From NCBI GenBank assembly GCA_050015075.1, contig JBEKCB010000001.1, positions 1-64,000 on the forward strand: DNA of 64,000 nucleotides. The letters are read 5' to 3'. The stretch comes from Candidatus Brocadiia bacterium (lineage in GTDB: Bacteria > Planctomycetota > Brocadiia > CAIUPP01). The notes beneath the pieces were generated by a model. It had not been told where the DNA came from, did no database searches, and was given only the letters and a program-made list of their open reading frames with translations. The position numbers were made by a program, and so were the translations under genes. This document shows positions 1-64,000 of this stretch, one piece after another (the first letter of the stretch is position 1; each line of letters begins with the position of its first letter).

Positions 1-2
1 TC

Positions 3-3000
3 GCCGATTTTCTCCGCTCGGAGTTCGGCACCGAGACGCTGGCCGAGTACCGCTGGTTCTTCGGCCGCGCGACCGGCGACGACACCCGCAAGGATGAAAG
101 CGGCACGTATGCGCTCCACACGCTCGGCGAGGACGAGACCATCGCGCGGCTCGCCGGCGGCATCAAGCGCTTCAAGCTGCCCGACGAGTTCAATTACATC
201 CTGATTTACCAGCGCGTCGCCGACGAGAAGGCGGGCTACTGGACGGAGCAGGCGCTGACCAAACTGGCCGACCTCTTCGAGAACCGCCGGCAGTACGAGC
301 GGTCGGCGGACTATTGGCGCCGGAGCATCCCACTCGGCGATCCGCAGGGATGGAAGCAGAAGCGTCTCGACCAGATCGAGGGCAACTGGGGCCGGTTCGA
401 GCCGATCGGCACGCAGCCGGCCGGCGCCGTCGGCGCGACGGTGGAGTTCCGCTTCCGCAACGGCAGCAAGGTCAGCTTCGCGGCGCAGGAGATCAACGTC
501 CAAAAACTCCTCGACGACGTCAAGGCGTATCTGAAGGACCCGCCGAAGCAGCTCGACTGGAACCAGATGAACATCGCCGACATCGGCTCGCGGCTCGTTC
601 AGCAGAACCAGGCGAAGTACCTCCTCAAGCAGGTGGCGGCGTGGGAGCTGGAGCTGAAGCCGCGCGAGCATCATTTCGACCGGCGCATCACCGTCGCCAC
701 GCCGCTCCAGCGCGCCGGCGCGTACCTCCTCAGCGCGAAGATGGAGGGCGGCAACACCAGCTACATCGTCATGTGGGTCGCCGACACCGCCATCGTCCGT
801 AAGCCGATGGACAAGCAGATCTACTGCTTCGTCGCCGACGCGGTCACCGGCCGGCCGATACCCAAGGCCAACGTCGAGTTCTTCGGCTACCGGCAGGAGT
901 GGATCAACAACCCGATCACGCGCGCCGCTCGCCCGGTCGTTTACACCGCCGACTCCGCCGAGTTCACCGACGCCGACGGCCAGGTGACGTACGCGCCGAA
1001 GGTTGACAACAACACCGGCTCGTACCAGTGGGTCATCATCGCCACTACGCCGGAGGGCCGGCTGGCGTACCTGGGCTTCACGGGCTTCTGGCCCACGGAC
1101 CGCGAGGACGCCGAGTACAAGGAGGACAAGGTCTTCGCGATCACCGACCGGCCGGTCTATCGGCCGAGCCAGCCGGTAAAGTTCAAGTTCTGGCTGGGCC
1201 ACGCGCAGTACGACCAGGAAGGCAAGTCGGCGTTCGCCGGCCAGTCGTTCACGGTGGAGGTGCGCGATCCGCGGGACGAGACGATCTTCCGGAAGGGCTT
1301 CACCGCCGACGAGTACGGCGGGTTCGACGGCGAGCTGACGCTGTCCAAGGAAGCCACGCTCGGCGAGTACCGGATCAACGTGCTGAAGCTCAAGGACCAG
1401 GAGTTGGGCGGCGGCTCGTTCCGCGTCGAGGAGTACAAGAAGCCGGAGTTCGAGGTGAAGGTCAAGGCGCCCGAGGAGCCGGTGATGCTCGGCGAGAAGT
1501 TCTCCGCGAGCGTCGAGGCGAAGTACTACTTCGGCGCGCCCGTGACCGAGGCGAAGGTCAAGTACAAGATTCTCCGCACGAGCTATTCGGCCGACTGGTA
1601 CCCGGCCGGCCTGTGGGACTGGTTCTACGAGCCGGGCTACTGGTGGTTCGCCTCCGATTACCTCTGGTATCCGGGCTGGCGCGACTGGGGCTGCAGGCGG
1701 CCGGCCTTCATCTGGCGGCCCTTCCGCCGCCCGGAACAGCCGGAACTGGTGGCCGAGGTCGAGACGGCCATCGGCAAGGACGGCGTCGTGAAGGTCGAGA
1801 TTGACACCGCGCTCGCGAAGGAAATCCACGGCGACACGGACCACAAGTACGAGATCACCGCCGAGGTGACCGACCAGTCGCGGCGGACGATCGTCGGCCA
1901 GGGCAGCGTCCTGGTCGCGCGCCAGCCGTTCAAGGTCTACGCGTGGGTGGACCGCGGCCATTACCGCGTCGGCGACGTCATCCACGCCGACTTCACGGCC
2001 CACACGCTCGACAGCAAGCCGGTCGCCGGCGCCGGCGAACTGCGCCTCTTGCAGCTCACCTACGACAAGGCCGCCCGGCCGGTCGAGACCGAAGTCCAGA
2101 AATGGGAGAAATTCCCGACCGACGCGCAGGGCGCCGCACAGGTCCAGATCAAGGCCGCGAAGGCCGGACAGTACCGCCTCAGCTACAAGGTGACCGACTC
2201 GAAGCAGCACGTCATCGAGGGCGGCTACGTCTTCTGCGTCATCGGCGAAGGCGCCGCGCCCGGCGACTTCCGCTTCAACGACATCGAGCTGGTGACCGAC
2301 CGGCGCGAGTACGCGCCCGGCGACAAGGTCAACCTGCTCGTCAACACCGCGCGGTCCGATTCCTGGATCGTCCTCTTCCTGCGTCCGTCGAACGGCATGT
2401 ACTCGATGCCGAAGATCGTCCACGCCGAAGGCAAGAGCACGCAGGAGGTGATCGAGGTCGTCAAGAAGGACATGCCGAACTTCTTCGTCGAGGCGTTCAC
2501 CGTCGCCGACGGCCGCGTCTATACCGAGACGCGCGAAGTGATCGTCCCGCCCGAAAGCCGCATCCTCGGCGTCGCCGTCGAGCCCTCCGCCGAGAAGTAC
2601 AAGCCCGGCGAGAAGGCCGTCGTCAAGCTCAAGCTGACCGGGCCGGACGGCAAGCCGTTCGTCGGCTCCACGGTCGTGAGCATCTACGACAAGGCCGTCG
2701 AGTACGTCTCGGGCGGCTCGAACGTGCCGGACATCAAGGCGTTCTTCTGGAAGTGGCGGCGGGAGCATCGCCCGAGCGCCGAGAGCAGCCTGGACCGCAG
2801 CGGATATAACCTCATGCGCCCCAATGACATCGGGATGGAATTCCTCGGCATGTTCGGGCAGTCGGTTGTCGAGGAGGTGAACGAAGAGTCGGACAAGGCC
2901 AATGCTATGTCCATTGAAGGGAGAGCCGAATTGATGGATGCCGCAGGCAGCGGCGGAGCATTGAACCGGTTCGGCATGGCCCCAGGCGGCGCGCCCGCCG

Positions 3001-5462
3001 CGGCGCCGATGGCGATGCAGAACCTGGCTTCCGCCGAAGCGCGGCGCGAGGTGACCGCGAAGGCGGGCATGGCAGAGTTCGAGAAGAAAGACCAGGAGGA
3101 AGCCGGCGGCGAAGGGCCGATGGTCGAGCCGACCGTCCGCACCGAGTTCGCGGACACCGCGCTCTGGGCCGGCTGCCTGGCCACCGACAAGGACGGACTG
3201 GCCCAGGTCGAGCTGAAGATGCCCGAGAACCTGACCACCTGGAAGGCGCGCGTCTGGGCGATGGGCGCCGGCACGCGCGTCGGCGAAGGCGCCGCCGAAG
3301 TCGTCACCGCCAAGAACCTCATCCTGCGCCTGCAGGCGCCGCGCTTCTTCGTCGAGAAGGACGAAGTCGTCCTCTCCGCGAACGTGCACAATTATCTCAA
3401 GGAGAAGAAGCAGGTCCGCGTGTCGCTGGAGCTTCCCGGCGACTGCCTCAGCCCGATGAGCGACTCGCTCACGCAGACCGTTGAGATCGAGCCGGGCTCG
3501 GAGAAGCGCGTGGACTGGCGCGTCAAGGCCGTCAAGGCCGGCGAGGCCGCCGTCCGCATGAAGGCGCTCACCGACGAGGAATCCGACGCGATGGAGATGA
3601 AGTTCCTCGTCTACGTCCACGGCATGCTCAAGACCGAGAGCTTCTCCGGCGTCATCCGGCCCGAGAAGGAAAACGCCCTCGTCGCGTTCCGCGTCCCCGC
3701 CGAACGCAGGCCCGAGCAGACGCGGCTGGAAGTCCGCTGGTCGCCCACGCTCGCCGGCGCCATGGTGGACGCGCTGCCGTACCTGGCGGACTATCCTTAC
3801 GGCTGCACCGAGCAGACGCTCGACCGCTTCCTGCCGACGGTCATGACGCAGCGGGCGCTCCTGCAGATGGGGCTGGACCTCAAGGAAATCCAGCAGAAAC
3901 GGACCAACCTGAACGCGCAGCAGATCGGCGACGACGTCTCGCGCGCCGCCGACTGGTCGTACTCCGGCGGCTACATGAGCCGCGCCACCGCGCGCGTCAA
4001 GGAGCCGGTCTTCGACCCGGCCGTCCTCCACGAGATGGTCAAGGACGGCATCAGCCGGTTGGCCGGCATGCAGTGCTCCGACGGCGGCTGGGGCTGGTTC
4101 AGCGGCTGGGGCGAGCAATCCTGGCCGCACACCACCGCCTACGTCGTCCACGGCTTGCAGATCGCCCGCGCCTGCGACGTGGCGCTGCTGCCCGGCATGA
4201 TCGAGCGCGGAGTGGACTGGCTCCAGCGCTACCAGGCCGAGCAGATCCAGCTCATCCGCAACGCCGAGAAGAAGGGGCCGGGCGTCCAGTGGAAGGAGCG
4301 CGCCGACAACCTCGACGCCTTCGTCTACATGGTCCTCGCCGACGAGGGCGCGAAGCAGGACAACCTCGAGATGCGCGGCTATCTCTATCGCGACCGCAAC
4401 GGACTGGCCGTCTACGCCAAGGCGATGTTCGGGCTGGCGCTCCACAAGCTCGGCGACATCGAGAAGCGCGACATGCTCCTCCGCAACATTGACCAGTTCC
4501 TCGTGCAGGACGACGAGAACCAGACCGCCTACCTGAACCTGCCCGCCGACAACTGGTGGTGGTGCTGGTACGGCAGCGAATACGAAGCGCAGGCGTACTA
4601 CCTCAAGCTGCTCGCCGCCGTCGAGCCGAAGAGCGAGAAGGCCTCGCGCCTGGTCAAGTACCTCATCAACAATCGCCGGCACGCCACGTACTGGAACAGC
4701 ACCCGCGACACGGCGGTCTGCGTCGAGGCGTTCGCCGATTACCTGAAGGCCAGCGGCGAGGACAAGCCGGACATGACCGTGACCATCCTCCTCGACGGCA
4801 AAGCGCAGAAGGAAGTCCGCATCACGCCCGCGGACATTTTCTCCTTCGACAACAAGCTCGTCCTGGAAGGCCGTGCGCTCGCCGACGGCAAGCACACCAT
4901 CGAGTTCGTCAAGAAAGGCGCCGGCCCGCTTTACTTCAACGCCTACCTGACCAACTTCACGCTCGAAGACCCGATCGCCGCCGCCGGCCTCGAGATCAAG
5001 GTGCAGCGCAAGTACTACCAGCTCGTCGAGGCCGCGCAGACCGTCAAGGTCGAAGGCTCGCGCGGCCAGGCCGTGGACCAGCGGGCTGAGAAGTACGAGC
5101 GCAGGGAACTCGCCAACCTGGCGATGCTCAAGAGCGGCGACCTCGTCCAGGTCGAGCTGGAGATCGAGAGCAAGAACGACTACGAGTACATCGTGATCGA
5201 GGACGCGAAAGCCGCCGGCTTCGAGCCGGTGGACCTGCGCAGCGGGTACAACGGCAACGACATGGGCGCCTACGTCGAGTTCCGCGACGAGCGCACCGTC
5301 TTCTTCGTCCGCGACCTGGCCCGCGGCAAGCACAGCGTCAGCTACCGCATGCGCGCCGAGGTCCCCGGCAAGTTCAGCGCCCTGCCGACCAAGGCCAGCG
5401 CCATGTACGCCCCGGAACTCAAGGCCAATGCGGACGAGATCAAGCTGCAAGTTGAGGACTGA
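3..5462 (+). CDS. Alpha-2-macroglobulin family protein (MG2/A2M domains), 5'-truncated by the window edge
   Basis: The frame of the 441..5462 ORF reads open from position 3. It has A2M hallmarks: TDRPVYRP, FRVEEYKKPEFEV, VRTEFADTALW, thioester motif YPYGCTEQ, DGGWGW, YWNSTRDTA and C-terminal RAEVPGKFSALPTKASAMYAP. Confidence 0.93.
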   Translation, partial: ADFLRSEFGTETLAEYRWFFGRATGDDTRKDESGTYALHTLGEDETIARLAGGIKRFKLPDEFNYILIYQRVADEKAGYWTEQALTKLADLFENRRQYERSADYWRRSIPLGDPQGWKQKRLDQIEGNWGRFEPIGTQPAGAVGATVEFRFRNGSKVSFAAQEINVQKLLDDVKAYLKDPPKQLDWNQMNIADIGSRLVQQNQAKYLLKQVAAWELELKPREHHFDRRITVATPLQRAGAYLLSAKMEGGNTSYIVMWVADTAIVRKPMDKQIYCFVADAVTGRPIPKANVEFFGYRQEWINNPITRAARPVVYTADSAEFTDADGQVTYAPKVDNNTGSYQWVIIATTPEGRLAYLGFTGFWPTDREDAEYKEDKVFAITDRPVYRPSQPVKFKFWLGHAQYDQEGKSAFAGQSFTVEVRDPRDETIFRKGFTADEYGGFDGELTLSKEATLGEYRINVLKLKDQELGGGSFRVEEYKKPEFEVKVKAPEEPVMLGEKFSASVEAKYYFGAPVTEAKVKYKILRTSYSADWYPAGLWDWFYEPGYWWFASDYLWYPGWRDWGCRRPAFIWRPFRRPEQPELVAEVETAIGKDGVVKVEIDTALAKEIHGDTDHKYEITAEVTDQSRRTIVGQGSVLVARQPFKVYAWVDRGHYRVGDVIHADFTAHTLDSKPVAGAGELRLLQLTYDKAARPVETEVQKWEKFPTDAQGAAQVQIKAAKAGQYRLSYKVTDSKQHVIEGGYVFCVIGEGAAPGDFRFNDIELVTDRREYAPGDKVNLLVNTARSDSWIVLFLRPSNGMYSMPKIVHAEGKSTQEVIEVVKKDMPNFFVEAFTVADGRVYTETREVIVPPESRILGVAVEPSAEKYKPGEKAVVKLKLTGPDGKPFVGSTVVSIYDKAVEYVSGGSNVPDIKAFFWKWRREHRPSAESSLDRSGYNLMRPNDIGMEFLGMFGQSVVEEVNEESDKANAMSIEGRAELMDAAGSGGALNRFGMAPGGAPAAAPMAMQNLASAEARREVTAKAGMAEFEKKDQEEAGGEGPMVEPTVRTEFADTALWAGCLATDKDGLAQVELKMPENLTTWKARVWAMGAGTRVGEGAAEVVTAKNLILRLQAPRFFVEKDEVVLSANVHNYLKEKKQVRVSLELPGDCLSPMSDSLTQTVEIEPGSEKRVDWRVKAVKAGEAAVRMKALTDEESDAMEMKFLVYVHGMLKTESFSGVIRPEKENALVAFRVPAERRPEQTRLEVRWSPTLAGAMVDALPYLADYPYGCTEQTLDRFLPTVMTQRALLQMGLDLKEIQQKRTNLNAQQIGDDVSRAADWSYSGGYMSRATARVKEPVFDPAVLHEMVKDGISRLAGMQCSDGGWGWFSGWGEQSWPHTTAYVVHGLQIARACDVALLPGMIERGVDWLQRYQAEQIQLIRNAEKKGPGVQWKERADNLDAFVYMVLADEGAKQDNLEMRGYLYRDRNGLAVYAKAMFGLALHKLGDIEKRDMLLRNIDQFLVQDDENQTAYLNLPADNWWWCWYGSEYEAQAYYLKLLAAVEPKSEKASRLVKYLINNRRHATYWNSTRDTAVCVEAFADYLKASGEDKPDMTVTILLDGKAQKEVRITPADIFSFDNKLVLEGRALADGKHTIEFVKKGAGPLYFNAYLTNFTLEDPIAAAGLEIKVQRKYYQLVEAAQTVKVEGSRGQAVDQRAEKYERRELANLAMLKSGDLVQVELEIESKNDYEYIVIEDAKAAGFEPVDLRSGYNGNDMGAYVEFRDERTVFFVRDLARGKHSVSYRMRAEVPGKFSALPTKASAMYAPELKANADEIKLQVED

Positions 5463-5506
5463 GGAGACGGCGGTAAGTCAACCGCTGTGTGATATAATTC
5501 AGATAC

Positions 5507-5974
5507 ATGAAAAGGAACCGAAACCCCATTTTGTGCCGTGGTTTCGTCCGACAAGCCAAAGAAGCGTTGTCGCAGCATCCAAAGATTCGGCACGGGTGGA
5601 CTATTGACGACGACGAAGCCCACTGAGTCCTGAAAATTCCCGAAGAAAACGAGAGCGGCTTTCCGATCACCGTTGAGGTCACGCCGAACCAGATTATGCG
5701 CCGGGCCGGCGGGGCGCACACGAACGTGGAGCTTGACGACAACCCGGATCAACTCGCCGCGAGCGCGTTTGGCCTTGTTCGAGACCTGTTGAGCCTCGGC
5801 ATGCGAATTCGGGAACGGCTGTCGGGCGGCAAACCTCACAAATGGGCTTTCGAGCGTTATGAGAATGGCCGATGGGTTACTGAAGAATGGATCTGCCTGT
5901 TCTTCTGGAACTATTTCGGAAAAAGAACGGAGAAGACGTATCAGAATGCAATCCTCCCGCGAGAGACCATATGA
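5507..5974 (+). pseudogene. Hypothetical gene interrupted by a single in-frame TGA at 5624-5626 (pseudogene or recoded)
   Basis: ATG at 5507, just after a TATAAT, is in frame with the 5696..5974 ORF. Only one TGA (codon 40) breaks a ~155-codon frame. GC is lower than the flanks. Confidence 0.55.
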
Positions 5975-6071
5975 TGTGCCAGTAAGGCCCCGTCCGCGCC
6001 TGAAGCCGGCTGTGACGAATATCTTGTCCCAATTCTTACCCGCACTTATTGCGTTCCTCCCGGGCCGCGTC

Positions 6072-6450
6072 GCTAGGTACGTATCGTACCTAGCGGAACC
6101 CCAAAACGGCGCTCCCGCTGACGTGCGAAGTCCCACCGCCGCTGCGCTAGGTACGTATCGTAACTAGTGGAGCCGCAAAACGGTGCTCGCACTGCCGTGG
6201 GACGTTTCGCCGTGGCTACGCTAGCTACGTATCGTGCCTGGCGGAGCCTCCAAAGCTGCTCGCACTGACACGGGACGCTTCGCCGCCGCTGCGCTAGGCG
6301 CGTATCGTACTTGGCGGAGCGTCGAAACCGTACTCGTGCCGACATGAGATGCGCCACCATGTTTGCTCTGAGCGAAGAGCCCGGCAGGCCTCGGGCCTGC
6401 GATGTTCACGTTGCTTCGCGGATGCCCACTAGATACGTATCGTACCTAGC
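6072..6450. repeat. Cluster of 5 palindromic GCTAGGTACG-TAT-CGTACCTAGC repeats (REP/BIME-like)
   Basis: Cores at 6072, 6146, 6220, 6293 and 6428 (spacing 74, 74, 73, 135). The intervening sequences resemble each other. Confidence 0.85.
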
Positions 6451-6497
6451 GGAGCGGCGGCGTGGCCCAAAGGCGGGGATGAGTTGCTTTGCTTGGC

Positions 6498-7655
6498 TCA
6501 GGATGCTGCGGTCTGGTTTGCAGCCCCGGCTTTTTTCCACGTGAGGACGCCCCACTGCACGGCGGCTGAGATGAGCAGCGCGATTCCGCAGACGGCGTAC
6601 ATCACCGCTGCCTCGCCGATGTTGGGGATGAACCACTCGCAGACGAAGAGGCTCGCGAACGAGCCGAGGCCGACGAGGAATTCGTTGATGCCGATGTTCT
6701 GCGCCCGACGCCCCGCGTTGCTCGAGTAATAAACCGCGCAGAAGAACGAGAAGCCGGCCCAGAGTCCGAGGACCGAGATGCCCACCGCCGTCACCGTGTA
6801 GGCCGGAAACCGCCAGAGCATCAGCAGCGCCAGCGCCGCAAGGACCTGGACGGCCACCAGCGGCCCGCGCCGATACAGCCAATGCCGCAGCCGGCCCATG
6901 CCAAGCCCACCCACGGCCTGAAACAGCACGTGAAGGAACAACGGCAGTCCGGCCAGCACGGGCGCAATGCCCTGCTGCGCGCAGATCGCCGGGTAGAACG
7001 TCAAGATGGGCCGCTGCACGAACATGGCGGTGAAAATGATGATCCAGCCGGCCCAGACGTACTGCGGCGCGACCGGCGGCGAGCCCGGCGGTCCCTGCTC
7101 GGTGTGTTCGTCCGACGAAGGCTCGTCGTGCGGCCGCTGCCGGTGGATCAGCAGGGTCAGCAGGATCACTCCGCCGACGAACACGGTCAGCCCGCCCAGG
7201 GCGAGCGGCCCCAGCCGGTAGAGCGATCCGGAAGTCAGCAGGCCGAGGCTGCAGCCGCCGCTCCAGGCGAACGTGTAGAGCGCCATCGTGCGCGTGAGCC
7301 CGCCCGGCGCCGTCTCGCCGCGCATGAAGGATTGGAACGAATTGAAGAAAGAGGCGGCGAACGCGCCCAGAAGCGCCATGGCGGCAAAGATCGGTCCGAA
7401 CTGATGCGCCACCAGGCCGAGCGTGCCCGACAGGATGCCGCCGACCGCGCTGGCGATCAGGATCGGCAGCGCGTTCCGGCGCGAAAGGAAACGGCCGGAA
7501 AGCAGGCTGGTGGGCATGTACGTCACCCAGAAAATGGCGCCGAGCCAGGCGACCTGGCCGAGCGTCATGCCCCGCTCGCCCGCGCCGTAGCTCACGGCGA
7601 AGAGCACCAGCGACAGCAGCCAGTCCATCAACGCAGGGCAGACATAAACGCGCAA
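6498..7655 (-). CDS. MFS transporter
   Basis: 385 aa with ~12 hydrophobic segments and MFS loop motifs (SGRFLSRR, GRLRHWLYRR). Last gene of the tetR-MFS-tolC block. Confidence 0.75.
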   Translation of the reverse strand: MRVYVCPALMDWLLSLVLFAVSYGAGERGMTLGQVAWLGAIFWVTYMPTSLLSGRFLSRRNALPILIASAVGGILSGTLGLVAHQFGPIFAAMALLGAFAASFFNSFQSFMRGETAPGGLTRTMALYTFAWSGGCSLGLLTSGSLYRLGPLALGGLTVFVGGVILLTLLIHRQRPHDEPSSDEHTEQGPPGSPPVAPQYVWAGWIIIFTAMFVQRPILTFYPAICAQQGIAPVLAGLPLFLHVLFQAVGGLGMGRLRHWLYRRGPLVAVQVLAALALLMLWRFPAYTVTAVGISVLGLWAGFSFFCAVYYSSNAGRRAQNIGINEFLVGLGSFASLFVCEWFIPNIGEAAVMYAVCGIALLISAAVQWGVLTWKKAGAANQTAAS

Positions 7656-7740
7656 AGCGGCCTCCCGTCGAATTTCGACTCGTTTCGGAAGTCCATCCGC
7701 CCCTTCGGCTGTGCTCAGGGCTCGAGCCGGCCGGCGACGA

Positions 7741-9369
7741 TCACCTGGGCGGCTCGCTTCCCGGCGCCGCGAGGCCGCGCCGCTGGAGGAGCGTGCCTTC
7801 GAGCCGGTAGAGTTCCACCAGCGCCTTGCGGTATCCGGCGACGGCCTGGACGTACGCGATCTGGCTGGAGAGCAGGTCGCGCTGCGCCTCGGCGACGAGC
7901 AGGCTCGTGGACTTGCCGATGCGGAACTTCTCCGCCTCGACGCGCACCTTTTCCTCCTGCAGCGTTCGGCTGGCCAAGCTGGCGACCACCTGCGCGCGGG
8001 TGCGGAGGATCTCGATGTACGCGGTGCGCACGTCCAGCTCGACGAGCTGCGCGAGATTGCCGACGGCCTGATCGGCCTGGCCGCGCGCGAGCCGGGCGGC
8101 GGCGTCGGCCGCCTTCGCGGCGCGGTTCGCCGGCGGATACTCGAAGTTCACGCCGACGAGCGCGTCGTAGTCGTTTGCGCTCAGGTTGCTGACGGAACCC
8201 GGGAAGGAGCTGGAGTAGCCCGTCCGGCCGAGCGTGATGAACAGGTTGAGCTGCGGCAGCATGCCGTTCTTCGTCTTGACGATCTGCAACTCGTCGCGCT
8301 CGACCAGCAGCCGCGCCTGGTTCAGGTCCGGCCGCATCCGCAGCGCCGCCTGGATGTGATCGGCCAAGTTGTCCGTCGGCTCCTCCTTCGCGGAGGGCTG
8401 GTCGAGCAGCACCAGGTCGCGCTCGAACGTGTTCCCGCTCGGGCTGAGCAGCCGCAGCAACAGCAGGCGCGCCGCGTCGAACGCGCTCCGCGCGTTGATC
8501 AGGTCCTCCTGTCGCAGCGCCACCTCGGCCTCGGCGGCTACCTTCTCCGTCGCCGCCACGTTGCCGAGCTGGATCCGGTCGAGCGTCTCCCGGAGCTGGT
8601 CGTTTGCCAGGCCAAGCGACTTCTCCGTGATCTGGATCTGCTGCTGGGCGAGCGCGCAGTCCCAGTACGCCTCCTCTGTCTGCGCGACGAGCGATTCCGC
8701 GAAGCCGCGCAGCTCGTACTCGGAGGAACGCGTGTCCAGGCGCGCCTGGCGCAGGCTGGCCAGGTTCACGTCGAGCCCGTAGCCGCGCAGCAGCGACTGC
8801 GTCGCCGTGAGGCTGATGTTCGTGGCGTAGTTGCCCGGCAGCGAGGGGTAGTTCGCCGCCGGCACCGTGGGCCACTTCATGACGGTCTCGCCGGCGCTCA
8901 GGTTCAGCAGCGTGCCGGTCGGCAGGAACTCCGACAGGCCGAGCAGCCCCAGCTCCGTCTGCGCGGGCGGCGGCGAGTCCACCTGGTTGTACGCGCGCTG
9001 GAGGGAGAACGTGCCGGTCAGGTCCGGATCGAACGCCGCGAGTTGCTGCTGCTCGGCGGTGCGCGTGATCGGCACGTTGTAGCGGTCCACGATGAACGCG
9101 CGGTTGTTTTGCAGCGCGATCAAAATGGCATCCGGCACGGCCACGCGCAAAGGTCCGGCGGCCTCCGCCGTCTCGGGCGGCGGCGCGGGCAGCTTCGATT
9201 CCGCCGCGGCGGCTTGCTGCGCCTCGGCCGGACCGGCCGGGCCGACGTAATCCGGGAAGCGCACCATCTCCGGGACATTGCACGCGGCCAGTGCGCCGAG
9301 CGCCGCGGCGGCGGCGATGACGAGCATGCGACGGGCGACATCTCTTCCGGTCAACATTCCAGGTCCCAT
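7741..9369 (-). CDS. TolC-family outer membrane efflux lipoprotein
   Basis: Lipobox LAAC and two OEP-like repeats (AFDPDL...TQSLLRG; LPQLNL...AQRDL). Start codon uncertain. Confidence 0.85.
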   Translation of the reverse strand: MGPGMLTGRDVARRMLVIAAAAALGALAACNVPEMVRFPDYVGPAGPAEAQQAAAAESKLPAPPPETAEAAGPLRVAVPDAILIALQNNRAFIVDRYNVPITRTAEQQQLAAFDPDLTGTFSLQRAYNQVDSPPPAQTELGLLGLSEFLPTGTLLNLSAGETVMKWPTVPAANYPSLPGNYATNISLTATQSLLRGYGLDVNLASLRQARLDTRSSEYELRGFAESLVAQTEEAYWDCALAQQQIQITEKSLGLANDQLRETLDRIQLGNVAATEKVAAEAEVALRQEDLINARSAFDAARLLLLRLLSPSGNTFERDLVLLDQPSAKEEPTDNLADHIQAALRMRPDLNQARLLVERDELQIVKTKNGMLPQLNLFITLGRTGYSSSFPGSVSNLSANDYDALVGVNFEYPPANRAAKAADAAARLARGQADQAVGNLAQLVELDVRTAYIEILRTRAQVVASLASRTLQEEKVRVEAEKFRIGKSTSLLVAEAQRDLLSSQIAYVQAVAGYRKALVELYRLEGTLLQRRGLAAPGSEPPR

Positions 9370-9403
9370 TTCAATCGCATAAACGAAACGCCATCCGTAC
9401 GGC

Positions 9404-10714
9404 TCACTCGGCCTCAGCCGAAATTCCCATCCGGACGAACGTCGGATGGATCAGGCGCAGAAACCGCGGCAGCCAGATCCAGAAGACGACCGCAGCGGCG
9501 AGGCAGCCGAGGCCGTTGAGGGACACGGCCGTCGGCGCGCCGAACCGGGCCGCCAGCGCTCCGACGAGCAGGCTGCCGAACGGCCCCAGCCCGGAGAACG
9601 AAATCGTGTAAAAGCTCATCACGCGCCCGCGCTTGTCGTCGTCCACCAGCGTCTGGATCAGCGTGTTGCACGAGACCATCATCGCCATGCCGCCGATCCC
9701 GGCGACGACCAGCAGCCCGGCCGACAACCACAGGTGAGTCGAGCGCGAGAAGCACAGCAACGCCGCGCCGAAGAGCGCCACCGCCGCGGTGAGAATCTGT
9801 CCCAGCCCGCGCACGCTCCGGCGCGAGGCCATGAAGACCGCCGTGATGATCGCGCCGACGCCGTTGGCCGACATCAGGTAGCCGAGCGTCGTCGAATCGC
9901 CTTTGAGGATTTTCTTCGCGAACACGGGCATCAGCACTCCGTACGGCCAGCCCACCACGCTCAGCGTCGCCAGGAGCAGCAGCAGCGACAGGATCGGCTT
10001 GTGGCTCGCGACGTACTGCGCGCCTTCCTTGAGGCTGTGCAGCACGCGCCGGCTCGCGGCCTCGGCGTTCTTCGGCTGCACCCGCATCGCCAGCAGCGCC
10101 GCGATCACGGCGAGAAAGCTGACCGCGTTGAGCAGGAAACAGGTCCCCTCGCCCACGAGCTTGATCACGATGCCGGCCACCGACGGTCCGATCAGCCGCG
10201 CGCCGTTGAACATGAAGGAGTTCAGCGCGATGGCGTTCGGCAGGTCCGCGCGGTCCTCCAGCATCTCGACGACGAACGACTGGCGGGTCGGGATGTCGAA
10301 TCCCATCACCAGCCCCAGCAGCGCGCTCAAGGCGATGATGTGCCACACCTGGATCACCGGCGTTCCGTCGGCGTGCTTCACCAGCGTCAGGATCGCCAGG
10401 ATCAGCGCCTGGACCAGCGCCACGCTCTGCGTGACGACCAGCAGCGTGCGCTTATTCACCCGGTCGGCCAGCACGCCGGCGAACGGCGCCGCCGCGAAGG
10501 TCAGGATCTGGCTGCTGAAACCGACCACTCCGAGGAGCAGCTCCGACCCGGTGATCTTGTACACCAGCCAGCCCAGGGCCAGGTTCTGCATCCACGTCCC
10601 GATCAGCGAGATGCCCTGGCCCATGAAGAAGAGGCGGTAATTCCGATGGCCGAAGGAGCGGATCAGGCCGAATTGCCGATTGCCGGCGGCCGGCGGCGGA
10701 GTGGAGGACGTCAT
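9404..10714 (-). CDS. MFS transporter (DHA3/H+ antiporter-like)
   Basis: HRNYRLFFMGQGISLIGTWMQ N-terminus, GVLADRVNKR motif A, NAIALNS...ARLIGP and RGRVMS. Start 10714 or 10741. Confidence 0.9.
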   Translation of the reverse strand: MTSSTPPPAAGNRQFGLIRSFGHRNYRLFFMGQGISLIGTWMQNLALGWLVYKITGSELLLGVVGFSSQILTFAAAPFAGVLADRVNKRTLLVVTQSVALVQALILAILTLVKHADGTPVIQVWHIIALSALLGLVMGFDIPTRQSFVVEMLEDRADLPNAIALNSFMFNGARLIGPSVAGIVIKLVGEGTCFLLNAVSFLAVIAALLAMRVQPKNAEAASRRVLHSLKEGAQYVASHKPILSLLLLLATLSVVGWPYGVLMPVFAKKILKGDSTTLGYLMSANGVGAIITAVFMASRRSVRGLGQILTAAVALFGAALLCFSRSTHLWLSAGLLVVAGIGGMAMMVSCNTLIQTLVDDDKRGRVMSFYTISFSGLGPFGSLLVGALAARFGAPTAVSLNGLGCLAAAVVFWIWLPRFLRLIHPTFVRMGISAEAE

Positions 10715-10715
10715 C

Positions 10716-11333
10716 TTATCCGCCATTCGGTAATCGGCCATCGGCCGCCGGCAACCGAAGCGCCGCTCCGTTGCGGAACAGGTCCGTCACCATCTCGAAC
10801 CTGCGCATGGACTCGGAGGCGTCCGGCAGCCGCAGCTCGCGCGTGCGGACCATTCCCAGCAGGAATTCGGCGAGCGTCTCCGGCTCGATGTCGCCGCGGA
10901 TCTTGCCCTCGGCGACGCCTTTGCGCAGGATGTCGGCGACGATCTGGACGAGCCGTACGCGCTTCTCGAGCCAGCGCTCGCGCAATCGGCCCTTCGAGCA
11001 CGACATGCGCGCCTCCTCCGCCTGGATCCGCGCGAAGAGCGGCCGATGCCGCCGGAAAAACGCGGCGATCCGCACGCAGGCGTCGAGCAAGCGCTCCTCG
11101 AACGGCGCGCGTTCGGGAACTTTCCGCATGAGCAGCTCGCACAACTCGTCGAATGCGCCGCCGGTCACCTGGAAAAACAGGTCTTCCTTGTCCTCGAAGT
11201 ACTGGTAGATCGTCCCCTTGCCGACCGCCGCCACGCGCGCGACCTCGCCGAGGGTCACCTCGTGGAACCGCCGGTTCGCCAGCAGTTTCTCGGTCGCCTG
11301 GAGAATCTGTTGCCGCTTGCCATCCCTGCTCAT
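10716..11333 (-). CDS. TetR/AcrR family transcriptional regulator
   Basis: HTH segment ILQATEKLLANRRFHEVTLGEVARVAAVGKGTIYQYFEDKEDLF. Start 11333 or 11351. Confidence 0.92.
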   Translation of the reverse strand: MSRDGKRQQILQATEKLLANRRFHEVTLGEVARVAAVGKGTIYQYFEDKEDLFFQVTGGAFDELCELLMRKVPERAPFEERLLDACVRIAAFFRRHRPLFARIQAEEARMSCSKGRLRERWLEKRVRLVQIVADILRKGVAEGKIRGDIEPETLAEFLLGMVRTRELRLPDASESMRRFEMVTDLFRNGAALRLPAADGRLPNGG

Positions 11334-11390
11334 CCGCGCACTCCAGCCCATCCATCCGGCCGCGTCCTGAAACCGGCGGGTATTCTGAAA

Positions 11391-11433
11391 ACTGACCGGT
11401 CGGTATTATCCTCACTTCCCCGCACGGCGTCAA
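11391..11433 (-). promoter_or_regulatory. Sigma70-like promoter of the tetR operon with an adjacent palindromic operator
   Basis: Minus strand reads TTGACG (11433-11428), 17 bp, GATAAT (11410-11405), then the near-perfect palindrome ACCGACCGGTCAGT (11404-11391). Confidence 0.7.
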
Positions 11434-11500
11434 GGTTTCACCGCTCAGAAGGAACACGGCGGGGCATCTCCAGTCAGCGCGCGCATCGTTTCGACGCTCC

Positions 11501-12362
11501 GCTAGGTACGATACGTATCTAGCGGGCACCCCAGGAACTGCGCCAACGTCTCGCTTCCGAGCGCCGCAGGGATCTTCGCTTTGCTCCGAACGAACACGGC
11601 GGAGCGTCTCATGCCAGCACGGGCGCCGTTTCGAGGCGCCGCTAGCTACGATACGTACCTAGCGGGCACTCCAGGAGCCGCGCCAGCGTCCCGCGTCCGA
11701 GGCCTGCCGGGTTCTTCGCTTCGCTCAGACTAAACACGGCGGAGCGTCTCATGCCAGCACGAGCGCCGTTTCGAGGCGCCGCTAGCTACGATACGTACCT
11801 AGCGGGCACCCCAGGAGCCGCGCCAAGGTCCCGCGCCCGAGTCGTGCCGGGTTTTTCGCTTCGCTAAGACTAAACACGGTGGAGCATCTTATGCCAGCAC
11901 GAGCGCCGTTTCGAGGCTCCACTAGATACGATACGTACCTAGCGGGCACCCAGGAGCCGCGCCAGCGTCCCGCGTCCGAGTCCCGCAGGGATCTTCGCTT
12001 TGCTCCGAACGAACACGGCGGAGCATCTCATGCCAGCACGAGCACCGTTTCGAGGCGGCGCTAGCTACGATACGTATCTAGCGGGTGCCCAGGAGCCGCG
12101 CCAACGTCCCACATCCGAGTCCCGCAGGGATCGTCGCTTTCCTCCGAACGAACACGGCGGGGCATCTCTAGTCAGCGCGCGCATCGTTTCGACGCTCCGC
12201 TAGATACGATACGTATCTAGCGGGCACCCAGGAGCCGCGCCAGCGTCCCGCGTCCCAGCCCTGCCGGGTTCTTCGCTTCGCTCAGACTAAACACGGCGGA
12301 GCATCTCATGCCAGCACGAGCGCCCTTTCGAGGCGCCGCTAGATACGATACGTACCTAGCAG
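11501..12362. repeat. Tandem array of ~140-bp units with 7 palindromic GCTAGNTACG-ATA-CGTAYCTAGC cores
   Basis: Cores at 11501, 11641, 11781, 11921, 12060, 12199 and 12338 (period 139-140). Same family as 6072-6450, opposite orientation. Confidence 0.92.
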
Positions 12363-12570
12363 GCATTTCCCGAGCAACGCCAAGGTCCCGCGTCCGAGTT
12401 CCGCCGACTCTTTCGCGCAGCCGTGAAACCGAGGCCTTTCGCGTCAAGTTCCCGCTCGGCTTGTGCCCTGCTCGAAGCTCCGATATAATCGAAGGACGCA
12501 GGGCCGCCGCGCGTTCGGCCCTCGGACTTCGGTCCTCGGTCCTTCGGAATCCTTCGCCAAAAGAAACCGC

Positions 12571-13455
12571 ATGGTCAAAGCTTGGGGCCGCTGCTATCAC
12601 AGCGTCTGGGCGCTGATGGCCATTTTCGTCGTCGTCGGCGCGGTCGGCGCGGCGATGGGCGAGCAGGGCACGATGTACGATGCGCTCAAGTTGACGCGGC
12701 AGGGCGTCCTCCACGGCGAAGTGTGGCGCCTGGTCAGCTATCCGTTTCTCACTTCCAGCCCTCTCTCGCTGCTGTTCACCGTCCTGATCTTCTACTACAT
12801 CGGCATGCCGCTGGAACTGGTCTGGGGAACGGCGCGGTTCCTGACGCTCTTTCTCGTCTCGGTCCTGGGAGGCGCGGCGGCCGGCGTGCTCCTGAACGTG
12901 TCGCTGGGCGGCGCCAATTCGACCTTTGGCGACTCGCCCATCGTCACGCTGATGCTCATCCACGGATTCCTCTTTCCCGAGAGCACCCTTTACCTTTTCC
13001 TCATTATCCCCATCCGCGTCAAAACGCTGGCCGTCATCACCACCGCCTGGTATCTCGTCCAGTGTGTCGCGCTGAAGTTTCAAGGGTTGGCGCTGTTTCT
13101 CGGCCTCTTCAGCGGCGTCCTGTTTTACGTGTTCACGACCGGCGAGATTCCGTGGCTGCGCCGGGCGAAGCGCAAGCTGCGCGCAGCCGCCGCGGATCCT
13201 TCCGCCGCCGTCCGCAGCGTCTCGACCGGCTCGTTGATGGAGCGCGCCCGACAGGCCATGCGCCGGCACGACAGCGGCCAGACGCTGACCGAGCAGGACC
13301 GCGCCTGGATCGAGGAAGTCATCCGCCGCGCCGACCCGGAGCACGAACTCTGCTCGCCTTACTCCTTCAGCCCCGACAACACCATCTGCCCGCCCTGCCG
13401 CGCGTTCGGACACTGCCTGCGACGATACCTGGAAACGGTCGAAAAAGAGGACTGA
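12571..13455 (+). CDS. Rhomboid-like membrane protein (possibly inactive) with a C-terminal Cys cluster
   Basis: GEVWRLVSYPF, LELVWGTARFL and LFLIIPIRVK are rhomboid-like motifs. The tail reads CSPYSFSPDNTICPPCRAFGHC. Confidence 0.7.
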   Translation: MVKAWGRCYHSVWALMAIFVVVGAVGAAMGEQGTMYDALKLTRQGVLHGEVWRLVSYPFLTSSPLSLLFTVLIFYYIGMPLELVWGTARFLTLFLVSVLGGAAAGVLLNVSLGGANSTFGDSPIVTLMLIHGFLFPESTLYLFLIIPIRVKTLAVITTAWYLVQCVALKFQGLALFLGLFSGVLFYVFTTGEIPWLRRAKRKLRAAAADPSAAVRSVSTGSLMERARQAMRRHDSGQTLTEQDRAWIEEVIRRADPEHELCSPYSFSPDNTICPPCRAFGHCLRRYLETVEKED

Positions 13456-13484
13456 ACTCCGGTTGGACCGCGAAAACGCTGCTC

Positions 13485-13533
13485 GTAGTGGCGCCGTAAG
13501 GCGCTACTCCGTATGCCCTGACGGGCGCACTAC
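13485..13533 (+). repeat. 49-bp GTAG-type REP-like element, copy 1 of 6
   Basis: GTAGTG-GCGCCgtaaGGCGC-...-GCCCtgacGGGC-CACTAC. Confidence 0.85.
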
Positions 13534-13575
13534 AAGCGGCTCGCCGTGAACGCGGCGGCATGGTAGGATGTCGGC

Positions 13576-15741
<2,166 letters not shown>

Positions 15742-15836
15742 GAAGCGCACAGCGGCGCGGACAGCGGATGAATCTGCGCTTTGCACTCTTTACTCAGTCG
15801 TAGTTATACTTCGGTTTTCGGGATGGGAATCAACGG

Positions 15837-16760
15837 ATGTTTGACAGGCTGGTGATCGTCGGGCCGGGCCTGATCGGCGGGTCGCTGGGGATGGCGGTCC
15901 GCGAGAAGGGGCTGGCGCGGCGCGTGGTCGGCGTGGGGCGGCGGCGCGAGTCGCTGGCGCGGGCGGTGGAACTCGGGGCGGTGGACGAGACGTCGCTCGA
16001 CCTCGAATCCGCGGTCGCCGAGGCCGACCTCGTCGTGCTCGCGACGGGCGTCGAGTTGATCGCGCAGCAGGCGGCCGCGGTGCTGCCGCGCATGCCGAAG
16101 GGCGCGCTGCTGACGGACGTCGGCAGCGCCAAGGGAGTGATCTGCCGCTCAATCGCCGAAGCTTTCTCCGCCGCTTCGGCGGTGGAAAGGGTGCGGTTCG
16201 TCGGCGGGCATCCGATGGCCGGGTCCGAGCGGCGCGGAGTCGGCTCCGCGCGGGCGGACCTTTTCAAGGGCGCGGTCTGCATCCTGACGCCCACGCCGAG
16301 CACCGATCCGGACGGGGCGGCGCTGGAGATCGTCCGCGAGTTGTGGAAGGCGGTGGGCTGCCACGTGCATGAGATGTCGCCGGAGGCGCACGACCGGCTC
16401 ATCGCGCAGATCAGCCACCTGCCGCACCTGGCCGCGGCCTGCCTGGTGAACGCCGCTTCGGACGAGGCGCTCGACCTGGCCGCCAGCGGCTTCCTGGACA
16501 CCACGCGCGTCGCCTCCAGCGATCCGGCGCTGTGGGTGGGGATCTGCCTGGCCAACCGCGAGGCGCTGCTGGCCGCGCTGGCGGCGCTCGGCGGCCGGTT
16601 AAGCGACTTTGAGCAGGCGCTCGCGTCCGGCGACGCGAAGGCGCTGGAGGCGCTGCTCGCCCGCGCCAAGTCGCGCCGCGACGGCAAAGCGGACCAGCAA
16701 GACATCGTCAAAACCGACCACCAAGGCACTAAGGACACCAAGAACGACGGCAAATCTTGA
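15837..16760 (+). CDS. tyrA: Prephenate/arogenate dehydrogenase
   Basis: GPGLIGGSL Rossmann motif, TDVGSAK, GGHPMAGSE, HD...SHLPH and DTTRVASS. Confidence 0.92.
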   Translation: MFDRLVIVGPGLIGGSLGMAVREKGLARRVVGVGRRRESLARAVELGAVDETSLDLESAVAEADLVVLATGVELIAQQAAAVLPRMPKGALLTDVGSAKGVICRSIAEAFSAASAVERVRFVGGHPMAGSERRGVGSARADLFKGAVCILTPTPSTDPDGAALEIVRELWKAVGCHVHEMSPEAHDRLIAQISHLPHLAAACLVNAASDEALDLAASGFLDTTRVASSDPALWVGICLANREALLAALAALGGRLSDFEQALASGDAKALEALLARAKSRRDGKADQQDIVKTDHQGTKDTKNDGKS

Positions 16761-16794
16761 AACCACAGATGGACGCAGATGCGGCTAAGCGGAC

Positions 16795-17046
16795 CAGGCA
16801 CCAAGACACCCAAGCACAAAGAGACAACGGCTTCCACCACGAAATACACGGAGCACACCGAATGACTTTCCTAAACAGCTTCAGTGTCTTCTGTGTGTTC
16901 CGTGGTTGCAATATCCGTTGGCGTTAGAGACAACGGCTTCCACCACGGAGTACACGGAGCACACCGAATGACTTTCCTGAACAGCTTCCGTGTCTTCCGT
17001 GTGTTCCGTGGTTGCAATATCCGTCGGCGTCTTGGTGCCTTGGTGA
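16795..17046 (+). repeat. Two tandem copies (period 106 bp) of the nested inverted-repeat element CCACGGAATACACGG...CCGTGTGTTCCGTGG
   Basis: Units start at ~16820 and ~16926, with outer arms CACCAAGACACC and CTTGGTGCCTTGGTG. Confidence 0.88.
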
Positions 17047-17077
17047 TAAAAGGTTGGGCGTGACTGAGGAAAGGAAG

Positions 17078-17851
17078 ATGTTCGCGATCGCGCTTCAATC
17101 GGGGAGCAACGGGAACTGCATCTACGTCGAGTCGGCCGAGACGCGGCTGCTCTTCGACGCGGGGATCAGCGGCGTCGCGGCGGAGCGGCGGCTGGCGAAG
17201 TTCGGCCGCGACATCCGCAAGGTGGACGCCGTCATCATCTCGCACGACCACGCCGACCACGTCCGCTGCGCGGGGGTGTACCACCGGAAGTATCGCCTGC
17301 CGGTCTGCATCAGCCGGCGGACCTTCGACGCGGCCATCGCGCGGTGCGGCTGTTTCGAGGCGGCCGAGGCGGTCCACCATTTTGAACCGGGCTGCGCGCT
17401 GCGGTTCGGCGCGGTGACGGTGGAGACCGTGCCGACGCCGCACGACGCGGCCGAGGGCGTGGCGTTCGTCGTCGCCGCCGGCGGAAAGCGGCTCGGCATC
17501 CTCACCGATCTCGGGCACGTCTTCAGCGGGCTCGAGGAACTCGTCGGCTCGCTCGACGCGGTCTTCGTCGAGAGCAATTATGACCCGGAGATGCTCGATT
17601 CGGGCCGGTACCCGGCGTTCCTCAAGGCGCGCATCCGCGGGCCGCGCGGGCACATCTCGAACATCGAGGCGGCGGAGCTGCTCCGCGCGAGCGCCGGCGG
17701 CCGCCGGATGAAGTGGGTCTGCCTGGCGCATCTCTCCGAGGAAAACAACCAGCCGGGGCTGGCGCTGAGGACTCACCGCAGAATCGCCGGCGGCGACTAC
17801 AGCCTCTACGCCGCGAGCCGATATGAACCTACGGGGGTGTTTGAGATATAA
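17078..17851 (+). CDS. MBL-fold metallo-hydrolase (YycJ/WalJ-like)
   Basis: SGSNGN, SHDHADH, TDLG, ESNYD, GHISN and LAHLSEENN motifs. Confidence 0.9.
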   Translation: MFAIALQSGSNGNCIYVESAETRLLFDAGISGVAAERRLAKFGRDIRKVDAVIISHDHADHVRCAGVYHRKYRLPVCISRRTFDAAIARCGCFEAAEAVHHFEPGCALRFGAVTVETVPTPHDAAEGVAFVVAAGGKRLGILTDLGHVFSGLEELVGSLDAVFVESNYDPEMLDSGRYPAFLKARIRGPRGHISNIEAAELLRASAGGRRMKWVCLAHLSEENNQPGLALRTHRRIAGGDYSLYAASRYEPTGVFEI

Positions 17852-17884
17852 TGTGGGCGCCGAGGCCCGACCGGAGGACCGCAA

Positions 17885-18853
17885 ATGGGCAAACTCCCGC
17901 GCACTCCGAAGACGCCGCCGGCGCCTGATCCGGAACTGCTCTCCGCGCTCCAGAACCCGCGGTCCGCCATCTCGAACGCGCCGCCACTCCCGCGCGCGCA
18001 GTACGAAATCATCCTCGATTCCGTCCCCGCGCTGATCTTCTACAAGGACCAGGAAAACCGGATGGTCCGCGTGAACAAGGCGTTCGCCGAGGCGATGGGC
18101 CTGCCGAAGGACCAGATCGAGGGCAAAGGATGCTCCGAGCTCTGGCCCGACCAGGCCGAGCAGTACTGGAACGACGACCTGGAAGTCATGAAGTCCGGCC
18201 GCCCCAAGCGCGGCATCATTGAGCCGCTGGTGACGCAGGACGGGACGCGATGGATCCAGACGGACAAGATCCCGTTCCGCGACGAGGCGGGGCGGCTGAC
18301 CGGCGTCATCGGGTTCGCGATCGACATCACCGAGCGGCGGCGCGCGGAGGAATCGGTGCGCTCGCTCTCGCTGGTGGACGAGTTGACCGGGCTCTCGAAC
18401 CGCCGCGGCTTCTTCGCGCTGGCCGGGCAGCAGATCAAGATCGCCGCCCGCGCCAAGGCGAGGCTGTTCCTGATCTTCGCCGACGTGGACGAGCTGAAGC
18501 TGGCGAACGACACGTTCGGCCATGCCGCCGGCGACCAGCTGCTCCGCGACGCGGCGCGCGTGTTCCGCGAGACGTTCCGCGACAGCGACATCATCGCGCG
18601 CATCGGCGGCGACGAGTTCGTGGCGCTGGTGATTGCCACCGACGGCACGGACGTGGCTCGGATTCTGCCGCGCCTGCGCAAGAAGATCGCCGGCCGCGGC
18701 GCGCGCGGCCAACATGGCCGCCTGGCGCTGAGCGTGGGCTTGGCCGAGTACAACCCCGAAGCGCCCTGCTCGCTCGAGGAACTGATCAACCGGGCGGATG
18801 AGATGATGTACGAGGAGAAACGGCGGAAGGCGCAGCAGCGACTGCGGGGCTAG
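17885..18853 (+). CDS. PAS-domain diguanylate cyclase
   Basis: PAS/PAC region (IFYKD...DITER), DELTGLSNRR and RIGGDEF with an upstream RDSD I-site. Confidence 0.93.
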   Translation: MGKLPRTPKTPPAPDPELLSALQNPRSAISNAPPLPRAQYEIILDSVPALIFYKDQENRMVRVNKAFAEAMGLPKDQIEGKGCSELWPDQAEQYWNDDLEVMKSGRPKRGIIEPLVTQDGTRWIQTDKIPFRDEAGRLTGVIGFAIDITERRRAEESVRSLSLVDELTGLSNRRGFFALAGQQIKIAARAKARLFLIFADVDELKLANDTFGHAAGDQLLRDAARVFRETFRDSDIIARIGGDEFVALVIATDGTDVARILPRLRKKIAGRGARGQHGRLALSVGLAEYNPEAPCSLEELINRADEMMYEEKRRKAQQRLRG

Positions 18854-18922
18854 GCCGGCTTTCCCGCCGGGAAGAAGCGCTTCATCCTTCGCACTTCCTC
18901 GTTTCCCGCTGTTCCCGCCTGC

Positions 18923-19714
18923 TCACGAAGGCGTGCCGGTCGGCGGCGCGGACGGGGTGGGCGGCGCGGGCGGCGCGGGCGGCGCGACCGGAGTAGGCTC
19001 CGGCTGCGGCGCGGTCTCGGGCGGCTGGGCCGGCGTCGCGTTCTCCGGCGGAGGCGGCAGCGGCGGGCCCACGAGGCGGAAGCTCACCGTGTTGCTCACC
19101 ACCGTGCCGGACCACGCGGCGGGCCCGGCCGCGGCGGGCCGGCTGTAAACCACCTGCACTTTGTATTCGCCCGGCTTGTACAGCGCGTAGTTGACGAGCA
19201 GATTGAAGTTGCCGGGGAACTGGAGCGGCGCGATCGCGGCCAGCGGGACGAACGGGTTGCCCGGCTCGATCTGCGGGAAGTCAATCGGCAGCGAGTTGCG
19301 GGTCGTAACGACGAGCGACTGGCGCGTGACGACCACGCTCTCCTTCTCCGGCCCGACCACGATCATCGTCAGCCGGCTGAGCGCCAGGTTGTACGCGTCG
19401 AGCACGATCGGCTGGCCGGAGACGTTTCTGAAGAGCAGGTGGATCGAGGTCGGCTCGACGAGCAGGGGCGCGCCGAACGCGAAGGGCGTTTCGGACAGGA
19501 CGACCTTGTCGGGGATGAGGGTAAGCAGGAGTCCGTTCGCGGGCTGGCCGCCGCCCGGTTGGAGCTGCATTTCCGTGAAGACCGGCCCGCCGGCCGGTTT
19601 CGGAGCGGGCACGGGCGTCGTTGTCGCCGCCGGCGCAGGCGCGTAATCCTGCGCCGCGCAGAAAGTCCCCGCGAGCGCCACGAGAACGGCCGCGCAAACG
19701 GTCATCCGCGCCAT
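18923..19714 (-). CDS. Hypothetical secreted protein with Pro-rich ends
   Basis: RBS GGAGGGAG before ATG 19714, signal-peptide-like N-terminus, beta-rich core (KPGEYKVQVVY...GTVVSNTVSF) and a Pro/Ala tail. Confidence 0.7.
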   Translation of the reverse strand: MARMTVCAAVLVALAGTFCAAQDYAPAPAATTTPVPAPKPAGGPVFTEMQLQPGGGQPANGLLLTLIPDKVVLSETPFAFGAPLLVEPTSIHLLFRNVSGQPIVLDAYNLALSRLTMIVVGPEKESVVVTRQSLVVTTRNSLPIDFPQIEPGNPFVPLAAIAPLQFPGNFNLLVNYALYKPGEYKVQVVYSRPAAAGPAAWSGTVVSNTVSFRLVGPPLPPPPENATPAQPPETAPQPEPTPVAPPAPPAPPTPSAPPTGTPS

Positions 19715-19775
19715 GTCGCTCCCTCCAGCAAAAGGCGGCGGTCGCTCCTGATCGGCGGACAGCGCGTTCCGTTCG

Positions 19776-20012
19776 TCAGGGATAGATCGCTCGCGCCACG
19801 CCCGACCAGTCGCGCATAGCGGCCCACTTGCGCCACTCGCTGCACTTATCGTTGGCGTTCTTCCGGCTGCCCTTCCAGAAGCCGTTGCACTGCCCTTGAG
19901 CGCTGCTGTCCACGAGCGCGCAATTGCGGTCATCGCTGAGCTTGCGCGTGCCCTGCCAGAACGAGCAGGTCGCACAGTTCTTCCAGGCATTCGTGTACTT
20001 GCAAGCGCCCAT
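19776..20012 (-). CDS. Small Cys/Trp-rich protein with HiPIP-like Cys spacing
   Basis: AAGGAG RBS upstream of ATG 20012. Sequence includes NCATCSFWQG...GQCNGFWKG...DKCSEW. Confidence 0.65.
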   Translation of the reverse strand: MGACKYTNAWKNCATCSFWQGTRKLSDDRNCALVDSSAQGQCNGFWKGSRKNANDKCSEWRKWAAMRDWSGVARAIYP

Positions 20013-20103
20013 CCACCGCTCCTTTTCGTGCGAGATGCGACCTCCAGCCGACACCTCCACTATACGCCGAAGCGCCCGCGCGAACAACTGCGCCGGGCGG
20101 GAT

Positions 20104-21294
20104 TCAGCGGAGAGGCTGGGCGATGCCTGCCGAAGAAAGGTATTCTACGCCGGGTTCTGCGTGCGGTGCTAAAGCCCAAAACGGGCAGAGGGCCAGTGTT
20201 TCCAGGAAGCAGCGCATGGGGCTCATCCCGCCGGCGATCAGGCGCGAGAAGAGTTCGTTGACCGATCGGTTCCGGACGAGATGGTCGTAGCCGAACTTCG
20301 GCGCGGCATAGAAGAGCCGCGCCATGAGGTGTGCGAAGAAGAGCTCCCGCCGTAGCGCCGCGGTGCGGGCGTTGTAGGATTCCTCGGCCGAGCGTCCCTC
20401 CTCAAGCGCAGCTCGCAGCGCCTCGTAGGCCATTTCCGCGCTGCGGACGGCGTTGAAGACGCCCTCTCCGAAAAAAGCCTCGCCGAACCCGGCGGCGTCG
20501 CCCACCAGCAGCACCCGCCCGGCGGCGAGCCGTCGCGCGACGGGGCGGACCGGGATCGGCCACGCGCAAACGCGCGCGATGCGGCTCCCGCGAAGGACGG
20601 CGTAGCGCGCGATGAATTCCTCCAGCCGGGCGTTCAGCTTTCGCGCGTCGCCGACCCGCCGGATCCGCAGCAGGCCGACGCTGAACCGGTCGCGCTTGGG
20701 GAAAATCCATCCGTAGCCGCCCGGAAGCCCGCCGAAGTCGAACAGCGCGTTGTCGCCGAGCGCCTCGAACGCCTCGGCGGGCGGGAAGAGGTCCGTCTCG
20801 ATCGCCTGCGCCGTTCGCGGACGCTCCGCCGGATGGAGCAAGCGCCGCACGCGGCTCGCCGCGCCGTCCGCCCCGATCAGGAACCGCCCCGCGAACTCGC
20901 CGGCGCTTGTCCGCACGAGCACGCCGTCGCGATTCGCCTCGAACGACTGGAATTGCACGCCTTCGCGCAGTTCCGCGCCGGCCGCCACCGCTTGGGCGGT
21001 CATGAACTGGTCCAGCCGGGCGCGGTCCACCGTCGCTCCGGCGCCGGGCATCCGCTTGTGGAGGAAAGTCTCGCCGCGGAACGTCAGCCACGCGCCCGTC
21101 ACGCGCCGCTCGATCACCTCGTCCACCGGGAACGGCAGCGCCTGGAGCGTCTTGCACGAAAGGCCGCCCGCGCAGGTCTTCGGGCGCGGCAGGTTCGCCT
21201 TCTCGATCATCAGCGCCTTGAACCCGCGCCCGGCCAGCCGCCAGGCCAGCGTGTTCCCGGCCGGCCCGCACCCCACAATGATCGCGTCGTGCAT
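20104..21294 (-). CDS. Geranylgeranyl reductase-family FAD oxidoreductase
   Basis: IVGCGPAG, PRPKTCAGG, IGADGAAS, GYGWIFPK and LLVGDAAG...GEG motifs. Confidence 0.9.
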   Translation of the reverse strand: MHDAIIVGCGPAGNTLAWRLAGRGFKALMIEKANLPRPKTCAGGLSCKTLQALPFPVDEVIERRVTGAWLTFRGETFLHKRMPGAGATVDRARLDQFMTAQAVAAGAELREGVQFQSFEANRDGVLVRTSAGEFAGRFLIGADGAASRVRRLLHPAERPRTAQAIETDLFPPAEAFEALGDNALFDFGGLPGGYGWIFPKRDRFSVGLLRIRRVGDARKLNARLEEFIARYAVLRGSRIARVCAWPIPVRPVARRLAAGRVLLVGDAAGFGEAFFGEGVFNAVRSAEMAYEALRAALEEGRSAEESYNARTAALRRELFFAHLMARLFYAAPKFGYDHLVRNRSVNELFSRLIAGGMSPMRCFLETLALCPFWALAPHAEPGVEYLSSAGIAQPLR

Positions 21295-21430
21295 GAGATT
21301 TTCGCCCCGTCAGACCTCTTCGAACGAGGACAATCTCCGTCTCTCGGCGGCGCAAGAGCGCGCGAAGCGATCCGCGATCAGCGTCCATCTCCAGCGCCGC
21401 TTTGCGGCAAGAACCGGCATCAGCTCATGT

Positions 21431-22678
21431 TCAGAACTGCTTGAACTTCACCCCCGGCTTCTTCCCGTACTCGATCACCACCGGGCGTCCGCCGTTGAGG
21501 ATGGACATGCGGCCGGCCTCGATGACCAGCTCGTTGTACGAGCTGTTCGCCGGCGTCGAGAGCACGCCTTCGGCATCAATCTCGCCGAGGATCTTTCGCC
21601 GCGCGGCCAGGTCCTTGCCGGACTCGACGCGCAGCACCGCCTTCACCAGCGCCTCGATGGAACGGTAGCCGTATCCGACCGGCTCCAGCCCCTGCCCGCC
21701 GCGATAGATCAGCTTGAAATAATCCGGGCTCGGCTCCTGGAACGTCCGCCCGTCGCTCGGGCGCTCGGTGCAGACCTTCACGCCGCGGTACTGGTCGTCG
21801 TGCAGCACCAGGCAGCCGTCCTTCGAGCCTTTGCAGAACAGGTGCAGGCCCTGCGTGTTGCCGCCGGGGCCGGCGTTCGGATAGCACATGCCGTCGAGCA
21901 CGCTCAGCGTGGCGCCGTTCTCCCAGCTCACGATCGCGTTGCACCAGAGGAAGCCCTCGCGGCCGTTCGGGTATCGGTCCTTGCCGCCGTACACGCACAC
22001 CTCGCTCGGCATCAGGCCGGTGATGAAATGGAGCTGGTCCACGTAGTGGCAGCCGACGTAGGTGAACATGTCGCTGTTCTCGACGGTGCACCAGTTCTGG
22101 AAATTGCTGTCGCGGTAGTACCACGGCTCGTTGAGCCAGGCGTGGCCGAGCTTGAACTCGCCGAGGTTGCCGGAGCGGTACTGCTGGCGCGCCATCAGCG
22201 CGCGGTCGTCGAAGCGCTTGTGGTACTCGATGCCGACGAACAAGCCGCGCTCGAGCGCCCGCTTCTCGATCTCGATCGCCTGGGCGTACTTCAGCACGAG
22301 CGGCTTGACGGTGATGACATGCTGGTTCGCCTCAAGCGCCTTGAGGATGGTGGCGTAATGGAGCTGGTCGGGCACCGCGACGAAGGCGATATTGCGCTCC
22401 GGCATTTTCCGGAGGACTTCCTCGAAGAGCGCCGGGAATTTCTCGTCGAGCCCGACCTTGCGGAAATCCGGGTGCGGCGTAAAGCCGTGCCCGGGGAACG
22501 CCTCGAGCAGCGCCGGGTCCTCGGCGAGCACCTTCAGTGGCGCGCCGTTCAAGGCGCAGATCGAGATATCCCCGAGCAGCCCGATCCGCTGAAGCTGGTA
22601 GAGCGACGGCAGAATCTGAATCTGCGTGATCATCCCGCCGCCGATGACGGCGACCTGAGACGCCTTGCTCCTGGCCAT
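21431..22678 (-). CDS. Gfo/Idh/MocA family oxidoreductase
   Basis: VIGGGMI, VAVPDQLH, VKPL, EYHKRFD and GCHYVD motifs. Confidence 0.85.
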   Translation of the reverse strand: MARSKASQVAVIGGGMITQIQILPSLYQLQRIGLLGDISICALNGAPLKVLAEDPALLEAFPGHGFTPHPDFRKVGLDEKFPALFEEVLRKMPERNIAFVAVPDQLHYATILKALEANQHVITVKPLVLKYAQAIEIEKRALERGLFVGIEYHKRFDDRALMARQQYRSGNLGEFKLGHAWLNEPWYYRDSNFQNWCTVENSDMFTYVGCHYVDQLHFITGLMPSEVCVYGGKDRYPNGREGFLWCNAIVSWENGATLSVLDGMCYPNAGPGGNTQGLHLFCKGSKDGCLVLHDDQYRGVKVCTERPSDGRTFQEPSPDYFKLIYRGGQGLEPVGYGYRSIEALVKAVLRVESGKDLAARRKILGEIDAEGVLSTPANSSYNELVIEAGRMSILNGGRPVVIEYGKKPGVKFKQF

Positions 22679-22782
22679 GTGAATTCCTTTCTCACTGGAT
22701 GAATTTCAGAAGAACCATGCCCGCCGCGTATGATACGAAACCGCACGCGACAAGGCAACTGCCGGCCCTGTTGAGACCGCGC

Positions 22783-22811
22783 TTGACAAATGACGTCTAG
22801 ACGTCTATAGT
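22783..22811 (+). promoter_or_regulatory. Sigma70 promoter of the methyltransferase with a perfect 14-bp palindrome in the spacer
   Basis: TTGACA (22783-22788), 17 bp, TATAGT (22806-22811). The spacer holds GACGTCTAGACGTC (22792-22805). Confidence 0.8.
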
Positions 22812-22820
22812 GCGAGCAGG

Positions 22821-23993
22821 ATGAAGAAAAAACACTTGAAATGCCGGCCGGGCGAGGTGCGCGACGCCATCGTGCGCGCCTTGCGGACGAGTCCCCGAGC
22901 GCGCTCGGCGAAGGAACTGGCGCAGGCCGTCTCGGAAAGCATAGGCGGCGTCCCCGCATCATCCGTGCGGTCTTATCTTCGGCTCAACACGCCGGGAATG
23001 TTCGTGCGGGAACTCAGAGGCGTCTATCGCTTGCGCGACATGCAGATGACGTTACTGGTCCCGCGCGCGGCTCTTCCGGCGCCGCTGCGGCCGCCGTTCA
23101 CGCACGGAAACGCCACACTTTACTGCGACGACTGCTTCGAATGGCTGGCGCGCCGGGATGACAACTGCATCCACGCCGTCGTCACCGATCCGCCTTACGG
23201 CCTCCATGAATACACCCCGGAACAACAGGCCAAGCTGAGAAACGGCAGGGGCGGCGTCTGGCGCATACCGCCCAGCTTCGACGGAACCAAGCGCGCTCCG
23301 CTGCCGCGCTTCACGACGCTGACGCCGGACCAGTTGGAAGAGCTGAGAGAGTTCTTCCGCCGGTTCGGCCGCGCGCTCCTGCCGAAGCTGACGCCCGGCG
23401 CCAACGTCGTCGTCGCATCGAACCCGCTGCTTTCCCATATTGTGGCGGACGGGCTGTCGCAATCGGGCCTCGAAAGACGCGGCGAACTGGTGAGGCTGGT
23501 CATGACCCTGCGCGGTGGAGATCGGCCCAAGGCGGCGCACGAGGAGTTTTCACAAGTGAGCGTCATGCCGCGTTCCATGTGGGAACCGTGGCTCATTTAC
23601 CGCAAACCGCTGGAAGGGCGCGCGCAGGACAATCTTCGGAAGTGGCAGACCGGCGGCTTCCGGCGCCCGTCGCCGCAGCGGCCGTTTGGGGACGTCATTC
23701 GCTCGTCGCCGACGCGAAAAGAGGAGCGATCGCTGGCGCCGCATCCCAGCCTCAAGCCGCAGGCGTTCATGCGGCAATTGGTGTACGGGGTGCTCCCGCT
23801 CGGGCGCGGGATCGTGCTCGATCCGTTCGCCGGCTCGGGCTCAACTCTGGCGGCGGCGGAGGCCGTCGGATATCGCAGCATCGGCGTGGAGAAGGATCCG
23901 CATTACTTCGACATGGCGTCCAGGGCCATCTCGAAGCTCGCGGCGCTGCCGGCACGGAGCATGAAGCCGTTCACGTCGTGGAAGAAGTCGTAG
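22821..23993 (+). CDS. Site-specific DNA methyltransferase (N6-A/N4-C, beta-type motif order) with a putative N-terminal HTH
   Basis: Motif IV TDPPY precedes HPSLKP and motif I LDPFAGSGST. The N-terminal ~70 aa look winged-helix-like. Confidence 0.9.
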   Translation: MKKKHLKCRPGEVRDAIVRALRTSPRARSAKELAQAVSESIGGVPASSVRSYLRLNTPGMFVRELRGVYRLRDMQMTLLVPRAALPAPLRPPFTHGNATLYCDDCFEWLARRDDNCIHAVVTDPPYGLHEYTPEQQAKLRNGRGGVWRIPPSFDGTKRAPLPRFTTLTPDQLEELREFFRRFGRALLPKLTPGANVVVASNPLLSHIVADGLSQSGLERRGELVRLVMTLRGGDRPKAAHEEFSQVSVMPRSMWEPWLIYRKPLEGRAQDNLRKWQTGGFRRPSPQRPFGDVIRSSPTRKEERSLAPHPSLKPQAFMRQLVYGVLPLGRGIVLDPFAGSGSTLAAAEAVGYRSIGVEKDPHYFDMASRAISKLAALPARSMKPFTSWKKS

Positions 23994-24091
23994 ATGTCCT
24001 GCATGGCCATCTCGAAGTCCTGCAGTCTCAACTGGTACGGAAGAATCGCCTCTTTGTTGAACCGGCTGACATCCACGACGTTTCGTTTCAT
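23903..24091 (-). pseudogene. N-terminal remnant of a convergent partner gene (putative restriction endonuclease)
   Basis: GAGGA RBS and ATG at 24091 give MKRNVVDVSRFNKEAILPYQLRLQDFEMAMQDIYDFFHDVNGF. After ~45 codons the frame runs antisense into the MTase 3' end. Confidence 0.55.
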
Positions 24092-24220
24092 CGCGTCCTC
24101 GCCCGGCCCGGACCGGAAGGAATTTCCGCGCGCCGCGCACAAAATCACCGGTTCCAGCCAGAAAGAGAGTATAATGAAAATCGGCGCAGCGGACAATCGC
24201 CGCGGGACGCAACCTGGGCC

Positions 24221-25201
24221 ATGGGAAATCGAAACTTGGAAATCGCCGCGAGGACTTTCGCCAGACCGGCCGTGTTCGTGAGCCGCTGCCTCGGGTTCGC
24301 GGCGTGCCGGTACGACGGCGTCGCGATCGGGGACGACCTGATCGAGGCGATGAGGCCGCACGTCGAATTCCGCGCCGTCTGCCCGGAGATGGCCGTCGGG
24401 CTCGGCGTGCCGCGCGAGCGCATCCGGCTCGTCGGACCGGGCCGGGCGCTGCGGCTCGTCCAGCCGGCCACCGGGCGCGACCTGACGAACCCGATGACGC
24501 GCTTCGCCGAGCTGCGCTTGACTTCCGCGAGCGGGCTCCACGGTTTCATTCTTAAATCGCGCTCGCCTTCCTGCGGCGTCAGCGACGCGAAACGCTACTC
24601 CCGGGCGGACTCGAAGAATCCCGTCGGGCGCGGCGCCGGGCTCTTCGCCGCGGCGGCGCTCCGGAAATTCCCCGACCTGCCGATCGAGGACGAGGCGCGC
24701 CTGGCGGACCCGCGCCTGCGCGAGCATTTCCTCACGCGCTTGTTCACCCGGGCGGCGTTCGAGGAGGTTGCGCGGTCGCGCCTGCTCAAGGCGCTGGTGC
24801 AGTTCCAGGCCGCGAACGAGATGCTGCTGGAGGCGCACTCGCGCAAGGACGCCGCCGAGCTGCGCCGGATCGTCGCGAATCGCGAGCGGCGCTCGCTCGA
24901 CGCGCTGCTGCCCGACTACCGCGCGCGGCTGGCGCAGGCGCTGGCGCGGCCGGGAAAGGCCGGCTCGAACGCCACGGCGTTGATGCGCGCGATGGAGTCG
25001 CTCTCGAAACCGCCGGCCGCGAGAGAGAAGGCGCGGTTCCTCGCCGCGCTCGAGAAGTACCGCGCCGGCAAGCTGCCGCTCGGCGCACCGCGGCGCATCC
25101 TCCGCGACTGGATCGCGAAAAACCCCGACGATAAATTCCTGGCCCGCCAGACTTTCTTCGAGCCATATCCGAGTGAACTGGATTCCCCGACGCGTTGCTG
25201 A
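24221..25201 (+). CDS. DUF523/DUF1722 (2-thiouracil desulfidase-like / YbgA) protein
   Basis: SRCLGFAACRYDG, VCPEMAVGLGVPR, LKSRSPSCG and C-terminal QTFFEPYP. Confidence 0.88.
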   Translation: MGNRNLEIAARTFARPAVFVSRCLGFAACRYDGVAIGDDLIEAMRPHVEFRAVCPEMAVGLGVPRERIRLVGPGRALRLVQPATGRDLTNPMTRFAELRLTSASGLHGFILKSRSPSCGVSDAKRYSRADSKNPVGRGAGLFAAAALRKFPDLPIEDEARLADPRLREHFLTRLFTRAAFEEVARSRLLKALVQFQAANEMLLEAHSRKDAAELRRIVANRERRSLDALLPDYRARLAQALARPGKAGSNATALMRAMESLSKPPAAREKARFLAALEKYRAGKLPLGAPRRILRDWIAKNPDDKFLARQTFFEPYPSELDSPTRC

Positions 25202-25231
25202 TCGCCGCCAACCGCCCGCGACCGCCGCTAA

Positions 25232-25361
25232 CAGCCCGTTGAAAAAGCCTGGCCGCTCGTAGTGTGCCCGTGAGGGCATACGAAGTAGCGCCTGACGGCG
25301 CCACTACAAGCGAGGCACTGGCCGAGGCGTAGCGTGTGCGCCACACTTTTTCAACGGGCCG
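25232..25361. mobile_element. Putative 130-bp MITE with 15-bp terminal inverted repeats and CTAA flanking duplication
   Basis: CAGCCCGTTGAAAAA (25232-25246) and TTTTTCAACGGGCCG (25347-25361) match at 14/15. CTAA lies at 25228-25231 and 25362-25365. Confidence 0.65.
25259..25307 (-). repeat. 49-bp GTAG-type REP-like element, copy 2
   Basis: Reverse-orientation copy of the 13485 element, nested inside the MITE. Confidence 0.85.
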
Positions 25362-26843
25362 CTAACCGGAGCCGTTGCCGGCGAGGTCCGCGCGGTTCCA
25401 CCATCCTCCGCCGAGAGCCTGAAAGAGCGCGGCGGTGTCGGCATAGCGATTGGCCTGGGCCTGAACCAGGTTAATCAGGGCTTGCTGATACGCCTGTTCC
25501 GCGCTGAGCAGCGACAGGTAGCTCGCGTAGCCGGACTTCCACTGCTGCCGGGCCAGGTCCAGCGTGACGCCGGCGGCCTCTTTCGCGGCGGCGGCGGCTT
25601 TCAGGGCGTCCGCGTCCTGCTCGAGCGCGTTCAGCGTGTCGGCCACATTCTGAAATGCGGCCAGGACGGCGCTGCGGTATTGTTCCGAGGCCAGCACATA
25701 GGCCGCCCGCGCGGCGCGCTCCCTGTGCAGCAACGTCCCGCCCTGGAAAACGGGCTGGGTCACCGCTCCGGCCAGGGTCCAGAAGCCGGCGCTCTCCGTG
25801 AAAAGTTGGCTGCCCTCCAGCGCGGCGATCCCGGCGTCCGCGGTGAGCGTGATGTTCGGCAGGCGGTTCGCGACGGCGATGCCGATCTGGGCGCTGGCGG
25901 CGTGGAGGTTCTCCTCGGCCTGGCGCACGTCGGGCCGCTGTTCCACAAGCCGCGCGGGCAGGCTCAGCGGCAATTCCTGCGGCAACTGCAAGCTGGAAAG
26001 CTCGAACTGCTCGGCCGGAGACTGACTCGGGAAACCGCCGGAGAGCGCGGCCAGCAGGTCGCGCTGCTGGGCCAGTTGCTTGATCAGCGGCGGGAGCGTG
26101 GCGGCGACTTGCGCGAGCTGCGATTCCTGCGCCGCGACGTCGAGCCGGTCGGCGTAGCCTTTCGCGAACTGCTTGCGCAGGACTTCGAGCATGTCGGTGT
26201 TGATCGTGATGAGCTCGCGCGTCGCGGCAACCTGCGCGCGCAGGGACGCCTCCTGGATGGCCGCCGCGGCCACGTTGGAGCTCAGCGTGATGTGCGTCGC
26301 CGCCAGGGCGAATCGCGCCTGTTCCGCCTGCGCCTGCAGGGACTCCACGGTCCGCCGATTGAGGCCGAACACGTCCGGCATGTACGACACGCTGACCTGC
26401 GGAGTATACAGGCTGAAATACAAGGCGTTGGAGTTGGGGATGGGCGCAAGCTCGCTCGAGGTCTTCTGCCGGCTCGCGGAGAAACCGGCCGCGACGTTGG
26501 GATAGTAAGCGCCCTTCTGCGCCAGCACGTTTTCGCGCGCCACGTCCAATGCGGCCTGCGCCGCCTTGATGTCCGGGTTGGCCTTGAGCGAGCGCTCGAT
26601 CAAGTCGTTGAGCGGCTGCGAGTGGAACAGGGTCCACCATTCTCCGGGAATGTCCTGTCCGCTGAGAAAGCGCTGCGGCTCGCCGGCGGCGACGTTCGGC
26701 GTGCCGCTCGTCGCCGCCGGCGGGGTGGGCGTATAACCGCTGACCTCCGGAGCGGCCGGTTTCTCGAAGTTCGGCCCCACGGCGCAGCCGACGAGGAGCG
26801 CTGCGGCCAGGGCTGAAAATACGGCGGAATGCGTTGTCTTCAC
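25362..26843 (-). CDS. RND efflux outer membrane lipoprotein (NodT/OprM family)
   Basis: LLVGCAVGP lipobox, WWTLF, LVEQRPDVRQAE and ALGGGWW C-terminus. Confidence 0.92.
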   Translation of the reverse strand: MKTTHSAVFSALAAALLVGCAVGPNFEKPAAPEVSGYTPTPPAATSGTPNVAAGEPQRFLSGQDIPGEWWTLFHSQPLNDLIERSLKANPDIKAAQAALDVARENVLAQKGAYYPNVAAGFSASRQKTSSELAPIPNSNALYFSLYTPQVSVSYMPDVFGLNRRTVESLQAQAEQARFALAATHITLSSNVAAAAIQEASLRAQVAATRELITINTDMLEVLRKQFAKGYADRLDVAAQESQLAQVAATLPPLIKQLAQQRDLLAALSGGFPSQSPAEQFELSSLQLPQELPLSLPARLVEQRPDVRQAEENLHAASAQIGIAVANRLPNITLTADAGIAALEGSQLFTESAGFWTLAGAVTQPVFQGGTLLHRERAARAAYVLASEQYRSAVLAAFQNVADTLNALEQDADALKAAAAAKEAAGVTLDLARQQWKSGYASYLSLLSAEQAYQQALINLVQAQANRYADTAALFQALGGGWWNRADLAGNGSG

Positions 26844-27187
26844 GGCTTGCGCCTTATCTCGGTCCCTTTGATGGCGGCGCTGCTCCCTGCGCGCGAGGTC
26901 GCCGGCCCGCCGATGCTCGCAGCGCCGGGACCTCGCCTCGGCGCCGGATTGGGCGGCGGCGCGGGCGGCCGGACCACCGGCGGGAAAGCAAATCGGGCGC
27001 GCGGCGGCTCCGTTTTCCCGGCCGTGATTCCGCCCTTCACCGCGGGCGCGGATTTCTTCAAAGCCGGCGGACGATTCGCGGCGGCCGCGCGCTCAGCCGG
27101 CCGAGGCGTCGGCTCGCCGGCAAATCCCAGGCCGAGCGCCAATGCGCTGGAGCTGACGATTGCGAGGATAAGACGCGTTGTCTTCAT
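26840..27187 (-). CDS. Small basic, Pro/Ala-rich putative exported protein
   Basis: Starts 8 bp after the RND pump stop and overlaps the OMP start by 4 bp. N-terminus is signal-peptide-like. Confidence 0.55.
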   Translation of the reverse strand: MKTTRLILAIVSSSALALGLGFAGEPTPRPAERAAAANRPPALKKSAPAVKGGITAGKTEPPRARFAFPPVVRPPAPPPNPAPRRGPGAASIGGPATSRAGSSAAIKGTEIRRKP

Positions 27188-27194
27188 AGCCCCC

Positions 27195-30100
27195 CTATTC
27201 GGCGGATTGAGCTTGCGGCTGGGACTTCTCGCCGCCGCGGCCCAGGAATACGATCTTCAGCGCGGGCACGACGATGAGCAGCATGATCGGGCCGACCAGC
27301 ATGCCGCCCACGATCACGGTGGCCAACGGACGCTGCACCTGGCTTCCGATGCCGGTGGATATCGCCGCCGGGAAGAGTCCGATGCATGCCGAGAGGCTCG
27401 TCATCAGCAGCGGGCGCATCCGGGTCGTGCCGGCATGCAACATCGCGTTCACGGGCGTCCATCCGTGAAGCCTCGCCTGATTGTAATAGGTGATGAGCAG
27501 GATGCCGTTCATGACGGACACGCCGAACAGCGAGACGAAACCGATCGCGGCGGAGATGCTGAAATTGAGGCCGGAGACGTAGAGCGCCAGCACGCCGCCG
27601 GCAACCGCGAAGGGAATCCCGGAAAGCGTCAGCACGCATTCCAGCAGTGAGTTGAACAGGCAGTAGAGCAGGCCGACGATGAGCACCAGTGTGACCGGCA
27701 CAATGATCGCCAGGCGCTCTTTGGCCAGTTGAAGGTCCTCGAACTCGCCGGCCCAGATGATGCGATATCCGCTCGGAAGCTTGACGTTCTTCGCGATGCG
27801 CGCCTGAGCTTCCGCCACCGTGCTCCCGAGGTCGCGCTCGCGCACGCTGAACTTGACCGGGATGAAGCGTTCCGTGGTCTCGTGATAAATCCACGCCGCG
27901 CCGTTGTCCAGAGAGATCGTCGCCAGTTCGCTCAATGGGATGTAAGCATTCGCGCCGCTGCTCGTCTGATACGCTACCTTGATGTTCCGGATCTTCTCGA
28001 CGCTGTCACGGTATTCGGGCGCAAAGCGGACAGCCAGCCCGAACTGGCGGTCGCCCTCCAGCACCGTCGTCGCCGACGCGCCGCCCAGCGCCGCCTGGAT
28101 GACCGTGTTCACGTCGCCGGTATTGAGGCCGTACCGCGCGGCCTTCGCGCGGTCCACCTTGATGTTCAGGTTCGGCTGGCCGAGGACGGGGAAGATGCCC
28201 AGGTCCTCGATCCCGCGGACCTGGCTCATCTGGTCCCTGACCTGCGCGGCGAGCTTCTCCAGGGTTTCAAGATTCGGGCCGAGGATCTTGACCGAATTGG
28301 CGCCCTTGACGCCGGAGATCGCCTCCTCGATGTTGTCCTGGATGTACTGGGAGAAATTGAAGACGACGCCGGGCAACTCGCTCTGGAACTCTGCCTGGAT
28401 CTGCTCCGTCAGCTTCTCCTTGGTCAGGCCCTTCGGCCATTCGTCGTACGGTTTCAGCGGCGCGAAGAGCTCGACGTTGGAGAACGGCGAGGCGTCGGTC
28501 CCGTTGTCCGGCCGGCCGTGCTGGGAAGTCACGGTGATGACTTCCGGATGTCTCAGGAGGATCAGCCGCATTTTTCGCGTCGCCGCCTCGCCGTCTTCAA
28601 GGGAGAGCGTCGAGGGCATCGAGGCGCGAATCCAGAAATTGCCCTCTTCCAGTTGCGGGAGGAACTCGCTTCCGAGCCGCAGCCCCAGGACTGCGACCAC
28701 GGCCAGGAAGACTATCCCAAGGCCGACCGTGACGGCGCGGTGGTCCAGCGCAAAGCGCAGCGCGGGATTGTAAAATCGGTGCAGGAGGCGGACGACCACC
28801 GTCTCGGCCTCCTTCACGCTCTGCGGAAGGAAGATGGAGGCGAGCACGGGCGTGACCGTGAAGGTGGCCAGCAGCGCGCCCGCCAGCGCGTAGGCGTAGG
28901 TGCGCGCCATGGGGCTGAAGATCTGGCCTTCGACTCCCTGCATGGTGAACAGCGGCACGAAACCGGCCACGGTGATGAGCGCCGAGAAGAAGATCGCCTT
29001 GTCCACCTGCAGCGCGCTGACCAGGATCAGCCGCAGGCGCTCGGTCCAGCCGCCGGCGGGCTGGGCGTGCGGCGGCTTCGTCGGGTCGGCTCCGTAGAAA
29101 TTCTCCGCCAGGCGGCTCAGCATGAGCTGCCGGTCTTCCGCGGGCCTCTGGAAATTCCGGAAGACGTTCTCCACCAGGATCACCGCCGAGTCCACGATGA
29201 TGCCGAAATCCACCGCGCCGACGGAGAGCAGGTTGGCGCTTTCGCCCTGCAGCACCAGCAGGATAACGGCGAACAGGAGCGCGAACGGGATGTTCACGCC
29301 GACGACGATCGCGCTGCGCAGGTCGCCCAGGAAAATCCACTGGATCAGGAACACCAGCAGGCAGCCGAAAATGAGGTTGTGCAGGACGGTGTGCGTCGTG
29401 AGCGACATCAGCGACCCGCGGTCATAGAACGGGACCACCTTGACGCCCGGCGGCAGGCTTCCGTCGCTGTTCATTTTGGCGACCTCGGCCTTGACCCTGG
29501 GGAGCATTCTTGCGGTCTGCTCCGTGCGGGTCATCACCACGATGGCCGCCACCACGTCGTCGTCCTGGTCCCGCCCGAAAATGCCCAGCCTCGGCACGTA
29601 GCCCACCGTCACCTTGGCGACGTCTTTGATGAGCACGGGAACGCCGTTGGATTGGGAGAGGACCACGTTCTCGATGTCGTCAACCTTGTACCCCTGCGTC
29701 AGGTCGTCGTTGCCGCCGTCGTCAATCAGCCCGACGCCGCGGATGTTGATGGACTGCTGGCCGATGCGGATCTCGCGCCCGCCGACGTTGATGTTCGCGT
29801 TGCCCAGCGCGGTCAGAATCTGCGGCACCGTGACGTTGTAGGCCTCGAGCTTGGGAGGCTCGATCTCGACGTCGAACTGCTTCGTGGTGCCGCCCCAACT
29901 GTTGACTTGCACGATGCCGGGGATGGTCGAGAGCCGGCGCAGCACGATCCAATCCTGGACCGTGCGGAGATTGGTCAGCCCGAAATGCTTCGGGCCGACG
30001 ACCTGGTAGCGATAGATTTCCCCTGTGCCGCTGTTCTGCTGGATCTGGGGTATCTGGCCCGCCGGCAGCGAGACGTTCTGCTGAATCGCGATGTCCGCCT

Positions 30101-30425
30101 GGGCGTACGCGAAGTTGTAGTCCACCCCGTACTTGAACACGACGCGGATGAAGGACAGGCCGTAGAACGAGGTGGATCGGATGACCGAGATACCGGGCGT
30201 CGTGTAAAGGCCGATCTCGATGGGGATCGTGTAGTAGCGCTCCATCTCCTCGGCGGAGAGGCCCGCCGCCTGCGCGGTGATTTCCAGGATGACCGGCGTC
30301 GGGTTCGGATACGCCTCGATGTCGAGCCGCCTGAAGGCGAAGTACCCCGCCCCGGCGAACGCCAGCACGCCGAACACGATGATCGCGCGGCGGCTGAGGC
30401 AGAAGGCAATCACCGACTTAAGCAT
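27195..30425 (-). CDS. CusA/CzcA-family RND efflux permease
   Basis: 1076 aa with GAVDFGIIVDSAVILVEN, GSEFLPQLEEG, RMRPLLMT and QRPLATVIVGG. Confidence 0.93.
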   Translation of the reverse strand: MLKSVIAFCLSRRAIIVFGVLAFAGAGYFAFRRLDIEAYPNPTPVILEITAQAAGLSAEEMERYYTIPIEIGLYTTPGISVIRSTSFYGLSFIRVVFKYGVDYNFAYAQADIAIQQNVSLPAGQIPQIQQNSGTGEIYRYQVVGPKHFGLTNLRTVQDWIVLRRLSTIPGIVQVNSWGGTTKQFDVEIEPPKLEAYNVTVPQILTALGNANINVGGREIRIGQQSINIRGVGLIDDGGNDDLTQGYKVDDIENVVLSQSNGVPVLIKDVAKVTVGYVPRLGIFGRDQDDDVVAAIVVMTRTEQTARMLPRVKAEVAKMNSDGSLPPGVKVVPFYDRGSLMSLTTHTVLHNLIFGCLLVFLIQWIFLGDLRSAIVVGVNIPFALLFAVILLVLQGESANLLSVGAVDFGIIVDSAVILVENVFRNFQRPAEDRQLMLSRLAENFYGADPTKPPHAQPAGGWTERLRLILVSALQVDKAIFFSALITVAGFVPLFTMQGVEGQIFSPMARTYAYALAGALLATFTVTPVLASIFLPQSVKEAETVVVRLLHRFYNPALRFALDHRAVTVGLGIVFLAVVAVLGLRLGSEFLPQLEEGNFWIRASMPSTLSLEDGEAATRKMRLILLRHPEVITVTSQHGRPDNGTDASPFSNVELFAPLKPYDEWPKGLTKEKLTEQIQAEFQSELPGVVFNFSQYIQDNIEEAISGVKGANSVKILGPNLETLEKLAAQVRDQMSQVRGIEDLGIFPVLGQPNLNIKVDRAKAARYGLNTGDVNTVIQAALGGASATTVLEGDRQFGLAVRFAPEYRDSVEKIRNIKVAYQTSSGANAYIPLSELATISLDNGAAWIYHETTERFIPVKFSVRERDLGSTVAEAQARIAKNVKLPSGYRIIWAGEFEDLQLAKERLAIIVPVTLVLIVGLLYCLFNSLLECVLTLSGIPFAVAGGVLALYVSGLNFSISAAIGFVSLFGVSVMNGILLITYYNQARLHGWTPVNAMLHAGTTRMRPLLMTSLSACIGLFPAAISTGIGSQVQRPLATVIVGGMLVGPIMLLIVVPALKIVFLGRGGEKSQPQAQSAE

Positions 30426-30447
30426 AACGGGCCTCTACTGGGTTCAT

Positions 30448-31650
30448 TCAGTCGGTCGGTGGGGCATAGAGAATGTTGCTGAGGAACACGGCGCCGTCGG
30501 TCACGGCCAGTTCCCCGCGCTGCAGCCCTTCGAGCACCTGGTACCGGCCGTCTCTCTGCAGGCCGGCCTTGATGATCCGCTGCGAGAACTTGCGCCGGTC
30601 GGTGGTCACCCACGCCGCCAGCGTGCCGTCGCCGTTTCGCACCACGCCGTTCATCGGTATCGCGGCGGACTCCACGGCGTCCTGGACTCGAATCGTGAAA
30701 CTGGCGACCATGCCGGGGCGCAGCTCATCCCTGGGGTCCGCGATTTCGCAGCGGACCATGAGCCGATGCGTGTTCGGGTCAACCGTCGCGCCCAGCGTGG
30801 AAATCTTGCCGTCGAAAGTGCGGCCGGGCCAGGCCAGCACGCCGGCCTGCACCGGTTGCCCGACGTGGAACAGCGGGCTGTCGCTCTCGGTGACGTTCGC
30901 CACCATCCACTTCAGCGAGAGGTCGGCGACCGAGTAAGGCGCCGGCGCGTTTCCGGGTTGCACCAGCAGGCCCGGCTGCGCGTTTCGCGCCGTGACCCGG
31001 CCGGCGAGCGGGCTGGCCACGACCAGCGACGGATCGCTCTTGCGCTCGGCGATGATCCGGTCCATTTCGGCCTCGCTCTTGCCGAAGATGCGGACGGCGT
31101 CGCGCGCCGCGGCGAGCGCGCCCTGCGCGGTCTGCTGATCGGAGGTCGCCTGCTCCAGTTCGCGCTCGGACACGCCGTTGCTTCCGTACAGCTCCTTCGC
31201 GCGCGCGAACTCCTTGCCGGTCAGGTCGGAGGTGGCCGCCGCGGCGATCAGGGCCGCTTCGGCCTGGAGCAGGTCCGGGCTGTCAATCGTGTAGAGCGAC
31301 TGCCCCTTTTGAACCGTGTCGCCGAGGTTGACCAGCGCCGTGATGATCTTCCCCGCGTAAGGCGAGAAGACCTGGACGGAAAGGTCCTCGTCGTAATCAA
31401 TGCTGCCGACCGCGGCTTTCTCGACGGGAAAGAGGTAGACGCCCACCGGCTCGATCTTGACCGCGTTGAGCTGGCTCTCGGCCAGCTCCACCGTCGCTTC
31501 GGATGGCGAGGCGGTGGAAGCCGGCGCGGACCCCTGCGGCGGGTTCGAGTCCGCGGGCCGGTCCGGCGAGGACTTCACGAGGACCGCAACGAAAATAGCC
31601 GCAAGCATCACGACGGCTGCGGCTATTCCAAGCTTGGACCGATTCTTCAT
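30448..31650 (-). CDS. RND efflux periplasmic adaptor (CzcB-like)
   Basis: N-terminal anchor, lipoyl-like halves (GDTVQKGQ; SPLAGRV), LRPGM and GLQRGELAVTDGA. Confidence 0.9.
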   Translation of the reverse strand: MKNRSKLGIAAAVVMLAAIFVAVLVKSSPDRPADSNPPQGSAPASTASPSEATVELAESQLNAVKIEPVGVYLFPVEKAAVGSIDYDEDLSVQVFSPYAGKIITALVNLGDTVQKGQSLYTIDSPDLLQAEAALIAAAATSDLTGKEFARAKELYGSNGVSERELEQATSDQQTAQGALAAARDAVRIFGKSEAEMDRIIAERKSDPSLVVASPLAGRVTARNAQPGLLVQPGNAPAPYSVADLSLKWMVANVTESDSPLFHVGQPVQAGVLAWPGRTFDGKISTLGATVDPNTHRLMVRCEIADPRDELRPGMVASFTIRVQDAVESAAIPMNGVVRNGDGTLAAWVTTDRRKFSQRIIKAGLQRDGRYQVLEGLQRGELAVTDGAVFLSNILYAPPTD

Positions 31651-31747
31651 CGTGGATCACGCCGAGCTCAACTTGAATTCGCCATAAGGCCCCCTTCACG
31701 CGATGGTCAGGCATCAGATGGCTGAAAGCGCCGTCAACTGCTCATGG

Positions 31748-32614
31748 CTAATACTCGCCGCCGGCGGATCCTCCCGTGACGAGGTTGACCTGCGCCGGGA
31801 ACGTCCGCCCATCGGAGGTCGCCGCGACGATCAGCTTCGCTCGCAGCGCCGGCTCGCCGTCGCCGGTGGTCCGGACGCGCAGGCGCGCCACGCGCGTCTT
31901 GCCCGAGGGCAGCTCGTCGCCCGCGCAGAACGCCGCCAGGATCATCCGGCCTTCCTGCGCCATCGCCGCCGGGTCATAGTACGGCGGCGCGCTGTACGCC
32001 GCATGCTCGCCGCCCTCGATCCCGACGATCTGCGACCGGCCCGTCGGGTCGGTCATCTCCAATTGATACGCCGCCAGCCGCCGGCCGTCCGCGTCCACGA
32101 CAACGTCCATCGCCCAGTACCGCGCCGCCGCCGCGGGCGCACGGGCTCCGCGGGCCGCGCCGCCCGGGAGCAGCGTCATGGCCACCGGCTGAACGGCGTA
32201 CATCGCGATGGCGCGCACGTCCTCCTGGTCCACGCGGCCGTCGCCGTTGATGTCCCATTTCAGGCTCAGCCGCTCGCGGGCCTCGATCTTCCGCTCCAGC
32301 GCCAGGGCATCGAGGATGTCCACCCGCCCGTCGCCGTTGACGTCCATGGTCACGGCCGAGGCCGCGGCCGGCGCAACGGCTTCCCGCCGCGCGATCGGCA
32401 GGAGCACTGCCAGGCCCGCCGCCAGAACGACGGCCGCAGCGGCCGCCCATGCGGCGGCCGTCCCCGAGACGCGCTTCCGGCGCATGCGCGCGCGCGCCGC
32501 GGCCAGAATCGCATCGTCCGCGCTCTGCGGGACCGTCAGGCGCGGCCTTCCAAGCGCCCGCAGGCCCGCGGCCAACCGGTCGTCCTTCGGCTGGATTTCC
32601 CGCTCGTCGCTCAT
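31748..32614 (-). CDS. Putative anti-sigma factor with a TM helix, dockerin repeats and a C-terminal beta domain
   Basis: Lies downstream of the ECF sigma gene. Has TM WAAAAAVVLAAGLAVLL and two dockerin EF-loops, DVNGDGRVDILDAL and DINGDGRVDQEDV. Confidence 0.75.
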   Translation of the reverse strand: MSDEREIQPKDDRLAAGLRALGRPRLTVPQSADDAILAAARARMRRKRVSGTAAAWAAAAAVVLAAGLAVLLPIARREAVAPAAASAVTMDVNGDGRVDILDALALERKIEARERLSLKWDINGDGRVDQEDVRAIAMYAVQPVAMTLLPGGAARGARAPAAAARYWAMDVVVDADGRRLAAYQLEMTDPTGRSQIVGIEGGEHAAYSAPPYYDPAAMAQEGRMILAAFCAGDELPSGKTRVARLRVRTTGDGEPALRAKLIVAATSDGRTFPAQVNLVTGGSAGGEY

Positions 32615-32697
32615 TTCGTGTCTCCACAGGGTTAAGTGCGCGAAGGGGGCGAAAGGTTCATTGGAAACCGGCGAGGGGGCCCGTTGGAATGCTGCCG

Positions 32698-33276
32698 TCA
32701 CTCGCCCGCGAAGAACCCCCTGGTTCTCGGGTCGTCGCGCAGCGTCTTCAGCGCGTTATGCAGCCGCGATTTCACCGTCCCGGCCGGGATCGCCAGCGCG
32801 GCGGCGATTTCCTCGATCGCCATGTCGTCGGCGAACCGCATCAGCAGGACTTCGCGCTGCGCGTCCGGCAGCGTCGAGAAGACCGCCGCCAGCTCCTCAC
32901 GGGCGCTGTCGGGAGGACCCTCGCGCGCCGGCAGGTCGAAGAGCCCCTGCTCGCCCGGCGCGTGCCGGTTGCGCTTGCGCCGCGCGGCGATCGAAAGGTT
33001 CTTGACCGCGGGATACAGGAAGGTCGTCAGCCGCGCCGTCAAGCGCAGCGCCGGGCGCTTTTCCAGCAGGTAGATGAACGTCTCCTGCAAGACGTCCAGC
33101 GCCAGGTCGTAATCCCCCGTGAACCGCAGCGCCAGGCCCGCCACCCAGTCGCGGTAGCGGCGGTAGAGCGCCTCGAACGCGGCCCCGTCGCCCGCGTTGA
33201 TCGCCGCGATCAACTCCTCGTCAGTGCGCGGATCGTCCCTCACCGCGTCCGCTCCGTCCTGGGGAAGGCGGGTCAA
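32698..33276 (-). CDS. ECF RNA polymerase sigma factor
   Basis: Region 2 (AFEALYRRY...DVLQETF) and region 4 (LPDAQREVLLMRF...EIAAALAIPAGTVKSRLH). Confidence 0.93.
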   Translation of the reverse strand: MTRLPQDGADAVRDDPRTDEELIAAINAGDGAAFEALYRRYRDWVAGLALRFTGDYDLALDVLQETFIYLLEKRPALRLTARLTTFLYPAVKNLSIAARRKRNRHAPGEQGLFDLPAREGPPDSAREELAAVFSTLPDAQREVLLMRFADDMAIEEIAAALAIPAGTVKSRLHNALKTLRDDPRTRGFFAGE

Positions 33277-33307
33277 GAGTGTTCAGCGCAAGTCGGTGGA
33301 AACGGCG

Positions 33308-33853
33308 TTATGGGACGAAAACCGCCGAGGCGACCGCGGTCGTCCACAGACCGTTCTTGTTCCCCTCGACCGACTGGCAGATGTGGGTGCTCCTGAAAAT
33401 CATGCCGCTGGCGCGATAGACCTTCTTGCGTTCGTCCCACGCCTGGTTCGGATCAATGAAGGGAATGCCCAGGGCGGAAGCCAGCATCGTCGCCGCGAGG
33501 TCCTCGGCGTAATCCCCGGCGACCTTCTCCGTCTGGCCGAAAGCGTGGTGCTCCGAAAGATAGCCGTACTGCTTCCGGTCCTTGGTCATGGCCAGGCCGA
33601 TCGAGGCGGAGATCAGGCGGTTGGGCTCGTCGGTTTCGTTGCGAGCCATCACGCAATAGACGATCTCTCCCGCTTGCAGATGCTGGAGGCCTTCGCTGCG
33701 CGGCACGATCTGGCACAGGGGCGGCAGGATGCTGGAGACGTACACCAGGTTGAACTGCTCGATGCCGGCGCTGCGCAGGGCCAGCTCGAACGACGAGAGC
33801 CTGTTCTTGTCCACGCCCACGCCTTTGGTCAGGAACATCATCTTCGGTACCAT
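33308..33853 (-). CDS. pdaD: Pyruvoyl-dependent arginine decarboxylase
   Basis: SFELALRSAGI, self-cleavage site NLVYVSSILPP, GYLSEHH and AEDLAATMLAS. Confidence 0.9.
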   Translation of the reverse strand: MVPKMMFLTKGVGVDKNRLSSFELALRSAGIEQFNLVYVSSILPPLCQIVPRSEGLQHLQAGEIVYCVMARNETDEPNRLISASIGLAMTKDRKQYGYLSEHHAFGQTEKVAGDYAEDLAATMLASALGIPFIDPNQAWDERKKVYRASGMIFRSTHICQSVEGNKNGLWTTAVASAVFVP

Positions 33854-33868
33854 GGATTCTCCCTGTTT

Positions 33869-34747
33869 TCAACGAGTCTCGCGGAGCGCCAGCATCGTGT
33901 AGCAAAGCTGCGCCGCGCCGTATTCGGTCAGCACGTCGTAGGGCCGCGGCGCGACTTCGACCACGTCGGCGCCGATCACGTTCTTGCGCCGGAAAAGCTC
34001 CCGGAGCAGCTCCAGCGCGTAGTACCACTCCAGGCCGCCCTGAACCGGCGTCCCCGTGGCCGGCATGCACGCCGGGTCGAGGCCGTCAACGTCCACGGAC
34101 AGGTAAACCCGCTCCGTCGCGATCGCCTCGACGATGGCGCTCGGCTCCGGGACCGGTCCTTTGCCCCACTCGAATACCGCAAGCTTGTTCCGGCGGGCGA
34201 AGTCCATCTCCTCTTTGGCATAGGCCCGAACGCCCACGTGGACGCACTTGAAGCCGAGCTCATGCGCTCGTCTCATCACCGTGCAGTGCGCGTAGATGCC
34301 GTGCGGGGCGTCGCTGTAATCCGAATCGTCGTGCCGCAAGTCGAAATGCGCGTCAATCTGGCAGACGGTGATTTCCCGCGCGTCGTGCCGCGAAGCCAAC
34401 GCCTGAAACGCGCCGGTCGAGACGGAGTGCTCGCCGCCGAGCATCAGGACGAACGCCCCATGATCCATGTGCTTCTCGTACTCCCGCCTCACGCGGGCGA
34501 CCATCGCGGCCGGCGAACAGCGGTTGAGGTTGGCCAGTTCGCGCAGGGCGACTTTGCGCGACGGCGACGGCATGGACTCCGCCACTCGATCGTACGTCTC
34601 CATCTGGTATTTGAGGCTCTCGACAATGGCCGCCGGGCCTTTGACGGTGCCCTTGCGATACGAGGCGGTGCGGTCGTAAGGGGCGCACAGCAGCACGATG
34701 TTCGCCGCGGACGGATCGCTGCAGTTGATCTTCAACCCCGTCGGCAT
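33869..34747 (-). CDS. speB: Agmatinase
   Basis: PYDRTASYRKG, GGEHS, DAHFD and SVDVDGLDP...TGTP..GG. GGAG RBS before ATG 34747, adjacent to pdaD. Confidence 0.9.
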   Translation of the reverse strand: MPTGLKINCSDPSAANIVLLCAPYDRTASYRKGTVKGPAAIVESLKYQMETYDRVAESMPSPSRKVALRELANLNRCSPAAMVARVRREYEKHMDHGAFVLMLGGEHSVSTGAFQALASRHDAREITVCQIDAHFDLRHDDSDYSDAPHGIYAHCTVMRRAHELGFKCVHVGVRAYAKEEMDFARRNKLAVFEWGKGPVPEPSAIVEAIATERVYLSVDVDGLDPACMPATGTPVQGGLEWYYALELLRELFRRKNVIGADVVEVAPRPYDVLTEYGAAQLCYTMLALRETR

Positions 34748-34832
34748 CGGTCTCCTCCAACGTCGCGCCACCCATTCGCGCCGCTTCAAGGACTTTACCA
34801 CGAGGTGCTGAGGACCGCAAGAAAGCCCGCTC

Positions 34833-34881
34833 GTCGTGTGCCCGTGAGGGCATACGCCGTAGCGCCTCACGGCGCCACTAC
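34833..34881 (-). repeat. 49-bp GTAG-type REP-like element, copy 3
   Basis: Same sequence family; overlaps the stop codon of the 34867..36432 CDS. Confidence 0.8.
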
Positions 34882-36432
34882 AAGCCGCCGATGCGCCAGC
34901 GGGCCGTCCATCGGCACCGGGATGAATCGGTAGGGCTTGCCGTCGGTCGAGAAGTAGCTCCGGTCCGGCAGCAACCCGTAGCTCGTCCCGAAGCAGCCGT
35001 CGAGCACCACGCGGAAGAAGTTGACGTTCGTGATCGTGGGATAGAGCCGCCGCTCGCCGCCATTGGGGAGATAGAAGGCGGCGAGGTCGGCCATGCGCTC
35101 CTGCACGTTGGAGTTCTCCGCGGACGACCAGTCCACCTCGAATTCCGTCCCGTGGTCCGAGCACACGATGATCGCCGGCGGCTCCCGCGATTCGGCGATG
35201 ATCGCGGCCACCGTCTCCTCGACCCGTTTCGAAAGGTACGCCACCTGGCCCGCGTAGAGGCGCTTCGACTCCGGGCTCCGCAGCCAGGCCTGGCGCTCGG
35301 AGAGCGGCGGATCGGAGTAGATTTCCTCGCCGTTCGCGCCCCAGACGATCGGCGTGTGCGGACAGAGCAGATGGGCATACACGAAGAACGGCGACGGGCC
35401 GGTGCGCGGCAGCGTCCGCAGCGAATCCAGCGTGAACAGCAGGTGCCTGCGGTGCAGTTCCGCGGCCGAGTAACCCAGCCCGAGCCACTGTACGATCGGC
35501 TCGATCGGCGTCATCGCGAGGACGGTCTTGTTGAACTCCGAAAGGCTCGCGCCGGACTCCAGCCGCAGGTCCACGTCCTCCGGCCGGCCCGCGCCGTATT
35601 CGGGGGGCAGGTACACGGTCCGGTAGCCGTGCTCGTGCATGAAGTCGAACACGGCGTTATGGGCGATGGCCCTGGCCGGCACGCCGAGGTCCGGGCAATC
35701 CTCCTTCACCGGGCCGAGGAGCTTGTCGTCGAGGTAGGCCATGTTCAGCATCGAGGCGATCGTCATCACCGTGCGCGGGTAGTTCGACGCGCTGCGGTCC
35801 GCCACGTAGAAGCCGAGCTTCCGAAGCCCGTCCAGAAACGGCCGGTTGTCGCCGCCGCAGATCAGCTTGAGCGAGTCCGAGCGCGGATACTGGTCGAGGA
35901 GGATGAAGTAGATGTCGGGATGATCGCCCGGCCCGGCGAGCGCGCGGGGCGCCGGCGGCTTCAGCTTGCCGGCCTTCGGCAGGCTTTGCCGCCGGGCCGA
36001 TTGGGCGCAGAGCAGCGCCAGGCACGACACGACGAGGAACAGGCCGAAAGCGTTGAGGATGCGCGTGAGGTTGAAGAGTTCGCGCGCCCGCCGCAGCGCG
36101 ATCCCGGCGCACGCCAGCGTCGCCAGGAAGAACGTCCCGATCACCCAGAACTGCGCCGGATGGAAATGCCCGATCCGCGCGCCCTTCAGCCCCAGGTGGA
36201 TGTTTCCCCATGAGAAGAAGAGCCACAGGAAGAGCGAGGCCATCACCGCCGCTTTGGGCAGGCTTCTCAGGAGGATCCGCGCCGCCGCCACGGCCAGGCA
36301 GGCCAGCGCCAGCGCGCACGCCAGGGCGGACAGCGTGTCGGCGAAGCGCACCTCCGACAGGTTCCACGCGAAGAGCTGCAAGACCGGATACACCGCGAAG
36401 AGCAACGGGTGGAAGGGAAAGCGCCTCTTCAC
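34867..36432 (-). CDS. Membrane-anchored sulfatase/alkaline-phosphatase-superfamily protein (LTA synthase-like)
   Basis: GTG at 36432 overlaps the upstream stop. Five TM segments are followed by PDIYFILLDQY, SNYPRT, HLLCPHTP and IVCSDHG. Confidence 0.8.
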   Translation of the reverse strand: MKRRFPFHPLLFAVYPVLQLFAWNLSEVRFADTLSALACALALACLAVAAARILLRSLPKAAVMASLFLWLFFSWGNIHLGLKGARIGHFHPAQFWVIGTFFLATLACAGIALRRARELFNLTRILNAFGLFLVVSCLALLCAQSARRQSLPKAGKLKPPAPRALAGPGDHPDIYFILLDQYPRSDSLKLICGGDNRPFLDGLRKLGFYVADRSASNYPRTVMTIASMLNMAYLDDKLLGPVKEDCPDLGVPARAIAHNAVFDFMHEHGYRTVYLPPEYGAGRPEDVDLRLESGASLSEFNKTVLAMTPIEPIVQWLGLGYSAAELHRRHLLFTLDSLRTLPRTGPSPFFVYAHLLCPHTPIVWGANGEEIYSDPPLSERQAWLRSPESKRLYAGQVAYLSKRVEETVAAIIAESREPPAIIVCSDHGTEFEVDWSSAENSNVQERMADLAAFYLPNGGERRLYPTITNVNFFRVVLDGCFGTSYGLLPDRSYFSTDGKPYRFIPVPMDGPLAHRRLVVAP

Positions 36433-37913
36433 TTCTCGCTCCCCTTCTGCATCAGGTAGAGAGTCCTCCGCGAGCCGGCGATCGGCCGGACATCGAGGAT
36501 GCGGAAGTGCGCACGGAACTGCGCTTCGAATCCCGGCTGCGTGTAGTCGCCGAAGATGTCCTTCCGCGTCGCGAGCAGCGTCTGCGCCTGCGAGTCCTCT
36601 TTCGGGACGAACTCGACGATCAGCGAGCGGCACGTATCGCTCAGCCACGCGGCGATGTTCCCGAGCGGCACGTTGTTGGCGATGGCCAGGTGATGGACCA
36701 GCGCCAGCGCCAGGGCCGCGTCGGCGGGCCCGCGCTCGGAGAGCGACTGCCGCTCGCGGTTCGCCCAGCCGCAGGCGGCGCTGGGGTTCATCAGGTCCAT
36801 CACCAGCGGCAGCAGGCGCTCGTCGCGCCGCGCGACGGCGTCGAGGTAGTTCCTCTCGACGGAGACCGGGTCCGCGTCGAGCGACACGGTGAAGGCGCCC
36901 TTTTCGCCGGCGATGCGGCTGAACATCCCGGTGGCGCCGCCGAGGTCCCAGACGCTCGAAGGCTTCACGCGGTCGAGGAACTCCGCCACGATCGCGCGCT
37001 TCTGCGCGAGCGCCTCGGCGCTGTAATTCGTGTGCTCGTAGTAGCCCGACCACGCCGTCTCCTTCGGCCGCCAGTTCAGCCGGGCGACCGCGGCTTGCAG
37101 GTTGTCCACCAGGCCGAGCATCGCCCGCCGGCTCATCGGGCGGAGGCGCACGTCTCTCCGGCGCGCGTAGCCCTTCTGCAGGGCGGCATGCGCGACGACG
37201 TGCGCGAGCACGGCCGGCCGCAGCCGCGCGCGCAGCGGCAGCAGCCGGCTCGCCAGGTCGAGCGGCACGCCGTCGAGGTGAATGCGGGTCAGTTGGCCCA
37301 GGTCGGCGTGGCGATATCGGACCAGCAGCAGCGGCGCCAGGAAGTGCTGGCAGAACTGGCGATACGCCGGCCACGGCCGGCCCTCGGCGTACTCCTCGAA
37401 GGAGGACGTATCCATCAGCGCCGGGCGTCCGCGCCGGAACTGCATATTGAAGGCGGTCGCGTCGCGCAGCGACATGCCGTGCTCCAGCGCCGTCTTCTGC
37501 ACCCTGAGCAGCGCCAGCGCCTGGTGCTTCAACTGGCTGAAGCACCACTCGTACGGATAGGAGATGAACCGGAGCCGCTCGGGCTTGAGCACCTTGTAGC
37601 AGGTCTCGGGGCGCTCGGGCGCGACGGAGACTTCCTCGTGCGGCACCAGCAGTTCGGCGCGGACCAGCGCCTCGTACAGGCCTGAACTCATCAGGCGGTC
37701 GTAATGCGGCTGGTACGCGCGGTCAATCTGGCGATAAAGCTCCCCGTCGCGCGTGAAGACCCAGCCGTCCGGGTCGCGAAATGAAGCGGGCAGTCGCAAG
37801 TGGCTTCTCCAACTTACCGCCGGGGCGTCGCCGGCCCAGCCTGCGCCCGCGGCGCTCCTAACAGTAGGCAGTTGCCCGGAGCGTGTCAAGCGCGCCGCCG
37901 CGACTTGTTTCAC
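36429..37913 (-). CDS. SAM-dependent methyltransferase, NoeA-like
   Basis: SFRDPDG, ISYPYEWCFSQLK, LRDATAFN, WDLGGATG, LALALVHHLAI and IVEFVPKED. Start uncertain. Confidence 0.82.
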   Translation of the reverse strand: MKQVAAARLTRSGQLPTVRSAAGAGWAGDAPAVSWRSHLRLPASFRDPDGWVFTRDGELYRQIDRAYQPHYDRLMSSGLYEALVRAELLVPHEEVSVAPERPETCYKVLKPERLRFISYPYEWCFSQLKHQALALLRVQKTALEHGMSLRDATAFNMQFRRGRPALMDTSSFEEYAEGRPWPAYRQFCQHFLAPLLLVRYRHADLGQLTRIHLDGVPLDLASRLLPLRARLRPAVLAHVVAHAALQKGYARRRDVRLRPMSRRAMLGLVDNLQAAVARLNWRPKETAWSGYYEHTNYSAEALAQKRAIVAEFLDRVKPSSVWDLGGATGMFSRIAGEKGAFTVSLDADPVSVERNYLDAVARRDERLLPLVMDLMNPSAACGWANRERQSLSERGPADAALALALVHHLAIANNVPLGNIAAWLSDTCRSLIVEFVPKEDSQAQTLLATRKDIFGDYTQPGFEAQFRAHFRILDVRPIAGSRRTLYLMQKGSEK

Positions 37914-38007
37914 TCCGCGCCCGGTGGTATCTTAGAGTATGGCGCACATGCCGGGGGCAAATGGCATTTCGCCGGGCGCCGGCGCACAGGGAGTGGGAAA
38001 AAGCCCG

Positions 38008-39936
38008 ATGCGAGCGGTGAAGGTCATCCTCTGGACGGCGATCGCCCTCTGCGGCGCGTTTGCGTTCGCGGTGATCACGCGGCTGGTCCATCCGAACGAG
38101 CCGGTCAACGCCCTGTGGCTGGTGGTCGCCGCGGCGTGCACGTATATCCTGGCCTACCGTTTCTACGGCGCGTTCCTCGCCGCCAAGGTCTTCGCGCTGG
38201 ACGACCGCAGGCCGACGCCGGCGATCACGCGCGCGGACGGGCGCGATTTCGACGCCACGAACAAGTGGGTGCTGTTCGGCCACCATTTCGCGGCGATCGC
38301 CGGGGCCGGCCCGCTCATCGGCCCGGTGCTCGCGGCGCAGTTCGGCTACCTGCCCGGTGCGCTCTGGATCCTGATCGGCGCCGTGTTCGCCGGGGCAGTG
38401 CAGGACTTCGTGGTGCTAGTGGCCTCGGTGCGGCGCGGCGGTTGCTCGCTGGCGGAGATCGCCAAGAAGGAAGTCGGGCCGGTGGCGGGCGTCTCCGCCT
38501 CCATCGCCGTCCTGTTCATCATCACCGCCGCGCTCGCGGGGCTGGGCATGGCCGTCGTGAACGCGCTGGCGCACAGCCCGTGGGGCACGTTCACCATCGC
38601 CTGCACGATCCCGATCGCGCTGTTCATGGGCTTGTATCTTTACAAGATCCGCCGCGGCAGAGTGGCGGAGATGACCGTGATCGGCGTGGCGCTGCTGCTC
38701 GGCGCGGTGGTGATGGGGCGCGTGGTCGCCGGCTCGTCCCTGGCGGGGGTTTTCACGCTCACGCGCAACCAGTTGGTCGCCGCGATGGCGATCTACGGCT
38801 TCGTCGCCTCCGTCCTGCCGGTGTGGCTGCTGCTCTGCCCGCGCGATTACCTGAGCACGTACATGAAACTGAGCACCATCCTGCTGCTGGCGGTCGGCAT
38901 CATCCTCCTGGCGCCGAACCTGAAAATGCCGGCGGTGACGCGCTTCGCGCACGGCGACGGGCCGGTGATCCCCGGCGCGCTCTTCCCGTTCCTGTTCATC
39001 ACCATCGCCTGCGGCGCGGTCAGCGGGTTCCACGCGCTCGTCGCCTCCGGCACGACGCCGAAGATGATCAGCCGCGAGTCGGAGATGCGCGCGATCGGCT
39101 TCGGAGCCATGCTGCTCGAGGGCTTCGTCTCGATCATGGCGCTGGTGGCCGCGGGCATTCTGATCCCGGGCGACTACTTCGCGATCAACTCGATGCTCGG
39201 CGCCGACCAGTTGACGGCGCTCGGATTCGCGCCGGAGCGCATCCGGGAACTCTCGCAGATGGTCGGCACGAACGTGGCGAACCGCCCCGGCGGCGCCGTC
39301 TCGCTCGCAGTCGGCATGGCCTCGGTGTTCTCGACGCTGCCGGGCATGAAGCACCTGATGGCCTACTGGTACAACTTCGCGCTGATGTTCGAGGCGCTCT
39401 TTATCCTGACGACCGTGGACGCCGGCACGCGCGTGGCGCGGTTCCTGCTCCAGGAGATGGGCGGCTATGCGTACAAGCCGCTCGGGCGGCATGCGTGGCT
39501 GCCGGGGACGCTGCTGACGAGCTTCCTGGTCGTCGCGGCCTGGAGCGCGCTGATCTATTCGGGCAGCATCTCCACCATCTGGCCCATGTTCGGCGTCGCC
39601 AACCAGTTGCTCGCCGCGGTGGCGCTGACGGTCGGGACCACGGTCCTGATCAAGCTCGGCAAGGCGCGTTACACGCCGATCACGCTCGCGCCGATGCTCT
39701 TCATGTTCACGACCACGCTGACCGCATCCTACCAGCTCATCGGGCGGTTCTGGCGGCAAGCCAAACTGGAACCCGGCAGCGCGCTGACCTACCGGCTCGA
39801 CGCCATCCTCGTCGGCGCGATGGCCTGCCTGGCCGTCGTCGTCCTCATAGACTCGCTCGTCAAGTGGCTCACGTTCCGGCCGGCCGGAACCGCCGATCTC
39901 GCACCGGCCGCCACCGAGACCGAAGCCGCCTCCTGA
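38008..39936 (+). CDS. cstA: Carbon starvation protein A (peptide/pyruvate transporter)
   Basis: LFGHHFAAIAGAGPLIGPVLAAQFGYLPG, LPVWLLLCPRDYLS, ITIACGAVSGFH and IWPMFGVANQLLA. Start 37939 or 38008. Confidence 0.95.
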   Translation: MRAVKVILWTAIALCGAFAFAVITRLVHPNEPVNALWLVVAAACTYILAYRFYGAFLAAKVFALDDRRPTPAITRADGRDFDATNKWVLFGHHFAAIAGAGPLIGPVLAAQFGYLPGALWILIGAVFAGAVQDFVVLVASVRRGGCSLAEIAKKEVGPVAGVSASIAVLFIITAALAGLGMAVVNALAHSPWGTFTIACTIPIALFMGLYLYKIRRGRVAEMTVIGVALLLGAVVMGRVVAGSSLAGVFTLTRNQLVAAMAIYGFVASVLPVWLLLCPRDYLSTYMKLSTILLLAVGIILLAPNLKMPAVTRFAHGDGPVIPGALFPFLFITIACGAVSGFHALVASGTTPKMISRESEMRAIGFGAMLLEGFVSIMALVAAGILIPGDYFAINSMLGADQLTALGFAPERIRELSQMVGTNVANRPGGAVSLAVGMASVFSTLPGMKHLMAYWYNFALMFEALFILTTVDAGTRVARFLLQEMGGYAYKPLGRHAWLPGTLLTSFLVVAAWSALIYSGSISTIWPMFGVANQLLAAVALTVGTTVLIKLGKARYTPITLAPMLFMFTTTLTASYQLIGRFWRQAKLEPGSALTYRLDAILVGAMACLAVVVLIDSLVKWLTFRPAGTADLAPAATETEAAS

Positions 39937-40071
39937 CCGCTCCGGCGCGGGCGATTCCCGCCGCCCGGAAACCCGCCGCATTTTCCTTGAATCGCGCGAA
40001 GTCGCGAGCTATTATGATGTTAGGAGGGCGCATGGGCATAACATCGGGGTTTCAGCGAAAGGGGTTGCACC

Positions 40072-40836
40072 ATGAAAAACCATCTCTACCTGACATGCTC
40101 CCATTCTGAAGCGCTGATCGCCTCGCAGTTGGAGCCGGCGGATTTCGGCACGTACATGGCGGTCGGCACGGAGAAACTGACGCTGGGGCAGTTGACGTTC
40201 TTCGAGATCAATCCCGACCTGAAGAGCGACTACTTCGACCTCGCCCGCGCCCGGAAGGAGTGCGTGCCGCACCCGGACGGCCGGCCGAAGGCCAGCCTCT
40301 ACATCTCCATTTACCGGGCGATGGAACACGTCGGCCTGGCGGATTACGGGACGCTCTATCTCGTCACCCGGCAAGGCCGCGTCCTGGGAATTGCGCCTCA
40401 GGCATATTCTGCGGCGAGTGACACGTCGGAGACGCACCTGTACCAGGAACTCTGCCCCGTCTGCCCGCTGATCGTCTCTTCGCTGCCGCCGAGCGTTTTC
40501 TGCCGGTTCATCACCGACCCGCAGAACGCCGTCCACGTGCCGCGCATCTTCTTCGCCGACCTGCGCGTGGACCGCGACTCGGCCGGGCGCCTGGCCGGCA
40601 CGCTGCCCTACGCCCATCCGAAGCATATCGAATCGTGCATCGAGGAACTCGAATCGGGCAAGGGCAAAAAGACCAAGACCGTGGACCGCGAGCACTCGAT
40701 GAATCTCTTCTACCGCACCGTCCGCCGCGGGTTCTACCTGGGCGACCAGACCGGCGCGAAGTACTATCCGTTCCCGACGCCGGACGAACTCGACGACACG
40801 CACCACGTGTGGTGGAAGTCGGCTTCAATGGGATAA
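40072..40836 (+). CDS. Conserved hypothetical protein with an internal duplication
   Basis: Typical codon usage and a two-fold internal repeat (HLYLTC..LIASQLEPADF versus HLYQELCP..LIVSSLPPSVF). Confidence 0.8.
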   Translation: MKNHLYLTCSHSEALIASQLEPADFGTYMAVGTEKLTLGQLTFFEINPDLKSDYFDLARARKECVPHPDGRPKASLYISIYRAMEHVGLADYGTLYLVTRQGRVLGIAPQAYSAASDTSETHLYQELCPVCPLIVSSLPPSVFCRFITDPQNAVHVPRIFFADLRVDRDSAGRLAGTLPYAHPKHIESCIEELESGKGKKTKTVDREHSMNLFYRTVRRGFYLGDQTGAKYYPFPTPDELDDTHHVWWKSASMG

Positions 40837-40900
40837 AACAAGGGCGGAAGGACGAATGCGCATTCGTCCTGCCGCCCTCAACGTTCGATTCGCGTTCAGC

Positions 40901-43486
<2,586 letters not shown>

Positions 43487-43601
43487 TTCAGTCCTTTCTT
43501 CTATCTGACCGGTGGTTCCGGAGGAAAACGGGAAGCAAAAACGGGGGTACTATAACGCACCGGCCCGGCCGAATGCAACCCTACTGCCGTCCGCGCAACC
43601 C

Positions 43602-43739
43602 ATCGTCCTCGACCTACCGTAACCAATCGTCCTCGTCGTCGTCCTCGTCCTAGCGCAACCAATCGTCCTCGTCCTCGTCGTCGTCCTCGCCCTCGAACGT
43701 CCGTAACGAACGGCCGAGGACGAGGACGAGGACGAGCAC
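43602..43739. repeat. Low-complexity CGTCCT/GAGGAC inverted repeat cluster
   Basis: Three ATCGTCCTCG blocks followed by (GAGGAC)n reverse-complement arms. Confidence 0.7.
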
Positions 43740-43746
43740 GGCGCTC

Positions 43747-43795
43747 GCAGTGTGCCCGTCAGGGCATACGAAGTAGCGCCTGACGGCGCCACTAC
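43747..43795 (-). repeat. 49-bp GTAG-type REP-like element, copy 4
   Basis: Same sequence family as the 13485 element. Confidence 0.85.
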
Positions 43796-43805
43796 GAGCG
43801 CGGCC

Positions 43806-43937
43806 TCATTCCCGCGAAGGCAGGAATCCAAGCGATCTGCGTGCGTGTTCCTCGCCGACGGAGGGCTTGCCCGCCGAAGGCGGGTTCTGGATTCCTTCTC
43901 CCCGATCAGAGTCGGGGACAGGCTTCGAGGGAATGAC
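43806..43937. repeat. CATTCCC...GGAATCCA / TGGATTCC...GGGAATGAC REP doublet
   Basis: TCATTCCCGCGAAGGCAGGAATCCA from 43806 with an inverted partner ending GGGAATGAC near 43936. A related half-element GTCATTCCGAGCGGAGCGAGGAATCT lies at 49801. Confidence 0.65.
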
Positions 43938-44636
43938 GGAAGGAGTTTCAGCGGGGTTTTCGCCGGAAATTGGATTCGTTTTTTCAAATCGCTTTTGCGC
44001 AGTATTCCCCTGCGCGTCAGCCTCTTGCGACTTCTCAGGCTCGGGCGCCTGCGGCTGCTCCGGCGAAGCGGATTCCGCCTCGGGTCCTATTTCCGCATCA
44101 ACCTGCACGGTCACATCGGCGACGACCGGCGGCGGCACGTTCTCTCCCGCGCGCAGCCGCTGATACCGCTCGATCTCGTGAAGCGTTTTCAGAAACTGGT
44201 TCGTCAGACGCACATTGTACAGGCCGATGAGCTCGACCATGCGCTGGAATTCCGGCTCTCTGAAAATCACGACCCGCTCGCCGCGCTTGCGCCTCTTCGC
44301 CAACTCCTTGACCGCGTACGGGTCCTGCTGCACGGTCGGTTCCTGCCAGGTGCGGACGTGGTATTCCGCCTCAGCCCGGGCGCACCGCTGCATGCGCAGA
44401 TAGGTCATCGCCAGCGTCTCGACCAGCATTTCCTCCACCCGGCCGGCCGGCTGCAGGTCGGCGACGAGGTCCTCTTCGATGACGCGGAGTTCCTCCGAGT
44501 CCTCCGGCGTCAGCGCCGCGGCGAAGATGCCGTGCCGGCGCGCGTTCAGGCGCGAAATCGCTTTCCCTTCGGGCGTCCTGACGCCTGCCTTCAGCGCATT
44601 CTCCCGATTCGCCGCGACCTGTGCCGTCGAAGCCAT
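43806..44636 (-). CDS. Hypothetical protein (AANRENA...TPEGK...NA..HG family)
   Basis: GGAGG RBS before ATG 44636 and N-terminal motif MASTAQVAANRENALKAGVRTPEGKAISRLNARRHG. The C-terminus runs through a REP doublet. Confidence 0.75.
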   Translation of the reverse strand: MASTAQVAANRENALKAGVRTPEGKAISRLNARRHGIFAAALTPEDSEELRVIEEDLVADLQPAGRVEEMLVETLAMTYLRMQRCARAEAEYHVRTWQEPTVQQDPYAVKELAKRRKRGERVVIFREPEFQRMVELIGLYNVRLTNQFLKTLHEIERYQRLRAGENVPPPVVADVTVQVDAEIGPEAESASPEQPQAPEPEKSQEADAQGNTAQKRFEKTNPISGENPAETPSVIPSKPVPDSDRGEGIQNPPSAGKPSVGEEHARRSLGFLPSRE

Positions 44637-45115
44637 AGCCGTTGCCTCCACCAAAACCGGTTTAGAGACCGTCAAAAACGTTTGGAACCACAGATGGACA
44701 CAGATGAACACAGATACGAAGACTTAAAAACGTTTGAAACCGCCGATGGACCGAGAGCGCGCAGTGTACTGCGCGCATGATGAACGCCGATACGAATTGT
44801 TTTTGAATTTCCTATCGGCGTTCATCGGCGTCCATCGGCGGTTAAAATATGTTCTCGTTGCCGTACATTATAAGTCCGGTTTTGCGCCGCGGACCGGGCG
44901 GGAGAAGTGGGTGCGCTTGCCAGCGGGTTCGGTGCGCTTCGGAGCGGCTTGAGTGCGCTTCAGTGCGCTTCGCAGCGGTTTCAGTGCGCTTTTTCCGGCG
45001 ACCTGGATTTGACAAGGGGTCGCATTTCCGCCGGCGGCTCCTTGTAGTGCGCCCGGCGGCGGACTATAATCGGCTGTGGAGCGGCAAACTCTGCGAACAT
45101 CCTGGAGGGACACGA

Positions 45116-45895
45116 ATGGCGACCGGCGAGCGGCACGACCTGGCGGTGTTCATTGACTTCGAGAATATCGCGCTGGGCATGCGCGGGCGGGCGGACCAGG
45201 TGTTCCACATCCAGCGCGTCCTGCAGCGGCTGCTCGAGAAGGGCAACATCCTCGTCAAGCGCGCGTACGCCGACTGGTCGCGCTTCGGCTCGTACACCAA
45301 GCCCTTCCACGAGGCGGCGATCGAGCTGCTCGAAGTCCCGCGCCGCGGCGATTCCGGGAAGAACTCCGCCGATATCCGCATGTGCGTGGACGCGATGGAC
45401 CTCTGCTACGCCAAGGAGCACATTGACACCTTCGTCCTCGTCTCCGGCGACAGCGATTTCTCGCCGCTGGTCTCGAAGCTGCGGGAGAACGGGAAGCGCG
45501 TGATCGGGCTGGGCCTGCGCGGCTCGACTTCGGAGCTGCTCGTGGCCAACTGCGACGAGTTCATCTTCTACGAATCGCTCGAGCCGCAACCGGCCCCCAA
45601 GCCGGAAGGAGGCGAAGGCGCGCCGGTGGACAAGGAGTCGCTGATGGACCTTATCGCGCAGACGGTGGCGGCGCTGCTGCGCGAGGGGCGCGACCCGATC
45701 CAGGCCTCGCTCGTCAAGGACACCATCAAGCGCAAGCAGCCGTCGTTCAGCGAGAGCGAGTACGGCTACAATTCGTTCACCGCCGCGCTCGAGGACGCCA
45801 TGAACCGCAAGCTGATCCTCCTGCGCGAGGACCCGCGCAGCGGCACGTACCTGGTCAACCTCGCGAAAGCGCCGGCGTCGCGATCTCGACGGTGA
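45116..45895 (+). CDS. NYN (LabA/DUF88) domain protein with a C-terminal OST-HTH/LOTUS domain
   Basis: FIDFEN, RAYADW, GKNSADI, SGDSDF, CDEFIFY and PSFSESEYGYNSF. Confidence 0.92.
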   Translation: MATGERHDLAVFIDFENIALGMRGRADQVFHIQRVLQRLLEKGNILVKRAYADWSRFGSYTKPFHEAAIELLEVPRRGDSGKNSADIRMCVDAMDLCYAKEHIDTFVLVSGDSDFSPLVSKLRENGKRVIGLGLRGSTSELLVANCDEFIFYESLEPQPAPKPEGGEGAPVDKESLMDLIAQTVAALLREGRDPIQASLVKDTIKRKQPSFSESEYGYNSFTAALEDAMNRKLILLREDPRSGTYLVNLAKAPASRSRR

Positions 45896-45899
45896 TTTT

Positions 45900-46052
45900 T
45901 ACCACCAAGACACCACGGCACCAAGAACGGCAACTGATATTGCAACCACGGAACACACGGAAGACACTGAAGCTGTTTAGGAAATTCATTCCGTGTGCTC
46001 CGTGTATTCCGTGGTGGCAGCCGTTGTTTCTTTGTCCCTTGGTAACTTGGCG
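45900..46052 (-). repeat. Single reverse copy of the CCACGGAATACACGG nested inverted-repeat element
   Basis: Reverse-complement match to the 16820 and 58893 units, lying between convergent genes. Confidence 0.85.
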
Positions 46053-46054
46053 TT

Positions 46055-47068
46055 TTATGAAGGACGCGCGACGCGCACGAGCTGCTTCCCGATGTTCTGC
46101 CCGGTGAACAGCCCGATGAACGCCTTCGGCGCGTTCTCGATGCCGTCGGTGATCGTCTCGCGGTACGTGATGCGGCCTTCCCGGATCCACTGCGCCATCT
46201 GCCGCAGGCCTTCGGGGAAGCGGTCGGTGAACTGGTAGACCATGAAGCCCTCCGCGCGCGCCCGCTGCGCCAACAGCCGCCAGAGCACCCGCGGCCCGCG
46301 CGCCAGCGTGCGGTTGTTGTACTGCGAGATCTGCCCGCACACCACGACCCGCGCACCGGCGGCCAGGCTCCCGAACGCCGCGTCACTCACCGGGCCGCCC
46401 ACGTTGTCGTAGAAGATGTTCAGGCCGTCCGGACACATCTCCTCGAGCTTCGCCGCGTAGTCGCGGACCTCCTTGTGATTGAACGCTCCGTCGAAGCGCA
46501 GTTCCTTCTCGAGGTAGGCGACCTTCTCGTCGGAGCCGGTCGAGCCGAAGACGCGGCAGCCCTTGAGCCGCGCGATCTGGCCGACCAGCGAGCCGACCGC
46601 GCCGGCGGCGCCGGAGATGAACACCGTCTCGCCCTCCTTCGGGCGGCCGATCTCCAGCAGGCCGAAATACGCCGTCATGCCCGGCATGCCCAGCACGCCG
46701 AGCGCGGTGGAGACCGGCGCGACGGAGGCGTCCACGCGCCGCACGCCCTGGCCGTCGGAGACGGCGTACTCCTGCCAGCCCCATTCGCCTGCGACGGCAT
46801 CGCCGGGATGATAGTCCGGATGCTTCGACTCGACGACCGTCCCGACCGCGCCGCCGAGCATCACGTCGCCGATGTTCGTCGGCTCGGCGTACGATTCATC
46901 GCTGATGCGGATGCGCATGTACGGGTCCACGGAAAAGAACTCCGTCCGCACCAGGAACGTCCCTGCGTGCAGCGGCGGCAGCGTACGCTCGACCAGCTTG
47001 AAGTCCGACTCCTGCGGCACGCCCTCCGGCCGCGCGGCCAGAATGACCTGACGATTCTTCACCGCCAT
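46055..47068 (-). CDS. NADP-dependent oxidoreductase (CurA/PTGR family)
   Basis: SVDPYMR, GMPGMTAYFGL, ISGAAGAVGS, DNVGG and CGQISQYN. Confidence 0.92.
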   Translation of the reverse strand: MAVKNRQVILAARPEGVPQESDFKLVERTLPPLHAGTFLVRTEFFSVDPYMRIRISDESYAEPTNIGDVMLGGAVGTVVESKHPDYHPGDAVAGEWGWQEYAVSDGQGVRRVDASVAPVSTALGVLGMPGMTAYFGLLEIGRPKEGETVFISGAAGAVGSLVGQIARLKGCRVFGSTGSDEKVAYLEKELRFDGAFNHKEVRDYAAKLEEMCPDGLNIFYDNVGGPVSDAAFGSLAAGARVVVCGQISQYNNRTLARGPRVLWRLLAQRARAEGFMVYQFTDRFPEGLRQMAQWIREGRITYRETITDGIENAPKAFIGLFTGQNIGKQLVRVARPS

Positions 47069-47188
47069 GGCACTTGCTCCTTTATCTCGTCACATGAAGG
47101 GCACGAAGAACAGCCGATGAAATCAACATCTTCGATCAAGTCCTTCGCGCCCTTCGTGTCCTTCGTGGTGAAACATTGCCTGCGCCGC

Positions 47189-47806
47189 TTACTTAGCGCG
47201 CAGGGCCTTCGTGATTTCCGCCACGCGTTTTCCCAGCACCTCGGCGACGCCCAGCTCTTCCGGCGTGGGCTTTCGGGTGTTCTCCGGACCGGCCACGGTC
47301 GTCGGCCCGTACGGCGTTCCGCCGCGGCCGTCGGTGTGCAGCAGGCCCGGCGTCGAGTAGGGCACGCCGACGATGATCATTCCCAGGTGGATCAGCGGCG
47401 GCACCATGGAGAGCATCGTGGTCTCCTGTCCGCCGTGCATCGTGGCGGTCGAGCTGAAAACTCCCGTCGGCTTCCCCTCGAACGCGCCTTCCAGCCACAG
47501 CGCGCCGGTCGAGTCAATCAGCCGCTTCATCTGCGCGATCATATTGCCGTAGCGCGTCGGCGTGCCCCAGATGATCCCGTCGGCCGACTTCAGGTCGTCG
47601 AGCGTGCAGACCGGAATGTCCTTCTGCTGCTCCCAGACCGGCTTGCTGTGCTTGCCCGTCTTGATCTGCTCCTCCTCGTCGGCGAACTCCGCCACGCGCC
47701 GGAGGCACGCCTCGACGCCCTTGACCGACTTCACGCCCTTCTCCACCGCGCGCGCCAGTTGCAGAATGTGGCCGTACCGCGAGTAATAGACGATGAGGAC
47801 CTTCAT
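47189..47806 (-). CDS. wrbA: NAD(P)H:quinone oxidoreductase WrbA
   Basis: YYSRYGH, GTPTRYGN, STATMHGGQETT and GGTPYG. GGAGG RBS. Confidence 0.93.
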   Translation of the reverse strand: MKVLIVYYSRYGHILQLARAVEKGVKSVKGVEACLRRVAEFADEEEQIKTGKHSKPVWEQQKDIPVCTLDDLKSADGIIWGTPTRYGNMIAQMKRLIDSTGALWLEGAFEGKPTGVFSSTATMHGGQETTMLSMVPPLIHLGMIIVGVPYSTPGLLHTDGRGGTPYGPTTVAGPENTRKPTPEELGVAEVLGKRVAEITKALRAK

Positions 47807-48109
47807 GTTCGGCCTCCTTGCACGTTGATTGTCCTTGAATCCCGCGCACCCCAGTGCGCCGGCCCGCGTCCACGATGCTATCACTACGCAGGCGGGCACG
47901 CAAGGAATTTTCCGGCCGCCGAATGCGCTCTTCCACCACGACGGCAACGTCTTTCACCACGACGACACAACGAGCACTACGGTAACGGCATTTATGGCTT
48001 CTACTCTTATTGACGTTCGTCGTGCGTCGTTCGTCGTGCTCGTCGCGTCGTCGTGGTGAGTTTACGGATTGGCTTGACTCGGGCCGGCGCGCGCGGTCTA
48101 ATATCTGCC

Positions 48110-48520
48110 ATGATGGAACGCGTCGCCATATCGCTCGAGAAGAAGCTGCTGGATCAGTTCGACCGGCTGATGGCGGGAAAAGGGTATTCGAACCGCTCCG
48201 AGGCCGTGCGCGACCTGATCCGCGAGAAGCTCGTCGAGCGCGAGTGGGCCGCGCCCGCCGGCGAGACCGTGGCCACCGTGCTGCTCGTCTACGAGCATGA
48301 CACGATGGAGCTTTCGCAGAAACTGGCGAACCTGGAGCACAAGCAATACCGCCGGATCGTGGCGGGCCTGCACATCCACATGGACCCGGAGAACTGCCTG
48401 GAAATCCTCGTCCTGCGCGGCCCGGGCAAGACGATCCAACGGCTCGGCGAGCGGCTGATCAGCCTGCGCGGCGTGAAGCACGGCCGGTTCATCCCGGGCA
48501 CCGTCGGGGCGCGGATCTAA
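48110..48520 (+). CDS. nikR: Nickel-responsive regulator NikR
   Basis: RHH N-terminus (RVAISL...NRSEAVRDLIR) and Ni ligands H..HIH..C (LHIHMDPENCLE). Confidence 0.93.
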   Translation: MMERVAISLEKKLLDQFDRLMAGKGYSNRSEAVRDLIREKLVEREWAAPAGETVATVLLVYEHDTMELSQKLANLEHKQYRRIVAGLHIHMDPENCLEILVLRGPGKTIQRLGERLISLRGVKHGRFIPGTVGARI

Positions 48521-48531
48521 CCGGCGTTTCT

Positions 48532-48688
48532 TACCACCAAGACACCAAGACACTAAGAGACAACGTCTTTCACCACGGAATACACGAAGCACACCGAATG
48601 ACTTTCCTAAACAGTTTCAGTGTCTTCAGTGTGTTCCGTGGTTGCGATATCCGTTTGCGTTCTTGGTATCTTAGTGTCTTGGTGGTTG
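48532..48688 (+). repeat. Single copy of the CCACGGAATACACG nested inverted-repeat element
   Basis: Outer arms ACCACCAAGACAC / GTGTCTTGGTGGT and inner arms CCACGGAATACAC / GTGTTCCGTGG. Confidence 0.85.
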
Positions 48689-48709
48689 AAAAGGCGCTCT
48701 GATTTATGG

Positions 48710-48770
48710 TTGACTCGCTCCGCCTCGTTTCGTAAAATATGTTAATACGAAATCGAAAATCGTAGTCAAC
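48710..48770 (+). promoter_or_regulatory. Promoter of the Ni/Co transporter operon with a candidate NikR operator
   Basis: TTGACT (48710-48715), 17 bp, TAAAAT (48733-48738). Overlapping dyads are TTTCGTA-N11-TACGAAA and TAATAC-N13-GTAGTC. Confidence 0.7.
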
Positions 48771-48786
48771 TCACGTGGGGTCTCGC

Positions 48787-49455
48787 ATGCACATTCCGGA
48801 CGCATACCTCAGCGCGCCGGTTTTCGCGGCGGGCTACGTCGTCTCCGGCGCGGTCTGCGCGGTGGCGGTCGCGCGCGCGAACCGCAACCTGGGCGAGCGG
48901 GAAGTGCCGCTGCTCGGCATGACGGCGGCATTCATCTTCGCGGTCCAGACGCTCAATTTCCCCGTGGTCGGCGGGACGAGCGGTCATTTCCTGGGCTCGA
49001 CCTTCGCCGCGGTGCTGCTGGGGCCGCTGAACGCCTGCCTGGTGATGGCGGTCGTCCTGCTCATCCAGTGCCTGGGTTTCGGCGACGGCGGGCTGACGGC
49101 GCTCGGCGCCAATCTCTTCAACATGGGCATCGTCGGCGCCCTCGGCGGCTGGCTGCTGTTCCGCGCGCTGCGGGCGGTCCTTCCGAAGAGCCGCTGGGGA
49201 TTCCTCGCCTCGGCGGGCGCGGCATCCTGGGTGGCGATGGTCGTCGCATCCGCCATCTGCGCCGGCGAGCTGGCCGCGTCGGGGCCGCCTTTCCAGTTGC
49301 GAGTCGCGTTGCCGGCCATGGCCGGCGTCCACGCGCTCATCGGCATCGGCGAGGCCGTGATCACGGTCGCGGCGCTCTCGTCGGTCCTGGCGGTTCGGCC
49401 GGACCTGGTCGCGGCGTGGGACCGGACGCCGAAGCTCGAGGAGGCCCGGCCATGA
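48787..49455 (+). CDS. cbiM: Ni/Co ECF transporter substrate-binding component (CbiM/NikM)
   Basis: MHIPD metal-binding N-terminus, GTSGH, DGGLTALGAN and HALIGIGE. Confidence 0.92.
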   Translation: MHIPDAYLSAPVFAAGYVVSGAVCAVAVARANRNLGEREVPLLGMTAAFIFAVQTLNFPVVGGTSGHFLGSTFAAVLLGPLNACLVMAVVLLIQCLGFGDGGLTALGANLFNMGIVGALGGWLLFRALRAVLPKSRWGFLASAGAASWVAMVVASAICAGELAASGPPFQLRVALPAMAGVHALIGIGEAVITVAALSSVLAVRPDLVAAWDRTPKLEEARP

Positions 49456-49781
49456 CGCGGAGAGTGTGGGGATTCGTCCTCGCCGGGCTGCTGGTCAGCG
49501 TTCTGCTGGCCGCGTTCGTTTCGCCGTTCGCCTCGCAGGCGCCCGAGGTGCTGGAAAAACTCGCCAAGGACCACAGGTTCGCGGAAAAAGGCGAGGGCCA
49601 CGCGGCGTGGCAGCATCCGCTGATGCCGGACTACAAGGTCCCCGGCGTCCGGAGCGAATCGGTCGGCACGGCGCTCGCCGGAATCGCCGGCACGCTGCTG
49701 GTCTTCGGGGTCGCCTTCGGCGCAGCGAGGCTGATCTCCCGGAAGCGGCCCGCCGTGCCTGAAGGACAACAACGGCTTTGA
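49452..49781 (+). CDS. NikN/PDGLE-domain transporter component
   Basis: ATGA overlap with cbiM, two TM helices, SPFASQAPEVLE and LMPDY. Confidence 0.82.
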   Translation: MTRRVWGFVLAGLLVSVLLAAFVSPFASQAPEVLEKLAKDHRFAEKGEGHAAWQHPLMPDYKVPGVRSESVGTALAGIAGTLLVFGVAFGAARLISRKRPAVPEGQQRL

Positions 49782-49838
49782 CGGGATAACAGGATAGACC
49801 GTCATTCCGAGCGGAGCGAGGAATCTCACACGGCGCTT

Positions 49839-49887
49839 GTAGTGGCGCCGTCAGGCGCTATTCCGTATGCCCTGACGGGCACACTAC
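49839..49887 (+). repeat. 49-bp GTAG-type REP-like element, copy 5
   Basis: Same sequence family; lies inside the transporter operon. Confidence 0.85.
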
Positions 49888-50007
49888 GAGCAGAATGACG
49901 CGGGTTGTGCTTATGCGTATTGTTTTGCCGGACGGCACGCCGGATATGAGAACAGAAAAATCCTTTCGATCCTGCAATTCTGTCCGGTCGTTCGTTCGAG
50001 GGCAGAA

Positions 50008-50775
50008 GTGAGACACGCCTTTCTCGACCAATATTCCGCGCTCGAAAGCCCGGTCCATCGGCTGGACGCGCGGGCGAAGATCATCGCCTTCCTCGCGCTC
50101 ATCGTGATCGCGGTGAGCACGCCGCCGGAGGCCTGGACGGCGTTCCTCGGATACGGCGCGTTCCTCTTTGTCATGGCCGCGGCCTCGTGCCTGCCGGTCG
50201 GACATATTCTGCGGCGGGCGTGGGTCATCGTTCCGTTCGTCGCGATGACCGCGATTTTCATCCCCTTCATGAAAACCGGCGGCGCGGGCGGCGGGTACAG
50301 TTTCGGCGTCGGGTCGCCGGGCGTCCAGCGGTCGGGGATGATGATCTTCTGGAACCTGCTGATCAAATCCGGCATCGCGGTCTTCTCGATGATCCTGCTC
50401 TCCTCGACCACGCCGTTTCCGAGCCTGATGCGCGGGTTCGAGCGGCTGAAGGCGCCGCGGGTGATGGTGATGCTCGCCAGCTTCGCGTACCGGTACATCT
50501 TCGTGCTCGTGGATGAGGCGGAGCGGATGGAGCGCGCGCGGGACTCGCGCTGCTACGCCGGGCGGTGGCTGTGGCACGCGAAAGTGATCGGGCAGATGAT
50601 CGGCACGCTTTTCCTGCGCAGCTACGAGCGCGCCGAGCGCGTGTACGTGGCGATGGCCTCGCGCGGGTTCGACGGCCGGATCGTGACGCCGGCGGAGGCG
50701 CGCATGGCGGCGGCCGACGGCGCGTTCGTCGCCGCATCGGTGGGATTCTTCGTGGCGCTGAGGGTGTGGACATGA
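50008..50775 (+). CDS. cbiQ: ECF transporter T component (CbiQ/NikQ)
   Basis: SPVHRLDARAK, YRYIFVL and LFLRSYERAERVYVAMASRGF. Confidence 0.92.
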   Translation: MRHAFLDQYSALESPVHRLDARAKIIAFLALIVIAVSTPPEAWTAFLGYGAFLFVMAAASCLPVGHILRRAWVIVPFVAMTAIFIPFMKTGGAGGGYSFGVGSPGVQRSGMMIFWNLLIKSGIAVFSMILLSSTTPFPSLMRGFERLKAPRVMVMLASFAYRYIFVLVDEAERMERARDSRCYAGRWLWHAKVIGQMIGTLFLRSYERAERVYVAMASRGFDGRIVTPAEARMAAADGAFVAASVGFFVALRVWT

Positions 50776-51560
50776 GCGGGTCCAACTTGTCCGCCACAGC
50801 TCTCGCTCTTCGCAGCTCCGCTGCTTCGGCGGGCGAAGAAGAGTCAGCGACGGCGGACGACGCCGTGATCCAGGTGAACGCGCTTTCCTTCACCTACCCG
50901 GACGGGCAGCGCGCGCTCGACAGGCTTTCGCTGGCGGTGCGCGACGGCGAGAAGGTCGGCCTGATCGGCGCCAACGGCGCGGGGAAATCCACGCTTCTGC
51001 TGCACCTCAACGGCATCCTGCCGTGCAACGGCCGCGTGCGCGTGCTCGGGATGAAAGTCGAGAAGCCCAACCTGAAGACGGTCCGGCAGTCGGTCGGCCT
51101 CGTTTTCCAGAACCCCGACGACCAGCTCTTCTGCCCGACCGTCGGCGACGACGTGGCCTTCGGCCCGAGGCAACTGCGGCTGCCGGAGGCGGAAATCGCC
51201 GCGCGCGTGGAGCAGAGCCTGGCGGCGGTCGGCCTGCGCGGTTTCGAGGCGCGCAGCGCGTTTCACATGAGCTTCGGCGAGAAGAAGCGCGTGGCCATCG
51301 CGACGGTGCTCGCCATGAACCCGAAGGTGCTTGTCCTCGACGAGCCGACGAGCAACCTGGATCCGCGGTCGCGCAAGGAACTCATCCGGCTGCTGCGCCG
51401 GCTCGGCGGCACGCAGATCATCGCCTCGCACGACCTGGACCTCGTCCGGACGCTGTGCGACCGCGCGGTGCTGCTGTCGAAGGGCAAGGCCGTCGCGGAG
51501 GGCGAGCCGGCCAAGATTCTCGGCGACGTTGCGCTGCTGGAGGCACATGGGTTGGAATAG
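50772..51560 (+). CDS. cbiO: ECF transporter ATPase (CbiO/NikO)
   Basis: GANGAGKST, VFQNPDDQLF, SFGEKKR, LDEP and SHD. ATGA overlap with cbiQ. Confidence 0.92.
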   Translation: MSGSNLSATALALRSSAASAGEEESATADDAVIQVNALSFTYPDGQRALDRLSLAVRDGEKVGLIGANGAGKSTLLLHLNGILPCNGRVRVLGMKVEKPNLKTVRQSVGLVFQNPDDQLFCPTVGDDVAFGPRQLRLPEAEIAARVEQSLAAVGLRGFEARSAFHMSFGEKKRVAIATVLAMNPKVLVLDEPTSNLDPRSRKELIRLLRRLGGTQIIASHDLDLVRTLCDRAVLLSKGKAVAEGEPAKILGDVALLEAHGLE

Positions 51561-51640
51561 CGGTTGACGGGCTTGACAGGGCGCGTCATTATGCTACGCT
51601 GCCCGTCAGGCAGGATGAATAATGCGATGGGGAGCACGCG

Positions 51641-51898
51641 ATGCCCACGATTCTGACGCTCTTGGGCTGGCGGTTTTTCTTTTACGCCAACGAAAAGAAC
51701 GAACCGATCCATATCCATTGTCAAAAGGCAGAGGCCGAGGCCAAATACTGGCTTGATGTGGATTCTTTCGAAGTGATCGAGGCGCATAGCTACAATATGA
51801 ACTCGGCGGACAAGAGGACTGTCAGAAGGATTATCTTTGAGCACTTCGACTATATTGTCGCTGAATGGAATCGCTGGCAGGAGATGACAAATGGATAA
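51641..51898 (+). CDS. DUF4160-family putative toxin
   Basis: MPTIL..GWRFFFYANE..EPIHIH...AKYWL pattern; low GC. Confidence 0.82.
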   Translation: MPTILTLLGWRFFFYANEKNEPIHIHCQKAEAEAKYWLDVDSFEVIEAHSYNMNSADKRTVRRIIFEHFDYIVAEWNRWQEMTNG

Positions 51899-52148
51899 AG
51901 CGCACGAAGTGCGGGAAGTCTCGTTCAGCGGCAACAAAATGCGGCTGTGGGTGGACGGGCGGAAATACGAGGTGGATATCTCGGAGCATTCCAAAAAGCT
52001 CGCGGCCGCTTCGCCTGAACAAAAGGGACATTTTGTAATTTCGCCCTCCGGTTATGGGCTTCACTGGCCGGAGTTGGATGAAGATCTTTCGATTGACGGC
52101 TTGATCGGCATAAGCCACATATGCCCCGTCGCGAAGACGGCCAGATGA
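51891..52148 (+). CDS. DUF2442-family putative antitoxin
   Basis: GYGLHWPELDEDLSIDGL motif and an 8-bp overlap with the DUF4160 gene. Confidence 0.85.
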   Translation: MDKAHEVREVSFSGNKMRLWVDGRKYEVDISEHSKKLAAASPEQKGHFVISPSGYGLHWPELDEDLSIDGLIGISHICPVAKTAR

Positions 52149-52221
52149 CCCGCCATGACGGAAGGCGATAGACCATAGACGATGGACGATGGTCCATGGG
52201 CTCCCGTCCATCGTCCATCGT

Positions 52222-53520
52222 CTATCGTCCATCGTCAGCCGTCCCGTACTGCGCCAGGACCAGCCGGATGGCGGTGTCGCCGTGGGAGAGGACGCGGATG
52301 CGCAGGCGCTCGATCATCAGCGCGGGCGCGGCGGAAAAGCCGTAGCAGAAATCCACGTAGCGGATCGCCTCGAGGATGTCCTCCAGGGTGGTCTGCGAAT
52401 CGCCGCGCGCGACCGTGCGCGCGCGGGCGTACCACATCACCGCGCCCGCCGAGAGCAGCAGGAACTCCAGCCCCGACCGCAGCGGATAGTCGAAGAAGAG
52501 CTTGCCGAAATGCTGCTTGCCGTAGAGCTTCGCGGCGAGGAACCGCGAGATGGCCATCTCGGCCTCGGCGTCGAGCGGCTGCGGGCTCAACGCGGCGACC
52601 TTCGCCAGCGGCGCCGGCCCGGGCATGGCGACCAGCGGCGGCGCGCCCGCGCCGAAGGTGAACTGCACGCCGGTCCAGAACGTCCGCAGCCGCGCGCCGA
52701 GCTTGCCGAACAGGTTCATCTCGCGGTACGATCCGCCCTGCCGGCGCTGGAACAGGAAACAGAACTGCCGGAACAGCATCCGCGAAAGCGCGTTCGCCGG
52801 GCCGGGCATCGGCTCGGTCTCGGCTTCGAGGAGCAGCCCGGTCTCGAGGATCCCGATGAACTCGCGGAACTTCGGCCCGCGCACGCGGGCGAGGTTCGCC
52901 TCGTGGAGCACGTCCACGAACTTCTGCGCCAGGAACAGCCGCCGCGCCAGCGGCAGGTCGTCGCGCAGGAAGACGCGGATCAGCGCCTCCTCCAGCGCCA
53001 GGTAATCCGCCCACGGCAGCCGGCGCCGCGCGTCCCAGGCGACCTGGTCGCCGTAGCGCGGCACGCGCCCGGCCTCGACGCAGAGCGCGAGCTGCTTCTG
53101 CAGGCAGTCCATCCGCCGCGCGAGCGGCTCGCCGAGCCCGTACGCCATCGCCTTGCAACTGAACCGGCAGCCGGTGTAGACGCCGCTGGGCGTCTCGGCG
53201 AACGTGAACGGATACACGGAGCAGCCGAGCGTCTTGCCGAACTCGCCGACGTGCTTGTGCATGCGGCACTTGTTCCCGTCGAGGAAGACGCAGGCGCCGT
53301 CGGCGGCATAGCGGAGGCGATACGCGTCGGGATTCCCGAACTCGCGCAGCGGCGCGGCCCATTCCTTGCCGGCGAGGGCGGGCTCGAGTTGGCCCCAGTC
53401 GAGCTTGGACAGGCGCTCGAAGTCGGCGCGCGAGAAGCTGATGTCGTACTGGTGGCAGCACCAGCCGCAGAGCTGGCAGGCGTAGTTGACGAACCCCGGC
53501 GCGTGAAGGCTGGCGGGCAC
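52222..53520 (-). CDS. YkgJ/FliB-like cysteine-cluster protein
   Basis: CQLCGWCC, CVFLDGNKCRMH and GCSVYPF. Confidence 0.82.
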   Translation of the reverse strand: MPASLHAPGFVNYACQLCGWCCHQYDISFSRADFERLSKLDWGQLEPALAGKEWAAPLREFGNPDAYRLRYAADGACVFLDGNKCRMHKHVGEFGKTLGCSVYPFTFAETPSGVYTGCRFSCKAMAYGLGEPLARRMDCLQKQLALCVEAGRVPRYGDQVAWDARRRLPWADYLALEEALIRVFLRDDLPLARRLFLAQKFVDVLHEANLARVRGPKFREFIGILETGLLLEAETEPMPGPANALSRMLFRQFCFLFQRRQGGSYREMNLFGKLGARLRTFWTGVQFTFGAGAPPLVAMPGPAPLAKVAALSPQPLDAEAEMAISRFLAAKLYGKQHFGKLFFDYPLRSGLEFLLLSAGAVMWYARARTVARGDSQTTLEDILEAIRYVDFCYGFSAAPALMIERLRIRVLSHGDTAIRLVLAQYGTADDGR

Positions 53521-53564
53521 GGAATGGCGTCCTTATCAATCAGCAGATTGGAGACAAGCCGCTC

Positions 53565-53613
53565 GCAGTGTGCCCGTCAGGGCATACGAATTAGCGCCCG
53601 ACGGCGCCACTAC
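53565..53613 (-). repeat. 49-bp GTAG-type REP-like element, copy 6
   Basis: Same sequence family as the 13485 element. Confidence 0.8.
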
Positions 53614-53644
53614 GAACCGCTCCGCGTTCTGTCTCCCGCACTCT

Positions 53645-54466
53645 CTATTCTGAATTCCGAACGTTCGGCTCGAACGACAGCTTGCGGCAGATTTTCTCCG
53701 CGCCCTTGAGGCCGGGCCTTATGCGGAAGGCGATCTCGAGATGGCGGCGGGCGCCTTCGGTGTCGCCGATGGCCAGGTGGCATTCGGCGACTTTTTTGTG
53801 GAGGAACGCTTTCCGCTGAGGCGTCAGTTCGAGGCCCAGCGCGCGCAGGTAGTATTGCGCCGCCGCGGCCGGCCCGCTGGTCGGCGCGGCGTCGCGGCAG
53901 CAGACGTGCAGGATCCGGTCGCGCAGCTCGTGCGCGAAGTACGAGAACCGGGTCCGCGCCGCCTCGGAATGGTAGAGATCCTCGTACAGCGCCAGCGCGC
54001 GCTCGAAATCGGAGCGCCGCTGGTACTCCTCGGCGAGGAGGAACTTGCAGTCCACCCAGTCGCGCAGCTCCAGGTGATGGCTCAGGTCGTAGCCGCTGTT
54101 GGCGCGGACGAGGCGCTCGTACAGCTCCATCGCCTGCGCGACGTTGCCGCCGAGCAGGTCGTAGAGGACGCGCTCGGCCTGCGCGCGGGGATGCTCGCCT
54201 TCGGGGCGCTGCTTGGGGCGGATGGAGGACTTGCGGCGCTCGCGCTCATGGAGGACGGCGTGACGGCGGTCGTACGCCTCGCGGAGGCCGGCGTGCGAGA
54301 GCACGCGGTGCGCCTCGATCAGGGACTTGATCTGCGCGGTGGCCCATTGCGTGCGGCCGGCGTTGCGGTCCGGGTGATACTTCTTCGCCAGCGCCCGGAA
54401 CGCCCGCTTGATCTCCTGCCGGGAAGCGTTCGACGGCACGCCAAGGGTTTTGTAGTGGTCGAGCAT
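53645..54466 (-). CDS. DnaJ-domain protein with a TPR-like C-terminus
   Basis: DHYKTLGV...KKYHPD J-domain followed by helical repeats. Confidence 0.88.
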   Translation of the reverse strand: MLDHYKTLGVPSNASRQEIKRAFRALAKKYHPDRNAGRTQWATAQIKSLIEAHRVLSHAGLREAYDRRHAVLHERERRKSSIRPKQRPEGEHPRAQAERVLYDLLGGNVAQAMELYERLVRANSGYDLSHHLELRDWVDCKFLLAEEYQRRSDFERALALYEDLYHSEAARTRFSYFAHELRDRILHVCCRDAAPTSGPAAAAQYYLRALGLELTPQRKAFLHKKVAECHLAIGDTEGARRHLEIAFRIRPGLKGAEKICRKLSFEPNVRNSE

Positions 54467-54618
54467 GGGTCAATAATGCCGATTGCCGACTTCCGAATGC
54501 CGAATGTGGGAAAGAGGTCGGGCTTCGCCCGTTCTAAGCGCGCTGCCGCGCGCATGAACCGGCCATTCTCTGCTCATTTCCATTTTTCCTTCAAATCCGG
54601 CATTCGGCAATTTCAGGG

Positions 54619-55245
54619 CTACTTCGCCGCAGGCGCCGCGGCCGGCGGTTGCGCGGCGGGCGGCTCGGCGGCGGGTTTCCGCTCGCCGGCGATGCCGCCG
54701 GAGAAGACGAAGGCCATGACGTCGGGCGTCGGCTTATCCACCGGCCGCACGCATTCCTTCGGGACGACGACCAGGTTGCCGCCGAAGTTGAATGCCGCCG
54801 GGATGTAAACGGCCACCTGGTCCTTCAGGCCCCAGCTCTCCATCGTCGCGCAGGTGACGAAGCCGACGAACTTGAGGTCGCTCTGCGGGATGGCGCTGAC
54901 GAGCACCGGCCGGTTGAACCGCTTCTTCTTGCCCACGAATGAGCCGAGCAGGTCTTTAAGCGACGAGTGGAACAGCTTGATCAGCGGGAACCGGTCGAAT
55001 TGCTGGTCGGCCAACTGCATCAGCGGGTGCGTGAGCAAGTTGGACGAGAGGAACCCGATGATCGTGAGCAGCGGTACGCCCACAATGAAAGCGATGACGA
55101 ACCCCACGCCGATCGTTTGCAGGTGGAACAGGCTCCGGACCGGCTCGTCAATCATGTTGAAGAGCCAGTAGAGGACCAGCATCGTGATCCACGCCGGCGC
55201 CGCAAACAGCAGTCCCTGAAAGAAATAGCGCGCTAACCGTCTCAT
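54619..55245 (-). CDS. DUF502 membrane protein
   Basis: YFFQGL, two TM segments, PLIKLFHSSLKD, VAVYIP and FVFSGG. Confidence 0.88.
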   Translation of the reverse strand: MRRLARYFFQGLLFAAPAWITMLVLYWLFNMIDEPVRSLFHLQTIGVGFVIAFIVGVPLLTIIGFLSSNLLTHPLMQLADQQFDRFPLIKLFHSSLKDLLGSFVGKKKRFNRPVLVSAIPQSDLKFVGFVTCATMESWGLKDQVAVYIPAAFNFGGNLVVVPKECVRPVDKPTPDVMAFVFSGGIAGERKPAAEPPAAQPPAAAPAAK

Positions 55246-55459
55246 CGGTCGTCTCCTTCGCTCCGGGCCATCGGAACCGTCTCTGCCATCCTAATCGGAA
55301 TATGTTTCAAAGACAACCGGAAAGCTATTGACAAGCGGCACGAAAAAAGCCTAGAATTGCTTCCCGAAACAATTTTTGATCGAGTTGATGACGGTGCAGG
55401 GTTATCGAACTGGGTTCGGCGTCGTCATTGGCAGATCTTTTTTTCGGAAGGAGCGCGCG

Positions 55460-55624
55460 ATGAGAAGGACGATCGTGGCATTAATGGTCGTGGCGGGAAT
55501 GACGATGGCGATGGCGATGGCGGGCTGCGGCCCGAGCGCCGACGAAAATGCCCCCAAGCATCCGGCCGGCATGCCCACAACCACACCGCAGCCTCCGGCC
55601 GAGAAGGCTCCAGCCCAGAAGTAA
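55460..55624 (+). CDS. Small lipoprotein
   Basis: AAGGAG RBS, signal peptide ending in the lipobox MAGC, and a Pro-rich tail. Candidate promoter TTGACA-N18-TAGAAT at 55328-55357. Confidence 0.65.
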   Translation: MRRTIVALMVVAGMTMAMAMAGCGPSADENAPKHPAGMPTTTPQPPAEKAPAQK

Positions 55625-55718
55625 TGCGGCCATCAAGTCGGCCCGCCTCGGTTTAATCCGAGGGAGCCGGTCGTATGCAATTCCGGCGCTCGCGCAATCG
55701 CAACGCGCGCAGTCCTGG

Positions 55719-55772
55719 TCCGCCTTTCCATCGCCCGCTGCACGGCGGGCGATGGAAGGCGGATTGCTTTTT
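55719..55772 (+). terminator. Intrinsic terminator-like hairpin
   Basis: TCCGCCTTTCCATCGCCCGC...GCGGGCGATGGAAGGCGGA followed by TTGCTTTTT. Confidence 0.7.
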
Positions 55773-55930
55773 AAGCGGCCGCCTGCGATGACGGCTTTGG
55801 GCAGCCTTCCGGAACGCCGCCTTCAAGCGCCGGGCTTGCAAAACTTCGTCGCAAGGTTACAATGATGCTGCGCTCCGAAGGCCGGCGCGGACAGCGAGAC
55901 GCGCACCTTCGAGTTCAAGGAGGGGAAATC

Positions 55931-56203
55931 ATGGGCGGGCACGTGCAATACATCGGCTGGACGGTGGTGATCGCGCTGGTGGGCGGCGTGGTGGGCATTG
56001 CGCTGGTGCTGGTTTCCTCGGCGTTTCTGCCGTGGTTCATCGGCCGCATGACGCCGGCGATGGACGAGGAGAAGGAGATCGCGCGCGGCAACGTCGCGGC
56101 GGCGGAGTACTTCGGCCGGGTGGTCGCCGCGAGCATTCTGGGCATGAGCGTGGTGGTGGCGGCGGCGATCCTCGGCGCCATCATCGCGGTGCTTTCCTCG
56201 TAA
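55931..56203 (+). CDS. Small two-TM membrane protein (DUF350-like)
   Basis: AGGAGG RBS and the MTPAMDEEKEIARGNVAAA motif between two TM helices. Ends 19 bp before the triple-Hint gene. Confidence 0.75.
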   Translation: MGGHVQYIGWTVVIALVGGVVGIALVLVSSAFLPWFIGRMTPAMDEEKEIARGNVAAAEYFGRVVAASILGMSVVVAAAILGAIIAVLSS

Positions 56204-56222
56204 CCGCCGAGGAGGCAAGCCG

Positions 56223-58856
56223 ATGACGGACTCCGGAACCGGAAAGAAGTTCGGGCGCGGCGTCATCGCGCTGATGCTGGCGCTCCTGGCGGCCGGCGCC
56301 GCGTTCGCGCGCGGCGGCGGCGGCTGCCTCGAAGAGGGCACGGCGGTCCTGACGCCGTCCGGCCCGGTCGCCGTCGAGCGCCTGGCGCCGGGCGACGAGG
56401 TCCTTTCCGTCTGCGGCGGCCGGTTGATCCGGGCGACGGTCGCGGCGCGCACGCAGGTTCAGCCGGAAGAATACATTGTCCTTCGCGTAGCCGGGCGAGT
56501 GCTGCGCGTGACGGCCGAGCATCCGCTGGCGGTTGCGCCCGGCACGTTCCGCGAGGCGTCTTATCTGCGCGCCGGCGACGCGCTGCTCCTGCGCGAGGGC
56601 GACTCCAGCCGCCGGACGCCGATCGAGGCGGTCGCGCGCGTCGAAGCCGGGCGGCCTGCCTACAATCTCCTGGTCACTCCCGGCGGCACTTATCTGGCCG
56701 ACGGCCTGATCGTCCATAACAAGGGCTGCTTCCTGCCGGATACGCCGATCCTCCGCGCCGACGGGAGCGAGACCGCCATCGCGGACGTGCGGCCGGGCGA
56801 GAAACTGCTGGCGTTCACTCCCGCGGGCGAGATCGTGACCGCCACGGTCGCCGCCGTGCTGGCGATCGAGGTGGACGAATATGCCGTAGTCACTACGGAC
56901 CGCGTCACGGTGCACGTCACGGTCGAACATCCGTTCTACGTCGGCGACGGGACGTTCAAGACGCTCGAGGCGCTGAAGGTCGGCGACTCGATTTTCGCCT
57001 GGGACGGCCTGGGCCTGAGCGCGCAGCCGATTCGCAGCATCGAGCGCGTCCAGAGTCGCACGCGCGTTTACAACCTTCAGACCGACGCTCCGCACACGTA
57101 CTTCGCCTCCGGCATCGCCGTGCACAACAAGGGCGGCGGTGGCGGCTGTTTTCCTGCGGGCACGCAGATCAGCACGCCGGGCGGCAGCGCGGCGATCGAG
57201 ACGCTTCGGCCGGGCGATATCGTCCTCTCCGTGGGGCCGGATCGGCGGACGGCGGATTCGCAGGTCGAGGCGGTCCAGACCGCCTCCACGCCGATCACGG
57301 TCGTCTCCACGACGGCGGGCGAGTTGAAGACCACCGCCGAACATCCGCTGATGACGGCCGACGGCTCTTTCCGGCCGGCCGGCGAGTTGCAGCCCGGCGA
57401 CCGGATCCGCGTTTTCCGCGCCGGGCGCGTCGAGTCCGCCTCGGTCATCGAATGCCGCTCGACCGGCGAGGCGTGCCCGGTGTTCAACCTGCGCGTCGGC
57501 GACCCGCACACGTTCATCGCCGACGGATTCGTGGTCCACAACAAAGGCGGCGGCGGTGGAGGCTTCGGCGGAGGCGGCGGGTTCCACGGCGGCGGGGACC
57601 TGGACGCGACGGGCGCCCTGTTCCTCTTCGGCTTTATCGCCCTCTTCATTTTGGTGTCTGTCGTAAGCCAGAAACTGAAGGCGCGCGACGAGAACCTGGA
57701 CTTTTCGTACAGCCCTTCCGCAAGTGCGAACAAGGCGGACAAGACCCGAAAGCTGCTGGAGTTCATCGCGAAGAGCGATCCCAAGTTCGCGCCGGACCTC
57801 CTGGCGGGCACGGCCCGGTCCACGTTCGTGCTGCTCCAGAAGTGCTGGCAGGCGCGCGATTATGGGCCGATGAAGCCGCTCTTGATGCCCGATCTGTACG
57901 CCGAGCACCTGGGGCAGATTCAGGGCATGATCCGCGACCACGAGATCAACGTCATCGAGGGACTGCTCGTCGACGGGGTGGACCTGGTGAACGTGCGCTA
58001 CCCGAACGACCCCAACGGGCGCGAGTTCACTGCGCTCATCAGCGCCACCGCGCAGGACTACTACATTGACGACCGGACGCACAGCTTCGTGCGCGGCGAC
58101 GAGGAGGCGGAGCCGTTCCAGGAGTTCTGGACGTTCCACCTCGTGGACGGGCATTGGCTGCTGCGCGAGATCGAGCAGACGAAGGAGTCCGACGCGCTCA
58201 AGACGGACAATTTCTTCGAGCCGTTCACCGATCACGGTGTCAACCAGGTCTATGCGGAAACGGCCGGCCGCGAAGGGCCGGTCGGGCCGTCGGTCGAGGC
58301 CGGCGAGGAATTGAAGGTCACGCGCGTCGAGCGGCTGCTGAACTATCTCGTCGAGAACGACAAGCTCTGGGACCGGCAGGCGATGTCGGAGCGGGCGCGC
58401 AAGGTCTTCCTCGAGGTCTGTCTCGCGCGCGAGGAAGGCGATCCGGAGCACGTCCCGTCGGCGGACCTGTTCCCCGAGATCGCCGCGCACCTGAAGGAGG
58501 AAATCCGCAGCCGCCAGGCGGAGGGCGCTTCCATCGAGTTCCGCAATCTCTGCGTGCGCAAGGTGGACCTGGTCCTGGTCCGCAATTACAGCGACAAGAC
58601 GCAGGACGAATTCACCACGCGGATCAGCGCGCACGCGCAACAAGTCGTGCGCCGCAGCGGCCAGGTCGTGAGCGAGCAGCCGTACGTCACGCCGTTCGAG
58701 CAATACTGGACGTTCGGCCGGCTGGACGATCAATGGAAGCTCAAGGAAGTGGAGCCGCCCGCGAAGGGCCTCGAGATGGTCGGACAGGAGAATGTGGACG
58801 AAGGCGTCCCCGCCGCGCAGCTCGAGTGGTACTACCAGCACCCGCGCGCGACTTAA
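56223..58856 (+). CDS. Exported/membrane protein with three tandem Hint (intein-like) domains, a TM helix and two Tim44-like domains
   Basis: Signal peptide ending AFA, three C...TxEHP...(Y/F)NL...VHN units, Gly-rich linkers and a TM helix. Two Tim44-like repeats follow (FTALISATAQDY...FQEFWTF..WLLREIE; FTTRISAHAQ...FEQYWTF..WKLKEVE). Confidence 0.9.
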   Translation: MTDSGTGKKFGRGVIALMLALLAAGAAFARGGGGCLEEGTAVLTPSGPVAVERLAPGDEVLSVCGGRLIRATVAARTQVQPEEYIVLRVAGRVLRVTAEHPLAVAPGTFREASYLRAGDALLLREGDSSRRTPIEAVARVEAGRPAYNLLVTPGGTYLADGLIVHNKGCFLPDTPILRADGSETAIADVRPGEKLLAFTPAGEIVTATVAAVLAIEVDEYAVVTTDRVTVHVTVEHPFYVGDGTFKTLEALKVGDSIFAWDGLGLSAQPIRSIERVQSRTRVYNLQTDAPHTYFASGIAVHNKGGGGGCFPAGTQISTPGGSAAIETLRPGDIVLSVGPDRRTADSQVEAVQTASTPITVVSTTAGELKTTAEHPLMTADGSFRPAGELQPGDRIRVFRAGRVESASVIECRSTGEACPVFNLRVGDPHTFIADGFVVHNKGGGGGGFGGGGGFHGGGDLDATGALFLFGFIALFILVSVVSQKLKARDENLDFSYSPSASANKADKTRKLLEFIAKSDPKFAPDLLAGTARSTFVLLQKCWQARDYGPMKPLLMPDLYAEHLGQIQGMIRDHEINVIEGLLVDGVDLVNVRYPNDPNGREFTALISATAQDYYIDDRTHSFVRGDEEAEPFQEFWTFHLVDGHWLLREIEQTKESDALKTDNFFEPFTDHGVNQVYAETAGREGPVGPSVEAGEELKVTRVERLLNYLVENDKLWDRQAMSERARKVFLEVCLAREEGDPEHVPSADLFPEIAAHLKEEIRSRQAEGASIEFRNLCVRKVDLVLVRNYSDKTQDEFTTRISAHAQQVVRRSGQVVSEQPYVTPFEQYWTFGRLDDQWKLKEVEPPAKGLEMVGQENVDEGVPAAQLEWYYQHPRAT
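56325..56720 (+). other. Hint/BIL domain 1 (aa 35-166)
   Basis: CLEEGTAV...VTAEHPL...AYNLLV...LIVHN. Confidence 0.9.
56727..57128 (+). other. Hint/BIL domain 2 (aa 169-302)
   Basis: CFLPDTPI...VTVEHPF...VYNLQT...IAVHN. Confidence 0.9.
57147..57542 (+). other. Hint/BIL domain 3 (aa 309-440)
   Basis: CFPAGTQI...TTAEHPL...VFNLRV...FVVHN. Confidence 0.9.
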
Positions 58857-58869
58857 CGGCCGTTATTGA

Positions 58870-59380
58870 ACCACCAAGGCGCCAAGGGGCAAAGAGACAA
58901 CGTCTTCCACCACGGAATACACGGAGCACACCGAATGACTTTCCCAAACGGCTTCAGTGTCTTCCGTGTACTCCGTGGTTGCAATATCAGTTGGCGTTCA
59001 AGACACCAAGGCGCATAGAGATAACGGCTTCCACCACGGAATACACGGAGCACACGGAATGACTTTCCTAAACAGCTTCAGTGTCTTCCGTGTACTCCGT
59101 GGTTGCAATATCAGTTGGCGTTCAAGACACCAAGGCGCATAGAGATAACGGCTTCCACCACGGAATACACGGAGCACACGGAATGACTTTCCTAAACAGC
59201 TTCAGTGTCTTCCGTGTATTCCGTGGTTGCAATATCAGTTGGCGTTCAAGACACCAAGGCGCATAGAGATAACGGCTTCCACCACGGAATACGCGGAGCA
59301 CACGGAATGACTTTCCTAAACAGCTTCAGTGTCTTCCGTGTATTCCGTGGTTGCAATATCAGTTGGCGCTCTTGGCGTCT
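58870..59380 (+). repeat. Four tandem copies (period 124 bp) of the CCACGGAATACACGG nested inverted-repeat element
   Basis: Units start at ~58893, 59017, 59141 and 59265. Copies 2-4 are nearly identical. Confidence 0.93.
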
Positions 59381-59418
59381 TGCAGGTGAATAAAAAACCA
59401 AATTTCGAAAGAGGTCCC

Positions 59419-60426
59419 ATGCCGATGACATCCCGCGAAATCATCAAGCGCCATCTTGAATTCGCCGGCCCCGACCGGATCGGCCTCAACTTCACCGACG
59501 GCCGGGCCGACGATTTCTGCGAGGTCTGGCTCGGTCCGTCTCCGGTCTGGCGCGAGCGCCGATGGACGGAGGGCCGGCAGGAGTTCTACACCGATGAGTG
59601 GGGCAACACCTGGTTCCGCATGGCGGGCATGGGCCGCGGCGGCGAAATTTATCAGCCCGCGCTGACGGAGTGGGACCAACTGAAGGACTATCGCCTGCCG
59701 GACATGGCCGCGCCGGAACGGTACTCCACGGCGCGCCGGAAATTCGCGGCCGAGAAGGAGCGCTATCGGCTCGGCGGGCTGCCCGGGTTCCCGTTCGCGA
59801 TCTGCCGCTACCTGCGGAAGATGGAGAACTATTTCAAGGACCTTCTGCTGGAGCGCGAGCGCGTGGACGAGCTGCACGACCGCGTGGCGGCGCTGCTCGA
59901 GAACGTGATCGCGCAATACGCGCAGGCCGGGGCGGACGGCGTTATCTTCTGCGAGGACTGGGGCACACAGGAGCGGCTGCTGGTCAGCCCTGCGATGTGG
60001 CGCGAGATCTTCAAGCCGCTGTTCCGGCGCCTGTGCGCCGCCGCCCACGCGCGCGGCCTGCACGTGCTCATGCACTCGTGCGGTAACGTGCGCGACATCC
60101 TCGGCGACCTGGCCGAGGCCGGCGTGAACTGCATGCAGTTCGACCAGCCGGCGCTCTATGGGCTCGAACCGCTCGCGGCGCGGCTCCAGGCCGTGAAGCT
60201 CTGCCTCTTCTCGCCGGTGGACATCCAGCAGGTGCTGCCGAGCGGCGACCGGGCGCGGATCGTCGCCGAGGCGCGGCGCATGGCGGAGCTTTTCAACGGC
60301 CGGCGCGGCGGGTTCATCGCCAGGAATTACGCCGACCTCAAGGGCATCGGCGTCCAGCCGGAATGGGACGGCTGGGCGTACGAGACGTTCCTCGAATGCG
60401 CGGGCGGGAAACTCGCGAAGGCTTGA
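59419..60426 (+). CDS. Uroporphyrinogen decarboxylase-fold protein (MtaA/CmuA-like)
   Basis: TDEWG, EDWGTQ, MWREIFKP, HSCG and VDIQQVLP. Confidence 0.85.
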   Translation: MPMTSREIIKRHLEFAGPDRIGLNFTDGRADDFCEVWLGPSPVWRERRWTEGRQEFYTDEWGNTWFRMAGMGRGGEIYQPALTEWDQLKDYRLPDMAAPERYSTARRKFAAEKERYRLGGLPGFPFAICRYLRKMENYFKDLLLERERVDELHDRVAALLENVIAQYAQAGADGVIFCEDWGTQERLLVSPAMWREIFKPLFRRLCAAAHARGLHVLMHSCGNVRDILGDLAEAGVNCMQFDQPALYGLEPLAARLQAVKLCLFSPVDIQQVLPSGDRARIVAEARRMAELFNGRRGGFIARNYADLKGIGVQPEWDGWAYETFLECAGGKLAKA

Positions 60427-60442
60427 CCGGCCGCCCGATTCG

Positions 60443-61348
60443 TCACGCTTTCGGGATAAGGATCGGCGCGAGGCACGCGGGACAACGGCCCTTTCTGCCG
60501 GCGAATTCGCGTTTTGCCTTGAGGAGCTTGCCGCAGGTGCAGAGGATCGGGATCGTGTCCTCCCGCGGGATCGGCATGGGATTGCCCGGTGGCGCCGGAT
60601 AGCGGACCGCCGTGCTGTCCGCGGTCGCGGCCTCCAGAGCGCTCCGCGCCACGCGGTCGCGCCACGCCGTCCTCAGCCCGAAGATATCCAGCAGCGTCCG
60701 CTCGGTGTCGTCCATCGAAACCCGCCGCAGTTGCATCAGCACGATCGCCAGGACAAACCCGGCCGCGAATCCGCCGATGTGCGCCCAGTACGCCACGCCG
60801 CCCAGTCCCAGCGCGGCGCCGAGAATGTCGAAGGCCAGCCAGAGCAGCATGATCCAGTAGCTGCTCACCTCGAACCATCCGTACCGGATGTAGAAGAAAA
60901 GCCAGGCGAAGTAAAAGCAGCTGATCTCGTTGGTCGGGAACCACACCAGGCACATGGCCATGACGCCGCTGATGGCGCCGCTCGCGCCGATGGCCGGATG
61001 GTCGCTGAAGAGCACGTGCGCCATGCCCGCCAGGATGCCCAGCCCGACGAAGAGGAACGGGTATGCGGCGTTCCCCACCTTCTCGCAGACGGCGTTGCCG
61101 AAGACCCACAGGAAAACCATGTTGCCGGCGAGGTGGAAGATGCCGCCGTGGAGAAAGATGTGGCCGACCAGGCCGAGGGGATTCCATCCGTTCAGCACGA
61201 ACGACCCGATGGCCGGAGTTCCCGCGAGGCCGCCCGCGCCGAACTGCTCGAGGAGGTAACAGACGACCAGCAGCGCGAGGATGACATAGTTGGCGATAGG
61301 CCGCCGGTAAAGCGGAACGTCCACGTGGTAGGGCACGAGCAGGAACAT
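60443..61348 (-). CDS. Rhomboid intramembrane serine protease with a C-terminal zinc ribbon
   Basis: HGGIFHLAGNM, GASG, AHIGG and tail CTCGK...CPAC. Confidence 0.9.
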   Translation of the reverse strand: MFLLVPYHVDVPLYRRPIANYVILALLVVCYLLEQFGAGGLAGTPAIGSFVLNGWNPLGLVGHIFLHGGIFHLAGNMVFLWVFGNAVCEKVGNAAYPFLFVGLGILAGMAHVLFSDHPAIGASGAISGVMAMCLVWFPTNEISCFYFAWLFFYIRYGWFEVSSYWIMLLWLAFDILGAALGLGGVAYWAHIGGFAAGFVLAIVLMQLRRVSMDDTERTLLDIFGLRTAWRDRVARSALEAATADSTAVRYPAPPGNPMPIPREDTIPILCTCGKLLKAKREFAGRKGRCPACLAPILIPKA

Positions 61349-61504
61349 GCGCTGTTTCCCCTTGCCGGAATGACCTCGCCGACAGGCAGCGTAGCAGTTC
61401 CTCCGCGAAAATCAACCGTCCCTGAGCGGTTTACCCGGCTGACGGTCTTATGGTATCCTTGGGCGCCGTGCGCCGGTGGCCGGAATTATCGGAAGGGAAA
61501 AAGC

Positions 61505-62008
61505 ATGGCGGTGGAAAGTCTCTGGGCGCCGTGGCGGATGGAGTTCATTCGCGGGCTCGGCGGCAAGCCCGACGGCTGTTTCATCTGCGACGCCGCCGCG
61601 GCCAGCGAGGACCGGCAGAACCTGGTCGTCCGCCGCGGCCGCACCGCGTTCTGCATGCTCAACCGCTATCCTTACAACAACGGGCACCTGCTCATCTCGC
61701 CCTTCCGGCACGAGGGCAAGATTGAGTCGCTCTCCCGCGAAGAACTCGCCGAGATTCTCTCGATGACCATCGAGTCGAAGAAGCTGCTCGACCGCCTGAT
61801 GTACCCGAACGGATACAACATCGGCGTCAACCTCGGCCGCGCGGCGGGCGCCGGGCTGGAGGAGCACTTTCACCTGCACGTCGTCCCGCGCTGGTCGGGC
61901 GACACGAACTTCGTGACCACCGTCGGCTCGGTCAAGGTCATCCCGCAGGCGCTCGACGAACTCTGGGCGATGATGGACGCGGAGTGGAAGAAGGAATCGC
62001 CGTGCTGA
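61505..62008 (+). CDS. HIT family nucleotide hydrolase
   Basis: LWAPWR, CFIC, LNRYPYNNGH and HFHLHVVPRW. Confidence 0.92.
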   Translation: MAVESLWAPWRMEFIRGLGGKPDGCFICDAAAASEDRQNLVVRRGRTAFCMLNRYPYNNGHLLISPFRHEGKIESLSREELAEILSMTIESKKLLDRLMYPNGYNIGVNLGRAAGAGLEEHFHLHVVPRWSGDTNFVTTVGSVKVIPQALDELWAMMDAEWKKESPC

Positions 62009-63153
62009 ACCGCGAGGAGATCGAGAGACGCGAGGAGCGCGAGCTGGCGCCTTATGCGATGCGCAGCGGGCGCTCGCGCGGGCGCGCGCACGGCGAGCCG
62101 GAGCACCCGCTCCGCCCGGCCTACCAGCGCGACCGCGAGCGCGTGATCCACTCGACCGCCTTCCGCCGCCTGCAGTACAAGACGCAGGTCTTCGTCAACC
62201 ACGAGGGAGACCACTACCGCACGCGGCTGACGCACACGATCGAGGTGGCGCAGATCGCCCGCGCGATCGCGCGCTTCCTGAACTTGAACGAGGACCTCGC
62301 CGAGGCCGTCGCGCTCGCGCACGACCTGGGGCACACGCCGTTCGGCCACTCCGGCGAGGACGCGCTCCGCGAGCTGATGAAGGGGCACGGCGGCTTCGAG
62401 CACAACCTCCACGGCCTGCGCGTGGTGGACGTCCTCGAGCGCCGCTACCCGCAGTTCCGCGGCCTGAACCTGACCTGGGAAGTGCGCGAGTCCATCGCCA
62501 AGCACGTCACGACGTACGATCACCCCGCCACGCGCGATTTCGATCCGGGCCTGCGGCCACTGCTCGAGGCGCAGGTCGTCGAGGCGGCTGACAGCATCGC
62601 CTACGTCTCGCACGACCTCGACGACGGCCTCGGCGCGGGGATCCTCGACGCGAGCGTCTTCGAGAAAGTCGAGCTGCTCACCGTGGTCGCGCGCGAGGTG
62701 AGCCCGCTGCATCCCGACCTCTCCGCGCGCGATCACCGCAACGAGGCCGTCCGCACGCTCATCAACCTGCTCGTCACCGACCTATGCCGCACGACGGCGG
62801 AACGGCTGCAGGAGATGGACATCGCCTCCGTCGAGGCCGTCCGCCGCGCGCCGGGCAACCTGGTGGCGCACTCGCCGGACATGCACCGGCTCAAGGACGA
62901 CCTGCAGAAGCACCTGCACCAGCAGGTGTACCTGCACTACCGCGTTGCGCGGATGGCGAACAAGGCGCGGCGGCTGGTGAAGGAGATTTTCGAGGAGTAC
63001 ATCCTGCACCCGAGGCAGCTCCCGCCCGACTATCAGGAGTGGACTGAGCAGGCCGGGCTGCACCAGGGCGTGTGCGACTACGTGGCCGGGATGACCGACC
63101 GCTACGCCCAGGAGGAATATGCCAAGCTCTTCTCGCCGACCGAGCGCACCTGA
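62002..63153 (+). CDS. dgt: Deoxyguanosinetriphosphate triphosphohydrolase
   Basis: AFRRLQYKTQVF, RTRLTH, AHDLGHTPFGHSGE and DYVAGMTDRYA. GTG start overlaps the HIT gene. Confidence 0.93.
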   Translation: MLNREEIERREERELAPYAMRSGRSRGRAHGEPEHPLRPAYQRDRERVIHSTAFRRLQYKTQVFVNHEGDHYRTRLTHTIEVAQIARAIARFLNLNEDLAEAVALAHDLGHTPFGHSGEDALRELMKGHGGFEHNLHGLRVVDVLERRYPQFRGLNLTWEVRESIAKHVTTYDHPATRDFDPGLRPLLEAQVVEAADSIAYVSHDLDDGLGAGILDASVFEKVELLTVVAREVSPLHPDLSARDHRNEAVRTLINLLVTDLCRTTAERLQEMDIASVEAVRRAPGNLVAHSPDMHRLKDDLQKHLHQQVYLHYRVARMANKARRLVKEIFEEYILHPRQLPPDYQEWTEQAGLHQGVCDYVAGMTDRYAQEEYAKLFSPTERT

Positions 63154-63165
63154 GAGGATGAAGCG

Positions 63166-64000
63166 ATGACGCCGTGGCGTCCCAGCCTGGCGAGCCCGTG
63201 GACCCGGCCGGACATGGAGCGGATCCTGGAAGACGCCCTGCGCGTCCTGGCGGAGATCGGCGTCGAGTGCCGGCAGCCGGTGATGGTCGAGCGGCTGGCG
63301 GCGCGGTTCGGATCGTATGCGGACCCGCGCGTGCGGTTCGACCCCAAGCGCGTGCGGGCGCATCTGGAGGCGACGCGCGCGCGGGCGCTAAAAGGCGCGG
63401 CGGGCTCGGACGACGAGGAGTTCAGCCTCGGCGGCTGCTGGGCAGGCATCAATTACTGCGACCCGGAGACCCAGGCCGTCCGCCCGGCCCGCAGCGACGA
63501 ATGCGCGCAGATGTGCCGCCTGTGGGACGCGCGCGAGATCGCCGGCGTGGTCCCGGTCGTGCCCGGCGACGTCCCGCCGGAGATTCAGACCCTCGCCGCA
63601 GAACGCATCGCCTTGAAGAACTCCCGGCGTCTCGGCGGCTGCCTGCCGGTGCTGGACGCGGAGGAGGCGCGCTACCTCATAGACATGAACCTCGCCGCGG
63701 GACGGCGCTACGTCCTGGCCGAGCAGATCTGCATCAGCCCGCTGCGGTTCAACGACCGGGGAATCGAGACGGCGCTGGCCTTCCTGGAAAATCCCGCCGT
63801 CGAGGTGGCGCTGTGGGGATTCATCCCGATGGCCGGCGCCAGTTGCCCGCTCGATCCGCGCAGCGCGGTGGTCCAGTCCGTCGCCGAGGAACTCGCCCAC
63901 AGCATGGCCGCCGACGCGCTGGGTCTGCCGCAGAGCGGCTTCGAGCTGGGAGTCTCGCCTTTCGACTTCCAGTACGGCTTGATCGTCTTCGGCTCGCCGG
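63166..64000 (+). CDS. Trimethylamine methyltransferase (MttB)-superfamily protein, 3'-truncated by the window edge
   Basis: Open frame from ATG 63166 (not in the ORF track) reading ERILEDALRVLAEIGV, ISPLRF, PMAGASCP...VQSVAE and FGSP. Confidence 0.72.
   Translation, partial: MTPWRPSLASPWTRPDMERILEDALRVLAEIGVECRQPVMVERLAARFGSYADPRVRFDPKRVRAHLEATRARALKGAAGSDDEEFSLGGCWAGINYCDPETQAVRPARSDECAQMCRLWDAREIAGVVPVVPGDVPPEIQTLAAERIALKNSRRLGGCLPVLDAEEARYLIDMNLAAGRRYVLAEQICISPLRFNDRGIETALAFLENPAVEVALWGFIPMAGASCPLDPRSAVVQSVAEELAHSMAADALGLPQSGFELGVSPFDFQYGLIVFGSP

Follow-up and report, generated by a model that had tools for sequence, protein, structure and literature searches.

Tandem Hint domains in the leader of a widespread family of bacterial Tim44-like membrane proteins, with lysine as a possible acceptor for protein splicing

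A window of 64,000 nucleotides from a Candidatus Brocadiia bacterium, the whole stretch of DNA analysed here, encodes a predicted exported membrane protein whose Gly-rich leader contains three intact Hint domains. The protein represents a widespread bacterial family that may use lysine as acceptor in protein splicing. Our overall reading is that the Hints excise themselves in the periplasm in the manner of type-A bacterial intein-like (BIL) domains, with the lysine that follows each of them (Lys+1) acting as acyl acceptor, and we give it about an even chance of being right. Self-excision of some kind is very probable; ligation through Lys+1 comes close to an even call or just short of it.

Results

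Gene layout

The multi-Hint reading frame was checked on the window DNA and runs without a stop over its 877 aa. The order of parts that had been read in the earlier note—signal peptide, RGGGG, Hint, KG, Hint, KGGGGG, Hint, tail, transmembrane (TM) helix and two Tim44 domains—holds to the residue (Table 1). The first 29 aa comprise a basic n-region and a hydrophobic core, with AFA before Arg30, and an A/G-R-G-G-G-G motif follows the signal-peptide-like part in 63 of the 69 complete homologues; we infer that the signal peptide is cleaved. Residues 441-458 are predicted to be the mature periplasmic N-terminal tail and are disordered in both AlphaFold2 models. In the C-terminal AlphaFold2 model the TM segment forms a helix at residues 22-48, and since acidic residues lie ahead of it and K/K/R behind it, we predict that the C-terminal part lies in the cytoplasm. 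The next gene downstream is URO-D-like.

Table 1. Features of the multi-Hint locus, with positions in the window.
Feature	Residues (aa)	Position	Strand	Basis or remarks
DUF350-like partner gene, 89-90 aa, two TM helices		55931..56203	+	Upstream of the multi-Hint ORF
Whole ORF, exported multi-Hint Tim44-like membrane protein (predicted)	877 aa	56223..58856	+	Pfam and homologues
Signal-peptide-like N-terminus, ends AAFA	1-29	56223..56309	+	Kyte-Doolittle peak aa 10-33; AlphaFold2 helix aa 10-24
RGGGG, N-extein of first Hint	30-34	56310..56324	+	Direct reading, homologues
Hint alpha, 132 aa	35-166	56325..56720	+	Cys35, T97..H100, H165-N166; CLEEGT...VHN
KG linker	167-168	56721..56726	+	Lys+1 of alpha, Gly-1 of beta
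Hint beta, 134 aa	169-302	56727..57128	+	Cys169, T233..H236, H301-N302; CFLPDT...VHN
KGGGGG linker, beta to gamma	303-308	57129..57146	+	Direct reading
Hint gamma, 132 aa	309-440	57147..57542	+	Cys309, T371..H374, H439-N440; CFPAGT...VHN
Lys + Gly-rich tail KGGGGGGFGGGGGFHGGG, 18 aa	441-458	57543..57596	+	Direct reading, homologue tails
Transmembrane helix	~462-485	57606..57677	+	Kyte-Doolittle peak 2.59
Tim44-like domain 1	513-652	57759..58178	+	Pfam, AlphaFold2 model, fold match
Tim44-like domain 2	698-841	58314..58745	+	Pfam, NCBIfam, AlphaFold2 model

Identity of the Hint domains

Pfam scores and predicted fold both place the three domains in the HINT superfamily, as had been proposed from the letters alone. 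The top-scoring Pfam model is PT-HINT (PF07591; E 7.5e-28, 97.9 bits against a cut-off of 27.7, in three stretches), and the cut-offs are also exceeded by Hint (PF01079; 59.8 bits, cut-off 29.7), Intein_splicing (PF14890; 58.3, cut-off 35.8), Hint_2 (PF13403; 57.8, cut-off 28.4) and Vint (PF14623; 38.6, cut-off 27), as well as by the NCBIfam (TIGR) models of the intein N-terminal and C-terminal splicing regions. In a genome-wide profile search the sole PT-HINT and the sole Tim44 matches were those in ORF 56223..58856. All three Hints carry the block-B T..H, their pairwise identity is 32-39%, and at 132-134 aa they are too short to house a homing endonuclease.

AlphaFold2, run on an alignment of 44 sequences, returned three confident all-beta Hint domains (mean pLDDT 85.8, mostly >90). 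Foldseek comparisons with solved BIL and mini-intein structures gave E values of 3e-9 to 1e-7, far past chance; the top neighbour is Tetrahymena BIL2 (6y75; E 3.4e-9), the Clostridium BIL 2lwy matches with E 2.3e-8 and a TM score of 0.83, and BILs, mini-inteins and Hedgehog (1at0) are all matched with a probability of 1.00. By sequence, the top PDB match is again the BIL domain 2lwy (E 1.5e-11, with the runner-up at 8e-6). BIL domains are the closest solved relatives of these Hints.

Spread of the family and conservation of the junctions

The architecture is common to more than 1000 protein clusters from at least eight phyla, Planctomycetota, Verrucomicrobiota, Lentisphaerota, Desulfobacterota and Nitrospirota among them. 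Targeted literature searches did not find it in published work, and to that extent the earlier note was right that no characterised protein of this kind is known; the protein is not singular, belonging instead to a large family with 0-6 Hints per member.

Three diverged Hint paralogue types keep one order across phyla, and 37 of the 69 complete proteins have alpha-beta-gamma while 12 more have alpha-beta; tree support is weak for the alpha clade (0.32) and the beta clade (0.67). Such divergence, together with a constant order in different phyla, argues against a recent duplication, in agreement with the earlier note, and the three types are evidently old. The linker from alpha to beta is KG in all 62 cases among homologues; between beta and gamma it consists of K followed by 1-5 Gly in 49 of 50, the exception being KGGS. 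Lysines at these internal junctions would never end up as the N-terminus of the membrane protein. The Hints are conserved like the Tim44 domains, with mean pairwise identities of 0.34-0.44 and 0.34-0.45, respectively.

Junction residues were counted in 140 complete Hints of proteins gathered via the Tim44 part alone, and in the Hints of genome loci. In the former the HN terminus, K+1 and G+2 are present in 140/140, G-1 in 137/140, and the first residue is Cys in all except one, which has Ser; in the latter K+1, G+2 and the terminal HN are each found in 213/213 and G-1 in 211/213, and the block-B T and H never vary. Conservation of the G|C and HN|KG junctions is far stricter than three copies in one protein could have revealed, and the Hint catalytic residues are under strict selection. 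Other, unrelated PT-HINT domains from Planctomycetota, taken as a control, have K (4), N (4), G (3) or I, E, A and V (one each) at +1 (n=15), KG at +1/+2 in 0/15, and Gly at -1 in 7/24. Lysine is thus the joint commonest +1 residue of unrelated Hints (4/15), a point against our overall reading. That Lys+1 is invariant at internal junctions as well suggests that it takes part in the reaction of the Hint itself.

Hint copy number and Hint-less homologues

Copy numbers from 0 to 6 are scattered over the Tim44 tree, and most members of the Tim44-gathered set keep 2-4 Hints. Proteins P0152 and P0150 have five and two Hints, respectively, and are almost identical in the remaining sequence, although copy-number differences of this type in metagenome assemblies may partly be collapsed repeats. 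That caveat does not touch the loss of Hint alpha within the genus, where one genome lacks exactly Hint alpha and KG; the loss keeps the frame and falls at a GGCTGC microhomology. The Hints are labile and behave as removable modules.

Hint-less homologues have a signal peptide followed by an ARGG... Gly/Ser/Tyr-rich leader ahead of the TM helix and keep the RGGGG start of the Gly-rich tail, matching the leader (ARGGGG...) that had been expected of them. The tails after the last Hint open with K-G-G in all 34 listed loci.

Relationships to known Hint and Tim44 proteins

Type-A BILs, for example that of Clostridium thermocellum (PDB 2lwy), have in common with these Hints the mini Hint fold of ~135 aa, Cys1, the block-B T..H, a C-terminal His-Asn, the lack of an endonuclease and of Cys/Ser/Thr at +1, and a site outside the conserved regions of an exported bacterial protein. 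The counterparts here are C35/C169/C309, the T..H pairs, the HN ends, Lys at +1, and a position of the 132-134 aa Hints between signal peptide and TM helix in a low-complexity leader. Unlike type-A BILs, the Tim44-linked Hints occur as 2-6 tandem copies of three conserved paralogue types in fixed order, have invariant Gly-1 and Lys+1-Gly+2, and sit in the Gly-rich leader of a single conserved membrane-protein host family.

BIL2 of Tetrahymena thermophila BUBL1 (6y75, 6tmm) is structurally close (TM 0.76-0.81) at just 22% sequence identity, and in BUBL1, too, BIL domains alternate with short exteins and the N-extein ends in Gly. BUBL proteins are, however, eukaryotic and cytoplasmic with ubiquitin-like exteins; here the exteins are Lys/Gly peptides of 2-6 residues in a bacterial periplasmic leader with Lys exactly at +1, and the protein has no ubiquitin-like Pfam match, so that a BUBL-type array was rejected. 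Class 1 mini-inteins (Ssp/Npu DnaB, Mtu RecA) share the fold and blocks A, B and G, but the present Hints occupy no conserved housekeeping-enzyme site, lie in tandem in an exported host, have Lys and not Cys/Ser/Thr at +1, and are inserted in a Gly-rich low-complexity leader of a family with Hint-less members and 0-6 copies; assignment as class 1 inteins was likewise rejected. PT-HINT domains (PF07591) of polymorphic toxins also belong to exported bacterial proteins and are thought to release whatever is C-terminal to the Hint. Ordinary PT-HINT domains differ in having variable junction residues, and in the present protein the Hints are followed not by a variable toxin domain but by a TM helix and a pair of Tim44 domains. 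Toxin systems usually also carry an immunity gene; here the next gene is URO-D-like. A Hedgehog/Hog-type Hint, which is followed by a sterol/adduct-recognition region and lacks Asn cleavage at its end, does not fit either, as each Hint ends in HN and continues directly with KG and the next unit. The C-terminal half resembles bacterial Tim44-like proteins (COG4395, PF04280), mitochondrial Tim44 and mL45, from which it differs in its doubled domain, its N-terminal anchoring by one TM helix, the exported Gly-rich leader with Hints and the DUF350-like gene alongside.

Proposed processing and its alternatives

We propose that the gene product would be a Sec-exported, single-pass inner-membrane protein with a cytoplasmic portion of two Tim44/NTF2-like modules and a periplasmic N-terminal tail, a low-complexity leader rich in Gly that is interrupted by three inserted autoprocessing Hints of the type-A BIL kind. 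After export and folding, the Gly(-1)-Cys1 peptide bond of each Hint would be converted to a thioester, Asn cyclisation would cut the Hint's own C-terminal Asn|Lys bond, and the upstream glycyl acyl group would pass to the invariant Lys+1 through either its freed alpha-amine or its epsilon-amine. With the Hints self-excised, what remains would be a short tail of Arg, Lys and Gly (RGGGG-KG-KGGGGG-KGGGGGG...), the equivalent of the leader that Hint-less homologues have. What we infer here is the periplasmic setting, the chemistry at each step and the part played by Lys+1; the periplasm of aerobes is oxidising, which could hamper the free Cys1 thiol, and the invariant Lys could instead aid the catalysis of Asn cyclisation or recognition. 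In the account of type-A BILs given in PMC4031507, domains ending in His-Asn and lacking a +1 nucleophile form the thioester, cyclise Asn and then ligate when an amine attacks that thioester. Amine-based ligation is thus already published for type-A BILs, as is isopeptide formation by a BIL, Tetrahymena BIL2 being described as joining to the Lys epsilon-amine (PMC8616854).

That Lys+1 is a true branch nucleophile, with splicing via the epsilon-amine and Gly-(epsilon)Lys isopeptide bonds formed in the ATP-free periplasm, is quite unlikely. If it were, these Hints would form a natural class that splices in this way, the array would assemble a Lys/Gly tail kinked by isopeptide bonds and bearing several free alpha-amines, and the alpha-beta-gamma order would mirror an ordered, staged reaction; alternatively, the glycyl thioesters would pass to amines of envelope components, lysines among them, giving a bacterial equivalent of the 'ubiquitin-dispensing' BIL of Tetrahymena.

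Were the N-terminal thioester merely hydrolysed and the Asn|Lys bond cut in each Hint, with no ligation, free Hints and the peptides RGGGG, KG and KGGGGG would be shed into the periplasm, and the protein would be left with a Lys-polyGly N-terminus that mimics the Arg-polyGly end made by signal peptidase in Hint-less homologues. This is one of the three outcomes set out in the earlier note, and we hold it to be unlikely. According to reviews, BIL domains yield mainly cleavage products (PMC4031507; PMC7664689), which makes this outcome at least as well precedented as ligation. The mature leader of Hint-less homologues opens R-G-G-G and the K-G-G of every post-Hint tail listed would recreate an equivalent N-terminus, with a mature product that is independent of Hint number, as fits copy-number lability. 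Such cleavage nevertheless leaves the near-invariant Gly-1 unexplained, and also the invariant internal Lys+1/Gly+2 (alpha|KG|beta in 62/62), which would belong to a mere discarded dipeptide. Transfer of the glycyl thioesters to amines of other molecules (envelope proteins, peptidoglycan, lipid head groups), or attack of an unmasked Lys-polyGly N-terminus on the thioesters of neighbouring molecules, would make the array a one-shot, ATP-independent periplasmic ligase similar to the ubiquitin-dispensing Tetrahymena BIL2; such transfer, likewise raised in the earlier note, is in our view highly improbable. In its favour, the N-extein ends R-G-G-G-G, a glycyl C-terminus that we take to resemble that of ubiquitin, and because ATP is absent from the periplasm thioester chemistry is one of the few routes to amide bonds there. 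Moreover, the structural top neighbour, BIL2, is described as joining its N-extein to lysines on several substrates (PMC8616854). Yet the transferred groups would have just 2-6 residues unless the signal peptide stayed on, the neighbourhood holds no conserved candidate target or adaptor except the DUF350-like protein, and a cis acceptor Lys stands at +1 of every Hint.

A different kind of alternative concerns purpose and is compatible with either ligation or cleavage: the Hints might be intein-like insertions tolerated in a low-complexity leader, multiplying by unequal recombination without benefit to the host and retaining catalytic and junction residues only since an unexcised Hint would damage the host protein. 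Hint numbers that differ between near-identical genes and between same-genus genomes, the existence of Hint-less homologues, and a predicted mature product much alike at any Hint number agree with this. We nonetheless consider it unlikely: the Hints lack a homing endonuclease and any other way to spread, they form three diverged types in one order with a fixed alpha-beta KG in at least eight phyla, they match the Tim44 domains in conservation, and most members keep 2-4 of them even though precise loss is evidently easy. Inactive Hint-fold domains occur in other proteins, a precedent for catalytically silent periplasmic beta-domains that would serve as a structural or binding ectodomain; we give this hardly any credence, as retention of the position-1 nucleophile, the block-B T..H and the terminal His-Asn (140/140; 213/213) is hard to explain without catalysis.

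BIL domains were reportedly first described in 2003, and the question of how they serve their hosts dates from that time; the Tim44-linked family offers a simple, well-conserved test case. Its exteins are short and defined, its Hints fall into three diverged types, its Gly / Lys-Gly junction is invariant, and alleles that range from 0 to 6 Hints supply natural controls. Should Lys+1 turn out to be the acceptor, a lysine-based route would be added to the known protein-splicing mechanisms, and engineering would gain a ligation module that needs no junction Cys/Ser/Thr and is active outside the cytoplasm.

The Tim44 domains and a DUF350-like partner gene

Score and fold alike assign the C-terminal part to the Tim44 family (PF04280; E 1.2e-22, 81.1 bits against a cut-off of 29.6, in two stretches). 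Its fold is matched best by 2cw9, the C-terminal domain of human Tim44 (E 3.1e-6), and further best matches are the yeast Tim44 C-terminal domain and mitoribosomal mL45. The NCBIfam Tim44/TimA adaptor subfamily NF033779 was rejected (53.2 bits, under its cut-off of 80).

Across many phyla the analysis defines a conserved two-gene unit of a DUF350-like protein and a double-Tim44 membrane protein, and the mature Tim44-like protein most likely works with this co-inherited 89-aa membrane protein. The earlier note missed the partner gene. Its listed ORF begins at 55862; homologues favour 55931. The protein itself scores 23.3 bits with Pfam DUF350 (PF03994; cut-off 26) over half of the model (positions 8-67/133), and a genome-wide search for DUF350 returned nothing at E<=0.001; PF03994 is matched at E<=0.01 by 34 of 35 aligned partner orthologues (best 2.9e-7). 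A same-strand ORF of the partner cluster lies upstream in 67/79 related loci, at a median gap of 25 nt, and the loop motif TPxxDExKEIxRGNxAVAxYFGR is conserved in the partner protein.

Organization of the Hint-Tim44 protein

The product of the Hint-Tim44 gene carries three Hint domains, here designated types alpha, beta and gamma, between a predicted signal peptide and a membrane-anchored double-Tim44 part. The features of the protein and the neighbouring genes are listed in the table. Each detail of the layout that an earlier note had read from the sequence alone is present, both on direct reading and in the profile searches. With Pfam, PT-HINT matches three stretches (E 7.5e-28) and Tim44 two (E 1.2e-22), and the Hint, Intein_splicing, Hint_2 and Vint models likewise score above cut-off; intein N- and C-terminal splicing regions are detected with NCBIfam. 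The window's genome contains no Hint or Tim44 family domains beyond these three Hints and two Tim44 matches.

Features of the Hint-Tim44 protein and of the genes around it (aa, residues of the product; nt, positions in the window)
Feature	Position	Strand	Basis or remark
Hint-Tim44 gene	nt 56223-58856	+	Open frame, product 877 aa
Predicted signal peptide region	aa 1-29		Basic and hydrophobic N-terminus, end AAFA; direct reading
RGGGG	aa 30-34		Direct reading
Hint alpha (CLEEGT...VHN), 132 aa	aa 35-166		Direct reading
KG linker	aa 167-168		Direct reading
Hint beta (CFLPDT...VHN), 134 aa	aa 169-302		Direct reading
KGGGGG linker	aa 303-308		Direct reading
Hint gamma (CFPAGT...VHN), 132 aa	aa 309-440		Direct reading
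Tail KGGGGGGFGGGGGFHGGG	aa 441-458		Direct reading
Strongly hydrophobic stretch (TM helix)	about aa 462-485		Acidic residues N-terminal to it, K/K/R C-terminal
Two Tim44 matches	C-terminal to hydrophobic stretch		Pfam
DnaJ-TPR	nt 53645-54466	-	Window neighbour
DUF502	nt 54619-55245	-	Window neighbour
DUF350-like gene, 89-90 aa, two TM helices	nt 55931-56203	+	20 bases upstream of Hint-Tim44 gene
URO-D-like gene	nt 59329-60426	+	Window neighbour
Rhomboid protease	nt 60443-61348	-	Window neighbour

The domains also fold as Hints in structure prediction. An AlphaFold2 model of aa 1-468 (44-sequence alignment, mean pLDDT 85.8) contains three confident all-beta domains, with the linkers and the Gly tail disordered. 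[quoted passage not shown] The C-terminal 437 aa are predicted to form a long TM helix and two helix-plus-sheet modules (pLDDT 82.8), for which the best fold match is the C-terminal domain of human Tim44, with mitoribosomal mL45 and yeast Tim44 next. Recognizing this likeness in the PDB required a fold search, since a sequence search with the C-terminal half returned only scFv matches at chance level (E>0.2).

A lipobox has Leu, Val or Ile at position -3. Cys35, the first residue of Hint alpha, is preceded by G-G-G, and the Hint-less homologues have no Cys at this place; Cys35 is therefore ruled out as a lipoprotein cysteine. A search of the ESM Atlas with aa 30-460, Tim44 clusters excluded, yielded generic Hint clusters only (scores <=0.85), many of them phage. 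Phage (Uroviricota) clusters of ~600-730 aa resemble the Hint array in structure (TM 0.42-0.50) and have several Hint-type domains together with an AXH module; they possibly represent a different type of multi-Hint protein.

Size and distribution of the family

When 5.8 billion proteins were searched from word seeds and 8000 candidates were scored, 1038 matched at E<=0.001. Both PT-HINT and Tim44 appear in the precomputed Pfam annotations of each of the 120 matches listed, which show 41-61% identity and have 2 to 6 HN/KG junctions per protein (the slash marks the end of the Hint). An exhaustive HMMER search using the C-terminal 437 aa only found 1302 representatives at E<=0.001, 142 of them at E<=1e-30; among the 150 listed, the Hint count is zero in 81 (mostly fragments), one in 21, two in 20, three in 19, four in 8 and five in 1. 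A third search, for the junction pattern in one genome per species, matched 157 stretches, of which 153 encode a relative, and 79 loci were retained. Over the family as a whole, the number of Hints per protein runs from 0 to 6.

By the taxa in the database records, the 79 loci are from Planctomycetota (14), Verrucomicrobiota (23), Lentisphaerota (7), Kiritimatiellia (1), delta-proteobacterial/Desulfobacterota lineages (16), Nitrospirota (7), and Acidobacteria, Auribacterota and Riflebacteria (1 each), the rest being one 'Pseudomonadota' MAG, Legionella massiliensis LegA, two unclassified bacteria and four Micrarchaeota-binned contigs. Distribution is patchy, with the gene held by only 3 of 41 relatives of the window's genome, that genome included. 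L. massiliensis LegA (L031) is the sole cultured carrier found. The Micrarchaeota-binned copies (L074, L085, L086 and L089) could reflect either gene transfer or mis-binning.

Three Hint types in a fixed order

Hints were typed by their first residues and position as alpha (C-L/V/I-x-x-G-T), beta (CFLPDT-like) or gamma (CFPAGT-like). Of 69 proteins whose N-terminus is complete, 37 have the order alpha-beta-gamma and 12 alpha-beta, and the remainder are variants such as alpha-beta-gamma-gamma, alpha-beta-alpha-beta and beta-gamma. The types form near-pure groups in a Hint tree built without the first eight alignment columns, so that the type labels are not circular: gamma 57/58 (support 0.96), beta 81/85 (0.67) and alpha 62/64 (0.32). 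The linkers are similarly constrained, with KG between alpha and beta in 62/62 cases, and Lys plus one to five Gly between beta and gamma in 49/50.

In a 14-sequence alignment of orthologues, mean pairwise identity is 0.34-0.44 for the Hints versus 0.34-0.45 for the Tim44 domains; by this sequence measure, conservation is equal in the two kinds of domain. Recent tandem duplication, which the earlier note had argued against from the divergence of the Hints, is ruled out: the window's three Hints are 32-39% identical to one another, and the same three types recur in different phyla.

Junction residues

As the 79 loci were found with the junction pattern, the main set for junction analysis consists of proteins found via the Tim44 part alone. 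All 140 complete Hints in this set end in His-Asn and are followed by Lys at +1 and Gly at +2; the first residue is Cys in 139 and Ser in one (P0141, a database protein), and the residue at -1, directly before the Hint, is Gly in 137. The 213 Hints of the loci present the same picture, and their block-B Thr and His are invariant. The G/C and HN/KG junctions first noticed in the window protein are thereby seen to be conserved in its homologues.

The control consisted of PT-HINT domains outside the family, drawn from a set of 151 Planctomycetota genomes in which 32 have a match. At +1, K and N each occur in four of the 15 control Hints in the retrieved loci and G in three, with I, E, A and V accounting for one apiece; KG follows 0/15, and Gly is at -1 in 7/24. 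Since the junctions are invariant in the family and varied in the controls, the Gly / Lys-Gly frame characterizes the family and is not general to Hints. One beta-type Hint in each of P0141 and L086 begins with Ser rather than Cys (HNKG/SFLP...), so the junction also exists in an oxyester form.

Hints as removable modules

Proteins with different numbers of Hints are interspersed in a rough FastTree phylogeny of the Tim44 part (84 sequences). Proteins P0152 and P0150 are near-identical outside the array and have five Hints (alpha-beta-gamma-beta-beta) and two (alpha-beta), respectively; this difference is due either to strain-level expansion or contraction of the array or to assembly collapse, as metagenome assembly can merge near-identical repeats. 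In the same-genus genome G001, the orthologue (88% identity to the window protein) has beta and gamma Hints only, and its DNA lacks alpha plus KG exactly, in frame, between two GGCTGC microhomologies. Assembly collapse cannot account for this absence, as identity between alpha and beta is only 33%.

Full-length Hint-less homologues (P0215, P0247, P0203 and P0199) have a signal peptide followed by A-R-G-G..., a Gly/Ser/Tyr-rich stretch and a TM helix. The leader after the last Hint begins K-G-G in 34/34 loci listed and continues into a similar low-complexity stretch, so that a basic residue and oligo-Gly are found both at the predicted signal-peptidase site and behind each Hint.

G001 also encodes a further copy of the double-Tim44 part, a paralogue of 405 aa (P0122; locus L009, contig C12, 8798-10015, - strand; 77% identical), with a TTG start and no signal peptide, leader or Hints. 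Its gene is between the DUF502 and DUF350-like genes and has no counterpart in the window; it is possibly a truncated duplicate or pseudogene.

Relationship to known Hints and proposed chemistry

The window Hints match type-A BIL domains in all of the sequence-level criteria that were tested. Class 1 inteins differ in having a +1 nucleophile and a conserved insertion site, BUBL arrays in having ubiquitin-like exteins, and polymorphic-toxin PT-HINT proteins in having a toxin; the absence of a toxin domain rules out the polymorphic-toxin reading suggested by the name of the best Pfam model. The criteria of Hedgehog-type Hints do not describe the window Hints either. The earlier note knew of no characterised protein with this architecture, and neither a Hint/intein-Tim44 nor a DUF350-Tim44 protein is described in the literature searched, which did not extend to the original BIL papers, where members are possibly listed. 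Within the same bounds, three elements are undescribed: the tandem array of three conserved Hint types, the invariant Gly / Lys-Gly frame, and the host setting, in which the Hints occupy the exported leader of a membrane protein with two Tim44 domains, accompanied by a DUF350-like gene.

In intein and BIL chemistry, Cys1 and the block-B His produce a thioester with the preceding residue, and the terminal Asn cyclises, cutting the bond after it. The family's Hints would fold after Sec export and then self-excise, with Lys+1 acting as acyl acceptor via its alpha- or epsilon-amine. Type-A BILs, according to PMC4031507 (section 8) and PMC7664689 (introduction and section 2.2), have a His-Asn end and no +1 nucleophile and mostly cleave, ligation being possible when the freed amine attacks the thioester; for Tetrahymena BIL2, PMC8616854 (section 2.4) describes isopeptide formation with the Lys epsilon-amine and passage of the N-extein to several substrates. 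The main rival is that the Hints cut without ligating, which is well precedented and would leave a Lys-oligoGly N-terminus mimicking the Arg-oligoGly N-terminus of Hint-less homologues. We think that Lys+1 participates in the reaction, acyl acceptor being its simplest role, because it is conserved without exception, also at internal junctions, where it cannot end up as the N-terminus of the membrane protein, and because it sits at the position of the class 1 intein nucleophile, where Gly would be the default. Whether the Hints serve the host is a separate matter: their freely varying number and the existence of Hint-less homologues speak for passengers, and their conserved order and level of conservation speak for a host function.

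Gene neighbourhood

A homologous ORF of ~89 aa occupies the same upstream place as the DUF350-like gene in 67 of the 79 loci (median gap 25 nt), and of the 12 loci lacking it, six or more begin at a contig end. The product has a strongly conserved loop and matches DUF350 at E<=0.01 in 34/35 orthologues, with half of the model covered; the window's protein scores 23.3 bits against a cut-off of 26. It is probably a functional partner of the Hint-Tim44 protein. A predicted complex with the C-terminal part scored 0.00, controls not folded, and is neutral on binding. No other conserved neighbour stood out across the 79 loci, the next largest cluster being present in 15; the DnaJ-TPR, DUF502, URO-D-like and rhomboid neighbours are common to G001 and did not emerge as conserved across the loci.

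Directly 3' of the Hint-Tim44 gene, at 58875-59368, a 124-bp unit occurs four times in tandem (97% matching). The unit is dispersed in the genome, sometimes arrayed, with at least 51 matches at E<=0.001 on many contigs; about 35 of the matches listed are near full-length (84-100% identity). Its 30-base core has eight matches in the window, at about 16.8, 46.0, 48.6 and 59 kb. Folding of a single unit gives a long, imperfect hairpin (z -3.8), and the unit looks like a REP/MITE-like intergenic element.
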